Below, one piece after another: positions 1 to 64,000 of a stretch of 64,000 nucleotides of DNA. Position numbers and translations under genes: made by a program. The DNA is from Fimbriimonadales bacterium (GTDB taxonomy: Bacteria; Armatimonadota; Fimbriimonadia; Fimbriimonadales; ATM1). How positions within the stretch are numbered: the first letter of the stretch is position 1; every line of letters starts with the position of its first letter. The notes under the pieces are model-generated. The model saw only the letters and a program-made list of their open reading frames with translations. It was not told the origin of the DNA and did not search any database. The stretch lies in assembly GCA_041744215.1 (NCBI GenBank), contig JBGTLG010000033.1, positions 1 to 64,000 on the forward strand, in the 5' to 3' direction.

Positions 1-196
1 CGCGTTCGAAATCGTAAAGAAGGAGGTGTTTCTTCAGAAGTTGAACTACATCCACCAAAACCCGGTCAGGCGCGGGTTGATGGCCGTAGCAGAGCAATAC
101 GAATGGTCGAGTGCAAAGATGTATCTGAATGGCGAAGTCGACTCGGATGGAGCTCTCGTCTCACGCGAACGTAGTCTCAACAGGAGGACCAGTTGA
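1..196 (+). mobile_element. C-terminal part of REP-associated tyrosine transposase (RAYT / IS200-like Y1 transposase), truncated by window edge
   Basis: Frame starting at nt 2 reads AFEIVKKEVFLQKLNYIHQNPVRRGLMAVAEQYEWSSAKMY...RRTS*; YIHxNPVRxGL and YxWSS are typical RAYT motifs. Not in ORF track. Confidence 0.85.
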
Positions 197-728
197 GACA
201 TCTGGGGATCGCGTCGTGTTTGAAGTCTGGGATGGGAAGAACGGTTTGCTCGTTGTTTCCGACTTGGATCCTTTGATGACGTACGTCGTGGATCCAAAGT
301 GGATTGTGAGTGCATCCTATCCAAGCTTGGATCGGAGCGGACAATGGGTTGTTTTCACAGGGACGAGCGACGACGGCAGGGAGGGCATATGGCGGTGTGA
401 CGTCAACGGGAAGAACCTTGAGCTGCTGTCAGATTCCGGTAAGCGGGCCGTATTTCTTGCGCATCAAGATGTGATCGCCCTCATCAATCCCGGAGAAAAG
501 GGAGAGGCGATTGTTCGACTGGCAGTCGGCGAGCGAGCCAGCAGTCGCAATGCAGCTTCAGCGCACTTTGTGACCACTATTAGTAGTTCGAATGATGGCA
601 GATCTCTTGCCTTTCAGAAGCTGGAAGGGGGTAAATGGAAGCTGTGTCTGGTCGACATGGAAACAGATCAAGTTCGGGAAGTTGACGTGGGTGAAGCTAA
701 TCTATCATGGAGTGTATACGTACGATAA
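129..728 (+). CDS. TolB/PD40-like beta-propeller protein, probably a 5'-truncated fragment
   Basis: Repeats such as PSLDRSGQWVVFT and SSNDGRSLAFQ; no signal peptide; 5' end overlaps RAYT so true start is uncertain. Confidence 0.55.
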   Translation: MAKSTRMELSSHANVVSTGGPVETSGDRVVFEVWDGKNGLLVVSDLDPLMTYVVDPKWIVSASYPSLDRSGQWVVFTGTSDDGREGIWRCDVNGKNLELLSDSGKRAVFLAHQDVIALINPGEKGEAIVRLAVGERASSRNAASAHFVTTISSSNDGRSLAFQKLEGGKWKLCLVDMETDQVREVDVGEANLSWSVYVR

Positions 729-819
729 GCATGTTGATCGTTTTGTCGCTGATTTGACAAAAGCTATCTTGCATTGTCTCTGAAACACATGAATTCAGAA
801 GTAAGTTCACTGACTACAA

Positions 820-1236
820 TGAGGTTTTCTGGAGGCCGTAAGCGGGCTCGGACGACCTTCGCCTATGACCCTCCGGGGCAACATCACTTTGAAGCATCAG
901 TAGGTGTCCAGCTAACTCACAGCCTACGACGCGGCGAACCGTCTCCCTATGGCGTTGCAGGGATCGAACCTGATGACATTCGCGTATGATGATATTGGCA
1001 GCCTGACCGAGATCATAGAAACGACGGACGCTGCGATGACGACATACGTCTATGACGACGAGAACCGATTGACTCCGGTCGAGAAGTGGGATACTTCCGG
1101 TGGAGGCGACCAACCACCGGAGACTTCGACGTATACCTACGATGGGGACGGGCTCAGGCGCCCGACGCACGAACCGGCAGCGTCGCTGACGACGTTCGTA
1201 TGGGACGGCGACGACTACTTGCAGGAGCGAACGTAA
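820..1236 (+). pseudogene. Degenerate Rhs/YD-repeat remnant (3' end of Rhs shell gene)
   Basis: RTTFAYDPPGQ in one frame, then a stop at 913-915, then TAYDAANRL...TFAYDDIGSL...YVYDDENRL...YTYDGDGLR...FVWDGDDYLQERT* in another frame. Confidence 0.8.
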
Positions 1237-2124
1237 ATGCCGGTTGTGAACTACATCGTTGCGAACGGAAGATTGATCGCGGAAAAGCGCGCAGGTTCCC
1301 GCAAGTTCTATCTGCCAGACGCGTTGGGTTCTACCCGAGCGCTTGTGAATGATTCCCAGACAAAGACAGATACGTTCACTTATTGGCCGTATGGTGAGAT
1401 CGAGGACAGAACGGGCAACACGGTGACGCCGTTTCGGTGGCTCGGAGCTGTCCCCATCTACAGCGATCACCTGTATTTTCTCAACCCTGCGTATCTGCCT
1501 CATTTGGTTGCATTCCTTGGCGGTCAAACCGCGCCTGGAGGAAGACTTACTCAACCGGAGCAAGCCGCCAAGGATGCAATCAATCGAATGCTCCAAAAGT
1601 GTGCATGGTCTCTTAGCGAGAGACACCGAAATACACTGCTCATTGCCTGGTGGTGTTTAGTCTACGGCGAAAGCAGTTTCGACTCACAACTCCTTGGCCC
1701 TTATGATCCGAATGACGTTGACCCCAGAACTGGCAAGAACCGAAAGAACGAAAGACTACGAGCTCGCGGAGCTACGCAGATCAATCAGTGGTCGCTCGAG
1801 GATTGTGCGCCACCAGAATGTAAGGACAAGATATTCGACCTAAATTGCAATATCGAGGCCGCATTCAATCTGTTCGTTTCGATGTGCAACGACCCACTTG
1901 TTCCGACTGGCCAAAAAGACCCAGTACCTCGCAATCCGCTCTCCGCCTTCCGGGGGTACTGGGAGTGCACGAGGCCAGGTTCGTCTGGGGCAAGATTCCG
2001 AAAGTGTCTTGAAGATCGAGGTGAATCCTACGAGCGGATCAAGGACGTTCCATGTCCGCCGAAGACCCGAGCTTGCCCAGGCTGTAGGACTGCTCGCCCA
2101 GTCAAGGATCGGAGTAACCTGTGA
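1237..2124 (+). CDS. Rhs-core cassette with C-terminal lytic transglycosylase (SLT/lysozyme-like) putative toxin domain
   Basis: YLPDALGST...YWPYGE...TPFRWLG Rhs core; C-terminus has GESSFD (catalytic Glu), GATQIN and NIEAA SLT-type motifs. Confidence 0.75.
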   Translation: MPVVNYIVANGRLIAEKRAGSRKFYLPDALGSTRALVNDSQTKTDTFTYWPYGEIEDRTGNTVTPFRWLGAVPIYSDHLYFLNPAYLPHLVAFLGGQTAPGGRLTQPEQAAKDAINRMLQKCAWSLSERHRNTLLIAWWCLVYGESSFDSQLLGPYDPNDVDPRTGKNRKNERLRARGATQINQWSLEDCAPPECKDKIFDLNCNIEAAFNLFVSMCNDPLVPTGQKDPVPRNPLSAFRGYWECTRPGSSGARFRKCLEDRGESYERIKDVPCPPKTRACPGCRTARPVKDRSNL

Positions 2125-3122
2125 ACACCGATAGATACGACTGGCGAAAGTCGTTGCTGGTCGTCTTGATCCTGACCATCAGTGCTTCAGCTACCGGTGA
2201 TATCGCTTGGCAGCGGCAAGCGTTCCCGATTGTCCAGGATTGGCGTACCGCACTCACAGTAGAGGACTTGCGTGGGTGGAGCGCGCGACTAATCGAGGGA
2301 GATTCGTTGTTGATCAGCCCTCCCGGTGGCGCTTCCTTCCTCGTGCCGGTCTACAATCCAGGAGGCCAAAATCCGTTTGTGGTTACCCCAGACGGCGAAC
2401 ACTTACTCCTCAGCATTAACGAGGAAATCACCTGCTTTCAGCGAAATGGCCAGCTACTTTGGACCGAGCCAGTGGAGTACTACTACAATCCTTTATCGAT
2501 GGCAGTGTCCGAAGATTATGTTGTTTATGATGAAGGATCGCTTGGTTGGGGAGTAGCATCCTCGTCCGACGAATTCTATTGGTTCTGGCTGCCAGGAGCC
2601 TACCAGTCAAAACGGATGAAGTGTAGAGAACTCAGGTCGGGAAGGGAGCTTTGGAACTTCCCAATTTTGGCAACAGGGGCAGTCTTCGCCGTGTCGAAGT
2701 ATCATGTGCTATTCCTTCGACCTCGCAGTCCAGAGACCTATGAAGATTACTTGAGCTTTACTCAACCGGATCGATGGAATTACGTGCCCCACTACCTTGA
2801 TGTCAGAAGCGCCCTGACGGGCAAACTTCTAGCTTCATGGTTGTTGCCGGGTTCTGGCTGTTCCATCGCACAAAAGTTGTTCCTAGAGGAGGGCACATGC
2901 CGATCAACTATGGATGGATTCCACATCTGTGCCACCAACGGGGCGCCTTGCAACCAAACGTGCGTCGCAAGGGACTACTGCGAACTGAAAATGATCGGCG
3001 ACAGACCAGAGGCAAGCATCTGGGTTGACGATAAGCGTTTTGCGTTGTCCCTCATATGGTTGCACCAACGTAGTTCATCGGCGGCGGGTGGCCCGCCCGA
3101 CCAAGGAAAGAAAACGGAGTGA
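2121..3122 (+). CDS. Secreted PQQ-like beta-propeller protein, putative Rhs immunity protein
   Basis: N-terminal signal peptide; xGxLLW repeats (RNGQLLW, RSGRELW, LTGKLLASW); GTGA overlap with toxin gene. Confidence 0.55.
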   Translation: MNTDRYDWRKSLLVVLILTISASATGDIAWQRQAFPIVQDWRTALTVEDLRGWSARLIEGDSLLISPPGGASFLVPVYNPGGQNPFVVTPDGEHLLLSINEEITCFQRNGQLLWTEPVEYYYNPLSMAVSEDYVVYDEGSLGWGVASSSDEFYWFWLPGAYQSKRMKCRELRSGRELWNFPILATGAVFAVSKYHVLFLRPRSPETYEDYLSFTQPDRWNYVPHYLDVRSALTGKLLASWLLPGSGCSIAQKLFLEEGTCRSTMDGFHICATNGAPCNQTCVARDYCELKMIGDRPEASIWVDDKRFALSLIWLHQRSSSAAGGPPDQGKKTE

Positions 3123-3419
3123 AAGAACACGCAGCGGGAACAATGCTGGGTGCCATTGGTGATGCGAGAAATTAATGACACTCGACCCACCCCAGCTTCC
3201 CCATCACCATTGAAACGACGAGGCGCCGGGCAAGGTACATTGAGAAGTCCGATGTTCGCATACCGCAACTCCAAGACTGTTGGGACACCGCCGGACCAGA
3301 CCGAAACTCCACCGGGCCACCCGCCGCACGAGCTATCGGCGCCTGACGGGGCCACCAGCCGGTCTAGGAAAGCCCCGCTACACCGTGATATGGCGAGGTG
3401 TGTGATATAGTCTCTCTCC

Positions 3420-3752
3420 ATGGAATGCGCTTTTTTCGTTCCGATCCTGGAAGGCAAGACCGAGGCCGCGCGTGAGTTCGCGGCAAAAATGATGGAGAAC
3501 GGCGGCGAGCGGTTCAGTCAGGCCAACACGACCGTCACCAAGGAGAGTTGGTTCCTGCAGAAGACTCCGATGGGCGACTTTCTGATCGTCTACTCTCAGT
3601 CCCCCGACGCCAATCAGGTCATGAAGAACCTAGCCGAAGCCCAGGACCCCCTTGACGTCTGGTTCAAGGAGCAGGTGCTCGAACTGACGGGCTTCGATTG
3701 CAACGTGCCGATCGGCGACCTCCCCGAACAGGTCGCCGCGTGGGAGCGGTAG
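3420..3752 (+). CDS. Small conserved hypothetical protein (DUF6176-like / dimeric alpha-beta barrel)
   Basis: PILEGKTEAAREFA...ESWFLQ.TP.GD...DVWFKEQV...TG pattern; TG-TATAGT box upstream. Confidence 0.65.
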   Translation: MECAFFVPILEGKTEAAREFAAKMMENGGERFSQANTTVTKESWFLQKTPMGDFLIVYSQSPDANQVMKNLAEAQDPLDVWFKEQVLELTGFDCNVPIGDLPEQVAAWER

Positions 3753-3867
3753 GCCGACGGGGCGGGCCGCCAACGGGTTCCGACGGCAGTGTGGAGGGAC
3801 AGGCGGCGGGCACGGGCTCTCGTTTGTCTTACGCTCGGTGCCCCCGTGCGCCACTGACCGATCCGCC

Positions 3868-4095
3868 CGCAATCTCACAACAGGTTGAAGGTTGAAGGTT
3901 GACTTTCGGCTCCCCAAAGTCTTAACAAACGGAACTCTTGTAAACGAAAGAGGGCGCCCGAACCCCTCGCAACACCGCACCCAACCCATCCGGTGAACTC
4001 GAGAAACCGCGTTAACAATATTAGAACGTGATGAGTTCGATGAGTTCAGTGAGTTTGATGAGTCGTTAACAATTCGGAGACAGCCAGGTCAACCA
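3868..4095 (+). repeat. Dispersed ~220-bp non-coding element, copy 1
   Basis: Homologous to reverse complement of 62781-62993; AGGTTGA x3 (3882-3902); four 9-bp units (4030-4065) between GTTAAC boxes at 4011 and 4065. Confidence 0.9.
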
Positions 4096-4121
4096 GTAGC
4101 CGCCGGTTCAAACTCGGCAAA

Positions 4122-4973
4122 TCACTCCGCAGCCTGCCAGTCGCCCCCGTCGCGGTCGTGCCAGTTGCGAACATCGCCAGTCTCGCGTGCAGATCTGAGT
4201 GCGGCGAAGTCGATCACGGCGACCGCGATGCCCTCCTCGTCGGGCGCAGTCTCTGCGAGCAAACCGTCTTCGGGAAACGGCTCAATGCAGGGCGCAAGGA
4301 TCGCGCTGGACCCGACCGCGCTAGGCACCGGCTCACGCCCGAGTGATCCGACCAGTGACGAGTGAACAACAAAGATTTGGTTTTCGATTGCCCGCGCATT
4401 GCAAGCCTTTCGCACGCGATGAAAGCCGTGCATCGTCTCGGTAAATGCGGGAACGCACTGCAAAAGGACACCGCGCTCCGCGAGGATTCGACTCGACTCG
4501 GGAAACTCGCAGTCGTAGCAGATGGTAACGCCGATGCGAGGATCAGAGAATCGCGTCAAGCCGGCGCCTGGCGACAGCCGCCACACATCGCGTTCGTATG
4601 AAGTGAGCTTGACTTTTGGCTGGCGACCTGCGAACAGACCGCCGTTGTGATACACATCGCAAACGTTTTGGTATCTATCACCAAACTTGACGATGTGGGA
4701 GCCCAGGACAACCCAGATAGGGTAATCCTCCAACTCCTCAGCGAACAAGTCGCCGAGGCCCGCCGCGGCCGAAGCCAAGATCTCTGGGACCTCGGCTTCA
4801 GAATAGTCGTGTGCAGCGAGCAGCTCGATGTTGAAGTTCTCGGGGAACACCGCGACCTGCGCACCAGCGTCGACCACCTGCGCGAGCACCTGCGAGAAGT
4901 GATCGCGAAAGTCCGCCAGCGAAGATGCGGGTCGGATCTTCCAGTTGACGGCAGCGACGGTCAGGGTGTCCAT
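4122..4973 (-). CDS. Carbon-nitrogen hydrolase (nitrilase superfamily)
   Basis: VFPE, QPKVKLT, ICYDCEFPE triad motifs; ARAIENQ. Confidence 0.92.
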   Translation of the reverse strand: MDTLTVAAVNWKIRPASSLADFRDHFSQVLAQVVDAGAQVAVFPENFNIELLAAHDYSEAEVPEILASAAAGLGDLFAEELEDYPIWVVLGSHIVKFGDRYQNVCDVYHNGGLFAGRQPKVKLTSYERDVWRLSPGAGLTRFSDPRIGVTICYDCEFPESSRILAERGVLLQCVPAFTETMHGFHRVRKACNARAIENQIFVVHSSLVGSLGREPVPSAVGSSAILAPCIEPFPEDGLLAETAPDEEGIAVAVIDFAALRSARETGDVRNWHDRDGGDWQAAE

Positions 4974-5118
4974 TCGAGCATTGCGGCGGCGTCGCCGGAT
5001 TCCTCGTCATCCATGGTGCCGGTCGCAACGCCCGCGCATATCATCCCATATCGGAGCAGCGGGGTGAGGGTTCGGTCGATTGCATCGCCATTGGGATAAA
5101 CTCCTCGTCCAGCCGCAC

Positions 5119-6246
5119 ATGATTTCATTGAGAGGAACCCCTTGGGCCCGCCCTATCGCGGGATGCGCGATCTTGCTCGCCGTCGTTGCCAGCCAGACCG
5201 TCTCGTCGCCCCCGAAGGACGATGCCGTCAAGGACGCGACGCTCGCGTATATGCGGGAAGCGGGCGTGGTTGGCTGTGCGGTCGCGATTGCCGAGAAGGG
5301 CAAGCTCGTTTTCTCCTCCGGCTTCGGGTTTGCCGACCTCGAGAATCCTGCGGAGGCCCGGCCCCAGACCTTGTTCCGGCTCGCCTCGATCAGCAAGCCG
5401 ATCACGGCGGTAGCCGTGATGAGGCTGGTTGAGCGGGGGCAGGTCGACTTGAAGGCGGATATTCGCACTTACGTCCCGGAGTTTCCGGACAAGGGGCATA
5501 AGATCAGCGTCGAGCAAGTTCTGAATCACACTTCGGGAATCAGACACTACAAAGGCGATGAGTTTGCCAGCACGAAGCGATACGAATCCGTTTCGGATTC
5601 GCTGAAAATTTTTCAGGACGATCCGCTATTGCACCCTCCGGGCGAGTCTTACACCTACACGACTTACGGCTACACGCTGCTCGCGCGGCTGATTGAAAAC
5701 GTGAGCGGCAAATCATTTCCCGATTTCTTGAACGAAGAAGTTTTTGTTCGTGCGAACATGTACGCCAGCAAGATCGACGATGCGACTGCGATCATCCCCA
5801 ATCGCGCGAAGGGTTACCGCGCTGGGCCAGATAACAAAGCGATCAATTCGAGCTTTGCGGATACGAGTTACAAGTGGGCTGGAGGAGGGATGCTTTCGAC
5901 CGCACCCGACATGGCCCGGTTTGGGGTTTCGCTGTTGAACGGAACCTTGCTAAAGCGGGATTCCGTGGCGCGCATGTGGACAACGTCTTCGCTTCCAGAC
6001 GCAAGGATAACGAGGTACGGGTTAGGCTTCCACGTCAACCAACTTGAAGGAAGGCGGATGATCAGTCACACAGGATCGCAGCAAGGCGCACAAACAGCGA
6101 TGCTGATCTTTCCTGATCATGATGTTGTGATCGTCGTCCTCACAAACTACGAGAATCATCGCGCGATGGACTTAGCGCGCCGCATCGCCGAAGCGTGGCT
6201 CGGTATCGACGCGAAGGCACCCCTCGCCGGGGCCGTGGGCAACTAA
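5119..6246 (+). CDS. Serine hydrolase, beta-lactamase class C/AmpC-like, secreted
   Basis: FRLASISK (SxxK), LNHTSGI, YTTYGY, HTG; signal peptide; start uncertain. Confidence 0.9.
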   Translation: MISLRGTPWARPIAGCAILLAVVASQTVSSPPKDDAVKDATLAYMREAGVVGCAVAIAEKGKLVFSSGFGFADLENPAEARPQTLFRLASISKPITAVAVMRLVERGQVDLKADIRTYVPEFPDKGHKISVEQVLNHTSGIRHYKGDEFASTKRYESVSDSLKIFQDDPLLHPPGESYTYTTYGYTLLARLIENVSGKSFPDFLNEEVFVRANMYASKIDDATAIIPNRAKGYRAGPDNKAINSSFADTSYKWAGGGMLSTAPDMARFGVSLLNGTLLKRDSVARMWTTSSLPDARITRYGLGFHVNQLEGRRMISHTGSQQGAQTAMLIFPDHDVVIVVLTNYENHRAMDLARRIAEAWLGIDAKAPLAGAVGN

Positions 6247-7127
6247 GCTGGGTTAGGAACGAAGTCTCCACCTCGGCAGGATTTGAGATAGTTTAGAGAA
6301 GAAACTTGCCCAGTCATTTCGAGTTCGTCGCGATAGACAGGATCGTGCCAGCCCTCGATATCAATCGCGCCGACAAAGCCGCCTTTGCGGAGAATCGAGA
6401 TGATGTCGGCCCAGTTTGAATCGCCGAATCCTGGTGTGCGGTGCCAAACCGTCGATATGCCGGAGCGTAATCCTTCTGACTCGATAATGTCCCAGTTGAT
6501 CGTCGCGTCTTTCCCGTGAATGTGATAGATTCGATCTACCCACTTTCGGAGTTGCGGAATTGGTTCGATCAAGGAAACCATTTGGTGACACGGCTCCCAC
6601 TCCAACCCCAACGTGTCTCCTGGCACTTCGTTGAACATCATTTCCCACGCACGAGGTGCATGCGCGATGTTCCAACGAGGTCTCTCCCAACTGCCGCCCA
6701 TATCGCAGTTTTCGAAGGCGATCTTTACACCTTCTCCATCTGCCACTTCAGCAAGATGTCCAAACACCTCTTTGAACTTCGGCATACTCTCGGGGAGCGG
6801 CCTGTCTTCGAGCGCACCTGCGAAGCCGCAAACGACATTACAACCGAACAGCTTTGTTTTTTGTATCAGCGTCTCCCAATCCTTCGCCGTTTGCTCATCT
6901 TGCAGCGGATTTCCATAAATGCCGACACTGCTGATGACCGCGTCGTCACCGATTGCGTCGAGGGCCTGCTTGGCGAGAGCGTCTAGATCGATATCGCCTA
7001 TGTATTGCCACAGGGTCAGTTGGAAGGACTCAAAGCCGTGGGGCAGGATTTGCTCAAGGTACTTCGCACCGAGGTTCATTCCGGCCAACGTGCCGATTCG
7101 GATGTCTTGGTGGTTGTCGCGGGACAT
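6243..7127 (-). CDS. Sugar phosphate isomerase/epimerase (xylose isomerase-like TIM barrel)
   Basis: IAFENC, EWEPCH, HIHGKD, PGFGDSNW, IDIEGWHD. Confidence 0.9.
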   Translation of the reverse strand: MSRDNHQDIRIGTLAGMNLGAKYLEQILPHGFESFQLTLWQYIGDIDLDALAKQALDAIGDDAVISSVGIYGNPLQDEQTAKDWETLIQKTKLFGCNVVCGFAGALEDRPLPESMPKFKEVFGHLAEVADGEGVKIAFENCDMGGSWERPRWNIAHAPRAWEMMFNEVPGDTLGLEWEPCHQMVSLIEPIPQLRKWVDRIYHIHGKDATINWDIIESEGLRSGISTVWHRTPGFGDSNWADIISILRKGGFVGAIDIEGWHDPVYRDELEMTGQVSSLNYLKSCRGGDFVPNPA

Positions 7128-7175
7128 AGATTGGCGAGGTTACCTCCCAGCGGAAGGGGCATAATGGCCGCTCCA

Positions 7176-7982
7176 ATGAGCTTCACCGACCGATATCGAA
7201 TCTCTCCTGCCGAAGCCACAGATCTGACCTCGTTCGCCACGGATGACGACGGCGGATTCGAGCAAAAGGCCACTCAGGAGGCTACGAAGGCGCTGGTCGA
7301 CCGGATGGTCGAGCTGCAGGAACTGATGTACGCAGAAGGCAAGCACTCGCTGATGATCGTATTGCAGGCGATGGACGCTGCTGGCAAGGACAGCGTGATT
7401 CGAAACGTGTTTGGTCCAGTGAACGCTCAAGGGCTCAACGTCGCCTCATTCAAGGCCCCCACCCCTATCGAGTTGGCACATGATTATCTTTGGCGAGTGC
7501 ACGCTGTCACTCCTCGAAAAGGGACCATCACCGTTTTCAACCGCTCGCATTATGAAGATGTCCTCGTCGTTCGCGTGAGAGGGCTCGCGCCTGAATCCGT
7601 TTGGTCGAAGCGGTACGACCACATCAATGACTTTGAGAGACTGCTGAACGATGAAGGCACGCACATCTTGAAATTCCATCTACACATCTCGCCCGAGTAC
7701 CAGAAGCGGCAGTTTAGGGAGCGTCTCGAGGACCCGAAGAAGCACTGGAAGTTCAACCCTAAGGATCTCGACGATCGAGCGCTCTGGGGTGAGTTTCAAA
7801 AGGCGTATGAGGTTGCGCTGTCACGTTGCTCTACATCGTACGCGCCGTGGTACGTGGTTCCGGCGGAGCGGAAGTGGTTTAGGAACCACCTGATTACGTC
7901 CGTTGTGGTTGAATTCCTCGAGTCCCTCGACATGAAGTATCCGACTCCCGAGTTTGATCCGTCCAGCTTCGTGTTCGATTAG
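7176..7982 (+). CDS. ppk2: Polyphosphate kinase 2 family
   Basis: LQAMDAAGKD Walker A, FNRSHYEDV, HDYLWR, APWYVVPA. Confidence 0.95.
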   Translation: MSFTDRYRISPAEATDLTSFATDDDGGFEQKATQEATKALVDRMVELQELMYAEGKHSLMIVLQAMDAAGKDSVIRNVFGPVNAQGLNVASFKAPTPIELAHDYLWRVHAVTPRKGTITVFNRSHYEDVLVVRVRGLAPESVWSKRYDHINDFERLLNDEGTHILKFHLHISPEYQKRQFRERLEDPKKHWKFNPKDLDDRALWGEFQKAYEVALSRCSTSYAPWYVVPAERKWFRNHLITSVVVEFLESLDMKYPTPEFDPSSFVFD

Positions 7983-8123
7983 GTCTTCCCCCAGAGCAAC
8001 CGCCCTGGTTCAGGTTTCTGCTGAAACAAAGTTGGATCCTCGCCCGTACTGCTCTATAATGGAAGGTAACCGGGCATCCTGCCCGGCAACCGACAGGCAA
8101 CCAGAATTCGGGGGGTATCCCAG

Positions 8124-8486
8124 ATGCGCCTTCTGATAGTCAACAACCACTCGGGCGAGGAAATCCTAAAGGAATCCAATTGGCCCGGAGAACTGCCCCG
8201 CGTTGGAGACATTATGGAACTCCATAGCGGCCCTGCTCAACGGTACAAGGTTGAGGAGGTCGATTGGGTGTTTGAGGATTCACCCGAGGAAGTCCACGAA
8301 GATATACCGCTGAAATACGCGAAAATCTTGGTGAGCATTCTCAATGGTACGTCACCCACATCCTCAGGACCCATCGGGGCGACTGAGCTTTGCAAGTGTG
8401 GTCACCGCGCGGAGATCCACACAGCTGTAGGGTGCAAGGGCCGCGGCGGCTATTGCGAATGCAAGGGCTTCGTCGCGCACGACTAA
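8124..8486 (+). CDS. Hypothetical protein with C-terminal Cys/His metal-binding motif
   Basis: LPRVGD SH3-like N-terminus; CKCGH-x3-H-x4-C-x6-CECKGF. Confidence 0.65.
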   Translation: MRLLIVNNHSGEEILKESNWPGELPRVGDIMELHSGPAQRYKVEEVDWVFEDSPEEVHEDIPLKYAKILVSILNGTSPTSSGPIGATELCKCGHRAEIHTAVGCKGRGGYCECKGFVAHD

Positions 8487-8493
8487 CGGCAGC

Positions 8494-9609
8494 TCACTGT
8501 ATCGCAGCACTTCGGTAATCGTCGCCTGCGAACGAACCTTGAGGCATAACAACTTTTGCCAGCGGGTCGCGCGCTTCGACGATCGCAATGACGATCCTGA
8601 AGACACCTGCAGGCGGGTTCGGTGTGCCCGGTGACGATCCCCACGCGTCGCACACGGCGAGTGCGCGAAACTCTTGGATTGACTCTGCGTTGACAACGAT
8701 TCGCCCTTCGATCTTCCCGCGGATTCCGCGGTCGCCTTGGTCCGTTCTTGAATCGAATGTGCCTGAGAACTGGATGGTGTTAGCAGAAACTTTGTTCGAT
8801 TCGAATTGAAATTCGCGAACTTCTTCGCGCAGCCAATGTTCTGGCAATCCGCGGACATTGTCGACCATGTGATAACGGATGAGTCGGCCGATTACGCTAT
8901 CGGGAATTCGGCTGTTCTCGATGATCTCCTTTTGCTCGTCCGCGTAGATCCAGAAATGATCGCGGCCTGGTGCGCCATTGACAGCGGGCGAGCCCGCAGG
9001 AAGCGGTGTGATTCGTGAGTGTGACCGCGCAACGAAGACGTCGCTCGGTAGTTGACGAACCGGTGCGCCAGCTTCGATGACCGACTCAATCGGCGGCAAC
9101 TTCCGGTAACCGTCCAGCCCGCGCGCAAGGAAAGCGGCGAGATTCTCGGATGTGCGATTCGGGTCGAACGCATAGGCGGTGCCGTCGTAGGCACATATGT
9201 ACACCCCTGCTGATCCGAACCCTTGTATGAAACGCTGATTCAGGAGCTCTGCTACTTTGACGAACCACCGCGACGCGTCGGTGCGGCCGTGCTCCACTTG
9301 ATCCGTAACGATCAGCACGGGAATGAGCTCTCGCTCGAGTGCATCAAGGAGAACGGGATCTGACATGTTTGCTGTGCGTTCTTCGATGGCAGCATTGCAA
9401 TCGTCGCAGGATGGCTGGCCAGGGGTAACCCAAAGCAGCAATGGCTTCCCTTCCCGTTTCGCTTCGCTTCTCGCGGCAGATAAATCAAGTCGCCACTCGA
9501 CATCGGCCCACCGCATCTCCTGAGGAGTGGGCACGAGATCGCGCATTCGATCATCGAGCGTGTCAGCTGACAGCGCGGCTATTGCGAGGATAGAGAACGA
9601 GAGAATCAA
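8494..9609 (-). CDS. Secreted thioredoxin-like (CxxC) hypothetical protein
   Basis: Signal peptide; WRLDLSAARSEAKREGKPLLLWV...CDDC. Confidence 0.7.
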   Translation of the reverse strand: MILSFSILAIAALSADTLDDRMRDLVPTPQEMRWADVEWRLDLSAARSEAKREGKPLLLWVTPGQPSCDDCNAAIEERTANMSDPVLLDALERELIPVLIVTDQVEHGRTDASRWFVKVAELLNQRFIQGFGSAGVYICAYDGTAYAFDPNRTSENLAAFLARGLDGYRKLPPIESVIEAGAPVRQLPSDVFVARSHSRITPLPAGSPAVNGAPGRDHFWIYADEQKEIIENSRIPDSVIGRLIRYHMVDNVRGLPEHWLREEVREFQFESNKVSANTIQFSGTFDSRTDQGDRGIRGKIEGRIVVNAESIQEFRALAVCDAWGSSPGTPNPPAGVFRIVIAIVEARDPLAKVVMPQGSFAGDDYRSAAIQ

Positions 9610-9656
9610 GCGCGTATTCTATCGACGATACGTGAGCGTCTCAAAGTTCCAGTGCT

Positions 9657-11627
9657 TTACTCCATGACGAGCTTGCACGCTGAGACGACGCGTTCTGTAT
9701 CTGGCAGCGCGGCGTATTCATAGATCGGATTGAAACCGATGTGGACGTCGCCCTTAGACACCAGCTGCGGGGGCGAGATGAACGAACCCCAAGAATCTGG
9801 ATCGGACGTTAGCGATTGGATGATCATCTGCCCCACGCTGCAGGTGACTGTGTCTTCCTGGACGACGACAAGTCTGCCGGTCTTTTCGATCGATTTCGCG
9901 ACTGTCTCGCGATCCCAAGGCACAATCGAGCGCAAGTCGATGACCTCGCACGACACTTCACCGTCAAGCTGGTCCGCCGCCTCTGATGCTTGCTCGGTAC
10001 AGTTGCCCCACGCGACGATGGTGAGATCGGTTCCTTCTCGCATGACGTGCGCTTCGGCGAAACCGATCGCAGGGATCTCTTCCGGCACATCCATGTTCAT
10101 TCTGAAAAGGTGTTTTGGAATCAAAAACACGGTCGGGTCTTCGCTCTTTAGTGCAGTCCACATCATCGCGGCCGCGTCTTGCGGGTTGCTTGGGATCATG
10201 ACCCTAATGCCCGGGAAATGGGCGATGGCGGCCTCGTTCGCCTGACTGTGCCAGAGCGAACCGCCGGGAAGGTATGCGCCATAGGGCGCATAGATCAAAG
10301 CAGGACAAGGCCATTCGCCGAAAGTTCTCCAGCGAATCGTCGCAATATTGTTCACGAGTTGACTCCATCCTGGTCCGACAAAGTCGATGAACTGCAACTC
10401 GAAAACTGGGCGCATTCCATAGCAAGCCAATCCGCACGCAACGCCGACAATCGTAGCTTCTGCGAGGGGCGAGTTGAAAACGCGATCCGGAAACGCAGTT
10501 GAGAGTCCGTCAGTCAGTTTGAACACGCCGCCCTTCGGGTCTTCAATGTCTTCACCAAAGAAGACAATTCGCTTGTCTCGATCCAGCGCCACTTTGAAAA
10601 CATGATTCAGCGCGTCGACCATGCGCCATTTTCTGCCGCCATCGATGGGTGGCGGCTCCGGTGTCGGAAGATCGCCATACATTTCCTTAAACAACTCGTC
10701 TGGGCGTGGATCGGGCGAGTTTTCCGCCTCGATGTAGTCCTTATCGACGAGTTCCTTTATCTCGTCTTGAACCGCTCCCCACTCTTTCTCTGTCAGTTCC
10801 CCAGCTTTGATTAGCTCTTGCGCAACCACGACGATGGGGTCGCGCTTCATCATCGCGTCGATATCATCTTGCGTTCGATACACTCTATGATCATCGCTGC
10901 TTGTGTGACTGCTCAGACGGTCGAGTTCACACCACAGGATTGTCGGCCCACCACCGGTTCGCGCTTTCGCAACCGCGTCGCCTGCAGCGGAAAAGACCTT
11001 GTCTGGGTGGCGCGCATCGACCCGAACGAGGTCTTGCGATCCGAGCGCGCCGAGTTCGTAAGGGTTGAACTTTTCTGTCGGCGTGCTGATTCCGAACTTG
11101 TTATCTTCCATCACGAAGATGCACGGGAGTCTCTCTTGCATCGCAAAGGCGATCGCTTCGTACACTTCCCCTTGTCTGCTCGCTGCATCTCCAAAGGTAG
11201 CTACAGAGACGCTATCCTTTCCTTCGAGTTGCATGCCCCACGCAGCACCGACTGCTGGCAACAGGTTTCCGGCTGTTGGAGTTGGCACGCTCCATACATT
11301 CTTTTCGCGGTTGGAGTAGTGGCCTGGCATCTGCCGACCGCCGCTGCTGCTGTTTCGCTTTGCGAAGTAAGCGTAGGCTAGCTCCAGATTCGTCATGCCC
11401 TTTTGGAGCATCAGCGCCCGATCTCTATAGTACGGGAAGATGTAATCGTCGTCGCGCAGGTGCAGGACGAGCGCTGCGAGCGCTTCGTGGCCCATGCCCG
11501 AAACCTGGAACCATCCCTTTGACTGTCGCAAGAGGACGCCTTCTCGGCGGTCACCCTCGCGGCTGAGGAACATCAGCTTTAGGAATTCGAGCTTATTGTA
11601 GGTCTTGTCGGCACGAAGTGTCGCCAT
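9657..11627 (-). CDS. 2-oxoacid (probably branched-chain) dehydrogenase E1, fused alpha+beta
   Basis: GHEA, FGDAAS...DNKFGIS TPP-binding motif, HTSSDD, FNSPLAE, HSQ, VIDLRS. Confidence 0.95.
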   Translation of the reverse strand: MATLRADKTYNKLEFLKLMFLSREGDRREGVLLRQSKGWFQVSGMGHEALAALVLHLRDDDYIFPYYRDRALMLQKGMTNLELAYAYFAKRNSSSGGRQMPGHYSNREKNVWSVPTPTAGNLLPAVGAAWGMQLEGKDSVSVATFGDAASRQGEVYEAIAFAMQERLPCIFVMEDNKFGISTPTEKFNPYELGALGSQDLVRVDARHPDKVFSAAGDAVAKARTGGGPTILWCELDRLSSHTSSDDHRVYRTQDDIDAMMKRDPIVVVAQELIKAGELTEKEWGAVQDEIKELVDKDYIEAENSPDPRPDELFKEMYGDLPTPEPPPIDGGRKWRMVDALNHVFKVALDRDKRIVFFGEDIEDPKGGVFKLTDGLSTAFPDRVFNSPLAEATIVGVACGLACYGMRPVFELQFIDFVGPGWSQLVNNIATIRWRTFGEWPCPALIYAPYGAYLPGGSLWHSQANEAAIAHFPGIRVMIPSNPQDAAAMMWTALKSEDPTVFLIPKHLFRMNMDVPEEIPAIGFAEAHVMREGTDLTIVAWGNCTEQASEAADQLDGEVSCEVIDLRSIVPWDRETVAKSIEKTGRLVVVQEDTVTCSVGQMIIQSLTSDPDSWGSFISPPQLVSKGDVHIGFNPIYEYAALPDTERVVSACKLVME

Positions 11628-11722
11628 AGGAGAATTGAACCTCGCCATTGAAGTTCGGGCGGCTTGCCCGGAGCGGCGGGATGATACCCCTACCCCCAAC
11701 GGCGACGGCTGGAGTTCGGAGC

Positions 11723-12397
11723 CTACGGCCTGCTGGCGATGAACTCTTTCCAGAGGTCTTCGACCTGTTTCCCGGTCAGTTTGGCGAAGACTGGCATTGG
11801 ATCTTCCGCTTTTCTGAGCGCAAGATCAAGCGCGGGGACTAGCCTCATGTCGTAGCGCCTCGAGACCCACGCGAGAAAGTACGCGGTGGTTCGATAGGAG
11901 TCTGTGTGCTTCGCTTTCTCGTAGACGATTCGCGGGCGCGGAGCTTCGGGCTCGTATCGCCACCACCTTATGTAATCGGCTATTCCTTCGACCAGCCAAC
12001 CAGGTTTATTGGCGTTGCGCGGATATTGCTGTACAACATGAACTAGCTCATGGATCACCATGCCAAGATCGTCTGGTCGATCGGTAATCCACTTACCGTT
12101 AATCGTGATCGTGCTACCCGACGCAAACGCTGGAGCGTTGGCCGTTGGTAGTATGCGGATTCGAATCTGCTCAGGCACCTTGTAGTCCTGGGTTGAAAGC
12201 ATCGACGTCACGATCGGGAACCATTTTTCGACGAGGGCTTTTGCCGCTTCGCCCCATGCTTTCGATTCTGGGAACTCGGCTACGTCGAGCACGACCGGCG
12301 GGGTCTCGAGTTGTCTTGCGAGCGGATAGATGTGCCGATCGAGGTCGGATGTCGTGCCCACGATGGGGAGCAGGGCGACGGCGATCAGGACGTTCAT
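11723..12397 (-). CDS. Basic secretory protein (BSP) family metallopeptidase
   Basis: HELVHVVQ, PGWLVEGIADYIR; signal peptide. Confidence 0.9.
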   Translation of the reverse strand: MNVLIAVALLPIVGTTSDLDRHIYPLARQLETPPVVLDVAEFPESKAWGEAAKALVEKWFPIVTSMLSTQDYKVPEQIRIRILPTANAPAFASGSTITINGKWITDRPDDLGMVIHELVHVVQQYPRNANKPGWLVEGIADYIRWWRYEPEAPRPRIVYEKAKHTDSYRTTAYFLAWVSRRYDMRLVPALDLALRKAEDPMPVFAKLTGKQVEDLWKEFIASRP

Positions 12398-12440
12398 ACC
12401 GAAAGTGTATCTTGATTTCGGTTGGCGGATCCGGCTTGCG

Positions 12441-12995
12441 TCATTCTTCGATCTTTTCTTTTATGAAGTAATCGATCGCTCGTTCGAGCTCTGCGTTCGC
12501 AAGATCAACGACGCGAACGATTCCTTTGCGATCGATGACAACGTAGTCAGGATAGGAATCACATTCGAACGCTTTCATCAGGTTTCGCTCTGGGTCGTGC
12601 GCGATGATGTACGTCAGTTCGTTCGCCTTGACGGATTCGGCCATCTTGTCGCCGTCTGGATCGCTGTGCACTCCGATTAGTACCAGGCCCTGATCCTTAT
12701 AGCGGTTGTGCAACTCGTTTAGCTTTGGCATGGCCGCCTTGCAGGGGCCGCACCAATGCGCCCAGAAGTCGAGGACCACAACCTTGCCCTTGAGGGTTTC
12801 CCAAGTTGGCGGCTCTGGGCCGTCGTAGTTTTTCCAAGTCGTGATTGTCTTCTCGAGTTGCGCTGGCGGAGGCTTTCCTTCGAGTGCGTCTTTCGCGGCG
12901 GCGTTGTCGTCGCTACGTTCCCTGCGGAAGTCGTCGGGCGCCTGGAACGCCATGCAGACGATGGCGGCACCGATGAGCAACATACGCGTCTTCAT
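12441..12995 (-). CDS. TlpA family disulfide reductase
   Basis: KGKVVVLDFWAHWCGPC; IDRKG. Confidence 0.92.
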   Translation of the reverse strand: MKTRMLLIGAAIVCMAFQAPDDFRRERSDDNAAAKDALEGKPPPAQLEKTITTWKNYDGPEPPTWETLKGKVVVLDFWAHWCGPCKAAMPKLNELHNRYKDQGLVLIGVHSDPDGDKMAESVKANELTYIIAHDPERNLMKAFECDSYPDYVVIDRKGIVRVVDLANAELERAIDYFIKEKIEE

Positions 12996-13094
12996 AGTGA
13001 GTCGAGTATGGCAGATCACCGAGACGGTTGCAACTTTGGGCGGATGGTTTCGTTCGGAATCTTGAGCACTTCGGCATCGCTTTGGATCACGAAG

Positions 13095-14096
13095 CTAGTA
13101 TCCGCGTGACACGTCGACCCGGTTCGGGGGCTGTACCCCGCTCGCCATGTCGTTGAGAATTGTTGCCAGGTGCTGCGCGCGAGAAACTTCGGTGTCAGCG
13201 GACGCGCCGCCCCGGTGTGGACTCATTACCATGTTGTCAAGCTCCCAAAACGGCAAGTTTGAAGGTTTCGTTTCTTTCGCAGATTCCGGCATCGCAGCGC
13301 TGCGGAGCGCGTCATCTGTACGCGGATACTGATACCAAACATCGAGTCCAGCTGAGTGCAAGTGGTTTGACTTCAGCGCGTCGTAGAGCGCTTGTTCATC
13401 GACAACTTGAGCGCGCGCAACGTTTACGAGGATCGCATTTGCCGGGAGCATAGCAAGTTCCCTTTTTCCGATCATGCCTTCCGTTTCTGGAGTTTGCGGC
13501 ACGGCAAGGATGAGCACATTTGCAGATGGGAGAAGTTTGCGGAGGTCTCCCGCTGGGTGGACCTTGGTCGCATCGACGGTTTCGGCTTGGCGCAACGTTT
13601 TTCGCGTCGCGATGACTTTCATTCCGACGCCGAGAAGCACTCGTGCGACCTTCTCTCCGATTGCACCAAATCCGACGATCAACGTGGTTTTGCCTTCGAG
13701 GCGAATCGTTCGCTCAGGCTCATAGCGTATCGACCAGTCGCCAGTACGCAGCATGCGGTCTGCGATCACGGTTCGCTTCGCGCACGCGAGCAGAAGAGCG
13801 AGCGCGGTCTCGGCCGTTTCGGTCGCGTTGTGGTGGAGGTTGTAGAGCGCGATTTCGGGATGGGCAGCCATGACCGTGCGCGTGATCAGCGGGACACCAG
13901 CGAAGGGCACAATCACGGAGTTGAGGCTCGGGCACGACTCAAGTTTTTGTTCTGTAGGTCGCCCGTCTATCAGAACTGTGCAATTTAGCGGTGGCTGTTC
14001 GTCCGTGAAGACTTGGACGTTAGCAGCAACGCGCGCGCGCAGATCCGAGATGATCGAGTCACCGAACGCTGACGGGTACCACGCGATAACGCGCAC
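13095..14096 (-). CDS. D-isomer-specific 2-hydroxyacid dehydrogenase
   Basis: GFGAIG, VNVARAQVVDE, GLDVW, SPH. Confidence 0.93.
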   Translation of the reverse strand: MRVIAWYPSAFGDSIISDLRARVAANVQVFTDEQPPLNCTVLIDGRPTEQKLESCPSLNSVIVPFAGVPLITRTVMAAHPEIALYNLHHNATETAETALALLLACAKRTVIADRMLRTGDWSIRYEPERTIRLEGKTTLIVGFGAIGEKVARVLLGVGMKVIATRKTLRQAETVDATKVHPAGDLRKLLPSANVLILAVPQTPETEGMIGKRELAMLPANAILVNVARAQVVDEQALYDALKSNHLHSAGLDVWYQYPRTDDALRSAAMPESAKETKPSNLPFWELDNMVMSPHRGGASADTEVSRAQHLATILNDMASGVQPPNRVDVSRGY

Positions 14097-14097
14097 T

Positions 14098-14376
14098 TCA
14101 GTTGTAAGTGTCGTAGACTTTCGCCGATGCGACGTCCTTTTCGGAGATCCCTCCTTCAGAGTGTGTTGAGAGAGAGACTTTGACTTTTCGCCAAGTGATC
14201 AGGAGATCGGGGTGGTGATCTGCGGTTTCTGCGTATGTTGCACACTGGCGAGCGAAGTCGACGCCGTCCATGTAGGACTCGAATTCGAAAGTCTTGGTCA
14301 ACTGGCTTTGCTCAACTGACCAGTCTGGAAGGTCTTTTAGGGCTGCGGCGAGTTCTGTATCGGAAAGTTTCGGCAT
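14098..14376 (-). CDS. phhB: Pterin-4-alpha-carbinolamine dehydratase
   Basis: AETADHHPD, LSTHSEGGI. Confidence 0.92.
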   Translation of the reverse strand: MPKLSDTELAAALKDLPDWSVEQSQLTKTFEFESYMDGVDFARQCATYAETADHHPDLLITWRKVKVSLSTHSEGGISEKDVASAKVYDTYN

Positions 14377-14406
14377 GGCGAAGTCATACCCCGCCATGCC
14401 AAGGAA

Positions 14407-14658
14407 TTACGCGGTGACGCCTGTTCGGATGCGATCGCTGAAGCCATGGACGCCGGCGGCTTCTGCGCAGTGTGAGCAGCAGAAGATCTGGTCGGGGGTC
14501 TCCATGCCGTGTCCGACTATTTTTGTTCCGCAGTGGGCGCAAGTCGGCGCAAGCATAGTGATTGCGCACTCAAATGAGTCGAATGTGTATGTCTTTCCTT
14601 CGGAAACAACCACGAAAGATTTGTCATAGTCGTTGCCGCACTGATTACATCGTGCCAT
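14407..14658 (-). CDS. Cys-rich prokaryotic metallothionein-like protein
   Basis: CNQCGNDYDK...FDSFECAI...CAHCG...FCCSHCA. Confidence 0.85.
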   Translation of the reverse strand: MARCNQCGNDYDKSFVVVSEGKTYTFDSFECAITMLAPTCAHCGTKIVGHGMETPDQIFCCSHCAEAAGVHGFSDRIRTGVTA

Positions 14659-14679
14659 TCCTATTCTCCTGATGTTGTT

Positions 14680-14883
14680 TTAGTCGTCGAGAACGAAGGT
14701 GACAAGCATGTTCACCACATATCTCGTAATCTTGTCGCCTTCGACATCAAGGCGTTGTTCCTTGACCCAGGCGCCTTTGACGTGTCGAAGCGTTTTGGTT
14801 GCGCGGGCAATACCCTGCTCAATCGCGTCGTCGAAGCTCTTCTCTGAGGTTGAGCTGATTTCAGTAACTCTTGCTACAGACAT
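14680..14883 (-). CDS. Dodecin (flavin-binding) family
   Basis: SEKSFDDAI...ATKTLR...AWVKE...VTFVL; SD upstream. Confidence 0.9.
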   Translation of the reverse strand: MSVARVTEISSTSEKSFDDAIEQGIARATKTLRHVKGAWVKEQRLDVEGDKITRYVVNMLVTFVLDD

Positions 14884-14964
14884 ATATCTCTCCTTTACAC
14901 CACTATGACGCCAAATCGGGGGTCGGCATTGCGGGCGAGGCACCCCGAGGGTAGTATCCCATGC

Positions 14965-16380
14965 ATGTCCACCCCCAAACCTGAGGCTGTCCTGCTCGCG
15001 CAGAAGTGGTTGGAAGACCGCGAGAACGACTTGGTTGAGGATACGCGGGCGATGTTAAGAATCGGGAGCGTAGAGGGGCCGGCCGAGCCGGGGGCGCCAT
15101 TTGGCAGGGAGTGCAGGCAAGCGCTCGACCTTGCGCTTGCGATGGGTGAGCGTTGGGGGATGCGAACGAGGGACGTAGACGGCTATGCAGGGCACTGCGA
15201 GTTCGGCGAGGGAGACCGGATGGTGATGGCACTCGGGCATTTGGATGTCGTTCCCGTCGGGGACGGGTGGGAGCACGACCCTTTTGGCGCGGAAATCGAC
15301 GGAGAGTATCTATATTCGCGGGGGGCGACGGACGACAAGGGTCCGACAATGGCTGCGTTTTACGCCTTGCGCGCGCTCAAGGAGACTGGCGCAGATTTGC
15401 CGTCGAGGATGCGCATCGTTTTTGGGTGCGACGAGGAGAGCGGCTTTGAATGCGTCGCGCATTATTTCAAGCACGAGGAGGCTCCGACTTTCGGGGTCGC
15501 GCCAGATTCCGGCTGGCCGTGCTTTCATGGCGAAAAGGGGATCGCCACGTTCAAGACGAGAATTCCGGCGCCATCTGGCGCAATCGAGTTTCTGGATTTG
15601 GAGGCAGGTACGCGTCCGAACATCGTCCCTGCATACGCCAAAGCTTATGTGCGGATCTCGCCCGAGTACGTCGAAGAGTTTGCGGCGAAACTGAACACGC
15701 TTTGGGATAGGAATGTCACTCACAACCGGGTCGAGAATGAATTCGTTCTTGAGGCTATCGGTCGCGCAGCGCATGGCGCAATGCCGTTTTTAGGAGACAA
15801 CGCGTTGACTCGCGTGCTACGTGCGCTCATGGATTGTGCGCCGGTTGAGATGAAGGAATCGTTTTGGAAACTTGTCGAAATGGGACACCCCAGCGGAGTC
15901 GGGTTTGGGATTCACGGGCGCGATGACGGTACGGGTGATTTGACTTCTAACCTCGCTATCGCAGAGCTGCGCGGTCATTCGATCGTGTTCACTACGAACG
16001 TTCGTTATCCGGTTTCTTGGGAAGGCGACGTGTTGCGTGAGAAGATCGTGAATTTCTTGGAGAAGGAGTGGCCAGGAGCAGAGGTGGTCGAATTCGATGA
16101 CAGTAAGGGACTGTTCTTCCCTCTCGACAAGGAGCCTATCGTTTCGATTGTTGATGCTTATCGGATCGAGACAGGCGAGATGACTGAGCCGGGCGTGATG
16201 GGCGGTGGCACGTATGCGCGGGCCGTGCCGAACACCGTGAGCATCGGTACTGGTTGGGATGGAGACGGCCCTGCCCACGAGCATGACGAACGAATCAAAG
16301 TCGCTCATTTGCTGAAAATGGCGAAGATTTACGCACACATCCTGTATCGGCTTTCCCACGCTGCAGCTCAGAGCGGTTAG
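14965..16380 (+). CDS. pepV: M20 family dipeptidase (PepV/Sapep)
   Basis: GHLDVVP, RGATDDKGP, DEES, GEKG, GGGTYAR, HEHDE. Confidence 0.9.
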   Translation: MSTPKPEAVLLAQKWLEDRENDLVEDTRAMLRIGSVEGPAEPGAPFGRECRQALDLALAMGERWGMRTRDVDGYAGHCEFGEGDRMVMALGHLDVVPVGDGWEHDPFGAEIDGEYLYSRGATDDKGPTMAAFYALRALKETGADLPSRMRIVFGCDEESGFECVAHYFKHEEAPTFGVAPDSGWPCFHGEKGIATFKTRIPAPSGAIEFLDLEAGTRPNIVPAYAKAYVRISPEYVEEFAAKLNTLWDRNVTHNRVENEFVLEAIGRAAHGAMPFLGDNALTRVLRALMDCAPVEMKESFWKLVEMGHPSGVGFGIHGRDDGTGDLTSNLAIAELRGHSIVFTTNVRYPVSWEGDVLREKIVNFLEKEWPGAEVVEFDDSKGLFFPLDKEPIVSIVDAYRIETGEMTEPGVMGGGTYARAVPNTVSIGTGWDGDGPAHEHDERIKVAHLLKMAKIYAHILYRLSHAAAQSG

Positions 16381-16421
16381 TCCGGTCCTTCGTTAGGCGA
16401 CAGGAGGTTTGGTGGGTGCGG

Positions 16422-17147
16422 CTATCGGACGAGCCAGTATCCCGCGCCCGCGGCGAGCGCGGTCGAAACGAAGTTTACGGTGTCGTTTGTCATCAACCTC
16501 CACCCAAACACTTTCACTCCGGGCGGACTTTCGGCGATTGAACCGTCCGTGCGGCGATACCGTGCTTGAACGCTGTCGCCGAGAATACTGTCAAGGAGAC
16601 ACCCAAAGAAACCAATCACACTGATCGCTCCGATCCACTTTGTCAGGCCGAGGAGCGGTGCTGTCGCTGCGACGACAGCTGAACCAATGAAGGCCGCAAA
16701 GAGGCCGGCGATCGTCACCACTCCGCTTTCGCCGGGCACAGCAGGCGAAAGAGACAGGATGCGCACAGGTTTGAGGCCGAGCCTCGACCCGATCTCTGTC
16801 GCCCACGTGTCCGCATTTGCTGCCGCGAGCGATGCTATGAGCGCGCCCTTCAGAGCCTCGTCTTGGGAATAGAGGTACAGCCCTGCGCAGGCTGCAGCGG
16901 GCCCTCCATTTGCCAGGACCTGAATCGCCCTGCGAGGGACCGCTTCAAGATCAGGGCGGTCCTCAGGGCGTCGTCGCAGGCGGCTGAGAACTGAGGAGGT
17001 CACAAAGAATGCCAGCAGCGGGGCGGCCCACGGCCACTCGCCAGCCTCCCAGATCACTCCTCCTACGACTGCGGCGGCGATCGCGCCGTCCCAGGACAGG
17101 GCGCGAAGCAGGAAGCAGATCGCAGCGACGGCCGCAGCGTAGATCAC
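16422..17147 (-). CDS. DUF92 (TMEM19-like) membrane protein
   Basis: QVLANG, ADTWATEIG, PGESGVVT, DSILG, NDTVN. Confidence 0.93.
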   Translation of the reverse strand: MIYAAAVAAICFLLRALSWDGAIAAAVVGGVIWEAGEWPWAAPLLAFFVTSSVLSRLRRRPEDRPDLEAVPRRAIQVLANGGPAAACAGLYLYSQDEALKGALIASLAAANADTWATEIGSRLGLKPVRILSLSPAVPGESGVVTIAGLFAAFIGSAVVAATAPLLGLTKWIGAISVIGFFGCLLDSILGDSVQARYRRTDGSIAESPPGVKVFGWRLMTNDTVNFVSTALAAGAGYWLVR

Positions 17148-17243
17148 TGGCCGAGTTTACGCCTGAAACCCGCTGTCTGAATTCGAGGTATCTCGTGATG
17201 TGGGAGGAATCGGCCTTCCGAATCACGAAATGACTGATAGCTA

Positions 17244-17831
17244 ATGCTCACCGCATACATCGTAACCGCCATCCTCGGGGGAGTCCTGATCGTGGTTTCG
17301 TTGTTTGGCGGCGACCACGATCATTCCGTGGAGTTAGACGGAGATCTTGGTGTCGAAGCGGGGATCGACGTCGCAGGAGGCCATAGCATCGACACTGACT
17401 TCGACGTTTGGCTGCCATTCTTCAGCCTGCGTTTTTGGACGTATCTCTGCCTGGCATTTGGCGCAACTGGGCTCTTGTTCACGTTGTTGACTGATATGCA
17501 CGCAGTGCCCGTCGCGGTCGTTGCGAGCAGTGTCGGGTTGCTGATGGGTTTCGGCGTTAGTGTCGCGCTTCGCTGGCTTCAAAAGAGCCAAACGAGCAGC
17601 GCGGTTTCTGAGCGCGAACTCTTAGGAGTAGAGGCAAGGGTACTCGTGCCCCTGAAGACAGGGTCTTCTGGGAAGATTCGTGCAACACTCAAAGGCGAGA
17701 TGATTGATTTGCTCGCCATAACCGACGAAGGTCAAGAGATTGCAGCGGGCGAACAAGTGATGATCGTAGATGTAGAAAACGACCGAGCCCGAGTCGTTCG
17801 ACGATCAGCGTTTTTTGGAGACGATACATAG
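17244..17831 (+). CDS. NfeD-like membrane protein (C-terminal OB fold)
   Basis: TM helices plus OB-fold tail; precedes SPFH genes. Confidence 0.85.
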   Translation: MLTAYIVTAILGGVLIVVSLFGGDHDHSVELDGDLGVEAGIDVAGGHSIDTDFDVWLPFFSLRFWTYLCLAFGATGLLFTLLTDMHAVPVAVVASSVGLLMGFGVSVALRWLQKSQTSSAVSERELLGVEARVLVPLKTGSSGKIRATLKGEMIDLLAITDEGQEIAAGEQVMIVDVENDRARVVRRSAFFGDDT

Positions 17832-17840
17832 GAGAAAAAG

Positions 17841-19151
17841 ATGCCAGAGGGATTCTCGGAACTTAGCGGCCTAGTAGGCCATATCGTTTGGGCGAGTATC
17901 GGAGCGGTCGGCTTCCTTCTGCTTCTCGCGTTCATCAAGCGGTTTTTGCACGTTTGCCCGCCGAACCAAGTGTTGATTTTCTACGGCGGAGGCGGCGCGA
18001 CGCGCCTTCCGGATGGATCTTCGCGGGGCTATAGGGTCATTTTCGGAGGTCGGGGCTGGAAGCGACCGATCGTGGAGAACGTCGCACGGATGAGCCTCAC
18101 ACTCATGGAAGTGCCAATCGCCGTGCGAGGCGCATATTCGGCAGGCGGAATCGCGCTAAATGTCGATGCGATTGCCAACGTGAAGATTTCGAGTGATCCT
18201 GTTCTCATAGGAAACGCGATCGAAAGATTTCTTGGACGCGATCCTGAAGAGATTCGAAGAGTTGCGAAAGAAACTCTCGAAGGTCACTTGCGTGGAGTGC
18301 TCGCTAAACTAACTCCAGAAGAGGTCAATGAGGATCGGCTGAAGTTTGCTGGCGCGCTGTCGCATGAATCAGAAGAAGATTTGAGCAAGCTCGGCATTCA
18401 GGTAGACACACTCAAGATACTTCACGTGAGCGATGACGTTGCTTACCTGAACTCAATCGGCAGAAAGGCAATCGCCGCGGTTATTCGCGATGCGGAGATG
18501 GCCGAGAGCGACGCTCGGCGAGATGCAGAGCAAACAGAGGCAGAGAGCATCGGGCGCGCGCGGGTGACTGAAGCCAACGCGGAAGCCGCAATTGTTCAGA
18601 TGGAGAACGAGCTAAGGAAAATCAAGGCCGACCTAGAGGCGCATGTAAGGTCGGAGGAGGAGATTTCGCTTGCTGCGGCTCGCGAAGCCAGGGCGAAGGC
18701 GGAGCAGGAACTGCAACAGGTTCGCGCTCAGCTGGAAGGTATCCGGCTGCATACGGACGAAGTGTTGCCAGCCGAGGCGGAGCAGCAGGCAGCCATTTTC
18801 GAAGCTCGCGGGGATGCTGCGTCGATTCGCGAACGAGGTCAGGCGGTCGGCCATGCGCTTGAACTGCTTCAGCAAGCATGGAGCGACGCTGGCGACAATG
18901 CGCTCCGCATCTACTTGCTCGAAGATATTGAGAAAATCCTTGCGAGCGCATCGCAGGGCGTGAATAAAGTGAGGATTCGAAACCTGAAGATGATTGACAG
19001 CGGTAGCGGCGATACGTTATCGAACTATGTCTCCGCGTATCCCGCGATGCTCAGATCAGTATTCGACGCTGTTGCGTCGACGACAGGAATCGACATCCCG
19101 AAAGTCATCTCTGGGAATGATGAAAGCAACAGCGACGGACAGAGGAAGTAA
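17841..19151 (+). CDS. Flotillin/SPFH family protein 1
   Basis: AIERFLG, LEGHLRGVLAKLTPEEVNEDR; Ala/Glu coiled coil. Confidence 0.93.
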   Translation: MPEGFSELSGLVGHIVWASIGAVGFLLLLAFIKRFLHVCPPNQVLIFYGGGGATRLPDGSSRGYRVIFGGRGWKRPIVENVARMSLTLMEVPIAVRGAYSAGGIALNVDAIANVKISSDPVLIGNAIERFLGRDPEEIRRVAKETLEGHLRGVLAKLTPEEVNEDRLKFAGALSHESEEDLSKLGIQVDTLKILHVSDDVAYLNSIGRKAIAAVIRDAEMAESDARRDAEQTEAESIGRARVTEANAEAAIVQMENELRKIKADLEAHVRSEEEISLAAAREARAKAEQELQQVRAQLEGIRLHTDEVLPAEAEQQAAIFEARGDAASIRERGQAVGHALELLQQAWSDAGDNALRIYLLEDIEKILASASQGVNKVRIRNLKMIDSGSGDTLSNYVSAYPAMLRSVFDAVASTTGIDIPKVISGNDESNSDGQRK

Positions 19152-19154
19152 CCC

Positions 19155-20486
19155 ATGCCATTTGATATAACAAGCGTAGGTCTTGGAATCGTGATTGCCG
19201 TCGTCGGCGGCATCGCCCTCCTGTTTTTGCTCAATCTGCGGACGATCATTTATCTTTGTTCTCCCAATGAAGTACTGATCTTCTCAGGCAAACGAAGACG
19301 GGTCGGCAATCGACTCTTCGGCTACCGCATCATCAAAGGTGGGATGGGATTTCGGGTACCACTGATGGAGCGTGTTGATAGGCTTGATCTCACGAACATG
19401 GTCATCGATATCTCGGTTAGCAACGCCTATTCTAAGGGAGGGGTTCCGCTCGCTGTCCAAGGGGTGGCGAACGTCAAGGTTGCTGGCCATGAACCTGTTT
19501 TGAACAACGCTATCGAGCGATTTCTCGGAAAGTCCCGCCAGGAGATCATGCAGATTGCAAAGATGACGCTCGAGGGAAGCTTGCGTGGAATCCTTGCAAC
19601 AATGACGCCGGAAGAGGTCAACGAGGATAAGATCCTCTTCGCGGAGCGATTGGTTGGCGACGTCGAGGAAGATATGACCCGCTTAGGTTTGGTCATCGAC
19701 ACGTTTAAGCTGCAAAACGTGCAAGACGAGGTCAGCTATTTGGACAGTATCGGTCGCAAAAAGAATGCGGAAATCTTGCGTCAGGCGCGAATTGCGGAAG
19801 CTGTTGCCAGAGCTGACGCCGCGGTCCGATCGGCAGAAAACCGAGAGCGAGAAATGCGAACGAAGATCACTGCAGAAACCGACATCGCGAAGGCTGATGC
19901 CCAGCGTCGGCTGCGTGATACATTAACGCAGCGCGAAGCCCTCGTCGCGGAAGAGCAGGCGACGGTGGCCGCATCGCTTGCCCAGTCGAAAGCAGAAATC
20001 GATGTTCAAAAGGCGCGTATCGAGCAGATGCGCCGCAAGCTCGACGCTGACGTCATTCAGCCAGCGAAAGCGAGGTGCGAATCCTTGGAAGCAGAAGCGA
20101 AAGCAAAAGCTGCGCCAATCATCGCAGACGGCGAAGCTCGCGCGATGGTGTTGCGGACGCTTTCTGAGAGGTGGTCGGCGGCCGGGCCGCACGCTCGCGA
20201 CGTGTTTTTGCTGCAAAAGATGGACAAGATCATCGACGCGATCACGGCAACCGTTGCCGATACCACGATTGACCAAGTGACAATGATCGACTCCAACGCT
20301 CCGTCGCTCGGCACGGACGGCTCCTTGCCAATGAAGGCGATCTCGACGATCGAACAGATCAAGCAAGTTTTTGGCGTAGACTTGCTCGATTTGGTCAAGC
20401 AGAAGTCAGCGGGTGGCGGCGATTCAAGCGGGCCACACCCGGCTCGATCATGGGAATTGCCTCCTGAGACGGGAACGGAAAGCTAA
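19155..20486 (+). CDS. Flotillin/SPFH family protein 2
   Basis: AIERFLG, LEGSLRGILATMTPEEVNEDK; paralog of upstream gene. Confidence 0.93.
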   Translation: MPFDITSVGLGIVIAVVGGIALLFLLNLRTIIYLCSPNEVLIFSGKRRRVGNRLFGYRIIKGGMGFRVPLMERVDRLDLTNMVIDISVSNAYSKGGVPLAVQGVANVKVAGHEPVLNNAIERFLGKSRQEIMQIAKMTLEGSLRGILATMTPEEVNEDKILFAERLVGDVEEDMTRLGLVIDTFKLQNVQDEVSYLDSIGRKKNAEILRQARIAEAVARADAAVRSAENREREMRTKITAETDIAKADAQRRLRDTLTQREALVAEEQATVAASLAQSKAEIDVQKARIEQMRRKLDADVIQPAKARCESLEAEAKAKAAPIIADGEARAMVLRTLSERWSAAGPHARDVFLLQKMDKIIDAITATVADTTIDQVTMIDSNAPSLGTDGSLPMKAISTIEQIKQVFGVDLLDLVKQKSAGGGDSSGPHPARSWELPPETGTES

Positions 20487-20504
20487 TCGGGCAATAATGG
20501 GAGC

Positions 20505-21572
20505 GTGTTACTCCTCCTTTTGGCCCTATCGGTTCCGCCCGCTGAGGCTGAATGGCCTGAGCGCGTGACCAGACTGCACCGCGAAGCGCCCCTGATTGAC
20601 GGCCACAACGATCTGCCATGGGAGATTCGAAAAGCAGGAGTATCTCCCGCCGCAATGCGGCTGGATCGTGGCAACTCGCGTGTGCTCACGGATATTCCTC
20701 GCTTGCGCAGGGGACTGGTTGGCGGAGTGTTTTGGTCGGTGTACGTGCCAGCAAGTTTGTCTGGTGATGCCGCTGTGCGGACAACCCGCGAGCAGATCGA
20801 CCGCGTTAAGCAATTGGTCGCGGCGTATCCTGGGACGTTTGAGATGGCATACACGTCTGGCGACGTGTTGAGAATTTTCCAAAAAGGAAAGATTGCGTCT
20901 TTAATCGGAATGGAAGGGGGTCACTCTATCAACTCTTCGCTTGCGACATTGCGCGATATGTACGCTCGCGGAGCGAGATACATGACACTCACCCATTCTC
21001 GAAACGTTCCATGGGCAGATAGCGCTACGGATACGGCACGACTCAAGGGCCTTTCTGCTTTTGGGGAGCAGGTCATCGCTGAGATGAATCGCCTGGGAAT
21101 GATTGTCGACTTGAGCCACGTTTCCGCAGACACGATGCGACATGTGCTTCGGGTAACAAAGTCGCCGGTGATCTTTTCGCACTCGAATGCTCGCGCGATA
21201 CGGGATCATGCAAGGAATGTCCCGGACGATGTTCTGCGAACTTTGAAGTCGAATCGCGGCGTCGTTATGGTCGTGTTCGTGCGCTCTTTCGTCTCTTCGT
21301 CCTCTGCTGACGTTCGCCGGGTCGCGGACCATATCGACCACATTAGAAAGATTGCGGGCATCGACCACGTTGGGATCGGGAGCGACTTTGACGGTGGCGG
21401 CGCGCTTCCAGGGTTAGAGGATGTGTCCAAGCTTCCAAACTTGACAGTTGAACTTATCAGAAGAGGGTACTCGGATACCGAGATCAAGAAGGTGCTCGGG
21501 CTGAACATGTTGCGCGTCATGAGCGAGGGTGAGGAAGTCGCTCGGCGATTGCAGGGCAGGAAAGCAGCGTAG
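20505..21572 (+). CDS. Membrane dipeptidase (peptidase M19)
   Basis: DGHNDLP, GMEGGH, DLSH, SHS, GIGSDFDG. Confidence 0.95.
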   Translation: MLLLLLALSVPPAEAEWPERVTRLHREAPLIDGHNDLPWEIRKAGVSPAAMRLDRGNSRVLTDIPRLRRGLVGGVFWSVYVPASLSGDAAVRTTREQIDRVKQLVAAYPGTFEMAYTSGDVLRIFQKGKIASLIGMEGGHSINSSLATLRDMYARGARYMTLTHSRNVPWADSATDTARLKGLSAFGEQVIAEMNRLGMIVDLSHVSADTMRHVLRVTKSPVIFSHSNARAIRDHARNVPDDVLRTLKSNRGVVMVVFVRSFVSSSSADVRRVADHIDHIRKIAGIDHVGIGSDFDGGGALPGLEDVSKLPNLTVELIRRGYSDTEIKKVLGLNMLRVMSEGEEVARRLQGRKAA

Positions 21573-21575
21573 CCT

Positions 21576-22670
21576 ATGCACAAGCGCCTGCAAGTGCTGA
21601 TGCTGGGCCCAGGGCTCCGCGTGAAGGGAGGCGTTACCGCCGTCGAGAAACTCATCGTAGCGAACATGCCGGAATCGATCGATATGCGTTTCGTGTCGAC
21701 GATGGAGGATGGATCGGGACTTAAGAAGGCATTTGTCTTTCTTGTATCGGTCGTACGTGTGTTTGGGCTGCTCTTGGTCGGTTGGCCGCGCGTGGTGCAT
21801 TTACACTTTACGTCGCGCGGAAGCAACATTCGGAAGATGACGCTTGCGAGGCTGTGCAGGTTGTTTGGGCGGCGCGTTGTGATGCATGGGCATGGCGGAG
21901 AGTTCCACCTGTTTGTTGAGCGGTTATCACCCGCCTATCGTGCTTGGACGCTGAGGACTATTCGAAGGGCAGATTGCGTTATCTGTCTATCAAAGAGCTG
22001 GCGCGAGTTCTACTCCACTTTGGGCATTGATACGAACCGGCTTATCGCACTACCAAACCCAGTCCGCATTCCTGCCACAGCACCCGAGAGGAGTGGAGTC
22101 GAATCGGTCCAGTTTCTTTACTTAGGATTGATGGCTCAACCCAAGGGAGTTTATGATATGCTCGATGCCTTCGCTCGACTGCCAGAATCGGTTCGAGGGA
22201 AGTGCAAGCTCGTAATGGCTGGGAATGGCGAGTTGGAAGAAGTGCGCAAGAATGCGGTTCGATTGGGCATTGAAGGGTCTTTGACTGTGTATGATTGGGT
22301 TGGACCCGAAGAGCGCGATCGACTGCTTGAAGAAAGCGACGTGTTCCTGCTGCCGTCATACATCGAGGGATTGCCGATGGGGATGTTGGAAGCGATGAGT
22401 TACGCGATGCCTGTTATAACGACTCCAGTTGGTGGCATTCCGGAGTACGTTCACAATGGCGTCACTGGTCTGCTGGTCGAACCTGGCGATGTCGCTGCGT
22501 TGTCCGTTGCTATGCAGCAGATGGTTGAATCGGAATCGGATCGACTGCGGATTGGCGCGGCTGGCAGAGAGATCGTGAAGCCGCTTGATGCAAAAGAATA
22601 CTGTCGCGAACTTGAGCGCATTTACTTATCTGTCGCGGAGTCGGGGCTGCCGCCCCAAGATCTGATATGA
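21576..22670 (+). CDS. GT4 glycosyltransferase
   Basis: LPSYIEGLPMGMLEAM, TPVGGIPE. Confidence 0.93.
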   Translation: MHKRLQVLMLGPGLRVKGGVTAVEKLIVANMPESIDMRFVSTMEDGSGLKKAFVFLVSVVRVFGLLLVGWPRVVHLHFTSRGSNIRKMTLARLCRLFGRRVVMHGHGGEFHLFVERLSPAYRAWTLRTIRRADCVICLSKSWREFYSTLGIDTNRLIALPNPVRIPATAPERSGVESVQFLYLGLMAQPKGVYDMLDAFARLPESVRGKCKLVMAGNGELEEVRKNAVRLGIEGSLTVYDWVGPEERDRLLEESDVFLLPSYIEGLPMGMLEAMSYAMPVITTPVGGIPEYVHNGVTGLLVEPGDVAALSVAMQQMVESESDRLRIGAAGREIVKPLDAKEYCRELERIYLSVAESGLPPQDLI

Positions 22671-23959
22671 AGCGACTCGCATCGAGGTTCAAGTCGCTTC
22701 GGTCTGGCGACACACTGATCCGGAGAAATCCACTCTACTATCGCCGTGCGCTCGAACTTTTCGACAAGTTGGAGGATGCGGGCATTCAGGAGCGCGAGCA
22801 ATGGACGACTGAGAGACTTAAACTCGTGCTACGGGCAGCCCAAAAGTCGCGATACGGCAAGAGGGTTGCTGGAGGCGGCGAGATTTATTCTTGGCCGATT
22901 CTCGAAAAGGATGAGATTCGGGATGCACCCAAGCACTTTCTGACGATGGCGACGTGGCGGACAAGCCACGCTACGACGAGCGGAACGACAGGGATCCCGC
23001 TAAAGCTGTATCGAAGCTTGTCTTCTGTGTCCGTCGAACAGGCGGCTATCGACAGATTGCTGATCAAACAGGGTGTCGATCCACTTAACTACCGTGCTGC
23101 CGTATTGCGCGGAGACGATATCAAAGACCCGGCAGACAGAGAGCCGCCGTACTGGATCTATGCTGGAGGCGAGAGGCGGCTGGTCTTTTCGTCGAACCAC
23201 CTCAATCGAGAGACGCTTCCAGAGTTCATCGAGGAGATCGAGAAGTTTCGCCCTGAGGTGCTGCACGCATATCCGACAATTCTCGATTCGTTTTGCAACT
23301 TGCTGCTCACATCCTATAGCCGACCCGTCATACCGATTACAATATGCTCGTCCGAAGTGCTCCTCGTCGAGTCTTGGAAACGAAGCCGAATGGCATTGGA
23401 GACCAAGATGATCGACTACTATGGACAAGCAGAGCGTGTTTCGTTTGCGTATGCGTATGAGCCTCAGACATACCGGTTTTTGCCTGGGTATTCGTACAAC
23501 GAACTTCTGCCGGTCGAAGGCGAAGAGTACACTTACGAACTTGTGTGTACCGGACTGTGGAATCTCGCGATGCCGCTCGTGAGGCTTCGCACTGGCGATT
23601 TGATTCGGGTTCCTTCGGGGAAGGATCTTAATGCGATCGCTTTCGGGACCGAGATCTTCGCAGGTGTGATTGGACGGAGTGGCGATTTTTTGATTGCGCC
23701 GGATGGGGCGCGGCTCATGGGAATCGACCACATTCCTCGCGACGTCGATCACGTCGTCCAGATGCAGATTATTCAGGAAACACCGGACCGGGTGCGAATC
23801 CTCGTAGTGCCAGAAGAGGGTTTTGGCGATGCGGACAGACGGAAGATCGAGTCTAACGCCCGGCTCAAGCTACCGCCGCCGATGCGCTGGGAGGTGGAGA
23901 TCGTCGAGGCACTGGAGCGCAACTCGTCTGGAAAGGCGCCTTATGTGATCCGGCGGTAA
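22667..23959 (+). CDS. Phenylacetate-CoA ligase family (CapK-like) adenylate-forming protein
   Basis: TTSGTTGIP, YGQAE, RLRTGD, GR, SGK. Confidence 0.88.
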   Translation: MKRLASRFKSLRSGDTLIRRNPLYYRRALELFDKLEDAGIQEREQWTTERLKLVLRAAQKSRYGKRVAGGGEIYSWPILEKDEIRDAPKHFLTMATWRTSHATTSGTTGIPLKLYRSLSSVSVEQAAIDRLLIKQGVDPLNYRAAVLRGDDIKDPADREPPYWIYAGGERRLVFSSNHLNRETLPEFIEEIEKFRPEVLHAYPTILDSFCNLLLTSYSRPVIPITICSSEVLLVESWKRSRMALETKMIDYYGQAERVSFAYAYEPQTYRFLPGYSYNELLPVEGEEYTYELVCTGLWNLAMPLVRLRTGDLIRVPSGKDLNAIAFGTEIFAGVIGRSGDFLIAPDGARLMGIDHIPRDVDHVVQMQIIQETPDRVRILVVPEEGFGDADRRKIESNARLKLPPPMRWEVEIVEALERNSSGKAPYVIRR

Positions 23960-23969
23960 AATCCGCCCC

Positions 23970-25178
23970 ATGGATTTCTCCCTCACGCGCGAACACGAGT
24001 TGATTCGTGAGTCCGCCTACAAGTTTGGTCAGAACGAGATTGTTCCAGGAATTCGCGAGCGCGACCGCGCTGCGGAGTCAGACCCATCAACGTTGAAGAA
24101 GATGGGCGAGGCAGGTTTTCTCGGAGTTTGTGTGCCCGAAGAGTATGGGGGGATGGGCGCCGACTACATCAGTTTAGGAATCGTTTGCGAGGAGTTGGAA
24201 CGTGCAGACACAAGCGCACGGGTGGTAATGAGTGTTCATGCGGGGCTGCATTGCATGACGCTCATGCAGTGGGGTACGGAAGAACAGAAGCGAAGGTGGT
24301 TGCCGGATTTGGCGACTGGGAAAAAGGTAGCTGCGTTTGGTTTGACCGAGCCGAACGCGGGGAGCGACGCTTCGAATCTCAAGACGACGGCCCGAAAGGA
24401 AGGAAACGATTACATTATCAATGGTCAGAAGACTTGGATCAGCTTGAGCGATTATGCCGATCAGTTTTTAATCGTGACGCGGCTGGCGGAGACGAGCGCA
24501 AAGGCGCCATATGCTGCATTTATCATTGATCGCGACACGCCGGGATTTAGCAGCAAGCCCATTCACGGAAAGTTGGGGGTGAGGGCGGGCAACACAGGCG
24601 AAATCTTCTTTGAGAACATGCGCGTTCCTACTGAGAACATGCTTGGCGAAGAAGGCGACGGGTTCAAGGTTGCGATGTCTGCGCTCGATCATGGCCGATA
24701 TACGGTTGCGGCGGGTGCTGTTGGAGTCATTACAGCGTGTCTCGATGCCTGTGTGAAGTATGCGAACGACCGCACCGTTGGAGGAGAGGCGATCGGGAAG
24801 AAGCAGTTGGTCCAGCAAATGATCGCCTCAATGGTGCAAGGGCGCGACATCGGGAGACTGCTTTACTATCAAGTTGGGTGGATGAAAAACGCGGGTCTTC
24901 GGCACACACGCGAAGTATCGCTTGCGAAGTGGACCAATTGTGCGGCGGCATTCGATGCGGCACACAAGGCAATAGAAGTGCATGGTGCGTACGGGTTTGC
25001 GGATGAGTTTCCTGTTGAGAGGTACTTCAGAAACTCACGCGGCGCAATCATCTATGAGGGGACCCATGAGATTCACACTCTGATGCAGGCCGAGTACGAA
25101 CTCGGTTATCGAAGCGACAAACCGCTGGCAAGGTCGTTGCCTACTTGGCCCTTTGGCAAGACACCGGTAGGGATTTAG
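23970..25178 (+). CDS. Acyl-CoA dehydrogenase
   Basis: FGLTEPNAGSD, NGQKTWIS, HGAYG, IYEGT. Confidence 0.95.
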   Translation: MDFSLTREHELIRESAYKFGQNEIVPGIRERDRAAESDPSTLKKMGEAGFLGVCVPEEYGGMGADYISLGIVCEELERADTSARVVMSVHAGLHCMTLMQWGTEEQKRRWLPDLATGKKVAAFGLTEPNAGSDASNLKTTARKEGNDYIINGQKTWISLSDYADQFLIVTRLAETSAKAPYAAFIIDRDTPGFSSKPIHGKLGVRAGNTGEIFFENMRVPTENMLGEEGDGFKVAMSALDHGRYTVAAGAVGVITACLDACVKYANDRTVGGEAIGKKQLVQQMIASMVQGRDIGRLLYYQVGWMKNAGLRHTREVSLAKWTNCAAAFDAAHKAIEVHGAYGFADEFPVERYFRNSRGAIIYEGTHEIHTLMQAEYELGYRSDKPLARSLPTWPFGKTPVGI

Positions 25179-25318
25179 CGCGTGGAAACGTCATTGCTGC
25201 CGAACATCGGGCTTTGAGTCCCGACGGTGGCCGAGGTTCTTGGAACGATCTGATCGCGGATGGTTTGCGGAAGGGAAAGAACCGCAGAATCGCATGGTTT
25301 ACGTGTAGAATCCACCGC

Positions 25319-26005
25319 ATGATGCTCGCAGCAATCGCACTTGTCGCACTCGCGGCTCCGCAGGAACCAGAGTTCGAGATGACGACCTATTGGTTCGCGC
25401 TCTTGAAGAAGGGGCCGAGCTACGGACAAGGGACTCGCGAGGAACTGATGGAGATGCAGGCGGCGCACCTCTCAAACTTCGAGAAGCTGCACAGAGAAGG
25501 AAAGCTGCTCTTCCCTGCTCCTCTTGCAAGCAACGGCGAGATTCGAGGCATTGCGGTTTTTGATGTCAAGACAAAAGGGGATGTTATGAAGTGCTTCGAA
25601 TCCGATCCCTTCATCACGAAGAAGCAGATGGTTATCGAGGCCTATCAGTGGTACACCGGCAAGGGAATGATAGGAAAGCCCGAAAAGTTCTTCGATCTTG
25701 AAGATGCTTACCTTGGAATACTAAAGCGACCCAACGACGCTGCCACCTTTACGCCAGAGAGGATGCAAGAGATTCAAGCAGGACACATGGCAAACATTAG
25801 CGCGATGGCAGAGGTGGGGATCCTGGCGCTCGCAGGTCCGTTGGCGGAAGCAGGCGAGATGAGGGGACTGTTCTTTTTCAGGAAAGTCGAAGAAGAGACG
25901 ATTCGGGCTTGGGTGGCGAAAGACCCGGCAGTAGCTGCAAAAAGGCTTGTGATGGAACTGCATCCGATGTGGATTGCGAAAGGCGTCTTGCCACCAAAAA
26001 AGTAG
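25319..26005 (+). CDS. Secreted tandem YciI/YCII-domain protein
   Basis: Two repeats (QAAHLSN...GKL; QAGHMAN...LAGP...DP); signal peptide. Confidence 0.8.
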   Translation: MMLAAIALVALAAPQEPEFEMTTYWFALLKKGPSYGQGTREELMEMQAAHLSNFEKLHREGKLLFPAPLASNGEIRGIAVFDVKTKGDVMKCFESDPFITKKQMVIEAYQWYTGKGMIGKPEKFFDLEDAYLGILKRPNDAATFTPERMQEIQAGHMANISAMAEVGILALAGPLAEAGEMRGLFFFRKVEEETIRAWVAKDPAVAAKRLVMELHPMWIAKGVLPPKK

Positions 26006-26175
26006 TCGAAGCATCTGTTGCACGACCTGGTGGCCTAGCCGTATGTTGTGTGCTCGAGGGAGTTCCTCGAAGCGCGACAACTTGCGGACGCGCGGGGGTA
26101 GCGATCAATATCGCAACACGGAACCCGTCGGCACCGGTCAGTTGAGAGGTACATTTCGGAACGCCGGACACCCAT

Positions 26176-28908
26176 ATGGCAACGCCGACCTCAGAAGTGA
26201 CGATCAGGACGCCCGACCAGCGGGTGAGGGTGTTTGTAAGTTCTACGCTGCTGGAACTTGCGGACGAACGCTTAGCGGCGAAGCGGGCGATCGAGAGACT
26301 GAGACTTACGCCCGTGATGTTTGAACTTGGCGCCAGGCCGCATCCGCCGCGCTCCTTATACAAGGCGTATCTCGAACAAAGTCACGTTTTCGTAGGCATT
26401 TATTGGGAACGCTATGGATGGATAGCCGATGGAATGGAGGTTTCGGGTTTAGAGGACGAATGGCAGCTTGCGGGCGAAATGCCTCGACTCGTTTACGTCA
26501 AGAGGCCGTCCGATGGTCGAGAAGAGAAGCTCAAAGAGCTGCTGCTCCGGATTCAGAACTCAGGCGTCTCATACAAGTCTTTCTCAAGTCCCCAAGAACT
26601 TGAGTCGCTCTTGGCCGATGATCTCGCAGTTGCCCTGAGCGAACGGTTCGAGGCTTCGCTCCAGTCAGTGCCGCTGCAATCGGAAGCATCCTGTCGATTG
26701 CTCCCTTCTCCAGCAACACCCTTGTTCGGCCGGGATGCCGACATCGCCAAGTGCACGGCACTTTTGTTGGAGCCGGACGTGCGAATGCTGACGCTTGTCG
26801 GCCCGGGTGGCATCGGCAAAACACGTCTGGCGATCGAAGTTGCTAAGCAACTGAGCGACCACTTCGCAGACGGAGTTTGTTTCCTCGAGCTGGCTTCGCT
26901 GCAGGATCCGGCGTTACTCCCAACCGAGATCCTCAATCAAGTAGGGGGGCCAGGCATTCCGTCTCGATCGCCGATGGATACGATCATCTTGACTTTGAGA
27001 AAGCAGTCGTTGCTACTTGTGCTCGACAACTTCGAACACTTGCTTGGTGGCGCGAACTACATCTCAGAAATGATCGAGGGCTGTCCTTTTCTTCATATTC
27101 TCGTTACGAGCAGAGCAGCCCTGCAGATTAAGCCCGAACACGAATACGCGGTCTGTCAGCTCGAGTCCCCAGTTGAGCATGACCTCAATCGCACGGTGCA
27201 GGAACTTTCTATGTATTCGGCGATTCGGCTGTTTGTTGACCGCACACGGGCGATCCGCCCTGACTTCGAGCTCGATTCCAGTAATGCTGAGTTCGTGCGA
27301 AACATCTGTTCGCGGCTGGAAGGAATACCTTTGGCAATTGAGCTCGCGGCAGCTCGAACAAAAACATTGGATCTGCCCACCATGATTGAGTTACTCAACA
27401 GCGGATTGGAGGTTTTATCCAGCGGTAGAAGGGACGCGCCTGATCGGCAAAAGACTCTCCGCGCGACCATCAAATGGAGTTACGACTTGCTTACTGAAAA
27501 GGAGAAGCAAGTGTTAAATCGCATTTGTGTTTTTCATGGCGGAACAACTTTGGAGTGCGCCTACCTTGTTGCCGGCATGAATGAGCCTCTGTCACTCGCC
27601 GAGTTAAAGCGACGAACAATGTATGTGACTGACCACGCCCTGGTGGACCCATCACATGTTGTGCCCACTCTTGACTTCCTCGATGCTATCGAATCACTTG
27701 TTGCCAAGAGCCTACTTCGTGTGGACATATCCTCCTCTCGCGAGCCCAGGTACGTGCCTTACGAAGCGGTCCGTGAATTCTGCATCGAGGAGTTGAAAAG
27801 CGCAGGACAGCTTGAAGATGTTCGCCTTCGGCACGCGATCGCAATCACTTCCTGTGTCGAAAAGCAGTGGCCGAGGCTGTGGGGTCCGGACGCCACAAAG
27901 ACATACTCATACTTCGACTTAGAAATCGACAACGTGCGAGCGGCGCTCGCTGCCAGTTGGGTGGGCTACCCTGAGATTGCGATGCGCCTTGCTATTGCGG
28001 CAGCAGAATATTGGGACGTTCGACAGTTGCGCGAAGCTACAGATTGGTTAACAAAATGCATTGAAGCCGCAGAACGAGCGGGAGTGGCGAACACGAGGTT
28101 GTTTCAACTCACCAAGCTGGAACTCACACGTCGCTACTTTCGGCTTGAGCGCTGGCAAGAGATGTTTGTTGCCATCGACGAGATTGAGAAGTGGGCTCAG
28201 GAACATGGGGACAGTTTTCTGTCACTGGACGCCGTTCATCAGCGGACAATGGCACTCGCATACGCTGGAGCTCTCGACAAAGTTCACGACCAAGTAAGTG
28301 ATGCGTTGCCGATATCACGCCGCATCGGATACAGGTTTGCCGAGATGTGTTTGATACAGAACTTAGGCGCCGCAGAAGCGTTTGCAGGCGATGCTGTTGC
28401 CGCGCAAAAGCTACTGATTGAATCCATGGAGATGGCGAAGGAGTTGGGCGCCCACCGGCGCGCGGGCATCTGTTCGACGGTTCTCGCCATTGTCAGTGTC
28501 CATCTCTCGGACCCTCAAGGATCCTTGCGGTACGTCGAACAGACACTTGATCAGATTCGGACGGTCGGGGATCACGTATTGTTGCTTTACAATTTGACAT
28601 GCTTATCGGTAGTCGCGATCCTGTACCAAGATTACGAGAAAGCGCTTCATATCGCTAGCCTATCTCGAAGATACTCTGAGTTTTTCGGAGTCGGATTCGT
28701 GCCAGTTGCGGAGCGCGATGTTTCGGCAGCAGAACGCGAGGCAATTGCAAAAGTGGGAAGTGAACGAGCGCGCGAGATTCTTGAGTCGGTCGAAGTCACC
28801 TCGTTGCACGGTGCGGTCGAAGTGGCATCTGCCCTGTGCAGAGAGTTCTCACTTAGACCTCCGCCAGGTAAGCGCGAGAGCGGTAACGAAGACACCGGCA
28901 CTGAATAG
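26176..28908 (+). CDS. DUF4062 + STAND (NB-ARC-like) ATPase + TPR-like protein
   Basis: RVFVSSTLLELADER...SGLEDE; GPGGIGKT Walker A; LLVLDNFEH Walker B; GIPLAIELAAAR; helical C-terminus. Confidence 0.9.
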   Translation: MATPTSEVTIRTPDQRVRVFVSSTLLELADERLAAKRAIERLRLTPVMFELGARPHPPRSLYKAYLEQSHVFVGIYWERYGWIADGMEVSGLEDEWQLAGEMPRLVYVKRPSDGREEKLKELLLRIQNSGVSYKSFSSPQELESLLADDLAVALSERFEASLQSVPLQSEASCRLLPSPATPLFGRDADIAKCTALLLEPDVRMLTLVGPGGIGKTRLAIEVAKQLSDHFADGVCFLELASLQDPALLPTEILNQVGGPGIPSRSPMDTIILTLRKQSLLLVLDNFEHLLGGANYISEMIEGCPFLHILVTSRAALQIKPEHEYAVCQLESPVEHDLNRTVQELSMYSAIRLFVDRTRAIRPDFELDSSNAEFVRNICSRLEGIPLAIELAAARTKTLDLPTMIELLNSGLEVLSSGRRDAPDRQKTLRATIKWSYDLLTEKEKQVLNRICVFHGGTTLECAYLVAGMNEPLSLAELKRRTMYVTDHALVDPSHVVPTLDFLDAIESLVAKSLLRVDISSSREPRYVPYEAVREFCIEELKSAGQLEDVRLRHAIAITSCVEKQWPRLWGPDATKTYSYFDLEIDNVRAALAASWVGYPEIAMRLAIAAAEYWDVRQLREATDWLTKCIEAAERAGVANTRLFQLTKLELTRRYFRLERWQEMFVAIDEIEKWAQEHGDSFLSLDAVHQRTMALAYAGALDKVHDQVSDALPISRRIGYRFAEMCLIQNLGAAEAFAGDAVAAQKLLIESMEMAKELGAHRRAGICSTVLAIVSVHLSDPQGSLRYVEQTLDQIRTVGDHVLLLYNLTCLSVVAILYQDYEKALHIASLSRRYSEFFGVGFVPVAERDVSAAEREAIAKVGSERAREILESVEVTSLHGAVEVASALCREFSLRPPPGKRESGNEDTGTE

Positions 28909-29541
28909 CATCCAAACAATAGCCCAAAAGAGCGGGGGGATTCCCGTTTCTTGGTACATATTGTGTGCGTCGCTATGTGCTCCGCGGATCGTGCTGATAA
29001 TCATCAGATCACCCAAGCTTTGCGCAGCCGCTAGGCATTGGGTCATGCCCAAAAACTGGGCGCAAAAGATGAGCCAGTTTCCTTTCGCGAAACTTGCTAT
29101 CGCGAAAAGGACGGCGACCCAGAAGACGCCGCTGACAACCCCAACCAGATCGCCCCGAACCCAGAGAGCTAATCCCACTGCGATCAATGCGCCGAGAGTC
29201 CATAGGGCAATTCGCGCTCCTCGTTGCGTCGAGCCCATCACGACCATCGCCGCTCCAAACAGCGATGCGCCGAAGTATCCGGCTGAACTGATGGCGGTGG
29301 CCCATCCTCCGAGCGTTACTGTCAATCCCGAGCCGATCGCATGAACTTCGATGTGGTGGACCAACCCACCTGACGCGACGGCTGCAATGGCGTGGCAAAG
29401 CTCATGGAGGTGCGTGTTTAGATAGACAAGAGGCAGGAGCGCCGGCCGCAGCATGGGCGTGATCCAAAAAAACAGAGCAATGCCTCCCGACGCGAGCAGG
29501 AGGTTTTTCTCACCTTTTTCGGATAAGCGCGGCGCAGGCAT
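28849..29541 (-). CDS. Peptidase M50B-like membrane metalloprotease
   Basis: HELCHA, SSAGY, SDA; multiple TM segments. Confidence 0.88.
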   Translation of the reverse strand: MPAPRLSEKGEKNLLLASGGIALFFWITPMLRPALLPLVYLNTHLHELCHAIAAVASGGLVHHIEVHAIGSGLTVTLGGWATAISSAGYFGASLFGAAMVVMGSTQRGARIALWTLGALIAVGLALWVRGDLVGVVSGVFWVAVLFAIASFAKGNWLIFCAQFLGMTQCLAAAQSLGDLMIISTIRGAHSDAHNMYQETGIPPLFWAIVWMLFSAGVFVTALALTWRRSK

Positions 29542-29639
29542 GAACGCATACGATACGCGATTCAGCGCAGTGAGGTTGAGGCCGCCGCGGAACGGGACGG
29601 CGGCCAGAAGATTTCCGCTTCGTAATCGTGGGGTGTTCG

Positions 29640-30413
29640 TCAGCGGCGGGTTGAATCTGCGTAGCCGTTCCACCAGCCGTTGTCGGGTTCGCCGTCACCA
29701 TCAAAGTCGTCGAGCGAGGAAAGCTTCATCGCTTTGCTGTGGCCGTCGGCGAAGACGACAGCGACGAAGCCGATGTGCCGTCCGTCGGGTGTTGACCTAC
29801 ACCCGTGGACTCCTGCACCACACTCGGCGCCTTGACCGTAGAAGCCACTTGGCCTTCCGCTACCACGATCACTAGGCAGAGGCGGGTCCACTACATACTC
29901 GCCACCACCGACTGTGCCGTCGTCGCGCCAAACTCCTCGCGTGTCGGCGATGGCGACCGTCTCGGACGGAGCGGTCACGTCCGACTCACTCGCTACGAAT
30001 GGAAAGCGCGAATTGCCCAGATATTGGTAGTTGTAGCCGTATCCCCCGTACGTGCGCTCCTGGTTGTGAGCCCACTTCTTGCCTAACACGTCGAGGGTCG
30101 ATACTGGGCAAATGAAGACTTGCTCATTCAAGATGTAAGGGTAAATGGCGTCCGCCCAGCGCGTTCTTGGCACTTGTACTGACGGAGAGGAATGCTGAGG
30201 GTACCGCTCGTAGTCAATCACATACATGGCGAGCGCCATACCCAGCTGCCGCGAGTGGCTCACGCACGTTGTCTTCTTCGCGGCTTCCTTGGCCCTTGCG
30301 AAGACTGGGAAGAGGATTGCCGCGAGGATCGCGATGATCGCGACGACGACGAGCAGTTCGATGAGGGTGAACCCGGGGGTTTGAGCGCGGCGGTGGGTTT
30401 GTGCAGTTTCCAT
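29640..30413 (-). CDS. Prepilin-type N-terminal cleavage/methylation protein (DUF1559 / H-X9-DG type)
   Basis: [25 protein letters not shown]...C; C-terminal RH-IGFVAVVFA-DGH. Confidence 0.92.
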   Translation of the reverse strand: METAQTHRRAQTPGFTLIELLVVVAIIAILAAILFPVFARAKEAAKKTTCVSHSRQLGMALAMYVIDYERYPQHSSPSVQVPRTRWADAIYPYILNEQVFICPVSTLDVLGKKWAHNQERTYGGYGYNYQYLGNSRFPFVASESDVTAPSETVAIADTRGVWRDDGTVGGGEYVVDPPLPSDRGSGRPSGFYGQGAECGAGVHGCRSTPDGRHIGFVAVVFADGHSKAMKLSSLDDFDGDGEPDNGWWNGYADSTRR

Positions 30414-30435
30414 TTTGTGTTTATCCAAGTCGAGT

Positions 30436-30505
30436 TTTTGATCAATCAAAATCCCGAGAGACGATGCTACTGCAATCTTGACGAAAATGTCAAGTATTGA
30501 CTTGA
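30436..30505. promoter_or_regulatory. Cluster of inverted repeats (putative operators) in divergent promoter region
   Basis: TTTTGAT-CA-ATCAAAA (30436-30451), CTTGAC-N6-GTCAAG (30477-30494), TCAAGT-N4-ACTTGA (30490-30505). Confidence 0.55.
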
Positions 30506-30522
30506 TTGTATGATTCCGGCCG

Positions 30523-31419
30523 TTGGATAGCTTCATTGTCGACCGAGAAGACAGGTTGGATCGGTTCTTGGCGTCTAGCCTCCCGAACCACAGCCGGGCT
30601 CGGCTCGCCGAGCACATCTCGGGCGGGGGAGTGCTCGTCGACGGGAGGCCCAGAAAGGCGTCGTTTCGGCTCCAACCGGGGATGCGGGTGATTGTCGAGC
30701 CCATAAGCGAGCGTCCCGCACACTCGCTGACCCCGGTCGACATGCCTCTGGTCGTTCCCTACGAGGACGAGCACCTGCTTGTTGTCGACAAACCCGCCGG
30801 CCTCTCAGTACATCCTTCCCCCACCGCGAATGAGCCAACTTTGGTCCACGCTCTGCTTGCTCGGTCTCATTCGCTCAGCTCTGCCGCAGGCGCGTACCGG
30901 CCAGGAATTGTTCACCGACTCGATAAGGACACGAGTGGCCTGTTGCTTGTCGCCAAGTCGGACGCCGTGCATCACGCTCTCCAGAAAGCCATTCAGGAGA
31001 AAACCGTTCGGCGCGTGTATCGCGCTGTCGTACGCGGCGTCGCGGCTTCCAAAGCGTTCATCATCCGCTCGTCGCTGGGCAGGAATCCATCGAATCGGCA
31101 GAAGCAGGCGGTTGTCGATTCGTCGGCCCCAGACGCGAGGATCGCGATCACTCACTGCCGCTCGATTCGAACATTTGCTCCGAGCGTGTATGACGTGGCC
31201 TCATCTGAGATTGAGTGCGAGTTGGAAACCGGCCGCACCCATCAGATTCGGGTTCACCTTGCATCCGCTGGGCTACCCATACTTGGAGACAGCCTCTACG
31301 GCGTCGCCTCAAAGCACTTCAAGACACAGGCGTTGCACGCCTACATCTTAGAGCTGGTGCATCCTGTCACGCGCGAGTCGATGCTGCTCAAATCCGATCC
31401 ACCGTGGGGCTCGGCTTGA
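30523..31419 (+). CDS. rluD: RluA family pseudouridine synthase
   Basis: S4 domain RLDRFLA; VDKPAG; GIVHRLDKDTSG; LETGRTHQIRVH. Confidence 0.93.
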   Translation: MDSFIVDREDRLDRFLASSLPNHSRARLAEHISGGGVLVDGRPRKASFRLQPGMRVIVEPISERPAHSLTPVDMPLVVPYEDEHLLVVDKPAGLSVHPSPTANEPTLVHALLARSHSLSSAAGAYRPGIVHRLDKDTSGLLLVAKSDAVHHALQKAIQEKTVRRVYRAVVRGVAASKAFIIRSSLGRNPSNRQKQAVVDSSAPDARIAITHCRSIRTFAPSVYDVASSEIECELETGRTHQIRVHLASAGLPILGDSLYGVASKHFKTQALHAYILELVHPVTRESMLLKSDPPWGSA

Positions 31420-31903
31420 TCTCATCGCAGAACTCACCAATGGACCTTGCGACGCGATCGTATCTTCCGTCTAGCTGCAACCCGCCTTCAACTGGTACTG
31501 CATACGTGCGCCCGTCGCGCGTCAGGATCATCACCTTGCCGAAGCGACGGTCATCGTCATTGGCCCTCCAGCCAAGCACTTCAACCCACCGCGCCCTCCA
31601 CCGCTCTCTCCCAGCTCGCTCAAGCCGCACGCCCTTCTGATCAAGTATGAGTTCAGAGAGTCTCCGCTGCCTGTGATCGATCCCCATGGCCCAAGACACA
31701 AGCCCTGCAAGCACCACGAAAAACGCGAGCATCGCAAGAGCGAAGGGTGACTTTGTCGCGACAAGGCCCATCAATGGCAGAGGGACGAGAACGCCCCAAA
31801 CCACGAGCGTAAACACCGCGAGGGCCCGAGCTTCCCTCCTATCAGACAGAGGAATTCTAATCTCAGGCGCACATGCTTCTCGGGTAACGCGCTTTGAGGC
31901 CAT
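31388..31903 (-). CDS. Hypothetical membrane protein (2 TM + PH-like domain)
   Basis: Two hydrophobic helices followed by a beta-rich tail. Confidence 0.65.
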   Translation of the reverse strand: MASKRVTREACAPEIRIPLSDRREARALAVFTLVVWGVLVPLPLMGLVATKSPFALAMLAFFVVLAGLVSWAMGIDHRQRRLSELILDQKGVRLERAGRERWRARWVEVLGWRANDDDRRFGKVMILTRDGRTYAVPVEGGLQLDGRYDRVARSIGEFCDEIKPSPTVDRI

Positions 31904-31953
31904 CAGCTTCCATTTTATCGTACGCCGACGGCCTCGCTCGCGTTATCGTGAGT

Positions 31954-32748
31954 TTAGTCGCAGGCCCAATACCAGGTGCCATCGGTCGGATGCGGATCGC
32001 CGGTGCGATTGCCTTCCGGATTGATCAGAGCGTCGTCGAATCTTGCGGATCCAGCAATGTGCTTTGCATGGCCGTCCGCGAAGATCATCGTGCCCCCAGT
32101 TGTGTGCCACCTGCGATAGAAGTTCCAGGGAGGATCGCAATCATAACCGTATCGGTCACAAGCGTCCTGCGTGTTTCTTCGATCGAATGCCGCGAACATT
32201 TCGTCACGAATGATACGAGTGTCAGAAGGCGCCACAAACTCAGATTCCTTGACGATCTTAGTGTAGCCATAGGGAACGTTGTTCGCGCTCGATTCATCTT
32301 CGACGACAGAAAACGCGCACTTGGTAAAGCGATAGCTGCTCCCATACGCTTCCCAATAGCTGCGCGCCCCCGGCACGTCTACTTCCGTGTATGGACCACC
32401 TTGATCCAACGGGCACTTGAAGATCGGCATGAGCCGCGTGAGTGGCTGCCCGCCAACGGAAGTAACTGAACCGCCCACGTAGGGCGCGAGTTGCGTTTCG
32501 ACCCCCTTATGTCCCGGCTGCCTAGCATGTGGATTCGACATGTATGCATAGAAGATCGGGAACGTCCCGTCGTAGTCACCCAGGTAGAGCATCAGCGCTG
32601 TACCGACTTGCCTAGCGTTCGACAGGCACGCGGTTCGCTTGGCGGCCTCCTTCGCCTGCGAGAAAACAGGAAAGAGAATGGCCGCGAGGATCGCGATTAT
32701 CGCGATCACGACGAGAAGTTCGATCAGCGTAAACCCTCGTTTTTTCAT
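31954..32748 (-). CDS. Prepilin-type N-terminal cleavage/methylation protein (H-X9-DG type), downstream of TPP riboswitch
   Basis: [50 protein letters not shown] 8 nt before ATG. Confidence 0.93.
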
Positions 32749-32768
32749 TTCATTTGCCTCCAAAAGCC

Positions 32769-32800
32769 AAGGGTCGCTCCGCGGTTGCGGAACGACCCTT
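32769..32800 (-). terminator. Hairpin of the riboswitch expression platform (terminator-like)
   Basis: AAGGGTCGTTCCGC-AACC-GCGGAGCGACCCTT followed by GGCTTTT and the SD on the minus strand. Confidence 0.7.
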
Positions 32801-32811
32801 GAGTCTCGGTG

Positions 32812-32906
32812 CTCCGCTTTCCTACGCCGGTTTGAACCGGATCAGGTTCCGAGGGTCTTCCGGTCAAGCCGGAACTCTCAGCCCACACAGGGCTCCCCTA
32901 GCGGGA
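32812..32906 (-). ncRNA. TPP (THI-box) riboswitch
   Basis: Minus strand CCCGCTAGGGGAGCCC-TGTGT-GGGCTGAGA-GTTCCGGCTTGACCGGAA-GACCCTCGGAACCTGATCCGGTTCAAACCGGCGTAGGAAAGCGG: CUGAGA, GAACCUGA, P5 and GCGUAGG core, P1 CCGCT/AGCGG. Confidence 0.95.
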
Positions 32907-33040
32907 ACGGCGCCTTGGCGCTTAGGTCTATTCTACTCCTATTCAGAAGGCGGGGTTCGGGAAGGTCGCTCACACAAGCCGGTCGAGCAGGCATTAATAC
33001 GGGTTTTCGTCAGCCACCTGCCGAAAGACGGGCTCGGCTG

Positions 33041-33069
33041 TTGACGCTGCCGCGAAAGTTTGATACAGT
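33041..33069 (+). promoter_or_regulatory. Sigma70-type promoter of PEP-CTERM gene
   Basis: TTGACG-17 nt-TACAGT with extended -10 TG. Confidence 0.6.
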
Positions 33070-33140
33070 AAGGGCTCAATGCTGAGGGGACCATGGTTTC
33101 CAAGGTGTTGTGGATCGAAGAGGAAGGAGACTGAAAAGCA

Positions 33141-33851
33141 ATGAGCACAAGAATGATTGGCCTTTGCGCGCTAAGCGCTGGGTCGTTGGTAATCAGTGCG
33201 CACGCTGCGCTGATCGAGGACTTTGAACACGGCAACATCGGGCTGTACACCCAGGCGGGCGGCAGCCTCAGCAATGCATCGATTGTCGCGCACGCTGCGC
33301 ATTCGGGCAATGCAGGCGTCGAATTCGCGCTGGGGAGTGGGCCACAGTGGTATTACCGTACAGACATTGGTACAGCTCCAGGAGCTAACCCGTACTACGG
33401 GTACGTCCGATTCACCGAAACGCTAACGAACAAGCGTGTTTACCTTGGCGTCGGGGCGGCGGCGACCGGGACCTACTCGGTTGTCGCGGCACCGAACACG
33501 GGCCAGCTACTACTTCAGCAAAACACGCCCTACAACACATTCACGACAATTGGAACGGTAGCCGCGACCTATGCTCCAAATACTTGGTATAGGATCGAAC
33601 TCCTATGGGAAGCTAGTGGCAACATGACCGGCTTCCTTTATGACGAGACGGGAACGAACCTGCTCGCGCAAACGAACACCGCTGCGACCGGGTTCACGAC
33701 GCCGGGCGGGATCGCTTTCCGAGGGTTCGCCTTGACCGCTGGCACGGGGCTATCCCAGCTGGACGACATCGGGGTCGTTCCAGAGCCGGCATCAATTCTG
33801 TTGGTCGGCGCTGGCTTGGCTCTCCTTGCCAGGCGACGACGCGCCCGCTAA
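33141..33851 (+). CDS. PEP-CTERM sorting domain surface protein
   Basis: Signal peptide; C-terminal VPEPASILLVGAGLALLARRRRAR. Confidence 0.93.
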   Translation: MSTRMIGLCALSAGSLVISAHAALIEDFEHGNIGLYTQAGGSLSNASIVAHAAHSGNAGVEFALGSGPQWYYRTDIGTAPGANPYYGYVRFTETLTNKRVYLGVGAAATGTYSVVAAPNTGQLLLQQNTPYNTFTTIGTVAATYAPNTWYRIELLWEASGNMTGFLYDETGTNLLAQTNTAATGFTTPGGIAFRGFALTAGTGLSQLDDIGVVPEPASILLVGAGLALLARRRRAR

Positions 33852-33875
33852 AAGTCCCACTGAGTGTTGTTGACG

Positions 33876-33919
33876 ATTCGCCGGTCGGGGGAAAACCTGA
33901 CCGGCGAATTCGTTTTTTT
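33876..33919 (+). terminator. Rho-independent terminator
   Basis: ATTCGCCGGTCGG...CTGACCGGCGAAT hairpin followed by a T-run. Confidence 0.85.
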
Positions 33920-33973
33920 GATCTGAATCCTTTGCGGCTTTCGGAGCCTCTTCCTTGTAGAATGGAGCACCCC

Positions 33974-34522
33974 ATGAAGATAACCCCGACAGAATTGAAA
34001 CAAAAGTTAGACGCTGACGAACGCATTCAGGTCATCGATGTGCGCTCGGCAGGCGAGTTTGCCGCTGGCCACGTCCCTGGAGCAATCAATATGCCCCTTG
34101 AGCAGGTGGAATCGAGGCTTGCCGACCTACAAGGCTCTGCCCCAGTGGTGTTGGTCTGCCAGTCAGGGCGTCGAGCGGCGATGTGCAAGGATTTGATTGA
34201 GCACCACCGCGACGACTTGATTGTTCTTGATGGCGGCACGAGTGCCTGGGAGGGCGCCGGTTTTGAGATGGTTGGCGCGAGCGCGACGCGTTGGGCGATC
34301 GAGAGGCAGGTGCGGCTGGCAGCCGGGTTGCTGATCTTGACCGGCACGGTGCTTTCGGTCCTTGTTGCACCAGCATGGGTGTATCTCGCGATGTTTGTTG
34401 GAGCAGGGCTAACGTTTGCGGGCATGACGAATGTCTGTGGAATGGCAGCGATGTTCGCTGCGATGCCGTGGAACAAAGCGAAGAAAGCGAAACCAGTCAC
34501 GAACGCCCCGGCCCCCAGGTAG
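33974..34522 (+). CDS. Rhodanese + DUF2892 (YgaP-like) membrane sulfurtransferase
   Basis: IDVRSAGEFAAGHVPGA, CQSGRR, WAIERQVR, CGMA...PWN. Confidence 0.92.
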   Translation: MKITPTELKQKLDADERIQVIDVRSAGEFAAGHVPGAINMPLEQVESRLADLQGSAPVVLVCQSGRRAAMCKDLIEHHRDDLIVLDGGTSAWEGAGFEMVGASATRWAIERQVRLAAGLLILTGTVLSVLVAPAWVYLAMFVGAGLTFAGMTNVCGMAAMFAAMPWNKAKKAKPVTNAPAPR

Positions 34523-34532
34523 GAGATAGAAC

Positions 34533-35975
34533 TTGATACTGAAGAGATTTTACGACGACAATCTTGCGCAAGCAAGTTTCTTGGCAGGATGTGGCGCAAC
34601 TCGCGAAGCGATTGTGATCGATGCGAACCGCGACGTCGAACAATACATCCGCGCCGCCGCCGCGGAAGGTCTGCGGATAGCAGCGGTAACTGAAACTCAC
34701 ATTCATGCCGACTACGTCTCTGGATCGCGGGAGTTAGCGGACAGGACAAGCTCACAGCTCTATCTATCTGATGAAGGTGATGCCGAGTGGAAGTATGGGT
34801 TTGCAGACCAAGCAAACGTAACGCTTGTTAGTGACGGCGATTCGATTCGCGTGGGAAAGGTCCGACTTGATGTCGTCAAGACGCCCGGGCATACCCCCGA
34901 GCACATTGCGTTTGTCGTGACCGACACTGCCGCCTCGGACGTCCCCCTCGGCGCATTCACAGGCGACTTCATCTTCGTGGGTGATGTAGGGCGACCAGAC
35001 CTATTGGAGCGGGCCGCTGGCTTTGAGGGGACAATGGAAAAGGGTGCACGGGTTCTCTACCAGTCGTTAGAAAAGTTCAAGTCTTCGCTTCCAGATTCAC
35101 TACTTCTGTGGCCGGCGCACGGCGCAGGATCCGCATGTGGCAAGAGTTTGGGTGGCGTGCCGGTCAGCACGCTCGGCTATGAGAAAGTTGCGAACTGGGG
35201 ACTGAGAGCCGCCAGCGAGGACGCTTTCACAGAGACGGTCTTGGAAGGCCAGCCCGAGCCGCCGAGATACTTCAAAGAGATGAAGAGGATCAACAAGATG
35301 GGTCCTCAGATCATCGGAGGATTCAAGACCCCCCCCAGATTGGGAGGAAACATTATCTTTGATCTGCTTGAACGAAATGAGTTTGTGATCGATGTACGTT
35401 CTGCAGGCGACGTCGCGACGGGCTATGTTCCTGGAACCATCAACATCCCGCTGGGGAAATCATTTACGACATGGGCTGGGTGGTTTTGTCCTTACGATAA
35501 GCCAGTTTATCTGATCGCAGATTCTGAAGCTTCGGCCGCACAGGCTTCGCGCGACCTTGCGATGATCGGCTTGGATGACGTTCGCGGATGGATGGGAATC
35601 GATGCGATCCGTCAGTTTGAAAACCGGCATGGCGAATTGGCCATGGTCGCACAGGTTTCCTCGCGCGAGATGCGTTCGAGATCGGAGGCAGGGGAGGCAT
35701 TCGTGCTCGATGTTCGCGGCGCGACGGAGTTTCAGGACGGGCACGTTCCGGGAGCGTTGAATATTCCTCTCGGATACATAGAGGAGCGAGTCGCGGAATT
35801 GCCGATTCGCCCATTGATCGTGCATTGCGGCGGCGGCGCGCGTTCGGCGATCGCCGCTACGGTTTTGCAAAAGGCTGGTGTTGACGCAGTCGCGAACCTG
35901 CCGGGGGGATTCCCGGAGTATCGCGATCTAGGCTTTCCCGTCGAGTCTGGGGTTCCTGTCGGAACCGCTCACTGA
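34533..35975 (+). CDS. MBL-fold persulfide dioxygenase-like protein with two rhodanese domains (CstB-like)
   Basis: ETHIHADY, TPGHTPEH, GDVGRPDL, PAHGAGSACG, HCGGGAR. Confidence 0.92.
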   Translation: MILKRFYDDNLAQASFLAGCGATREAIVIDANRDVEQYIRAAAAEGLRIAAVTETHIHADYVSGSRELADRTSSQLYLSDEGDAEWKYGFADQANVTLVSDGDSIRVGKVRLDVVKTPGHTPEHIAFVVTDTAASDVPLGAFTGDFIFVGDVGRPDLLERAAGFEGTMEKGARVLYQSLEKFKSSLPDSLLLWPAHGAGSACGKSLGGVPVSTLGYEKVANWGLRAASEDAFTETVLEGQPEPPRYFKEMKRINKMGPQIIGGFKTPPRLGGNIIFDLLERNEFVIDVRSAGDVATGYVPGTINIPLGKSFTTWAGWFCPYDKPVYLIADSEASAAQASRDLAMIGLDDVRGWMGIDAIRQFENRHGELAMVAQVSSREMRSRSEAGEAFVLDVRGATEFQDGHVPGALNIPLGYIEERVAELPIRPLIVHCGGGARSAIAATVLQKAGVDAVANLPGGFPEYRDLGFPVESGVPVGTAH

Positions 35976-36005
35976 GCAGAAGCCGTTTCCGAATAGAATG
36001 TCGGC

Positions 36006-36512
36006 GTGGAATTCGACCGGCTAGCCAACCGACACAAAGATGCGGTTTATCGTCAACTGCTGCGGATGTGCGGAAATCATGACGACGCGGAGGATGTGTT
36101 AGCCGAGTCACTCGTCCATGCATACCGAGCATTGCCGAAGCTTCAAGCGCCGGAGGCATTTCAAGCATGGCTGACTCAGATTGGTCGCCGAGCCTGCGGC
36201 AGACTGAGGAAGCGAGCCGCTGCCAGGCGTACGGTAGCGCTCGCGGAGTTGGAAGAGCATGGCCTCGAGATTTCTGCGCCCGGCGCAAGTCCGGAAGAGG
36301 TGGCGATGGAGAGAGAACTCAAGAGATGCTTGCTCTCTTCGCTCGAGAAGCTCCCTCCGCAGTACCGCGAGGTGTACGAACTTCGTGAACTCGATGGACT
36401 GACGGCGGAAGAAGTGTCTGTGCGAACAGGGCTAACGGTTGGGAACATCAAGTCTAGGCTCCATCGAGCTAGGGCGAGGATTCGTGAGGAAATGGACCAA
36501 GCGATGTCGTGA
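36006..36512 (+). CDS. ECF RNA polymerase sigma factor
   Basis: DAEDV, FQAWL, LPPQYREVYELR, KSRLHRAR. Confidence 0.92.
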   Translation: MEFDRLANRHKDAVYRQLLRMCGNHDDAEDVLAESLVHAYRALPKLQAPEAFQAWLTQIGRRACGRLRKRAAARRTVALAELEEHGLEISAPGASPEEVAMERELKRCLLSSLEKLPPQYREVYELRELDGLTAEEVSVRTGLTVGNIKSRLHRARARIREEMDQAMS

Positions 36513-36631
36513 ATCCCGGGCGTCGATGTTCGATTTCCAGCTGAATCGAGTTGGGGAGGGTGGCCGTCACTTGCATACCTGTTCCGACAAAACGAGGCAT
36601 CGATCGGCTCCCCGGGAGATGCGAATCCGCG

Positions 36632-37951
36632 ATGAGCATTGAGCCAGCGAACCTAACGACTTGGCCTAGTGACGTCGAGCTGGCGATCCAGTTCTTCCTC
36701 CAGCTTGGCGTGATCCTTGTCATTTGCAGGATCGTGGGAAAGCTCGGCCAGAAGCTTGGCCAGGCGCAGGTCGTCGGAGAGATGATTGCGGGTGTCCTGC
36801 TCGGTCCATCGCTGCTTGGAGCATTGTCCCCAACTGCAGAGAGCTTTTTGTTTCCCAAGTCGATAACGATTGGGGTAGGCAGTGCTGCGACAACGGTAAC
36901 ACACCCATCGATGAGCATACTGTATGTTGCTGCTCAGCTTGGACTTATACTCTACATGTTCATCGTTGGGCTTGAGTTTAACGTCTCAATGTTGCGAGAC
37001 CGCGCCAAAAGCGCAGCTTGGGTTTCATTTGCAGGAATCGCTTTGCCGTTTGCCCTTGGTGCGATCGTTGCGCTATTAGTCTCCGATAGCTCCCCGCTGT
37101 TTACTGACAAGATTAGCGTTTGGGGAAGTGCGCTTTTCATGGGATCGGCGATGTGCATAACGGCATTTCCTATGCTGGCACGCATCCTCTACGAGCATGG
37201 TATCGCGCAGACCTCGATGGGAACGCTTGCGTTAACCGCAGGTGCGATCAACGATGCATTTGCTTGGTGTTTACTCGCAATCGTCTTGGCCGTTTCGAAA
37301 GGTGACCCAACAATCGCGTGGTTGGCGATTGGTGGCGGGACTCTGTTCGCCGTAGGGATGTTTACCTTCGGCAGACACCTGCTTCGGTTCTTGGGGCGCC
37401 GTGCAGAGGTGCGTGGTGAGGCGACACACACGTTGCTTGCTGCCGCGTTCATCGTACTGCTAGCTTCCGCTTTCGTCACGGATTCAATCGGCATCTATGC
37501 GGTTTTTGGGGCTTTTGTCGCGGGGGCTGTGATGCCCCGCGGACTCCTCGCAGAAAGGCTGAAGAAGAATTGCGAGAGCGTGACGACGGTCTTGCTCCTG
37601 CCTTTGTTCTTTACTTACTCGGGTTTGAACACCAGCATTGGTCTACTGGACTCTCCTTATCTTTGGGGGCTGACAGCGCTTTTGATCGGGGTTGCAGTGG
37701 CGGGCAAAGGGCTTGGCTGCATGCTCGCCGCGAAGTCCACTGGCGAGAGCTGGCGTGACGCTGCAACCATCGGCACACTAATGAACGCTCGTGGTCTGAT
37801 CGAGTTGATACTGCTGAACATTGGATTGGAGGCTGGAATAATCACACCGACACTCTTTACCATGCTCGTCTTGATGGCAATCATAACAACTTTGATGGCT
37901 TCTCCGCTCTTTCACTTGCTGAACCGCGGGCGTACAACTGCTATCGCCTAA
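36632..37951 (+). CDS. CPA2 cation:proton antiporter
   Basis: QVVGEMIAGVLLGPS, ITAFPMLARIL, FGAF, LMNARGL. Confidence 0.93.
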   Translation: MSIEPANLTTWPSDVELAIQFFLQLGVILVICRIVGKLGQKLGQAQVVGEMIAGVLLGPSLLGALSPTAESFLFPKSITIGVGSAATTVTHPSMSILYVAAQLGLILYMFIVGLEFNVSMLRDRAKSAAWVSFAGIALPFALGAIVALLVSDSSPLFTDKISVWGSALFMGSAMCITAFPMLARILYEHGIAQTSMGTLALTAGAINDAFAWCLLAIVLAVSKGDPTIAWLAIGGGTLFAVGMFTFGRHLLRFLGRRAEVRGEATHTLLAAAFIVLLASAFVTDSIGIYAVFGAFVAGAVMPRGLLAERLKKNCESVTTVLLLPLFFTYSGLNTSIGLLDSPYLWGLTALLIGVAVAGKGLGCMLAAKSTGESWRDAATIGTLMNARGLIELILLNIGLEAGIITPTLFTMLVLMAIITTLMASPLFHLLNRGRTTAIA

Positions 37952-39675
37952 TCGCTCGCGTCTTTGATCCGCTGGTTGAGTTCTACATTTGTGTAGATTA
38001 GGCTGCCTTCGCGCGGCGCGCCGACATTGAGACGGGGCTTGTTGATATCCAGTTTCGCTCTGACCCAACCTTCACCAACCATCACCTCAAGTGCCTGAAG
38101 AGTCTGATTCAGCCACAATTGAACCTCGTTCTTGTCAGAAGACTTTGCAAGCATCGCAGTTGCGAGGTTTACGACCCTAACGATCTCTTTCTCACGTTCT
38201 AAGCACTTTATCAAGATGTCGAACAACCCATAGACTGGCAGCCGCTTCGCGCCGCGTATGTAGCACGGTATGGCCTTGATCGTGCCGTCCTCATACGAGG
38301 GAATCGTCGTCTTGTCGGCATTCTCTACATTTAGCCGCAAAATGTTATTGTTTGCAAGCTTCCACTCGTAATCGGCATCGAAGAATATCTGCGAAACTTG
38401 GCGCGCGCCTGCGAGATCCAGTCCACCCACCCCGACTTGTCCAAGATTGTCATCGGTGAAGCCACCTGTACCGAGCCATTGGAACGCGCGTTGCGGAGTT
38501 AATTCAAGGCCAGCATCGCGGGCGATTTCGGTGGTGTATTCCTCGAGATCGGTGAAGATTCCATTGGCTGAGTACCAAAAGTCGGCAAATCGAATGTGCT
38601 GCCCAATCCGGCGCTGCTGCAGCTCCTGATACTGGAGTTTAAGCCAGTCGCTATCGTGGTCTCCCTTATCCAGTTCCAGCAATGTGTAGGCACACTCGCG
38701 CGCACCAGTATGCGTCAGCGTTAGGCCAGCAGCAAGAATGGGATCTGCAAAACCTGCTGATTCGCCGACGAGAAACCAGTTCTCGCCGTACATACGCTCT
38801 GCAATGAACGACCAATCTTTGGTTGCCCGAACCTCACCGTCGCGAGTCGCATTTGCCGTCAGCTCTTGCACCAGCGGCTCTTGTGCGAGCGCCCAATCAT
38901 AAAGTTCCTTCGGCGATTTGCTGCAAGACTTAAAGTATTCAGCCGGACAAATGAAGCCTATGCTTGTTCTCGTCGGACCGAGCGGAATGAACCAGATCCA
39001 CCCGGTACCGATACTCAGGACGAGAACTCGCGTTGCGCCCGTGCCCACCTTCACAGCCCATTCGGCATTCTCCCAGTAATCCCAAAACGCGACGTTTCGC
39101 AGTTTTGTCGGCGCCTCGATCTCAACTCCCATTGCTCTGCGGACAATCCCTGCGTTTCCGGAACAGTCGATGTAAAAGCGCGCAGTTACTACCTGACCAT
39201 TTTCCAGCCGCAGCCCGTCAATGCGATCACCGCTGTTGAGTATTTCGGCAACCTTGGTTTCTTCAAAGACTTCGGCACCCAAATCTTCCGCGTGATCGAG
39301 GAGGATTTTGTCGTATACCGCTCGATCGACCTGGAACGCCAAACGCTTTCGCTGGCCCTCGTACTTCCCAGGGCGCGGATCATCTTTGTATTCGTTCATC
39401 GGCATAAAGCCGAAGTCCCAGAGCTTATCTGAATTGCCCCACCGATAGGTCGCGCCGATCTTAATCGGAAAGTTGGCAGCTTCGACTTTTTCCCAGCAGC
39501 CCATCTCGTCTAGGATCTTGCTAATCGGCGGCAGGTGGCTTTCTCCAACGTGCTCCCGCGGGAACCTCTCTCGCTCATAAACCGCGACCCGAAGCTCAGG
39601 TCGGTACTTCTTGAGCAACGACGCCGTTGTCGAACCGCCGGGTCCCCCGCCGATGATCGCTACATCCCAATCCAT
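37948..39675 (-). CDS. Flavin-dependent halogenase
   Basis: GGGPGGS, FPREHVGES, FPIKIG (catalytic Lys), WIWFIP motif, FADPI. Confidence 0.85.
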   Translation of the reverse strand: MDWDVAIIGGGPGGSTTASLLKKYRPELRVAVYERERFPREHVGESHLPPISKILDEMGCWEKVEAANFPIKIGATYRWGNSDKLWDFGFMPMNEYKDDPRPGKYEGQRKRLAFQVDRAVYDKILLDHAEDLGAEVFEETKVAEILNSGDRIDGLRLENGQVVTARFYIDCSGNAGIVRRAMGVEIEAPTKLRNVAFWDYWENAEWAVKVGTGATRVLVLSIGTGWIWFIPLGPTRTSIGFICPAEYFKSCSKSPKELYDWALAQEPLVQELTANATRDGEVRATKDWSFIAERMYGENWFLVGESAGFADPILAAGLTLTHTGARECAYTLLELDKGDHDSDWLKLQYQELQQRRIGQHIRFADFWYSANGIFTDLEEYTTEIARDAGLELTPQRAFQWLGTGGFTDDNLGQVGVGGLDLAGARQVSQIFFDADYEWKLANNNILRLNVENADKTTIPSYEDGTIKAIPCYIRGAKRLPVYGLFDILIKCLEREKEIVRVVNLATAMLAKSSDKNEVQLWLNQTLQALEVMVGEGWVRAKLDINKPRLNVGAPREGSLIYTNVELNQRIKDASD

Positions 39676-39789
39676 GCTGTCTGGTCCACCATCCTGAATA
39701 GCTTGAGCAATTGTGGTGCCATTATGCCCGCCAAAGAGGCCTGTCGCCCTCCTGGGTTGCCATTGCGACTCGCACGCAGGGTTCGGGCC

Positions 39790-41247
39790 TTAGACGTCGA
39801 GCCTCTGGCCGAGATCGATCACAATCGGCGCGAGAGACTGCACGTCCTCGACAGTTGTCCTAAAGTTCACGATACATGCGCGGAGAAAAAAGCTCCCATC
39901 GATAATCGCGTTCGAGACGAACGCGCGACCTTCCACTTGCATTTGCGCGAGAATCCGTTGATTGAGTTCGTCTGCGTCGCTTCCATTCTGAGGCAGGTAG
40001 CGGAAGGTGACAATGCTAAGCCTACAAGTACGAATCTCAATCTGTGAATGCATGGCCAGTGAGTCGCGCATGGCTTTGGTAAGTGCGATATCTCGGCGGA
40101 TCGCGTCAACATGGCCCTGCCTGCCCAAGTGCAGTAGCGACATCCAGACTTTCAGCGCACGAAAACCGCGGGAGTTCTGTAGGCCATGCTCATAGAAGTT
40201 GACGCGTTCGTCCTCGGCATGGAAGTAGTAATAGGGTGGACGGAAACTAAATGCGGCCTCAAGCGCGGCAGGATCTTTCACTAACACACAACCTGCTTCA
40301 AGCGGCGCGTAGAACCATTTGTGCGGATCGAGCGCGACGGAATCAGCTTGAGAAATCGCTCGATAGTCTTCGGCTGCTTCGGGCAATGCCGCGACGGGCG
40401 CGCCATACGCCCCGTCGACGTGCAGCCAGATCTGTTCGCGCCTACAAACTTTCGCGATGTCGATGAGGGGGTCCACCGCTCCGGTGCTCACGGTTCCTGC
40501 GGTCGCCACAACGAGAAACGGCTCCATACCGCCCTTTCGGTCAGCTTCGATTAATGTCGAAAGCGCATCGCAGTCCATTCGTTCGTCGATCGTTCGCACA
40601 TAACGGATCGAATGAGTACCCAGCCCAGCGACGTCAGCGGCCTTTTGCAGCCAAGTGTGCGTCGCTTCGGAGGTGTAAACGGTAAGCTTTCGGTCACCGA
40701 TTCCATCCTCGCGCGCCGTCTCGCCAAGATACGCGCGGCGCGCAGCAAAGAAACCGAGGAAGTTCGCCATGTTTCCTCCACTGACAAGCATCCCACCACA
40801 CGGAGTTGGGTAACCGATAAACTCTGCAAGCCACTGGACAGTCTGCAGTTCGATCGCGCTCGCCATCGGTGAGAGCGTCCATCCGCCACAGTTCGGATTC
40901 ATCGCTGACGCGAGCAGATCGGAAAGCAAGCCAACTGGAGAAGGAGACGCGGTAATGTATCCCCAAAATCGCGGGTGGCCGTTGAACAGGGAATTCTGCT
41001 CAAGTAAGGTCACGGCCTTTTCAAACAAGTCGCCAATTGGTGCGCCTTCGTCTGGTAGCGACCGCCTTCCTAACTCCTTCCAAACCCGGGCAGGATCGTC
41101 GCCTGGTGTGACAGGGAGATCACGAATGCGCTCCATATGCGCTGCAACCGCATCAACGAGCGCGTGACCAGTTGCCCGGAACTCCTCAGTATCAATGTCT
41201 GCGGGAGAACGAGCAAGAATGAGATCTGACGTGTCGTCAGTTTGCAT
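39790..41247 (-). CDS. PLP-dependent group II (aromatic-L-amino-acid-like) decarboxylase
   Basis: HPRFWGYI, AGTVSTGAVD, HVDGAYG, DPHKW. Confidence 0.93.
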   Translation of the reverse strand: MQTDDTSDLILARSPADIDTEEFRATGHALVDAVAAHMERIRDLPVTPGDDPARVWKELGRRSLPDEGAPIGDLFEKAVTLLEQNSLFNGHPRFWGYITASPSPVGLLSDLLASAMNPNCGGWTLSPMASAIELQTVQWLAEFIGYPTPCGGMLVSGGNMANFLGFFAARRAYLGETAREDGIGDRKLTVYTSEATHTWLQKAADVAGLGTHSIRYVRTIDERMDCDALSTLIEADRKGGMEPFLVVATAGTVSTGAVDPLIDIAKVCRREQIWLHVDGAYGAPVAALPEAAEDYRAISQADSVALDPHKWFYAPLEAGCVLVKDPAALEAAFSFRPPYYYFHAEDERVNFYEHGLQNSRGFRALKVWMSLLHLGRQGHVDAIRRDIALTKAMRDSLAMHSQIEIRTCRLSIVTFRYLPQNGSDADELNQRILAQMQVEGRAFVSNAIIDGSFFLRACIVNFRTTVEDVQSLAPIVIDLGQRLDV

Positions 41248-41330
41248 TCTGCTATTTCACCTGATTTGCTTCTCTCCTCGTTCGGCGTGCAATCCTCGCA
41301 CTTCGAAGCACTCAATCGCAGTGCCTACTT

Positions 41331-41364
41331 AAGAGAGAGTGCCGGGCTCCCGAAGGAGCCCGGC
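41331..41364 (-). terminator. Terminator downstream of flgE
   Basis: GCCGGGCTCC-TTCG-GGAGCCCGGC followed by a pyrimidine tract on the minus strand. Confidence 0.75.
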
Positions 41365-41392
41365 CTGGTAGCGGCATCAGGGGGAAGAGTCC

Positions 41393-42670
41393 CTAACGCT
41401 TCATGTTCAGAAGGTCTTGGAGCATTTCGTCAACAGTCGTGACGACTCGCGTATTCGCTTGGAAGCCACGCTGCGTGACAATGAGTTCTGTGAACTCATT
41501 TCCAAGGTCAACGTTCGATTGCTCAAGGAAGCCGGCGTTGATTGCGCCACGTCCGTTCGTTCGCGGTGCGCCGACGACGGGGATTCCCGAGTTCTCGGTT
41601 CCTCGCCAAAGGTTGTTACCGAGTCTCTCGAGGCCAGCGGGGTTGGGGAAAATCGCCATAGCAATTCTTCCGAGCGCCCGTGTCAAGCCGTTCGTAAAGA
41701 GTCCGGTAATCGTTCCGTCGATGCCGATTGCAAACGATGCGAGCGAACCTGGCGGGAAGCCATTCTGCTCAGTCATCTGCACCTGCGTCTCGGTTTCGAG
41801 CTGGCTGATGTTGCCGAATCCGAGCGTCACGTTGAACGCGGGAGCTCCATTAGCCGCTGTCGGAACCATGATCTCTTGATCGACACCCGTATCGATCATC
41901 TTGCCTTCTGCATCGAAGTAGATCAAGCTTCCAGTAGCGCTGCTTCCGATCGAAGTTGTACCTTCGAACGCTTCCCATTCCCAGCTCGACACCGCTCCAG
42001 GGGGGGGTGTACCCGCAGGCGGAACGGTGTGGTTCCGGAACGTCAGAGCGATCTCGTGGGTGCCTCCGAGCTGATCGTAGACGCGAAATGTCGTGTCCCA
42101 GGACTCGCCGGGAGCGGCGCCCGCTGCAAGATTGCCTGCGAAGTTCGCTCTTGAGGTGACTTGGACGGCGTTGAGCGAGCCGAGCGGAATGTTGATTGTG
42201 CTGCCCGCAGCAACCTGCGAGTTTGTGTCAATTACACCTTGCGCATCTGCGGACCATCCTAGCAGTCGCTCGCCCGTGGTTCTTTGAACGAGGTTTCCGC
42301 TAGCGTCGATGTCAAAGCCGCCATCACGTGAGTAGGCTATTCGTTCGCCGTTGCTGACGAGAAACAGCCCGTTACCTTGAATCGCAAGGTCGGTAGCGCG
42401 ATTCGTCGCTTGCAGTGATCCTTGCTCAATGTTGGTGTCAGTCCCGCCAACAAGAACTCCGAGGCCATACTGGACAGGGTTCGTACCTCCCAAGCCGCCG
42501 GATACCGGGCGCGTTGCGCCACGGATCGTTTGCGAGATCATCTCTTGAAACGTCACGCGACTCGATTTGAATGCCGTAGTATTGACATTGGCAAGGTTGT
42601 TACCAATGACGTTCATTCTCGTTTGCTGAGCTTTGATGCTGGCGACGCCAGCAAGTAGCGCTTGCAACAT
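41393..42670 (-). CDS. flgE: Flagellar hook protein
   Basis: VIGNNLANVNT, DLAIQGNG, LEQSNVDL...QRGFQAN. Confidence 0.95.
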   Translation of the reverse strand: MLQALLAGVASIKAQQTRMNVIGNNLANVNTTAFKSSRVTFQEMISQTIRGATRPVSGGLGGTNPVQYGLGVLVGGTDTNIEQGSLQATNRATDLAIQGNGLFLVSNGERIAYSRDGGFDIDASGNLVQRTTGERLLGWSADAQGVIDTNSQVAAGSTINIPLGSLNAVQVTSRANFAGNLAAGAAPGESWDTTFRVYDQLGGTHEIALTFRNHTVPPAGTPPPGAVSSWEWEAFEGTTSIGSSATGSLIYFDAEGKMIDTGVDQEIMVPTAANGAPAFNVTLGFGNISQLETETQVQMTEQNGFPPGSLASFAIGIDGTITGLFTNGLTRALGRIAMAIFPNPAGLERLGNNLWRGTENSGIPVVGAPRTNGRGAINAGFLEQSNVDLGNEFTELIVTQRGFQANTRVVTTVDEMLQDLLNMKR

Positions 42671-42789
42671 GGTTTTGTTTCCTCCGTTGTTGTTCGCGCG
42701 TTACTCGTCGCTTGCAGTGGCTACGCCGAAACGCAGCCCTCCTCACGTTGCAGACCTCCGGCCCCGATCCTTCGAGGCGCGGTCCAGCC

Positions 42790-43167
42790 TTACACGAATA
42801 CCGCGCTGTCTATGTTCGTAAACACGTTCTCTTTGAGTTGTTCTTTGGCGACCGCAGTGATTACCGTTCGGTTCTTCACGCTGACCACCAAAGCGATGTC
42901 GTCGAGCATCACGAGCGATTCCCTGCTTCCCTTTTCGGCAGCGCGATCAATTCCGTCTCTCACGCGGCTCCAGTCATTCTCTGCAAGGTCGATCCCCCGG
43001 CTCTTGAGGCGCGTCTGAGCGTGCCCCGATACTTTGAGCCCGAGTTCTCTCTCCAACAGTTGGCCGAAGTCGACGCCTTGCGCGATGCGCTGCGGCTGCG
43101 TTGTCGGCCTCTGAACTTGCGTTTCGACGAGTTGTCGTATCTGCGGGTTGTTAATGGGTTCTGCCAT
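42790..43167 (-). CDS. Flagellar operon protein (TIGR02530 family)
   Basis: SGHAQTRL..RGI, KGSRESL, NRTVIT, NVFTNIDSAV. Confidence 0.9.
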   Translation of the reverse strand: MAEPINNPQIRQLVETQVQRPTTQPQRIAQGVDFGQLLERELGLKVSGHAQTRLKSRGIDLAENDWSRVRDGIDRAAEKGSRESLVMLDDIALVVSVKNRTVITAVAKEQLKENVFTNIDSAVFV

Positions 43168-43220
43168 GATGCGGTTTCCTTCGATTTTAGGTAGGGCACG
43201 ACTAACCGTGACCTACCTGC

Positions 43221-43598
43221 TCAGCTGACCACCCTCACAATGTTGTCCATCGCGAAACGGTGGCCCTCGATTGTCACGTAGACCTTTCCTCGATCAATTT
43301 CGACTGTCTCGACAACGCCACGCATGGGAAGTCCGCCATCTGGGCGCACGTCGACCGTGCGGCCAATGTAGTTGGCGGCTTGCGCCATTTGCATCGTTGA
43401 TCCGAGCCTGTCGATTCCCTGAACAGTTCCTATCTGCGCGAGTTGCGCAAAGAAGTCACGTTCATTCATCGGTTCGAGTGGATTTTGCGTTGTTAGCTGA
43501 GCGACCAACAGGCGCATGAACATCTGTTGATCCATGTAGTTGCTCTTACCGTCTGGCGGCGCGGGAAGTGCATAGGTTGAGAGCGCATTGATTTCCAT
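43221..43598 (-). CDS. flgD: Flagellar hook capping protein
   Basis: FMRLLVAQLTTQNPLEPM...AQLAQ. Confidence 0.92.
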   Translation of the reverse strand: MEINALSTYALPAPPDGKSNYMDQQMFMRLLVAQLTTQNPLEPMNERDFFAQLAQIGTVQGIDRLGSTMQMAQAANYIGRTVDVRPDGGLPMRGVVETVEIDRGKVYVTIEGHRFAMDNIVRVVS

Positions 43599-43607
43599 GA
43601 TCTTCTC

Positions 43608-45206
43608 CTACACACTCATGTCGAATGCGCTCATCGAATACGATGCCGCGCTTAGGGTTCCCGACTGCGCAGCGCTCGCGTCGATGTCTGGCCGCCATGC
43701 TGGTCCAGATGCCTGATTGCTGTCTTGCGCCTGAGACTGTCCGTGACTCTGCCCTCCGACCGACATCGAACCAAGTTCGAGGCCATGATCAGCAAGGGCC
43801 TGCGCGAGCATCGCTCGATTCGCATCGACGAACTGCCTTACCTCCGAGTTTGTCGCCGCTATCTGCGCATCCACGCGCCCATTGACCGACTTCACAGTGA
43901 TGTCGATCGAGCCGAGCTCGGGAGGATCCAGTCGAATCGTCACAGTTTGCGGTTTTCGACTTTCAACCATTTGATGGATGCGATCGATAACGCGGGTCAT
44001 GACCGCGGTGGTTAGCTTAGCGTCGGCGACTGCCGTTTGTGCGTTCGCCGCATCAGAACGTGCTGCCCCTTGTTGCGCTCCTACGGACAGCGTGCGGGCA
44101 ACGTCCGTCACCGACGACTCCGTTGTGAACGTCTCTCCGCGCGGCAACAGGATCTGTGGCTGCTTGTCGATGCGATCTTGCCCAAGAATGCGCTCCATCA
44201 GGCTCGAAAGTGGCAGCTTGACCGTTGGCCGCTGCGAGCGGATTGCGTCGACAAACGATTCCGTTTGCGACGTATCTTCGCTAGCCGACTGATTCTGCAT
44301 AGCCATCCTGACCTTTTCGGTCAGTGAAGCGACAACCTTTTCAATGGGGTTGTTCGCTACGATCGCTGAATCTCGGAGCGCGATAAGTGTCACTTTCGCT
44401 TCAGGCGCGACACGATCGAGCATACGTTGAAGCCTGTCCAAGATCTTGATGCTCGGACGGTCTTCGCGCAGCTTCTCGAACGGAGACACGCGAGGAGCAT
44501 CTGCAATCGGCACTGCCGGCGCATGGGGCTTCGCGCTTTCCGTATCATTGCGAATGCCGCGATCACTCCTGCCAAATGGCGTCGTGTCGAAGGGGCGCAT
44601 CGGACCGGAAGGGGTCGTAACTACGCCGTCTTCACTCGCTGATTCGGCGACGAAAGTCTCTCCGTTAGGAAGAGTTACCGTCAACGCCTTTCCAGCTGCT
44701 GAAGCGAGAGCAGGCTCATTGCGCAAGAAGAGATCGGTTCCCTCGGGTTTCGCATAGAGCACCGGTGGCTTCCGCTCACCCTGAGAATTGGAATCGTACT
44801 TCGGGTTAGTGAGGTGGAGATCGAGCCCCTTGCCGACGAACAGATTCGGACCGGGCTGCAGAATGGGAGGTCGCGTGTCCGCGGCTGACGCGGTGCGCAA
44901 CTCGACACCCTTCAAGGGTTTGTCAGTGTCCCACTCTTCGTCCGGCTGTTTCTGGTCAGCAATCGGCTGTTTCCCTGGTGCCTCGAAGAATGACTTATTC
45001 GGTTGTAGTATCGGCGGAGATTCAGGCTGGGCGAGCTCCGCTTCGAGCAATCCGGCAATCGCTTCATCGATCGCCATACTTGCCGCCGTCGGTGGCAACG
45101 CCTTCGCTTGAACCTCAGGTGTGAGCCCTGCCGCTACCTTAGCGTCGTCGGTTGCCCGGGAACCAATCCCGAACAGTCCGAGCGCGCTCGCAAGGTTGAC
45201 TTGCAT
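43608..45206 (-). CDS. fliK: Flagellar hook-length control protein
   Basis: Low-complexity N-terminus; IRLDPPELGSI T3S4 domain; upstream of flgD. Confidence 0.88.
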   Translation of the reverse strand: MQVNLASALGLFGIGSRATDDAKVAAGLTPEVQAKALPPTAASMAIDEAIAGLLEAELAQPESPPILQPNKSFFEAPGKQPIADQKQPDEEWDTDKPLKGVELRTASAADTRPPILQPGPNLFVGKGLDLHLTNPKYDSNSQGERKPPVLYAKPEGTDLFLRNEPALASAAGKALTVTLPNGETFVAESASEDGVVTTPSGPMRPFDTTPFGRSDRGIRNDTESAKPHAPAVPIADAPRVSPFEKLREDRPSIKILDRLQRMLDRVAPEAKVTLIALRDSAIVANNPIEKVVASLTEKVRMAMQNQSASEDTSQTESFVDAIRSQRPTVKLPLSSLMERILGQDRIDKQPQILLPRGETFTTESSVTDVARTLSVGAQQGAARSDAANAQTAVADAKLTTAVMTRVIDRIHQMVESRKPQTVTIRLDPPELGSIDITVKSVNGRVDAQIAATNSEVRQFVDANRAMLAQALADHGLELGSMSVGGQSHGQSQAQDSNQASGPAWRPDIDASAAQSGTLSAASYSMSAFDMSV

Positions 45207-45237
45207 AGCAACACCTCCATTGAGTGTTCAAAGGTGA

Positions 45238-45265
45238 TTCTCGGCAGGACACGATGGCCAGGTTA
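45238..45265 (-). promoter_or_regulatory. Sigma28 (FliA)-like promoter for fliK operon
   Basis: Minus strand TAAC-N16-GCCGAGAA versus consensus TAAA-N15-GCCGATAA. Confidence 0.45.
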
Positions 45266-45271
45266 GGGCTG

Positions 45272-46000
45272 ATGCGACCACGAGGTGTAAGATGGGGCGT
45301 GCGACTTCTTGGAATTCTGATTTTGGCTGTCTGCTTGGCCGCTTGCGGCCGCGCACCCACCGGGGGGAAAGGAGACGAGGTTAAGGGCCAAGTCGCGGCA
45401 GCGACAGCGGCAGATCCGCGAGCGCTCGAAATCATCCGTCAATCCGAACAAGCCTATCTGGACCTGAAAACGTACACGGACGACATCATGATCGCAGCGG
45501 ACGGGAGGGAGCTTCGCCCGAGAACGGGGTTCGCACGAACCGCCTTTGAGCGCGGCGGAAGCTTCTTGATTGAAGTCGCTGCGAAAGATCCGTACGGCGA
45601 CGGTATGGCCAGGGATCGCGTTTGGATTGAAGAAGGGACGGAGTTTATCCAGACTGCTCTTGGAGGACGGGTTAGCAGCGAGAAGCCCTTGCAAGAGGGT
45701 CTTCGCACAATCTCTGCTTCTTCCGCCGAAACCTCTCTCATCGTCCCCACGCTTCTGTTCGCTGAAAAATTTCATGGGGACACGTTCTTCGACAGATTGA
45801 AGACCCCCAGCCTCGGAGAAGAAATGGTGCTCGGTGGAAACCGCCACTACAAAATCACGGATTCAACCGGGGTGACCGTATTGATTGATGTGGAGACACT
45901 CCTCATTCGTCGGGTGCTGCTAGGAGGGGGAAAAGGGATGCTGGATTACACCGCCTATGCAGACGCGCCGATCGGGCCGGAGAGCTTCAGACGGCAGTAG
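45272..46000 (+). CDS. Putative lipoprotein (LolA-like fold)
   Basis: LAAC lipobox; ...YLDLKTY...VLIDVETLLIRRV; start uncertain. Confidence 0.65.
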   Translation: MRPRGVRWGVRLLGILILAVCLAACGRAPTGGKGDEVKGQVAAATAADPRALEIIRQSEQAYLDLKTYTDDIMIAADGRELRPRTGFARTAFERGGSFLIEVAAKDPYGDGMARDRVWIEEGTEFIQTALGGRVSSEKPLQEGLRTISASSAETSLIVPTLLFAEKFHGDTFFDRLKTPSLGEEMVLGGNRHYKITDSTGVTVLIDVETLLIRRVLLGGGKGMLDYTAYADAPIGPESFRRQ

Positions 46001-46041
46001 ATCGAGGCGGCGCGGCCGCCGCCATGTGTCAAAATCCAGGC

Positions 46042-47145
46042 ATGGCACCGCCGATTCGCCCACACCTTCGGTCGCTGACGGCGTATTCACCGGGCAAGCC
46101 AATCGAAGAGGTGCAGCGCGAGCGCGGACTGACGCGCATCACCAAACTCGCAAGCAACGAAAATCCCCTTGGAGCATCATCGAAGGCGATTACGGCGATT
46201 CGTGACGCGGCAGCAGGTTCACACTTCTATCCCGATGCGAGCGGGCTCGCTTTGCGAAACGCGCTTTCACGGCACACAGGCGTACCCGCACAACAAATAG
46301 CATTGGGCAACGGCAGTGACGAACTGATTCACTATCTGTGCATCCTTCTGTTAGAACCCGGCTCGAACATGATCATGGGCGATCCCGGGTTCATGAGATA
46401 TGAATGTGGAGCTCAGATTCAAGAGGCTGAACCGAGGAAGATTCCGCTGGATCAAGATGATCGTCACGACTTGGAGGCGATGGCAAATGCAATCGATACG
46501 AACACTCGAATTGTGTTCATCGCAAACCCGAACAATCCCACGGGCACGATCATCGAGCGGTCGGAGTTCGAACGTTTCCTCGACCGAGTGCCCGCGCACG
46601 TCGTTGTAGTGCTCGATGAGGCTTACTTCGAGTTCGCAGACAGTTCGGAGTTCCCTTCCTCCGCAAAGTATGTACTCGCAGACGAGCGGGTCATCGGGTT
46701 ACGCACTTTTAGCAAGACTCACGGGCTGGCAGGAATGCGAATCGGCTACGCATTTCTGACAAAAGACATCGCGGAAGTTTGGGACAAAGTCCGGGAACCT
46801 TTCAACGTCAATTCCCTCGCGCAGATCGCAGCGATTGCGGCGCTCGAAGATACGGATCACTTGCACAAGTCTATCGACGTTAATCGTCGAGCACTCAATC
46901 GCATCTCACTGCTTCTCGAAAAGTATGGCGGACGACCAAGGAAGAGCCACGCAAACTTCGTTTGGGCGGATTTTGGACGCCCAGTCGCAGGGCTCTGCGA
47001 AGCCTTGCTCGGCGAAGGCGTAATCGTTAGATCAGGGGCGATTTTTGGGAGACCTAATTTTGTTCGGGTTTCGTCAGGAACGGATGAAAACCTCGATCAC
47101 TTGGAAGAGGCGCTGGCAAACGTTGCCGCGGGAGCGCTGTCATGA
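46042..47145 (+). CDS. hisC: Histidinol-phosphate aminotransferase
   Basis: KLASNENP, GNGSDE, NPNNPTG, DEAY, RTFSK.HGLAGMRIG. Confidence 0.95.
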   Translation: MAPPIRPHLRSLTAYSPGKPIEEVQRERGLTRITKLASNENPLGASSKAITAIRDAAAGSHFYPDASGLALRNALSRHTGVPAQQIALGNGSDELIHYLCILLLEPGSNMIMGDPGFMRYECGAQIQEAEPRKIPLDQDDRHDLEAMANAIDTNTRIVFIANPNNPTGTIIERSEFERFLDRVPAHVVVVLDEAYFEFADSSEFPSSAKYVLADERVIGLRTFSKTHGLAGMRIGYAFLTKDIAEVWDKVREPFNVNSLAQIAAIAALEDTDHLHKSIDVNRRALNRISLLLEKYGGRPRKSHANFVWADFGRPVAGLCEALLGEGVIVRSGAIFGRPNFVRVSSGTDENLDHLEEALANVAAGALS

Positions 47146-48179
47146 TCGTACTGATGCGGCCCGGCGCGCCGCGTGAGGAGATTGAGCGGCTTCGTGCATC
47201 ATTGCTCACCGCAGGCTGCGATGTGCGCGAGATCGAGACAGGTGGCGCTTGCGTGCTGCTCGCCGACCGATTCTGGCCTTCCCCTCCCACTGATCTAATC
47301 AGTCAACTCGGCGCCTCTGACTATGTTGAACGGGTGGTACATACGGGCAAACCGTATCAGATGGTGTCTCTAAACGCGCGGTCGAGTCGCAGCAGAATTC
47401 CATTTGGATCGACAGAATTTGGCAGCGCAGAGCCGACGTTGATCGCCGGCCCTTGCACCGTCGTAGACGACGGTACGTTGCTGACAACTGCAACGAGCGT
47501 TAAGGCGGCTGGTGCGACAGGGTTGCGTGGAGGCGCGTACAAACCTGCGACTTCCCCCTATTCCTTCCAAGGCCTTGGTGAAGATGCGCTGCAGCTGCTG
47601 CGCTCGGTTGCCGATGAGGTTGGACTTGGCGTTGTCACTGAAGTGATGGACGTGCGGCGCGTCGATGAGGTAGCCCGCTATGCAGACGTTCTCCAAATCG
47701 GCGCGCGAAACATGCAGAACTTCGACCTGCTTCGCGAGGTCGGCAGGCAGCGAAAGCCGGTTCTTCTAAAGCGAGCTATGTCAGCGACCATCGACGAGTG
47801 GCTCTGCGCCGCGGAGTACATTGCGCGAGAGGGTAACGAAGCGATCATCCTATGTGAGCGAGGGATTAGGACGTTCGAGCGCGCAACTCGCACAACTTTG
47901 GACGTAAGCGCTATTGCAGTCGCGAGAACTCTCACGCATTTGCCGATCATCGCGGATCCAAGTCATGCCGCAGGATATCGGCGATATGTAAAGCCGCTGG
48001 CCCTTGCTGCGATCGCCGCAGGCGCTAATGGGCTTATCATCGAGGTGCATCCGCATCCAGAGCAAGCGATCAAAGACGGCGCGCAGACGGTATCCACAGC
48101 TGATTTCGCAGAGATCGCTGAGTTGGCGCGACGCGTCTCCCAAGCAACAAGAGCGCACGGCGATGCCGTAGCGCTGTGA
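47142..48179 (+). CDS. aroF: DAHP synthase (class I-beta)
   Basis: IAGPC, RGGAYKP, QIGARNMQNF, LCERGIRTF, DPSH. Confidence 0.93.
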   Translation: MIVLMRPGAPREEIERLRASLLTAGCDVREIETGGACVLLADRFWPSPPTDLISQLGASDYVERVVHTGKPYQMVSLNARSSRSRIPFGSTEFGSAEPTLIAGPCTVVDDGTLLTTATSVKAAGATGLRGGAYKPATSPYSFQGLGEDALQLLRSVADEVGLGVVTEVMDVRRVDEVARYADVLQIGARNMQNFDLLREVGRQRKPVLLKRAMSATIDEWLCAAEYIAREGNEAIILCERGIRTFERATRTTLDVSAIAVARTLTHLPIIADPSHAAGYRRYVKPLALAAIAAGANGLIIEVHPHPEQAIKDGAQTVSTADFAEIAELARRVSQATRAHGDAVAL

Positions 48180-48185
48180 AAAAAG

Positions 48186-48262
48186 TGGTAGCGGAGGTCG
48201 GACTCGAACCGACGACCCTGCGGGTATGAACCGCATGCTCTAACCAGCTGAGCTACTCCGCC
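48186..48262 (-). tRNA. tRNA-Met (CAT), elongator type
   Basis: GGCGGAGTAGCTCAGCTGGTTAGAGCATGCGGTTCATACCCGCAGGGTCGTCGGTTCGAGTCCGACCTCCGCTACCA cloverleaf, 77 nt, CCA end. Confidence 0.96.
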
Positions 48263-48284
48263 TTGGAAGCGGCATTTTACCCTG

Positions 48285-48887
48285 TCAGTTTCGCCCGTAC
48301 CCGGCGATTGCCAGCAGGCGTTTGTACTGTTCTGGAGTGTCCATGTCCAAGAACTCATCGGGCGAATCGAACTCTACCAGTCGCCGTTTCCCGCTGTTCA
48401 CGAAGTCTCGCAGAGTTCTTCCCTCCGAAATCAGCTGCCTTAGAGGTAGCGTCGAGGCGAGCCTCAGAAACACCGGGTGCCTGGCTCGATCTGCTGCAAA
48501 GGGTTGTACGATGTCCGACGAATCATCAAGCGAAGCGATGAGCCGCGCAATAGACTCTGCAGTGAGCAACGGCATGTCAACCGGGCAGAGCCCGAGCCAA
48601 CGAGCCCGACAATCGTCGAGCGCCTCCAACACGGAGCCAATCATGCCACGCTCCGGCTCGAGATTGATGATGTAGCGATATCCTAACAGAAATGCTTCGC
48701 GCGCGAGTTCGTGGTCGTCGGGTCGTCCAATCACTCTTATCTGCGTCAAACCGGCATCGTAGAACGCTGAGCCCAGCCGGGCGAGGACAGTTGTATTGCC
48801 AAACGGAAGCATGGGTTTGTTGGCACCCATGCGCTCGCTACGGCCCGCAGCAAGCAGATAAACCTCAACAGAATCACTCGACGACAT
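48285..48887 (-). CDS. MobA/MocA-like nucleotidyltransferase
   Basis: LLAAGRSERMGANK, DMP, HPV, DMDTPE. Confidence 0.9.
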   Translation of the reverse strand: MSSSDSVEVYLLAAGRSERMGANKPMLPFGNTTVLARLGSAFYDAGLTQIRVIGRPDDHELAREAFLLGYRYIINLEPERGMIGSVLEALDDCRARWLGLCPVDMPLLTAESIARLIASLDDSSDIVQPFAADRARHPVFLRLASTLPLRQLISEGRTLRDFVNSGKRRLVEFDSPDEFLDMDTPEQYKRLLAIAGYGRN

Positions 48888-49344
48888 TTCGAATGTAGCG
48901 GATCTGCCCCGCGTGGTAGTAGTCGTGTTCAATCAGCATAAGAAACAGATCATGTGCCCGCATACGTTTTCCGCCCCACGTCGAAACTTGCGATGCAAGC
49001 TGCTCGCATGGCAACTCGCGAAGGTGGCGAAGCTGCAACTCGTGCGCCGCTTGAAGCTGCACAAGCATGGTTTCCATATCGTGCTTGGAGTGGGATTGCG
49101 CAACCGTAGTCCAGTTCTCAACTCCCCCACCGAATGCGGCGCTTAGCTGGACGTGCTTGTCGCCTGTAACGTGGTAGACGATGTCTCTGACGGAACCGTC
49201 CATCCAATCGAAGCCGCGATGGGTCGCCGGTGCATGGAAAAAAGCGGATTCGGATAGGTCCTTCAACGCTGACAGTAGGCTGTGCCAGGGGCTTTCTTTG
49301 TATGCTCGAATCGTTAGCGTTTCGAGTGCCTCCTTCGACCACAT
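48874..49344 (-). CDS. DinB family protein
   Basis: SVRDIVYH ... EHDYYHAGQI. Confidence 0.88.
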   Translation of the reverse strand: MWSKEALETLTIRAYKESPWHSLLSALKDLSESAFFHAPATHRGFDWMDGSVRDIVYHVTGDKHVQLSAAFGGGVENWTTVAQSHSKHDMETMLVQLQAAHELQLRHLRELPCEQLASQVSTWGGKRMRAHDLFLMLIEHDYYHAGQIRYIRNVVE

Positions 49345-49346
49345 CG

Positions 49347-49856
49347 CTATTTGTCAACCCTGAATTCGTCAATCAGCTCATATGCCTTCAACTCGTCGCC
49401 CCAACCAATGACGTCGACGGGCTTTTCTTCAAGCTGCTTGTACACCTCGAAGAAGTGCATGATCTCTTTCTTGGTGTGATCTGCCAGATCGGCGATCGAT
49501 CTCACTTCGACAAATCGAGGATCTCGGAGCGCAACACAGAGAATTTTGTCATCGCGCCCCTTGTCATCACTCATTCCGAGGACGCCGATGGGCCTCGCCT
49601 CGACAACGCATCCGGGAAACGTCGGATGCGAGATTAGTACAAGTACATCCAAAGGGTCGCCGTCGGAGTAGAGCGTACCGGGGATGTAACCGTAATCGCA
49701 GGGGTAGTACAGCGGTGAGAACAGCACACGATCGAGTTTCACAACCCCGGAATGCTCATCGACTTCGTATTTGTTTGATCCACCCTTTGGAATTTCAATA
49801 ATCGTGTTGACGACGTGGGGAGGCTGTGGACCAATGCCGACTTGACTGAGGCTCAT
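49347..49856 (-). CDS. ppa: Inorganic pyrophosphatase
   Basis: IEIPKG..KYE, DYGYIP, DGDPLDVL, DDKI. Confidence 0.96.
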   Translation of the reverse strand: MSLSQVGIGPQPPHVVNTIIEIPKGGSNKYEVDEHSGVVKLDRVLFSPLYYPCDYGYIPGTLYSDGDPLDVLVLISHPTFPGCVVEARPIGVLGMSDDKGRDDKILCVALRDPRFVEVRSIADLADHTKKEIMHFFEVYKQLEEKPVDVIGWGDELKAYELIDEFRVDK

Positions 49857-49914
49857 CGGGTCCAATGATACCCACGCGCATCCTATTGATCTCCTCTAAC
49901 GTACTGACAATGCA

Positions 49915-50589
49915 ATGAGAGAGTTCTTTCGAGGGCACTTGCTCCTGCTCGGGACGCCAAAGCTTTGGGGCTTCATTTGGAAGCCTATGGCGTTCGCGCT
50001 TCTTGTTTATGCGGCGGCGATTACTGTTGCCGTAGCTTGGATCGTCCCAGCTCTCGTCCGAAAGATAGACTTGCCGGACTCGGCATCGCGTGTCTTGGAA
50101 TCGCTGGGTAGCATCGGCGTTGGGGCTATCGCCGCATTTGCAGCTCTGCCGATCTACTTGATTATCTCAGGTCTGTTCAGCAGCCTTCTCTGGGACAAAC
50201 TGTCACTCGCCGTAGAGCAGCATGTTTATGGCAGCGCGCCGACTCAGCGCGTAGGCTGTGGCACCCAGATCACCGACTCTGTCTCGCGTTCGGCCTTTTC
50301 CGGTGGATTGTTTATTGTATCACTCTGTTTTTGTTGGACTGGACCTGTCGCGGGAGCCGTGTATGCCGGATGGATTGGTCTGCTCGACTTTTCTGCCAGC
50401 GCATATCTAAGGCGCGGTATCGCTTTCGGCGAGGAGTTTCGAAAAGTCTGGCGCCCGCAAGGCGCGAAAGGTTTTGCGCTAATGTGCGGCTTAACGAGTC
50501 TACTTCCCTTTTTGTTCGTTTTGCTCTTGCCCGGCATGGTGGCAGGCGCAACAATTCTGTGCCGCGAAGGCGAGCGAAATCAACCGTAG
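49915..50589 (+). CDS. EI24/CysZ-like membrane protein
   Basis: TM pattern with DKLSLAVE and P..VAGAT motifs. Confidence 0.75.
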   Translation: MREFFRGHLLLLGTPKLWGFIWKPMAFALLVYAAAITVAVAWIVPALVRKIDLPDSASRVLESLGSIGVGAIAAFAALPIYLIISGLFSSLLWDKLSLAVEQHVYGSAPTQRVGCGTQITDSVSRSAFSGGLFIVSLCFCWTGPVAGAVYAGWIGLLDFSASAYLRRGIAFGEEFRKVWRPQGAKGFALMCGLTSLLPFLFVLLLPGMVAGATILCREGERNQP

Positions 50590-53500
50590 ATCTCGCGATA
50601 GTGACAATTTTTAAACTTCTTTCCGCTCCCGCATGGGCAAGGATCGTTTCGTTTTGCCTTCGTGAAATCGACTGCGCCGTTCGAGCCATTTGGTTGCGGA
50701 ACAGCATCGATGCTGTCAGCTTCCAGCCGCTGCATCCTCGGAGCCTGTGGCGCGACTGGCTGCTGCTGCTGAATAACTGCCCGATAGATATGCGTCACCA
50801 CGAAGTCGCGAATCGCACGCAGCGTATCTTCAAAAACGGTATGTGATTCCTTGCGAAAGGCTATAAGCGGGTCGACCTGTCCGTAGCCGCGCAGCCCGAT
50901 CCCCTCGCGAAGCCGTTCGATTGCTTGCAAGTGCTCGGTCCACTTCTGTGTAATGGATTGCAGAAGGACAATACGCTCTACTTCCGAGAATGGCTCGTCG
51001 CCAAACTCATCCAGCTTCTTTTGGTAGGCTTCTCGCGCCCACCCCAACACTTTCTCCCTAATCTGCTCAGCATTCATAAGTTGCTGGAACTCATCGAGCG
51101 TCCCGTAGTCCATCACGGGGAAGATGGTCATGATCTCGCGATAGAGAATCTCGTAGTCCCACTTGGTTACTTCGATTCCGTCAGGTTGATGCCCTGCGAT
51201 CATCTCGTTCAACGCTTCGTCAACGTACTCCTGAATCGTCGGCCGTGCGTCTTGTCCAAGAAGGAATCTTCTCCGCGAGCTATAGATGTGCTCTCGCTGA
51301 GCGTTGAGAACGTCGTCGTATTCCAGAACATGCTTTCGGTACTCGAAGAAGTGGAGTTCGATTCGCTTTTGCGTCTTCTCTATCATCGAACTCAGGAACT
51401 TCGCGTTCACTTCTTCAAAATCGGGCCATGCACGCAGCAACGGATTCTCAAGCATCTTCGGATTAAAGATTTTCCAAAGCTGGTCCTCAAGCGAGACGAA
51501 GTAGCGACTCTCGCCGGGGTCGCCTTGACGCCCTGCGCGACCTCGAAGCTGATTGTCGATTCGGCGGCTTTCGTGCCGCTCAGTCCCAAGGATGAACAAC
51601 CCGCCGAGGTTCCTCACTACATCCGCCAGCGCGGCTCGCTCTTGATCATCGAGCGGCAACGGCGGAGCGGCGCGTTCCTTCCCTCCACGTCTGTGCGAAG
51701 CAAATGTCTCAGATGCAAAGGAAGTGTCTGCCTTTTCGGATGCAGTAACTTCGTCTGTTTTGATTCTGCCACCAAGCAGAATGTCAACACCGCGGCCCGC
51801 CATGTTTGTAGCGATGGTCACCTGCCCCTTGCGCCCCGCTTCGGCGATGATCAAAGCTTCCTTTTCATGGAACTTTGCGTTCAAGACGTTATGAGGTATC
51901 CCGTGCCGCAACGCTTCATCAAGATTGGGTTTATCGCCTTGTTCGAGCCCAAACTGCGCAAGCAGCCAATTTTGCATCTCATCGCCAAGCGGATCAGTCG
52001 GCAGCGACATCATGCGCGCGGCCTCTTGGAAGCTCTTCATTTTCGCTTCCTTGATCGAAACGGAAATGGCTTCCATTGCTTCGCCTTTCGTCTTCTTGTC
52101 GACACCCTTTTCGTGCTCGCACGCATGCATGATGCGATCTGCAAGCACGAGAATCTGAAGTCGATCCGCTGTCAATCGTGACGAAACCCGCTCAGACATC
52201 TCGATTGATCGAGTTCCGACGAGAACAGGCTGCTGCTTCGAATACAGTCTGAGGATTTCGCGCGCGATCGCTCGAAACTTCGCTTCCTCCGTCTTGAAGA
52301 TTACGTCCGCGTGGTCACTGCGAACCATATCGCGGTGGGTCGGCACCGCAAAAACAGACAACCCGTAAATCTTCGCAAACTCGTCTTCTTCCGTTTTCGC
52401 TGTGCCGGTCATTCCCGCAAGTTTCTCGTAAAGTCGGAACAAGTTCTGGAAGGTAATCACCGCGACCGTTTGGCTCTCTCGCTGAACGGTCACGCCCTCC
52501 TTCGCTTCGAGAGCCTGGTGGAGACCTTCGCCCATGCGTCGACCAAACATAAGCCGCCCAGTATTCTCATCGACGAGAACGACTTCGTTTTCCTTTACAA
52601 CGTACTCAACATCCTTTTCAAAAAGTCCATGCGCCTTGATGGATGCATTAACGTAGTGCATCAGATCGGGATGCTCGGCCAGATTGTCGATGCCAAGCAA
52701 TCGCTCAACTTCGTCATAGCCCCGCTCTGTAAGCGATGCGTTGTGATTCTTTTTGTCAACTGCGTAATGGGCCTCAGCGTCCTCTTTGTCGCCCGCCCGA
52801 AGTTTTCTTACAACCTCATTGAGCTTGCTATAAATCGATACGTCTTCTGCGCTTGCGCCTGAAATGATATGCGGCGTCCTCGCCTCATCGATGAGAATGC
52901 TGTCAACTTCGTCGACGATGGCGTAACTGAGATCGCGCATCGACAGATCCTCAACCCGGAAAGCCATGTTGTCTCGCAAATAGTCGAACCCAAACTCGTG
53001 ATTCGTTCCATACGTAATGTCCGCCATGTAAGCGGCGCGGCGCGAACACTCAACCAGGTTCGCATACCTCGGGTCGGGATGCTGCGCTCCCGGCGAATAC
53101 AGGTAGCTGCCACCAAGCTCATCAGAGTCAGGCGATTGACCTTGGATGATTCCGACAGACAGTCCCAGGTGGTGATAAATCGGACCCATCCAAACAGCGT
53201 CTCTTCGCGCGAGGTAGTCGTTCACCGTAACCAAGTGCACACCTCGTCCCGACAGAGCATTGAGATAGATGGGCAAAGTGGCAACCAGCGTCTTTCCTTC
53301 ACCGGTTTTCATCTCAGCTATCGAGCCTTCGTGAAGAATGATTCCGCCGAGCAACTGCACGTCGAAGTGGCGCATGTGGAGGAGCCGCTTGCTAACTTCC
53401 CTGACAATGCCAAACGCCTCAGGAAGGAGGTCGTCCATCTTTTCGCCGCCCGCAAGCCGCTCTTTCAGAACCGGTGTTTGCGCGGCGAGTTCATCCAAGG

Positions 53501-53615
53501 ACATCGCCTCATACTTCGGCTCGAGTGCGTTGATCTTCTCAACTGTCGGCCAGAGCCGCTTGGTCTCTTCGCCACTTTTGTCGAACCACTTTCGAAAAAC
53601 CTGGTCAATTTTCAT
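50580..53615 (-). CDS. secA: Preprotein translocase subunit SecA
   Basis: MKTGEGKT, DEVDSILIDEARTP, TNMAGRG, QLRGRAGRQGDPG, SEC-C motif CPCGSGKKFKNCH. Confidence 0.98.
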   Translation of the reverse strand: MKIDQVFRKWFDKSGEETKRLWPTVEKINALEPKYEAMSLDELAAQTPVLKERLAGGEKMDDLLPEAFGIVREVSKRLLHMRHFDVQLLGGIILHEGSIAEMKTGEGKTLVATLPIYLNALSGRGVHLVTVNDYLARRDAVWMGPIYHHLGLSVGIIQGQSPDSDELGGSYLYSPGAQHPDPRYANLVECSRRAAYMADITYGTNHEFGFDYLRDNMAFRVEDLSMRDLSYAIVDEVDSILIDEARTPHIISGASAEDVSIYSKLNEVVRKLRAGDKEDAEAHYAVDKKNHNASLTERGYDEVERLLGIDNLAEHPDLMHYVNASIKAHGLFEKDVEYVVKENEVVLVDENTGRLMFGRRMGEGLHQALEAKEGVTVQRESQTVAVITFQNLFRLYEKLAGMTGTAKTEEDEFAKIYGLSVFAVPTHRDMVRSDHADVIFKTEEAKFRAIAREILRLYSKQQPVLVGTRSIEMSERVSSRLTADRLQILVLADRIMHACEHEKGVDKKTKGEAMEAISVSIKEAKMKSFQEAARMMSLPTDPLGDEMQNWLLAQFGLEQGDKPNLDEALRHGIPHNVLNAKFHEKEALIIAEAGRKGQVTIATNMAGRGVDILLGGRIKTDEVTASEKADTSFASETFASHRRGGKERAAPPLPLDDQERAALADVVRNLGGLFILGTERHESRRIDNQLRGRAGRQGDPGESRYFVSLEDQLWKIFNPKMLENPLLRAWPDFEEVNAKFLSSMIEKTQKRIELHFFEYRKHVLEYDDVLNAQREHIYSSRRRFLLGQDARPTIQEYVDEALNEMIAGHQPDGIEVTKWDYEILYREIMTIFPVMDYGTLDEFQQLMNAEQIREKVLGWAREAYQKKLDEFGDEPFSEVERIVLLQSITQKWTEHLQAIERLREGIGLRGYGQVDPLIAFRKESHTVFEDTLRAIRDFVVTHIYRAVIQQQQPVAPQAPRMQRLEADSIDAVPQPNGSNGAVDFTKAKRNDPCPCGSGKKFKNCHYREIYG

Positions 53616-53684
53616 ATAAATCGCGACGCGCGGTAGCGGGGAGGGCTCTCCGGACGTGAACTTAGAGTATACCTGTGGGCCAAG

Positions 53685-54371
53685 TTGAACCGACCCAAAA
53701 GTCCCCCCAATCAATGCTGGCTCGATGCCCAAAACGCGCAGGTGATTGCCTGTACGGCCTGTCCCAGGCTACGATCACACTGCCAGCAGGTTGGTCGACT
53801 GAAACGGGCGTCATTTCGTGATGACGTCTACCATTCTCGGCCAGTTCCAAGTTTCGGAGACCCCAACGCGAGGGTGTTGATTGTCGGATTGGCCCCCGCG
53901 GCCCACGGAGCCAACCGAACCGGAAGGATGTTTACCGGCGACCAAAGTGGTGAGTGGCTCTACCGAGCTCTGCATCGTGCAGGGTTTGCGAATCAGCCGT
54001 CCTCCTGCAGCGCGTCAGACGGATTACTGTTGACCGATTGCCTAATCACTGCTGTCTGTCGGTGCGCGCCACCTAACAACAAACCGGATCGCGATGAGAT
54101 CCAGAATTGTTCGACGTTTCTCACTGAGACGATCGAGCGAACGCCCTGGCAGATGCTGATTGCATTGGGCGGACTCGCATGGATCGAAAGTGCGAGAGCG
54201 TTGCAGATTCGGCCTGCAAAATTCGCACACCTTGCAGAAACGGAATTGCAAGATGGACGACTCTTGCTCGGGTCATATCATCCCAGCCAGCAAAACACGT
54301 TTACCAGGCGACTGACAGAGCCAATGCTCGACGCTGTTTTCTCGCGCGCAAGATCGCTCCTCAAATCCTAA
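53685..54371 (+). CDS. Uracil-DNA glycosylase family 5 (UdgB-like, Fe-S)
   Basis: [34 protein letters not shown]. Confidence 0.93.
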
Positions 54372-55185
54372 CGACTTTTCGCCCGAGTCTTTCTGCGCGA
54401 TCGGCAAGACGCTCCATCACTCCTCCGGGACGCGCCCTCACCACGCGCACTTCATCAGACAGTCCCACAACCATTTCGTCGCGTATCTGGTTGTTTCTGC
54501 CCACAAAGCCGTCATCGGGCCGAAATGGGCTGACCACGAGATCGGTTTCTGGGTCAAATTTGTATCTCCAGAGCCGCGCCGCAGGAAACGGCTCCTCGTC
54601 GAGATTCTCACCAAGAGCCGCGAAAAGGCCCCGATCCAAAACAAGAATCCTTGGCGCTCCCCACCGAAGCGGAACGACGGCCGCTCGCATATACGAACTG
54701 GTGTTTGCGCCAGTGACGAGTGTCATGGGGTGCAGGACGCCATTCTCAACGTTAGATTCGACGAGGTCTTCAGTAGTCCTATCTGAGTCCCGGCTTGCCA
54801 GTACGCAAAAAGTTTTGGTTTCCAGCACCGCGTGATTGCCATAGAGGAAGACGTAAGCGGGCGGCGAGGTGCAAAACGGCTCAAGCCGTCTGGGATAGAG
54901 CGCTGATTGAATCGTGACAATTCGCACTGCCTTGTCCGCGATTCTTTCCTTCAAGCTGACGACTTTTTCGGCGATTCGAGAAGCTCCGGCAGAGAGCGCT
55001 TTCGCCGCAGCCGGTTTTAGCGCGTACTCTTCGATGAGTGTTTCCTCCCCAAGGCTTAAAAAGTGCTCAGGTGAGCGCCCGCTGATTGCGTTCCGAGCGA
55101 GGATGCGCGAAATCCCAGAAGAGCCCAGCGAAGGAGTAAGACAGAGTGCGTACTCGAAATCTGAATTGGGATCAAACTTTTTCAA
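54361..55185 (-). CDS. DprA/SMF-like protein, divergent
   Basis: N-terminal helical domain, YPRRL...PP...LYGN, RNNQI...GLS; canonical SGLAxGID absent. Confidence 0.7.
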
Positions 55186-55897
55186 TCTGACTCATAGCTC
55201 CCGTTAGAATTGCGACCGCCCTATCACCTGTCTGCGACATTTGCTCAACAACTTCATCGTGCGAGAGCGTCGATTGATGCAAGCCGGCCGCAAGGTTTGA
55301 TACAACTGCAAGACACGCGTAGCGAATCCCTGCTTCGCGCATCGCAACTGCCTCGGTTCCCGCCGTCATCCCGACAACATCGACACCAACCATTTGGTAA
55401 GCGGCAATCTCTGCCGGCGTCTCGTATCGCGGCCCATTGACGCAGAGGTACACACCGCCATCTTCGACGTCGATGCTCGCTTCTCCCGCAGCGCGAAGGA
55501 GAGCGTTGCGAGCTTTAGGATCGAAAGCCTCCGTCATGTCGGTGTGTTGCGGGGAATCTGCGAAACGGACCGTTTCACGGCCGGAAACGTCGATCAAGTC
55601 CGAACAAACACTCAGAGTCCCAGGGAGCCAATCCGCGCGAAGACTTCCAACCGCGGCGCTCGAAAAACAGTACTCAACCCCCAGAATCACCAGGGCTTCG
55701 GACATCGCCGTGTAGTTCACGAGGTGGGGAGGGGTCTTGTGCCCAGACCCGTGCCTTGCGAGAATCAACGTCGCGTCCTCAAGCTCCTTGGCCCGAACCA
55801 AGCCATAGCGCGTGGGGACGTGAACGGGCCGGGCTCCCTCCTCAAGAAGGCGCGAACCAATGCCCGTCCCACCGATAATCGCCACTCGCGTCGCCAT
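55172..55897 (-). CDS. mtnP: MTA/purine nucleoside phosphorylase (MtnP family)
   Basis: IIGGTG, RHG..H..PPH.VNY, AVGSL, GPRYETPAE, VGMT. Confidence 0.9.
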   Translation of the reverse strand: MATRVAIIGGTGIGSRLLEEGARPVHVPTRYGLVRAKELEDATLILARHGSGHKTPPHLVNYTAMSEALVILGVEYCFSSAAVGSLRADWLPGTLSVCSDLIDVSGRETVRFADSPQHTDMTEAFDPKARNALLRAAGEASIDVEDGGVYLCVNGPRYETPAEIAAYQMVGVDVVGMTAGTEAVAMREAGIRYACLAVVSNLAAGLHQSTLSHDEVVEQMSQTGDRAVAILTGAMSQIEKV

Positions 55898-55951
55898 CTG
55901 CCGCTTAGTCTACACGCAGGAGATCGCGACTCTCCGGCGAATAGGATTCGC

Positions 55952-56608
55952 GTGTCCAGCGAATTGATACAGAAGCTCAAGAAAGTCGGAGTGAGCGCCA
56001 TGTCTCCTGTGGAACTGCTTGCCATCGCGATTGTGAATGACGAAAGCGACGCGGATGCCGCAATACTGCGCGCCCGCGACATACTGCAGTTTGCAGGGGG
56101 CATTCGCGCGCTTGCCTCCGCACCTCCAACGACATTCGAAGAGCACGCCGGGCTCTCTGGCCTCCGTTTGAGTCAGTTGTTCGCAATTCTCGAGCTGGGA
56201 CGCCGAACAGTCGAAGCCGGGCGCGGAGAGCGCCAAGAGATAAAGGGTCCGGATGACGTTTATGATCGCTTTTTGTATCTGCGTGACGAGCGAAAGGAGC
56301 ATTTTTGCGCGGTGCTGGTCGATGCAAAGAACCGCGTTATCCGTGACCAAGTCGTTCACATTGGAACCGTTTCAGCGTCCGTCGTCGGAGTAAAGGAGTT
56401 TTTCAAGGAGGCAGTCCGAGAAGGTGCCGCGGCAATCATTGCGGTTCACAATCATCCGAGCGGAGATCCCACTCCGAGCAGAGAGGATTTCGAGGTTACG
56501 CGCGTGCTTGCCGAGGCCGGCCGGCTGCTTGAGATTCCACTTCTCGACCATGTGATCGTCGGGGAAACCGAGTTCCGATCGATGCAACGCTTAGGCGCAA
56601 TAGGTTAA
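55952..56608 (+). CDS. radC: RadC (JAB domain) protein
   Basis: ELLAI HhH, KEHF, HNHPSGDPTPSRED, LLDHVIVG; start set at GTG 55952. Confidence 0.93.
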   Translation: MSSELIQKLKKVGVSAMSPVELLAIAIVNDESDADAAILRARDILQFAGGIRALASAPPTTFEEHAGLSGLRLSQLFAILELGRRTVEAGRGERQEIKGPDDVYDRFLYLRDERKEHFCAVLVDAKNRVIRDQVVHIGTVSASVVGVKEFFKEAVREGAAAIIAVHNHPSGDPTPSREDFEVTRVLAEAGRLLEIPLLDHVIVGETEFRSMQRLGAIG

Positions 56609-56617
56609 AACTCACAT

Positions 56618-57241
56618 ATGCCAACTAACCTCTCCGATATCGCCGAAGTGTTGCGCGGGAAGATCGAGCTGCAGCACGCCGCCCGCGAGCGAGCGCTGGC
56701 CGAAGGCCGAAAAGTGATCCAACTCTGCTCTAAGTCCATTAAGCACATTCACAGAGGGCAGCGCGAGGATGCCAAAAAGTACATGGATGAAGCCGACACG
56801 ATCATCAAGTCGGCCCTCGAAGTACTGGAGCAGTTCCCCACCCTAAAATTCGCACCCTACTTTCAGGACGCGGTCAAGGAGTACGTTGAAGCTCGGACGC
56901 TCTTCGCTCTCACCGAACACGCGCCACTGCCCAGCGCGGAGGAACTTGGGGTGGAGCCACAAGCCTATCTGAACGGGCTGTGCGAAGCTGCAAGCGAGTG
57001 CCGCCGCTACTCGTTGGATGCTCTCCGAAGAGGCGATGAAACCACGGCGCGACATCTCGCCGAGGAAATGGAAGACATCTACGACGAACTGATCACATTC
57101 GACTACCCCGACGCTCTGACGAGCAATCTCCGGCGCAGCGTAGACGCACTTCGCGCAGTGCTCGAACGGACGCAAAGCGACCTCGCAGTGACAGGGATGC
57201 AGCTCGAATTGATTGATCACCTCAAAGCGGCCAAGGCCTGA
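56618..57241 (+). CDS. Translin/TRAX family protein
   Basis: RE...RKVIQLC...I..IH, KEYVEA, YLNGLCEAASECRR, LRRSVD..R..LER. Confidence 0.85.
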   Translation: MPTNLSDIAEVLRGKIELQHAARERALAEGRKVIQLCSKSIKHIHRGQREDAKKYMDEADTIIKSALEVLEQFPTLKFAPYFQDAVKEYVEARTLFALTEHAPLPSAEELGVEPQAYLNGLCEAASECRRYSLDALRRGDETTARHLAEEMEDIYDELITFDYPDALTSNLRRSVDALRAVLERTQSDLAVTGMQLELIDHLKAAKA

Positions 57242-57499
57242 TCAAGCAACGATGTTTACCAACCTTGAGACGTCGCGCCACAAGTTGCGATGAGTAATAC
57301 GGATTGGTTTGACGAACACCGCGGCAGGTCCGACAAGAGTAGTTAGCACGGGTCATCCTCTCCCGCTTCGACCTGTCGCGCGCAGGAACCGACCGGAGAA
57401 AGCCGTCAGTTGATGCCCAAATCAGTTTGAACGCAGATGAGGGATCACGGCAGTACTCGGTTCGCCATACGTGGTCTCGCCTATGCCAAGATAGCGGTG

Positions 57500-57904
57500 G
57501 TGAAAGTTCTTCTCTTGAAGTTTTGCGATTACGCTGGTCGGCTCGATGGCGGCAAAGGCTGTCTGATGGGCATGTTCGACACTATTGGAGGCTCGCAGTA
57601 CCCGTTGACTCATCCGACGTTTTTCATCTGCGTTGAGTTTGAGTTCGACCCGTTCGAGAGCGGTTCCCATACAAAGATCAAACTCGTATTGATGGACGAA
57701 GATGGTCACGAGATGATGGGCATTGAGGGCGAGTTCCCTATTCCAAAGTCGATCGGAGGACGCCCGGCAACGATGTTCGAGACGTTTCGCGTCGATGGGA
57801 TGGCCTTTCCCCGTCCGGGCGCATACCGACTAGACGTGCTGCATAACGGCGAGCCGATAGCCGAGGCGCGGCTGTCCCTTGTCGAGGGACCGGCGCCGGG
57901 TTAG
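57500..57904 (+). CDS. DUF6941-like Ig-fold hypothetical protein
   Basis: CDYA....GK..LMGMFD...FPRPGAY; start uncertain. Confidence 0.75.
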   Translation: MKVLLLKFCDYAGRLDGGKGCLMGMFDTIGGSQYPLTHPTFFICVEFEFDPFESGSHTKIKLVLMDEDGHEMMGIEGEFPIPKSIGGRPATMFETFRVDGMAFPRPGAYRLDVLHNGEPIAEARLSLVEGPAPG

Positions 57905-57906
57905 AG

Positions 57907-58788
57907 ATGCGCGTTCGCTTCTTTCGGGGGCTAAAAGACCGGCTTGACCGGCTGTTTGGGCGCGGCGTCGTCGACGAGGAACTCTTCGAGGATTTGGAGG
58001 AGGCCCTGCTATCAGCGGATGTCGGCATCACCGTCGCCAGCGAGATCCTGAACGCAGTCCGGCAGCGCGTCCGTTCCGAGCGATTGACGGAACCCGCGGC
58101 GGTGCGCGTTGCACTGACTGAGGAAATCACGCGCAAACTCGAAGACGAAGAAGTGCCTTTGGTCGTTGCTGCTGCGGGGCCGACCGTGTATCTCTTCTTG
58201 GGTGTCAACGGCGCAGGCAAGACCACAACGATTGCAAAGCTCGCGCAGCGCTTGCGAAGCGAAGGCAAGCGCGTTCTGATTGCAGCTGCAGACACTTTCC
58301 GCGCAGCTGCAATTGAACAGCTTGAGATTTGGTCCGAGCGAGTTGGTGCAGATATCGTCAAAGGCGCGCCTGGCGGCGATCCAGGCGCTGTTGTGTATGA
58401 TGCGATTACTGCAGCAAAATCGAGAGGTGTCGATTTTGTTTTGGCGGACACCGCTGGGCGACAACATACGCGATCCAATCTGATGCAAGAGTTAGAAAAG
58501 ATCGGGCGCGTCGCGGAGAAAGCGCTCGGCCGCCCGATCGACGAGATCCTCCTGGTTATCGATGGAAACACCGGTCAAAACGCAATTCGCCAAGCGGAGG
58601 AGTTTGGGAAGGTAGCCGGAATCACCGGAGTCGTCGTCACCAAGCTGGATGGGACAGCGCGGGGAGGGGCGCTGTTGGGCGTCAAGGATCGACTCGGAAT
58701 ACCCATCAAGCTTATCGGCATCGGCGAAAAGGCAGCAGATTTGAAGACCTTTGATGCGAAGGAGTATGCAGAGGCGCTACTCGAATGA
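57907..58788 (+). CDS. ftsY: Signal recognition particle receptor
   Basis: GVNGAGKTTT, DTFRAAA, DTAGR, TKLDGTARGG. Confidence 0.97.
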   Translation: MRVRFFRGLKDRLDRLFGRGVVDEELFEDLEEALLSADVGITVASEILNAVRQRVRSERLTEPAAVRVALTEEITRKLEDEEVPLVVAAAGPTVYLFLGVNGAGKTTTIAKLAQRLRSEGKRVLIAAADTFRAAAIEQLEIWSERVGADIVKGAPGGDPGAVVYDAITAAKSRGVDFVLADTAGRQHTRSNLMQELEKIGRVAEKALGRPIDEILLVIDGNTGQNAIRQAEEFGKVAGITGVVVTKLDGTARGGALLGVKDRLGIPIKLIGIGEKAADLKTFDAKEYAEALLE

Positions 58789-59690
58789 GGGTGTGGATAG
58801 CGGTCGCAGCACTCGTCGCGGCTGGGTGCGGAGGCGGCGACTACGTTCCCCGGCCAACGTTCTCGATGCTGATTCCAGAAGGGCGCGAGCAGTGGAAAGC
58901 CGAGCTGGCGTCCGGATTCAAGGACACCCTCGCAGCATATGGATATGAGACGAAGTTGATATCGTTCTCTGCGTATGATCCGGATATCGTCGTGAAGGCG
59001 GCGCAACAGGCACAAAGAGGAGAGCGCGCCCCGATTTGTGTCGTGTTTACCCGCCGTGCACAAGTAAAGCATGTAGTGTCTGCATTAAAGAGTGAAGGCC
59101 ATGAGGTGGTAACAGTTGGCGCAGACGATGCGATGGTAACTCGGACGGGACACGTTGGTATGTCTGCAGAGCGCATGGCATATGTTTGGAAGATTCGTGT
59201 ATCGCAACTCGAACAAATGCCGAAGCGAGTGTTGTTCGTTTTTGGTAGCGAACCGATCAAAACAGAGCGCGTACAAGGTGCAGTTTTCTCGCGCTCCGGG
59301 AAAGGCACAGAGTTCGACTCTCGGTTTCGTGAAACTGGGGCTGTCACTCAGGAGGACGCAGAGTGGGCCGAACTTATCGTACCGATAGGAGAAGACGCGT
59401 TTGCAGCATGCACAAAGTATCTGCCGAAACCGCTGTACCCCGTATCCGGTTCAGAGCGAGTGTTAGAGGCGATCGGAACCGGAACAGTAAGGCAAGCGAT
59501 AACGGATGAGCCGTTCCAGATGGGCGTTCGAGCAGCCCAACTGGTGCGGGATTATCACCTCAATGCGGTGCGTAACCCAATCATCAGCCTTCCGTATGAA
59601 GAGGTTGATGCCGAGACGCTCCAGTATTATCGCGACCGAAGATACCGATTGCCTCCGATGATCAGGACCGCAGGACGCGAGGCGGAATAA
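58785..59690 (+). CDS. Lipoprotein, periplasmic binding protein type I-like
   Basis: AAGC lipobox; PFQMGVRAAQL resembles sugar-binding proteins; no ABC genes adjacent. Confidence 0.6.
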   Translation: MRVWIAVAALVAAGCGGGDYVPRPTFSMLIPEGREQWKAELASGFKDTLAAYGYETKLISFSAYDPDIVVKAAQQAQRGERAPICVVFTRRAQVKHVVSALKSEGHEVVTVGADDAMVTRTGHVGMSAERMAYVWKIRVSQLEQMPKRVLFVFGSEPIKTERVQGAVFSRSGKGTEFDSRFRETGAVTQEDAEWAELIVPIGEDAFAACTKYLPKPLYPVSGSERVLEAIGTGTVRQAITDEPFQMGVRAAQLVRDYHLNAVRNPIISLPYEEVDAETLQYYRDRRYRLPPMIRTAGREAE

Positions 59691-59691
59691 A

Positions 59692-59979
59692 GTGGAGGGA
59701 TTCGCTGGAATATTGACTATAACCTATGATTTTCCAGGTGCCCAGACGTTGAAGGACAAGCGGCGCGCCCTGAAGAGCCTCCTCGACAAAGTGCGCCGGG
59801 CCCGTTATGTCAGCATCAGCGAGGTAGGGTTTCAGAATCGCATCCGCTCGTCAGTCGTTGTCGCGGCAATCGTTGGACCTAACAAGCGTACAGTCGATCG
59901 TGAGCGAGCCGCCGTGGAATCGATGCTTTGTGAGTCGCATGAAGCGGAGGCAGTGGAGGTCGTTTGGGAATGGCTGTGA
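59692..59979 (+). CDS. DUF503 (YlxP) family
   Basis: TLKDKRRALKSL...VSISEVG. Confidence 0.88.
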   Translation: MEGFAGILTITYDFPGAQTLKDKRRALKSLLDKVRRARYVSISEVGFQNRIRSSVVVAAIVGPNKRTVDRERAAVESMLCESHEAEAVEVVWEWL

Positions 59980-61526
59980 GCGTATCGCCAATCAGGTTGA
60001 CAAAGACAAACTTCACCGCAGGTTTGCAGTGTGAAAAGCGACTATACTTCGAGAAGTATCGCAAAGAGCTACGCGTGATCACAGCGGCGGATCAACTTCG
60101 GTTCGACGAAGGAAACGAAGTAGGGCGCCTCGCTCAGAAGTTGTTTCCTAACGGTGCTTTGGTCAACGTTCCAGCATGGGATCCAGCCGGTGCGGAGGAG
60201 CGCACTCGTCAGCTGATCGATAGCGGTAAGAACACGTTGTTTGAATCGGCGTTCGGTGTTGGAAGGCTCTCGGTTCGAGTTGATGTGTTGCGACGCGAAG
60301 CATCGACGGACGGCGCCCAGGGCTCACTCTTCGATTCTCCTTCGGGCGGCTGGGAAGTCATCGAAGTGAAGTCTGGCACCTCACCTCGCGACGGAAAAGA
60401 CCCGAAGCCAGAGTACTTGATTGATGTCGCATTCCAAGTTTATGTTTTGCGTCAGGCAGGAGAACAAGTCGACCGGGCGAGCTTGCTCCTTCTCAACCGT
60501 GACTTCATCCATCAAGGCGTCGCCCCTTCGACAGCTGAACTCTTCGAGAAGGTAGACGTGACAGATCTCGTCGAAGATCTGGTCCCAACCATCAGCGCAG
60601 ATGTCGAGCGGATGGTGGCGATTCTCGACGCAGGCTCGGAACCTCCCATCGAGATCGGCCCCCAGTGCGATGACCCGTACCACTGTCCGTTTTACGACCA
60701 TTGCCACCCGACTCCGCTGCCGATCGACCACCTTATGAACCTCCCCCGGATCGATATGAACCAGTACCGACTTCTTCGAGGGGCGGGAATCGAACGAATC
60801 CAGGACATCCCCGACAGCATGATTAAGCATTCGACCCAGGACATGGTCCGGGAGGCGTTGCGGACTGGCAAGCGGCGAATCGACACGGCGATGGCGGAGG
60901 AGTTCGACAAAGTGAGGTTCCCCATCCACTTCGTGGACTTTGAAACCGCGCAGTACGCGCTGCCGAGGCACGTCGCGACCGGCCCGTATGACTTCTTGCC
61001 AGTGCAGTGGTCGAATCACGTTCTCGACGAAAGCGGAAACTTGTCGCACGACGAATTCATCTACGTCGGCTTTGGCGATCCAAGGCCAGAGTTCATCGAG
61101 AGCCTGTCTCGCACGGTTAACGGCGCGGGCTCAATCGTCGTTTACTCGAACTTCGAAGAGCAGCGGTTAAGAGACTTGCTATCGTTCGACGAATCCTCCG
61201 CAAAGCCATTGTACGAATTCTTCTCTGATCGCGTCGTCGATTTGCTGAAGATCATTCGCGCTTACGTCTACTACCCGGAATTCTGCGGAAGCTTCAGCAT
61301 CAAACGGGTTCTTCCTGCGATGGTTCCTTCCTTGTCTTACGCCGGACTGAATATCCAGCAAGGTGAAATGGCAACAACGATGTACCGCAAGATGATTGAT
61401 CCTAAATGCCCGCCAAACGAGCGGGAGCAGATACGAAGAGACCTTCTTGAGTATTGCAAGCTCGATACGCTGGCGATGGTAGAGCTGTATAAAGAGTTGC
61501 GACGGCTCATAATGGAAGAGAGATGA
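59970..61526 (+). CDS. DUF2779 protein (RecB/Cas4-like nuclease + RNase H-like domain)
   Basis: [12 protein letters not shown]...[41 protein letters not shown]. Confidence 0.88.
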
Positions 61527-62704
61527 TTCAGCTTCCGCCCGACGCGAAAGGCCGCTTTGGTGACTACGGCGGCAGGTATGTGCCTGAAACGCTTGTGCCA
61601 GCGCTCGATGAGCTTTCGGCGACCTTCGAGCAGGCCTGGGAAGATTCAGGGTTTCAGGAAGAGCTGGCCTGGCACTACAAGCACACCGTCGGCAGGCCGA
61701 CGCCGATTACGCCCGCCAGGCGGCTTGGGGAGGAGTTCGGGTGCGAGGTCTTCATTAAGCGGGAGGATTTGTGTCACACCGGCGCCCATAAGTTGAACAA
61801 TGCGATCGGGCAGGCGCTTCTGGCGGTTCGGATGGGGAAGCGGCGGATCATCGCCGAGACGGGCGCGGGGCAGCACGGGGTCGCGACGGCGACGGCTTGT
61901 GCAATGTTCGGGCTCGGGTGCGTGGTCTACATGGGTTCGGAGGACGTCGAGCGACAGAAGATCAACGTGTTTCGTATGCGGTTGCTCGGCGCGGAAGTGA
62001 TTCCGGTGACGAGCGGTACGAAGACGCTCAAAGATGCAACGAACGAAGCGATGCGCGATTGGGTTACAAACGTTCGCGACACTCATTACATCGTCGGTTC
62101 ATGCGTCGGGCCGCATCCTTATCCGGTTATGGTCCGGCAGTTTCAGCGCGTTATCGGTGACGAAGCGCGCGCGCAAATGCTTGAGCATCCTGGACGCTTG
62201 CCTGACGTTGCAATCGCTTGCGTCGGCGGAGGCTCGAACGCAATCGGTTTCTTTCACGCGTTTCTTCCTGATGCAAGCGTTCGGCTGGTCGGCGCGGAGG
62301 CGGGCGGACACGGCCTCGAGTCCGGCGAGCACGCTGCGCCATTAACCGCGGGGTCACCGGGCGTTTTGCACGGATCGTTTTCTTATCTTATGCAAGACGA
62401 GGACGGGCAGGTTGTCGGAACGCATTCCGTTTCTGCCGGATTGGACTATCCGGGAGTCGGACCTGAACATTCTTTTTTGAAGGACACGGGCCGTGCGGAA
62501 TATCATGCCGTGACCGACGAAGAGGCTTTGGACGCCTTTGTTTGGCTTTCCCGGCTCGAAGGGATCATTCCCGCTTTCGAGTGCGCTCACGCGTTTGCTT
62601 TGCTTAAGAAGCTCGACATTAAGGCCGGATCGACGGTGTTGGTCAACCTGAGCGGGCGGGGGGACAAGGACATGGAGTCCGCTTCGAAGCTGCTCAAGCT
62701 TTGA
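61523..62704 (+). CDS. trpB: Tryptophan synthase beta chain
   Basis: [42 protein letters not shown]. Confidence 0.98.
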
Positions 62705-62780
62705 TCTTTCGGTCCCGAGGGTTTTCGGGGCTTGTCGGATTGTGTCAGTTTTGGCTTTGGCGGCGGCATGCAACTTTGCT

Positions 62781-62993
62781 TGGTTGACGCCGGAATGTTA
62801 ACGACTCATCAGACTCACTAGACTCACTGGACTCATCGAACTCATCACTGTTTGTTATTGTTAACGGGACTGTTTGAACTCATCGGCTCGGCAGAGTTTG
62901 CGGCTTACGTGTCGTTAGCTCAATCGTTCGGATGCAGGAACTCTGCCGGTTAAGTCTTGAGAGGGCCGAAAGTCAACCTGTTGTGAGATTGCG
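62781..62993 (-). repeat. Dispersed ~220-bp non-coding element, copy 2 (inverted)
   Basis: Five 9-bp units (62802-62846) between GTTAAC boxes at 62797 and 62860; ends GCCGAAAGTCAACCTGTTGTGAGATTGCG, the reverse complement of copy 1 start. Confidence 0.9.
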
Positions 62994-63093
62994 ATTCAGG
63001 AGGTTGTTGAAGAATCTGTCAGTGCTACCCGGTCGGTTTCCGACGAGCCCCGCATTGCCGCCGATGCAGGCTGCACCCGGTAAACGTCAACTC

Positions 63094-63366
63094 CTAACCT
63101 TCGACCAATTCAAATTCGCGACCGATTTCGTCGCCATAAACGTCGATCTGCTCGCCGGACACCGGCTCGCGACACTTGTAGACGTACCCGCAAATCCTCG
63201 ATTGCCCGTCTACGACTCTCACAAACACCATCCGCCCTTCGCACAATCCCACGTAGCCGCCCCTTTCGTAGACGGTGACCTGAACACCGTCGGACACACG
63301 CCTAAACTGCGTGCCAACTGAGTACTCGGGTATGCCGAGTTTCGCGCGTTCTTCATCGAGGTCCAT
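63094..63366 (-). CDS. Hypothetical protein
   Basis: ORF MDLDEERAKLGIPEY... fills the gap divergent from the methyltransferase; no motif recognised. Confidence 0.45.
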   Translation of the reverse strand: MDLDEERAKLGIPEYSVGTQFRRVSDGVQVTVYERGGYVGLCEGRMVFVRVVDGQSRICGYVYKCREPVSGEQIDVYGDEIGREFELVEG

Positions 63367-63432
63367 TGCTGCGACAATTATGCACTTTCCGGTCGCGTCG
63401 CGGAGCGATGCAGAGCGAGTACAATCGACCCG

Positions 63433-64000
63433 ATGGGCGAGGGTTGGATCAACCAGCTTCACTATGGCGATAACCTCGAAGTCATGCGGGAGAAGATCCC
63501 GGATGAAGTCGCGGACCTCGTCTACCTCGACCCGCCGTTTAACTCACAGCGGAACTACAACGTCTTATTCAAACAGGTGAAGGGCGATCCGGCTCCGGCG
63601 CAGATTATGGCGTTCGAGGACACTTGGCGATGGAGCCCTATGCTCTACGACGAGTTTATGGAAGACGGGCGCAACGCCAAACTCTTCGACCTCGTGCAGA
63701 GCCTCTACCAAATCTTGGGCGATTCCGAGATGATGGCGTATGTCGTCATGATGGCGCCGCGATTGCTCGAACTTCATCGCAAGCTCAAACCAACGGGCTC
63801 GCTTTACCTGCATTGCGATCCGGTCGCAAGCCACTATCTGAAGATTCTGCTCGACGTTATCTTCGAGCCTCAAAACTTTCGGAATGAGATTACATGGAAG
63901 CGACAGAGCGCCCACAGCGACGCGAAACTCAAGTTTCCTGATGTTGCGGACGTCATCTTGTTCTATTCGAAGAGCAGCCAGACGAAATTCGCGCCCGTGT
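63433..64000 (+). CDS. Site-specific DNA methyltransferase (N6/N4, beta class), runs off window
   Basis: MGEGWINQLHYGDNLEVM...DLVYLDPPFNS...LKPTGSLYLHCD...FRNEITWKR; not in ORF track. Confidence 0.93.
   Translation, partial: MGEGWINQLHYGDNLEVMREKIPDEVADLVYLDPPFNSQRNYNVLFKQVKGDPAPAQIMAFEDTWRWSPMLYDEFMEDGRNAKLFDLVQSLYQILGDSEMMAYVVMMAPRLLELHRKLKPTGSLYLHCDPVASHYLKILLDVIFEPQNFRNEITWKRQSAHSDAKLKFPDVADVILFYSKSSQTKFAPV

Follow-up and report, generated by a model that had tools for sequence, protein, structure and literature searches.

The stretch of DNA analysed here (the window, 64,000 nucleotides of a Fimbriimonadales genome available as a 2.68-Mb draft, G000) carries two look-alike elements, copies A and B, whose positions and surroundings are collected in Table 1. 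We confirmed that the two resemble each other, with 68% identity over 202 aligned columns and an E value of 8e-12 in a search against the genome. All conserved blocks listed in the preliminary description are present in both copies, and its counts of a 9-mer array, four units in copy A and five in copy B, hold as well. The AGGTTGA triplication that it reported is genuine, a Logan contig of run X1 spanning 176-12000 without differences, and it is confined to copy A among the copies of the family. Both copies lie between convergent genes (DUF6176 and nitrilase for A, trpB and a 91-aa orphan for B), and accessory DNA was found on the sides described, with a RAYT 3' fragment near A and an N6/N4 methyltransferase gene starting at 63433 near B.

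Two of the earlier claims have to be corrected. Copies A and B do not form a special inverted pair, being two of 29 dispersed elements of ~198 bp, and a family of this size led us to reject an inversion switch acting on such a pair. Likewise, CAATCTCACAAC had been taken as an end of the element, while the conserved boundary is GGTTGAC, at 3897 in copy A and 62978 in copy B.

Table 1. Positions of copies A and B and of the features around them in the window.
Feature	Positions	Strand	Remarks
Copy A, variable left slot	1..3836	.	Cut by contig start; RAYT 3' fragment (11-151), Rhs-like tail pieces, orphans, DUF6176
REP hairpin remnant (second type), left of copy A	3837..3868	+	Hairpins of this kind flank RAYT genes in the congeneric genome G001
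AGGTTGA triplication	3882..3902	+	Copy A only
Copy A, core, 198 bp	3897..4094	+	GGTTGAC to GTCAACC; apparent mini-derivative of the helicase cassette; orthologous element in G001 adjoins the nitrilase gene
Left block GGTTGAC-N17-CTTAA	3897..3925	+	Same motif as upstream of the helicase start codon; putatively promoter-like
GCGTTAACAAT, four 9-mer units (4028-4063), second CGTTAACA	4009..4071	+	Matches 3' end of the helicase gene; candidate binding boxes
trpB	61523..62704	+	Short skew arm to the right of copy B lies in this gene; residual -0.23 (element strand, fourfold-degenerate sites)
Copy B, core, 197 bp	62782..62978	-	Five-unit array 62804-62848
Half of REP hairpin module H, left of copy B	62988..63035	-	
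Copy B, variable left slot, start	63036..64000	.	Orphan, N6/N4 methyltransferase, then GHKL ATPase; ~7.5 kb, extends past the window

The Rhs-like tail pieces in the slot of copy A were read from the sequence and are without a Pfam match, and window positions 1-4152 have no match in G001 or in a further genome, G002. The RAYT 3' fragment (window 1-201) occurs as a short contig at ~8x the surrounding depth and is thus a multi-copy repeat that breaks the assembly. A TPP riboswitch (32802-32909) and a tRNA-Met (48186-48262) are the only Rfam matches of the window. The sequencing runs that contain this DNA are mostly hot-spring metagenomes.

A profile search of G000 with nhmmer returned 30 matches: 28 with both ends, one truncated at a contig end, and one that corresponds to a helicase gene's tail. 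Looser motif scans of the genome gave no further copies. The 28 full cores run from GGTTGAC to GTCAA[CG] and 23 of them measure 189-200 bp. Columns invariant across 19 copies comprise GGTTGAC, GTTAACAA and the first array units, with drifting spacers between them. Even the oldest copies, at 47-60% identity to their nearest neighbour copy, keep the blocks and their spacing. A coding role for the mini-elements was rejected, since the array variation, judged by eye, is not codon-like.

The helicase gene whose tail was recovered (C15:92189-93370) is present in a single copy and belongs to what we consider the parent cassette (C15:92153-93372), which consists of a GGTTGAC motif 36 bp before the start codon, a gene for a 393-aa AAA_25 protein and, within its last codons, GTTAACAAT and the array. 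Each element joins the left end of this cassette (GTTGAC-N17-19-CTTAA) to the array tail, the gene body being missing; the right end GTCAA[CG] is absent from the parent.

The 393-aa protein is a predicted primase-less replicative helicase. It has an AAA_25 domain (E 5e-30), and its structural model (pLDDT 88) places a winged helix at the C-terminus. In a fold search DnaB came first, and the top 11 included Twinkle and RSF1010 RepA; RecA and KaiC scored nearly as well. A sequence search of the PDB with the single protein gave no match. Walker A, the catalytic Glu and Walker B are conserved across 53 relatives. A Prim-Pol domain is present in 11 of the 15 long relatives scanned and absent from the 393-aa protein, which suggests that the short form has lost its primase. 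The family occurs in 39 of 201 genomes of the order, with 179 cluster representatives passing 1e-30, and viral contigs gave distant partial matches only (14 loci at 26-36%). GTTGAC lies upstream of the gene at 25 of 29 primase-less loci; in G006 (L127) a GTTGAC-N18-CCTA motif sits inside the helicase 3' end, not upstream of the gene.

The same arrangement recurs in related genomes, each with its own array. Seven other gene-carrying genomes contain 6-27 matches to a helicase tail, the sequence of which is lineage-specific (G006 17, G046 27, G072 23, G030 26, G021 6 and G093 6, query loci counted); the unpublished genome G011 enters the tallies only. In the congeneric G001, which we used for flank and orthologue comparison, the helicase ends in a GTGACG array, and this pattern is found 23 times there (once as the helicase tail), once in G002, in which the helicase gene was not found, and never in G000. 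GTTGAC lies 100-128 bp upstream in 20 of the 23 G001 array matches, a spacing as in G000. It also precedes 14 of 20 matches in G046 and 16 of 19 in G030, where some copies retain the start codon of the gene. From the left motif and the tail at the mini-elements, together with these start codons, we conclude that, to judge from sequence, the mini-elements are internal deletions of the local helicase cassette. In G000, G001 and G006 the replication gene ends in direct repeats; the tails in G046 and G030 are dispersed and have other repeat forms. Direct DNA searches recovered neither the core (40 relatives) nor the G000 array pattern (60 relatives); a species-specific repeat was nevertheless rejected, as homologues exist with rewritten arrays. 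The one match of a wider contig search fell in unrelated AT-rich sequence and looks like chance.

The preliminary description had raised the possibility of a mobile non-autonomous element, and the origin of the copies as internal-deletion derivatives of a gene-bearing cassette agrees with it. Of the hallmarks of such an element, terminal inverted repeats are present: the ends GGTTGAC/GTCAA[CG], found in 28 of 30 matches, extend over 7 bp only. Flanking repeats are of 0-2 bp in 24 of 28 cores, and AACA in the other four is part of the conserved left flank, so that no target-site duplication was seen. There is no transposase with matching ends, the parent encoding AAA_25 and a winged helix, and only one other GGTTGAC/GTCAACC pair of <400 bp exists in G000. 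Among the assembled contigs compared, no empty site was detected. G000 has three tyrosine recombinases, and neither its XerD-like gene nor its phage-type integrase adjoins a copy.

A second component accompanies many of the elements. A hairpin module, module H, lies ~125 bp to the left in many young copies and is absent from most old ones. In G001, inverted copies of module H flank a RAYT frame, and we therefore regard it as a REP that is separable from the core. By the definition of REP/RAYT, a hairpin flanking a Y1 RAYT gene, only module H belongs to such a system, the core being no tagged palindrome; the RAYT of G000 itself, on C18, has a different REP. Since REP hairpins are found left of copies in three genomes (G000, G001 and G006), RAYT may move or target the mini-elements.

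The DNA left of the elements is variable. At five loci, DNA searches showed that 4.7-7.5 kb left of the element are unshared with G001, host genes resuming on both sides. When 20 mini-elements of G001 were compared with G000, the left flank matched in 4 of the 18 with sequence (unshared in 14 of 18), against 17 of 20 for the right flank. These slots contain methyltransferases and restriction-modification genes as well as genes for a TIR and an Rhs protein, for HNH and Schlafen-type proteins and for a transposase. In G001 the aspartate-kinase site is occupied instead by a Cas9-Cas1-Cas2 operon (read from the sequence). A fixed 5-kb cargo was rejected, with slots of 1.5-7.5 kb and none at the G001 parent. 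A codon-score proxy comparing left with right was not significant (12 of 19, p 0.077). The idea of a gene-capture site with iterated boxes thus stands as far as the boxes and the orientation toward accessory DNA are concerned, and capture by the element itself remains putative. Left and right flanks of copies often map to different places in G000 and G001, which may reflect rearrangement at repeats or misassembly of the draft genomes.

The elements are accompanied by a strand-specific compositional footprint. We measured skew at fourfold-degenerate sites corrected for gene strand and give its sign on the element strand, negative meaning A/C-rich. In G000, the interval from -9.5 to -4 kb left of the element has a negative skew at all 19 testable sites (of 30, parent included); the pooled left skew is -0.20 against a null of -0.017 +/- 0.021, a value that none of 2000 random placements and none of 2000 orientation shuffles attained. 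Both GC skew and TA skew are negative there, as in GRINS-type tracts. Blind tests on raw composition gave negative left sides at 19 of 20 loci in G046 and 18 of 19 in G030 (the best distinct non-parent matches out of 27 and 26, respectively), with 13 of 20 and 10 of 19 in far-right controls. On the right, a short arm of the same sign stays negative to ~+1.3 kb and is followed by about +0.05, with no sign flip at the element; copy A shows no skew on its right, and on its left the sequence stops after 3.9 kb. The tract of the parent is ~40 kb long. A fixed far edge near 9.4 kb, as headful packaging would leave, was rejected, since the profile decays gradually.

The left tract is stronger in older, more diverged copies (rho 0.59, n 18, p 0.01), and the right arm shows no such dependence (rho 0.27, p 0.17). 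The left tract is negative at 21 of 26 primase-less helicase loci versus 2 of 8 for the long form. Over the gene itself the sign is opposite at 3 of 29 primase-less loci, namely L135 and L185 (G095) and L177 (G180), where a reversed, G/T-rich skew over the helicase gene comes without a left tract. The tracts cover different single genes.

Starting from the skew rather than from the elements, we find that of the 20 strongest tracts in G000 only 8 are accompanied by an element at the predicted position, no more than 6 kb away; none has one nearby in the opposite-sign arrangement. Several element-less G000 tracts (C4, C35, C39, C24, C26, C16 and C30) fall where G001 has an element. The skew of a tract on C6 is absent from its G001 orthologues. 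Net changes of this tract relative to G001 on the element strand are 123 G>A, 98 T>C, 97 G>C and 41 T>A, a rough measure at 70% identity; the net G>C and T>A indicate that deamination transitions alone do not account for it. Opposite-sign pairs of tracts face each other across ~6-kb gaps at C6:8892-20128, C30:84649-95592 and C40:29238-41484 of G000, with no element found there; at the site of the C30 pair, G001 has an element.

At a larger scale, a proxy that counts third-position runs has a median of 200 per Mb in 15 gene-carrying genomes of genus g11 versus 47 in 27 genomes without the gene, a comparison whose significance is overstated by the non-independence of kin. Order-wide, the proxy fails to tell genomes that have the helicase from those that lack it: three genomes of genus g14 that have no helicase-family match (G087, G091 and G107) reach very high A/C run counts of 1779-2707, against 136 in G000, and another cause of skew may exist. 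A jagged GC skew has been remarked in Fimbriimonas, the remark coming without an explanation (PMC4072686).

Considering these results together, we propose, with a probability of roughly 60%, that the element is a cut-down copy of the helicase cassette that acts as an extra one-way replication origin, from which unwinding by the helicase would proceed leftwards, one strand being left exposed. One intact helicase gene elsewhere would supply the protein for all copies. Its winged-helix domain may bind the repeat array, and its RecA-fold domain, loaded there, would move 5'-3' along the bottom strand, that is, leftwards. SF4 helicases in general have a known unwinding polarity. AAA_25-type phage proteins are described as able to unwind 5'-3' (PMC8965321). 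As the helicase would operate without a primase of its own, the bottom strand would stay single-stranded and be damaged at C and A. Exposed single strands are expected to gain G and T. The bottom strand would in this way become G/T-rich, which is the sign observed. Finally, exposed or over-replicated DNA might favour insertion and exchange in the left flank and so turn it into a hotspot. Contig depths are flat (16.8 over the parent, 17.9 over the window), and depth at the level of contigs shows nothing on amplification either way.

Several of the results above weigh against this proposal, namely the reversed sign over the gene at 3 of 29 primase-less loci, the strong G000 tracts that have no element in the expected position, the order-wide failure of the proxy, the missing right-hand skew of copy A, the lack of a link between element age and the right arm, the net G>C and T>A, the closeness of RecA and KaiC in the fold search and the non-significant codon score. 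Against a simple origin in particular, the skew keeps its sign across the element. A right arm of the same sign fits a plain origin poorly and fits transfer and recombination better, which makes transfer the main rival. Here the element would resemble a chromosomal oriT, serving as a polar site of transfer or processing, and one strand, which starts ~1 kb to the right of the element, spans the cargo and extends for several kb into host genes, would be exported or taken up single-stranded and recombined by both arms, which the skew would mark. This would account for a short right and a long left arm of equal sign, for cargo between the arms that is unskewed and turns over, and for the flanks reshuffled at elements between G000 and G001. 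Against it, the cassette has no relaxase or nicking domain, and the relatives of its protein are Prim-Pol replication proteins. We consider it an unlikely alternative, and one that can be compatible with mini-origins if the helicase makes the transferred strand.

Far less probable is that the elements are inert MITE- or REP-like repeats that landed passively in variable and skewed regions which already existed. The 7-bp inverted ends on most copies, the REP hairpins left of many young ones and the many skew tracts without an element would fit such repeats. The conservation of blocks and spacing among copies whose spacers have diverged to 47-60% identity would not, nor would the lack of a target duplication. 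Moreover, four elements of G001 share right flank and orientation with a G000 copy, the copy A/nitrilase site included, and carry the array rewritten to the local type. The skew also behaves unlike a pre-existing property of the regions, since it grows with element age, is absent from the G001 orthologues of the C6 tract, and is found in G000 at several element-less places where G001 still has the element.

The least probable account takes the elements as portable promoters, regulator binding sites or small RNA genes, with skew caused by transcription: the left block resembles a -35 element and is placed 8-12 bp ahead of the helicase start codon, and copy A folds with a z of -2.0, but the genes neighbouring copies face either direction, the skew tracks element orientation and not gene direction, rightward transcription would leave the wrong strand exposed and tracts 5-40 kb upstream unexplained, and the structured ncRNA of the preliminary description finds no support in 0 of 12 predicted pairs with compensatory change (19 of 28 copies), a consensus energy of -1.5 kcal/mol, the lack of a conserved hairpin in the core, a z of -0.8 for copy B and the lack of an Rfam match at either copy.

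The proposed one-way mini-origins share traits with several known systems. MITEs and REP/RAYT systems (REPtrons) are short, multi-copy, non-coding and deletion-derived. The elements are so too, and a RAYT-flanking REP hairpin lies on the left of many copies; they differ in that the parent encodes a helicase-like protein and not a transposase, in the lack of a target duplication, and in the REP being a separable add-on. In Bartonella, a run-off replication origin is found with BaGTA, and a phage-derived helicase is kept in the chromosome at or near this extra origin, in a high-plasticity zone of adaptive genes (PMC2697382), a layout like that proposed here. Bartonella is described, however, as having one origin, with bidirectional amplification seen by microarray and DNA packaged in 14-kb pieces (PMC2697382), whereas the genomes analysed here have 6-29 gene-less copies each and a one-sided footprint, and amplification was not observed in them.

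IncQ plasmids (RSF1010) combine a RepA-type helicase, iterons, a displaced strand that is single-stranded, and gene-less satellite plasmids that borrow proteins (PMC6925257). A helicase (predicted in our case), repeats and deletion derivatives that keep the origin are common to both. On the other hand, IncQ replicons are plasmids described with a separate RepB primase and a RepC iteron-binding protein (PMC6925257), while our element is chromosomal, has neither primase nor RepC, and fuses the winged helix to the helicase. For pRN1, the Prim-Pol/helicase replication protein ORF904 is reported with an origin just 3' of its gene, in a 100-nt stem-loop (PMC4234260). The array likewise lies at the 3' end of the gene here, and the long relatives have Prim-Pol, AAA_25 and HTH domains; unlike pRN1, the short form has lost Prim-Pol and the element is without a conserved fold.

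GRINS are local and intense G/T versus A/C skew tracts inside coding genes, described as having no known cause (PMC8256042). They are repeated, gene-converted tracts (PMC8256042), whereas those found here are single-copy, extend over several kb and are polarised by a cis element and a candidate enzyme. Horizontal transfer hotspots without mobile elements show rapid gene turnover between core genes with no integrase (PMC5635113); the abstract of that report names neither an oriented cis element nor a strand-specific footprint.

A broader reading, which we put forward tentatively and at somewhat under even odds, is that a domesticated or selfish system in Fimbriimonadales uses one primase-less helicase to fire dozens of dispersed one-way mini-origins, each of which would expose a single DNA strand, mutates their neighbours directionally and keeps a slot of strain-swapped defence genes. 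If true, it would be a programmed gene-exchange hotspot and the first named cause of GRINS-like skew tracts, and it would link three open observations, namely turnover hotspots without mobile elements, intense local skews and extra bacterial origins, to one cis element and one enzyme. It also provides a predictive rule, by which the helicase tail locates the sites and the orientation of each tells on which side and strand the mutation tract lies; in two genomes the rule held blind. A helicase and a 200-bp site that mutate one strand over kilobases could moreover be a natural tool for targeted mutagenesis. A search of largely open-access papers found no description of this system. We consider it real and apparently undescribed, with an anatomy and a footprint that are well supported at the level of sequence and a mechanism that is a proposal.

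Some further sequences with similar ends or motifs were noticed. A 79-bp element with perfect 8-bp GGTTGAC-type inverted ends lies between REP and mini-element in G001 (L085:2427-2505, also L086 and L088) and has no match in G000. In the trpB-clpC variable region of G001 (L072:7418-7606), in the slot orthologous to copy B, 189 bp are bounded by GGTTGAC/GTCAACC around an unrelated interior, again with no match in G000. At L024:1374-1452, six TTAAC-like motifs are packed between a XerD-like gene and a prepilin-type gene.

Follow-up and report, generated by a model that had tools for sequence, protein, structure and literature searches.

A TPP riboswitch paired with a type IV pilin-like gene points to thiamine acquisition in Armatimonadota

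Why should a TPP riboswitch stand in front of a gene encoding a type IV pilin-like protein? This question is raised by a locus in a 64,000-nucleotide stretch of DNA (hereafter, the window; positions 1 to 64,000 of contig JBGTLG010000033.1) from a Fimbriimonadales bacterium of the phylum Armatimonadota (assembly GCA_041744215.1). DNA of the window was present in three DNA runs from one study, which are hot-spring metagenome runs, and in none of the RNA runs. The features discussed here are the following.

31388-31903: 171-aa open reading frame downstream of P0001, without a Pfam or NCBIfam family
31954-32748, minus strand (read from 32748 to 31954): coding sequence of P0001, a pilin-like protein of 264 aa (translation, Pfam, NCBIfam, alignment, AlphaFold2)
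32757-32761, minus strand: Shine-Dalgarno sequence GGAGG, with the start codon 8 nt further (ATG at 32748; from the sequence)
32762-32800, minus strand: expression platform, a 14-bp GC-rich hairpin followed by UUUU (sequence and fold)
32802-32909, minus strand: complete TPP riboswitch aptamer, RF00059 (cmscan, Rfam)

The aptamer was identified with cmscan at 73.6 bits (E 1.3e-12), for an Rfam gathering score of 54.3 bits, and the match is untruncated, covering model positions 1-105 of 105. An earlier sequence-only reading had placed a TPP aptamer on the minus strand at 32812-32906; its presence and completeness are borne out by this covariance-model search, while its exact ends are corrected. 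A genome-wide Rfam search of the host genome, which is 93% complete, returned no second TPP riboswitch match. The end of the aptamer lies 53 nt from the start codon, with a hairpin, a U run and a Shine-Dalgarno sequence in between, all on the same strand as the gene, and this aptamer-platform-gene layout is repeated in 39 orthologous leaders.

The hairpin of the expression platform comprises a 5' arm (32800-32787), a loop (32786-32783) and a 3' arm (32782-32769), and the UUUU run lies 3' of it at 32765-32762. For the leader, a folding energy of -84.7 kcal/mol (z = -4.77) was computed, and none of 200 shuffles was equally stable. These results agree with the terminator-like hairpin previously noticed at 32769-32800, and the wording is apt: as the run contains only 4 U and 5 are required, a scan for consensus terminators made no call at this hairpin, and the site is therefore terminator-like and no textbook terminator. 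Using our own script, the hairpin with its U run was detected in 20 of the 39 orthologous leaders. In the minimum-free-energy fold of the leaders, the U run is paired. The Shine-Dalgarno sequence (32761-32757), also picked out in the sequence-only reading, is indeed present, and in the minimum-free-energy leader fold three of its five bases are paired by an extended hairpin stem. P1 carries the motif GCGGAGC in its 3' strand and the hairpin carries it in its 3' arm, which allows the hairpin 5' arm to pair with either copy. From this arrangement we infer that the platform works as an OFF switch. When TPP is plentiful, P1 would close and the downstream hairpin would form, leading to a transcription stop and/or a hidden ribosome-binding site. 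Under TPP scarcity, the hairpin 5' arm would be taken up by the P1 3' strand instead, and the gene would be expressed.

The controlled gene product, P0001, is a specialised type IV pilin-like protein of the DUF1559/H-X9-DG kind. It begins with a class III (prepilin) signal, composed of a short basic leader, Gly at -1, Phe at +1 and Glu at +5, followed by a hydrophobic helix; a long N-terminal helix (residues 8-58) is joined to a head that spans about 200 aa and contains conserved cysteines, and the C-terminus reads GTWYWACD. The protein matches Pfam N_methyl (PF07963; 37.8 bits, cut-off 21.2) and NCBIfam TIGR02532 (36.9 bits, cut-off 16.3), and an H-X9-DG string is found in its C-terminal part, as expected from its earlier description as a type IV prepilin-type protein with this motif. 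In this region, W214 and D225 are invariant among 38 orthologs, and His 215 is neither invariant nor kept at 90%. TIGR04294 presumably represents the H-X9-DG prepilin-associated proteins; no H-X9-DG model was found among the NCBIfam matches of P0001 at E <= 0.01. The match to DUF1559/SBP_bac_10 (PF07596) reached 23.4 bits for a cut-off of 23.3 and covers profile positions 2-46 of 268 alone. In the ESM Atlas, the clusters closest to P0001 comprise unnamed or DUF1559 proteins from Planctomycetota, Verrucomicrobiota, Lentisphaerota and Armatimonadota, among them a DUF1559 cluster at 0.93. N_methyl and DUF1559 are the only Pfam families of P0001, with no membership of ThiT (PF09515), PnuT (PF04973), YkoE-type PF09819 or ThiB-type solute-binding protein families. 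Identification with the major pseudopilin GspG (TIGR01710) was rejected, the score of 33.8 bits being under the equivalog cut-off of 88.85 with the N-terminal 55 residues alone aligned. Having a single membrane helix, P0001 cannot be a transporter on its own.

The AlphaFold2 model of the whole protein is confident (pLDDT 92.9) and shows the helix spanning residues 8-58. In a VIA search, its 12 best matches proved without exception to be pilins or pseudopilins, with weak Z values of 4.8 to 3.0, among them the Neisseria minor pilin ComP (PDB 5hz7, Z 3.8). These pilin matches (Z 4.8 or less) owe much to the N-terminal helix. A Foldseek alignment of the whole model likewise covers the helix alone, with no match at E <= 0.001, and in a sequence-profile search of the PDB the N-terminal helix alone matches, to pilins. 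When the head was modelled separately (pLDDT 90.4), none of 48,161 chains of solved structures reached Z 2, and Foldseek returned nothing at E <= 0.001. A periplasmic solute-binding fold, expected from the Pfam name SBP_bac_10, was absent among the structural matches. Structure prediction had been suggested as a way to find a pocket; the model is confident, yet the head has no match among solved structures, and its fold therefore offers no support for a ligand pocket.

The association of riboswitch and gene was then followed across the phylum. An upstream TPP aptamer was found at all 100 ortholog loci examined, which belong to 13 families; 99 of these aptamers score above the Rfam cut-off and one at 52.6 bits. 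In the order-level sample, TPP matches were detected in 56 of 61 genomes (60 matches altogether), 39 of them directly before a full-length P0001 ortholog, 16 before thiC and 5 before other genes. The phylum sample yielded 60 additional ortholog loci, 59 with a TPP match over the Rfam cut-off and the 60th being the one at 52.6 bits. The pairing was also seen in a MAG labelled Chthonomonadales. Whether orthologs keep the riboswitch had been named as a check of the sequence-only reading, and within Armatimonadota they do. Orthologs were well separated from paralogs, scoring at least 224 bits when the best paralog scored 101.5 bits, and in a tree of 130 pilin-like proteins (quick IQ-TREE search) the 98 TPP-linked ones lie on one side of a branch with an SH-aLRT of 100. 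Of 19 other loci of the DUF1559 type, which came mostly from Verrucomicrobiota, Planctomycetota and Lentisphaerota with a few from Armatimonadota, none carried a TPP riboswitch. A locus scan with the generic pilin N-terminus as pattern recovered mostly unrelated DUF1559 genes, with a single ortholog (locus L069). A literature search, with subscription journals outside its coverage, found no publication on a TPP riboswitch-pilin pairing.

Analysis of the gene environment gave further clues. In the window, Pfam assigns the neighbours of P0001 to a PEP-CTERM protein, a rhodanese/YgaP protein, an MBL-rhodanese protein, an RluD-type pseudouridine synthase, a second prepilin-like gene and an M50B peptidase, beside the 171-aa open reading frame. 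No thi gene was found among these Pfam-scanned neighbours, in line with the initial impression that no thi biosynthesis gene is adjacent. The 171-aa open reading frame was considered as part of the unit and rejected, its conservation being limited to G001, a genome of the same genus (57% identity). The genes downstream of the ortholog vary across the 29 loci listed, with no conserved secreted partner, and in most cases a single stand-alone gene makes up the conserved unit. Some lineages carry longer arrangements: at loci L069 and L165 the riboswitch and the ortholog are followed by thiamine pyrophosphokinase (TPK) and then an SSS permease, and in genomes G020 and G024 a YkoE-type S-component (PF09819) is flanked by two ortholog copies downstream of the riboswitch.

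Could the host make the vitamin itself? ThiC, ThiD, ThiE, ThiG, ThiL, ThiT and PnuT were not found in its genome (93% complete), which does encode TPK (132.8 bits on TIGR01378, cut-off 76.4). Judged from gene content, with absences meaning "not found" at 93% completeness, the host organism is predicted to be unable to make thiamine and to keep only the TPK salvage step. In the host and in genomes G010 and G058, no convincing ThiD, ThiE, ThiG, ThiL, ThiT or PnuT was detected and TPK was present in all three; ThiT and PnuT were not found in any of the five genomes searched. As HMP kinase (ThiD), ThiE and ThiG were not found, only intact thiamine should be usable. Of the proposed thiamine or precursor role, a link to thiamine acquisition is supported by the conserved pairing, the relation to ThiC described below and the operons, and the precursor option is unlikely here.

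The TPK gene of the host overlaps that of a 462-aa SSS permease, on a contig other than that of P0001. Both genes are unlinked to P0001 and carry no riboswitch. Orthologs of this permease were found in 29 of 61 relatives, adjoining TPK in 25 of the 29, and in none of the 18 genomes of the ThiC family f5. It was correct that no known thiamine transporter is adjacent to P0001, but the likely inner-membrane route, this TPK-SSS permease pair, had been missed. In genome G008 (91% complete, 180 contigs), TPK and the SSS permease are present, and riboswitch and ortholog were not found. Of 19 genomes of family f3, 11 have the P0001 ortholog and no SSS ortholog at E <= 1e-30.

Genomes that carry the ortholog mostly lack ThiC, and vice versa. 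In 401 sampled genomes, 142 carry the ortholog only, 201 ThiC only, 16 both and 42 neither (odds ratio 0.024), a 2x2 test that overstates independence because the genomes are related. Since ThiC is also present in 16 of the 158 ortholog-bearing genomes, the gene is no simple substitute for synthesis.

A link of P0001 to thiamine acquisition is strongly supported, because no other TPP riboswitch was found in this genome, which is reduced to TPK salvage, the pairing is kept at every ortholog locus examined, gene and ThiC largely exclude each other, and some lineages place the gene in an operon with TPK, the SSS permease or a YkoE-like S-component. With moderate confidence, we propose that P0001 is a TPP-repressed envelope component of thiamine acquisition, whose head captures thiamine and passes it to the SSS permease. 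Following this proposal, prepilin peptidase (PF01478; one match in the host genome, 50.4 bits) should process P0001, and the N-terminal helix would be expected to anchor the protein either in the inner membrane or within a short pseudopilus. The 200-aa head, probably disulfide-bonded, would lie outside the cytoplasm, where it would capture thiamine either within the periplasm or on the cell surface; the vitamin would then be handed to the inner-membrane SSS-family permease and trapped as TPP by TPK. Thiamine binding by the head, like the location of P0001 (inner membrane or pseudopilus) and the hand-over to the permease, is put forward here as a putative part of the scheme.

A second vitamin offers a parallel. 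Among the best 30 cobalamin-riboswitch loci in the phylum, 18 precede a prepilin-type gene of a clade other than the TPP-linked one, and this count includes a sub-threshold case in the host genome. One cobalamin-linked paralog lies at L218:1720-2499. A distinct head clade for each vitamin riboswitch fits specificity in the head. This bears on the leading alternative, which we regard as unlikely though the most serious: P0001 may be a structural pseudopilin without its own ligand, and thiamine starvation would cause a type II secretion-like or pilus apparatus to be built or re-specified, which exports or positions another scavenging factor (e.g., a binding protein, a phosphatase or a lytic factor). 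The N-terminus of P0001 is similar to GspG, PilA and ComGC in NCBIfam, the host genome has three secretin matches (PF00263) besides its prepilin peptidase, and in family f18 (loci L167, L169 and L172) a second prepilin-like gene lies 3' of the ortholog. Such an apparatus is, however, difficult to reconcile with a unit that is usually a stand-alone gene with varying downstream genes and no conserved secreted partner. Moreover, the large head is strongly conserved, with 28 invariant columns in the alignment of 38 sequences, which exceeds the needs of a filament subunit, and the separate clades for thiamine and cobalamin fit head-based specificity.

The conserved head could instead be an extracytoplasmic enzyme, anchored by a helix with no other role, that frees thiamine from TPP, TMP or degraded or modified thiamine for the SSS permease. 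TPK accepts free thiamine only, as established biochemically, and the polar residues H80, E84, D115, R178, R181 and D225, invariant in the 38 orthologs, might form an active site with the nearly invariant H227. We consider this reading less probable again, as the head matches no enzyme family in Pfam or NCBIfam, no hydrolase is among the structural matches of the whole or the head-only model, and it is not evident why the parallel cobalamin-linked clade would require an enzyme of this sort.

Adhesion is a common role of type IV pilins, and P0001 could be a starvation-induced adhesin that attaches cells to vitamin-producing neighbours or prey without binding the vitamin. The carriers are mostly auxotrophs living in communities, and the hot-spring metagenome origin of the window DNA would suit this. 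We nevertheless find the idea improbable: the operons with TPK, SSS permease and YkoE-type S-component point to transport, and strong conservation of the head over 13 families is unexpected for an adhesin facing varied partners. Finally, that the riboswitch is real but mere regulatory baggage, the gene having no thiamine function and standing, for instance, in place of a lost thi gene, is very improbable given an aptamer kept at 100 of 100 loci in 13 families, orthologs that form one clade and a phyletic pattern complementary to that of ThiC.

As a thiamine-capture component, P0001 invites comparison with known systems. The thiamine locus of Bacteroides thetaiotaomicron reportedly combines a TPP riboswitch with an outer-membrane TonB-dependent transporter, PnuT and TPK. 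Common to both are a TPP riboswitch on envelope-level acquisition genes and the use of TPK with an inner-membrane permease to trap the vitamin, and at L069 and L165 all parts lie within one riboswitch operon. In contrast, the envelope part here is type IV pilin-like with no TonB-dependent barrel, the permease is of the SSS type and not PnuT, ThiT or ThiBPQ, and in the host genome the parts are unlinked, with the riboswitch on the pilin-like gene only. No TonB-dependent receptor was found in the host genome or in G010. BtuG and BtuH of Bacteroides are said to be riboswitch-controlled B12-binding surface lipoproteins. By analogy, P0001 may be an accessory non-transporter under a vitamin riboswitch, acting in capture outside the inner membrane, and the pilin-like genes of a sister clade that follow cobalamin riboswitches at 18 of the 30 best loci recall the B12 case; unlike BtuG and BtuH, it has a prepilin helix as anchor instead of a lipid and another fold, and no sequence or structural similarity was found. 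Like the DNA-binding ComP and competence pseudopili, a pilin-fold protein could bind imported cargo, but the putative cargo would be a 265-Da vitamin instead of DNA, and for P0001 any filament entry or retraction is conjectural. With DUF1559 (PF07596)/H-X9-DG proteins it shares the prepilin N-terminus, the post-helix stretch CLSNxRQ...MY..DYD and the C-terminal ...GG....FADGH...; it differs from DUF1559 at large by a Pfam match barely at the cut-off (46 of 268 positions), a head in a distinct clade and a regulatory tie to a defined metabolite.

This tie matters, as few families of unknown function in Planctomycetota, Verrucomicrobiota, Lentisphaerota and Armatimonadota are as large as the DUF1559/H-X9-DG pilin-like proteins. 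Because a riboswitch indicates which metabolite a gene responds to, it provides a concrete ligand hypothesis for one DUF1559 clade. The case is unusually clean, with one riboswitch, one controlled gene, no thiamine synthesis and the pairing at every ortholog locus examined. Vitamin auxotrophy and cross-feeding shape microbial communities, and a missing uptake component therefore affects the reading of metagenomes. If the head binds thiamine, it would represent a new class of vitamin-capture protein and suggest a cofactor scavenging route for bacteria with few or no TonB-dependent receptors. More speculatively, and with doubt outweighing confidence, pilin-like proteins in Armatimonadota and perhaps the PVC phyla might serve as exchangeable, ligand-specific nutrient-capture heads on a secretin-linked pseudopilus, one clade for thiamine and another for B12, each switched by its vitamin riboswitch, as an alternative to TonB-dependent import. 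If true, such exchangeable heads would constitute a previously unknown mode of small-molecule uptake and give DUF1559 a general function.

The pilin-like gene, whose product is named P0001 hereafter, lies behind a TPP riboswitch. A search with the Rfam TPP covariance model, proposed as a check by the sequence-only reading, recovered the full-length model (positions 1-105 of 105) at 73.6 bits, against a gathering score of 54.3 bits. The aptamer, the hairpin, the Shine-Dalgarno sequence and the prepilin-type gene that it had described were all confirmed, as was the lack of an adjacent thi gene, a Pfam scan finding no thiamine genes among the neighbors of P0001. The region is organized as follows:

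32802-32909, minus strand: complete TPP riboswitch aptamer
32800-32769, minus strand: 14-bp GC-rich hairpin 3' of the aptamer, read from the sequence
32765-32762, minus strand: UUUU run after the hairpin
32761-32757, minus strand: Shine-Dalgarno GGAGG, 8 nt before the ATG at 32748
32748-31954, minus strand: pilin-like gene encoding P0001 (264 aa)

The leader fold reached -84.7 kcal/mol (z -4.77), a value equaled in none of 200 shuffles. Two copies of the heptamer GCGGAGC are present, one within the 3' strand of P1 and one within the hairpin 3' arm, so that the hairpin 5' arm can pair with either copy. Such alternative pairing of one arm is typical of OFF switches, and we infer that the leader works in this way. 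A consensus terminator scan made no call at the hairpin because the U run has only four U, and an extended hairpin stem covers three of the five Shine-Dalgarno bases; control could be exerted at transcription, translation or both. Apart from the TPP aptamer, Rfam matched just one feature of the window, a tRNA gene (48189-48262, minus strand, 67.5 bits).

P0001 scored above the cut-offs of PF07963 (N_methyl, 37.8 bits) and TIGR02532 (36.9 bits). It matched PF07596 (DUF1559) at 23.4 bits for a cut-off of 23.3, over profile positions 2-46 of 268 only, and the GspG, PilA and ComGC models matched its N-terminus alone, below their cut-offs. An AlphaFold2 model built from an alignment of 38 orthologs (pLDDT 92.9, pTM 0.87) shows a helix spanning residues 8-58, followed by a mixed head of about 200 residues. 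The 12 best matches of the whole model in a wide structural search, with Z of just 4.8 to 3.0, were all type IV pilins or pseudopilins (including PilA4, CofA, EpsG, ComP, PilV, PilE and PulG), and Foldseek aligned the helix only. The modeled structure thus suggests that P0001 is pilin-like. The periplasmic solute-binding fold implied by the Pfam name did not appear among the structural matches, and that reading was rejected. Modeled alone (pLDDT 90.4), the head had no match in structural searches. Across the aligned orthologs, 28 columns of the head do not vary, with Tyr, Trp, Phe, Asp, Glu, Arg and His well represented among them; the cysteines C144 and C263 are fully conserved, C197 and C204 nearly so. 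This pattern fits an extracytoplasmic protein with disulfide bonds and may be compatible with a binding site for a cationic aromatic ligand. The His of the H-X9-DG motif is not conserved across the orthologs.

A second prepilin-like DUF1559 gene (29640-30362, minus strand) lies 1.6 kb downstream of P0001, with a convergent RluD-type pseudouridine synthase gene in between. No riboswitch precedes this second gene, and in the tree described below its product (row own_C33_-149715) groups outside the TPP-linked clade. The 171-aa ORF behind P0001 is kept in one other genome only (G001).

Across the order, 56 of 61 genomes had a TPP match, nearly always one per genome. All 60 matches were fetched and the downstream gene was classified. 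Thirty-nine stand upstream of a full-length P0001 ortholog (17 in family f1, including the source genome, 3 in f2 and 19 in f3); one of these loci is split (G012), one is truncated where its contig stops (G019) and one comes from an unpublished genome (G011), leaving 38 without it. Sixteen precede thiC, with adjacent coordinates in every case; f5 contributes 15 of them and f1 a single one, G003. The remaining five matches precede other genes:

G022 (L030, family f4): 227-aa membrane protein, weakly BPSS1780-like (35.6 bits, cut-off 90)
G014, second contig (L037, C20): 499-aa S10 serine-carboxypeptidase-like protein
G028 (L040) and G038 (L042): proteins of 216-222 aa, with several membrane helices in the place of the prepilin signal, then a DUF1559-like start CLSN.KQ...
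G052: uncharacterized 231-aa protein

The match in G022 is the sole TPP riboswitch of that genome, and the BPSS1780-like protein behind it is a candidate unrecognized thiamine transporter. The peptidase, an odd riboswitch target, stands behind the second TPP riboswitch of a 78%-complete MAG, and its contig may be mis-binned. The multi-helix proteins also follow the second TPP riboswitch of their genomes and may be counterparts of P0001 that are integral to the membrane.

Orthologs scored at least 224 bits over their full length, and the best paralog anywhere, 101.5 bits. ThiC-bearing genomes of the order hold only such paralogs; ThiC and an ortholog never occurred together among the 61 genomes. 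Six genomes had neither (G008, G016, G022, G037, G051 and G057), all fragmentary with 150 to 480 contigs, G016 being only 65% complete.

The closest named homologs of P0001 carry Fimbriimonadales, Fimbriimonas, Candidatus Nitrosymbiomonas and Chthonomonas labels, all Armatimonadota. Among 401 genomes of this phylum, 158 (79 of 208 genera) encode an ortholog at E <= 1e-40 and 217 encode ThiC: 142 have the ortholog only, 201 ThiC only, 16 both and 42 neither (odds ratio 0.024, with a Fisher p-value that overstates the association because related genomes are not independent). Families f8, f11, f18, f30, f32 and f1 are mixed, indicating that the exclusion pattern arose more than once. We scanned 60 further ortholog loci for RNA families, 40 hand-chosen from 109 ortholog-bearing genomes outside the order (families f8, f11, f15, f16, f18, f29, f30, f32 and f36) and 20 from 30 listed loci, of which L176 and nine from previously covered genomes were set aside. 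In 59 of the 60, a TPP match exceeding the cut-off lies upstream on the same strand, and the last (L180) has one of 52.6 bits. The aptamer was also present at L069, from a MAG labeled Chthonomonadales. Relatives therefore keep the riboswitch, as the sequence-only reading had asked: it was seen at 100 of 100 ortholog loci examined, L180 being below the cut-off. None was found at 19 unrelated DUF1559-type loci, mostly from Verrucomicrobiota, Planctomycetota and Lentisphaerota with a few from Armatimonadota. A quick IQ-TREE analysis of 130 pilin-like proteins (98 TPP-linked, 20 cobalamin-linked and 12 other paralogs of the source genome; the orthologs of L197 and L206 and the cobalamin-linked gene of L229 were missed by the ORF caller) united all 98 TPP-linked proteins in one clade, set off by a branch with an SH-aLRT support of 100. 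A literature search outside subscription journals found no paper on this riboswitch-pilin pairing.

The source assembly (2.68 Mb, 42 contigs, 93.2% complete) has a single TPP riboswitch match, the one at P0001. Thiamine genes were sought in this genome, in two near-complete ortholog-bearing relatives (G010 and G058) and, for comparison, in G035 and G003. ThiC was not found in the source genome. ThiD reached 325 bits in G035 and 302 bits in G003, with weak partial matches of 22-37 bits in the other three; ThiG reached 367 bits in G035 and was partial, at 29 bits or less, elsewhere. ThiE was found in G035 only, which alone passed the ThiL cut-off. Thiamine pyrophosphokinase (TPK) was found in all but G035, at 132.8 bits on TIGR01378 (cut-off 76.4) in the source genome. 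From its gene content, the organism appears to be auxotrophic for thiamine and to require the vitamin in intact form. Since ThiD and ThiE were not found, precursors would be useless to it, which makes them unlikely as the alternative cargo once considered. As for known transporters, ThiT and PnuT were found in none of the five genomes; a permease gene stands beside TPK on another contig:

Source genome, contig C40, 38478-40717 (L146, L064): TPK gene, overlapping the start of a gene for a 462-aa SSS-family permease (PF00474)

This permease is weakly PanF-like. At L069 and L165 (G185, family f42), the operon order is riboswitch, ortholog, TPK and a homologous SSS permease. Within the order, permease orthologs occur in 29 of 61 genomes (17 of 19 in f1 plus the source genome, 3 of 3 in f2, 8 of 19 in f3), adjoining TPK in 25 of the 29, both counts including G011; none was found in the 18 thiamine-synthesizing f5 genomes or in G003. 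The SSS protein is likely an undescribed thiamine permease. In two genomes of one genus (G020, L048; G024, L045), the riboswitch is followed by one ortholog copy, a gene for a YkoE-type ECF S-component (PF09819) and a second ortholog copy, the copies measuring 233 and about 251 aa; PF09819 was not detected elsewhere in the 61-genome sample. At other loci the ortholog is mostly stand-alone, with varying downstream neighbors.

A parallel was observed for cobalamin. At 18 of the 30 best-scoring cobalamin-riboswitch loci from 150 phylum genomes, a prepilin-type gene begins no more than 500 nt downstream; G081 has such a pair at 49.8 bits, and one cobalamin-linked paralog lies at L218:1720-2499. 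In the source genome, a sub-threshold match was detected:

Contig C15, 75341-75465, plus strand: cobalamin-riboswitch match, 28.5 bits (cut-off 31.5)

A stand-alone gene for a 259-aa prepilin-type protein follows 94 nt downstream; it shares only about the first 70 residues with P0001, its head being unrelated. Cobalamin-linked proteins lie apart from the TPP-linked clade, 19 of 20 in one group (support 93). That two vitamin sensors each have their own head clade argues that specificity sits in the head.

Several observations count against a role of P0001 in thiamine acquisition: the head gives no structural hint of a ligand pocket, the proposed partner genes (TPK and SSS permease) are unlinked to P0001 in the source genome, ThiC and an ortholog coexist in the 16 genomes mentioned, the permease ortholog is missing in 11 of 19 f3 genomes, and G008 has TPK and the permease with neither riboswitch nor ortholog found. 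Rival explanations comprise a pseudopilin with a structural role only, an enzyme of the envelope and an adhesin; a fourth, a linkage without meaning, is very unlikely given the 100 loci at which the aptamer was seen. As for pilin machinery, the source genome encodes one prepilin peptidase and three secretins, one on the window's own contig (C33:178371-178862), and G010 also has three secretin genes. A search for TonB-dependent receptors (PF00593) came up empty in these two genomes and gave one apiece in G058 and G044 and four in G081. The reading we consider most likely, with moderate confidence, is that P0001 is an envelope component repressed by TPP that takes part in acquiring thiamine, at a step ahead of TPK and the SSS permease. 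The chances that the head itself binds thiamine are perhaps even, and display on a pseudopilus passing through a secretin is a less probable part of this proposal.
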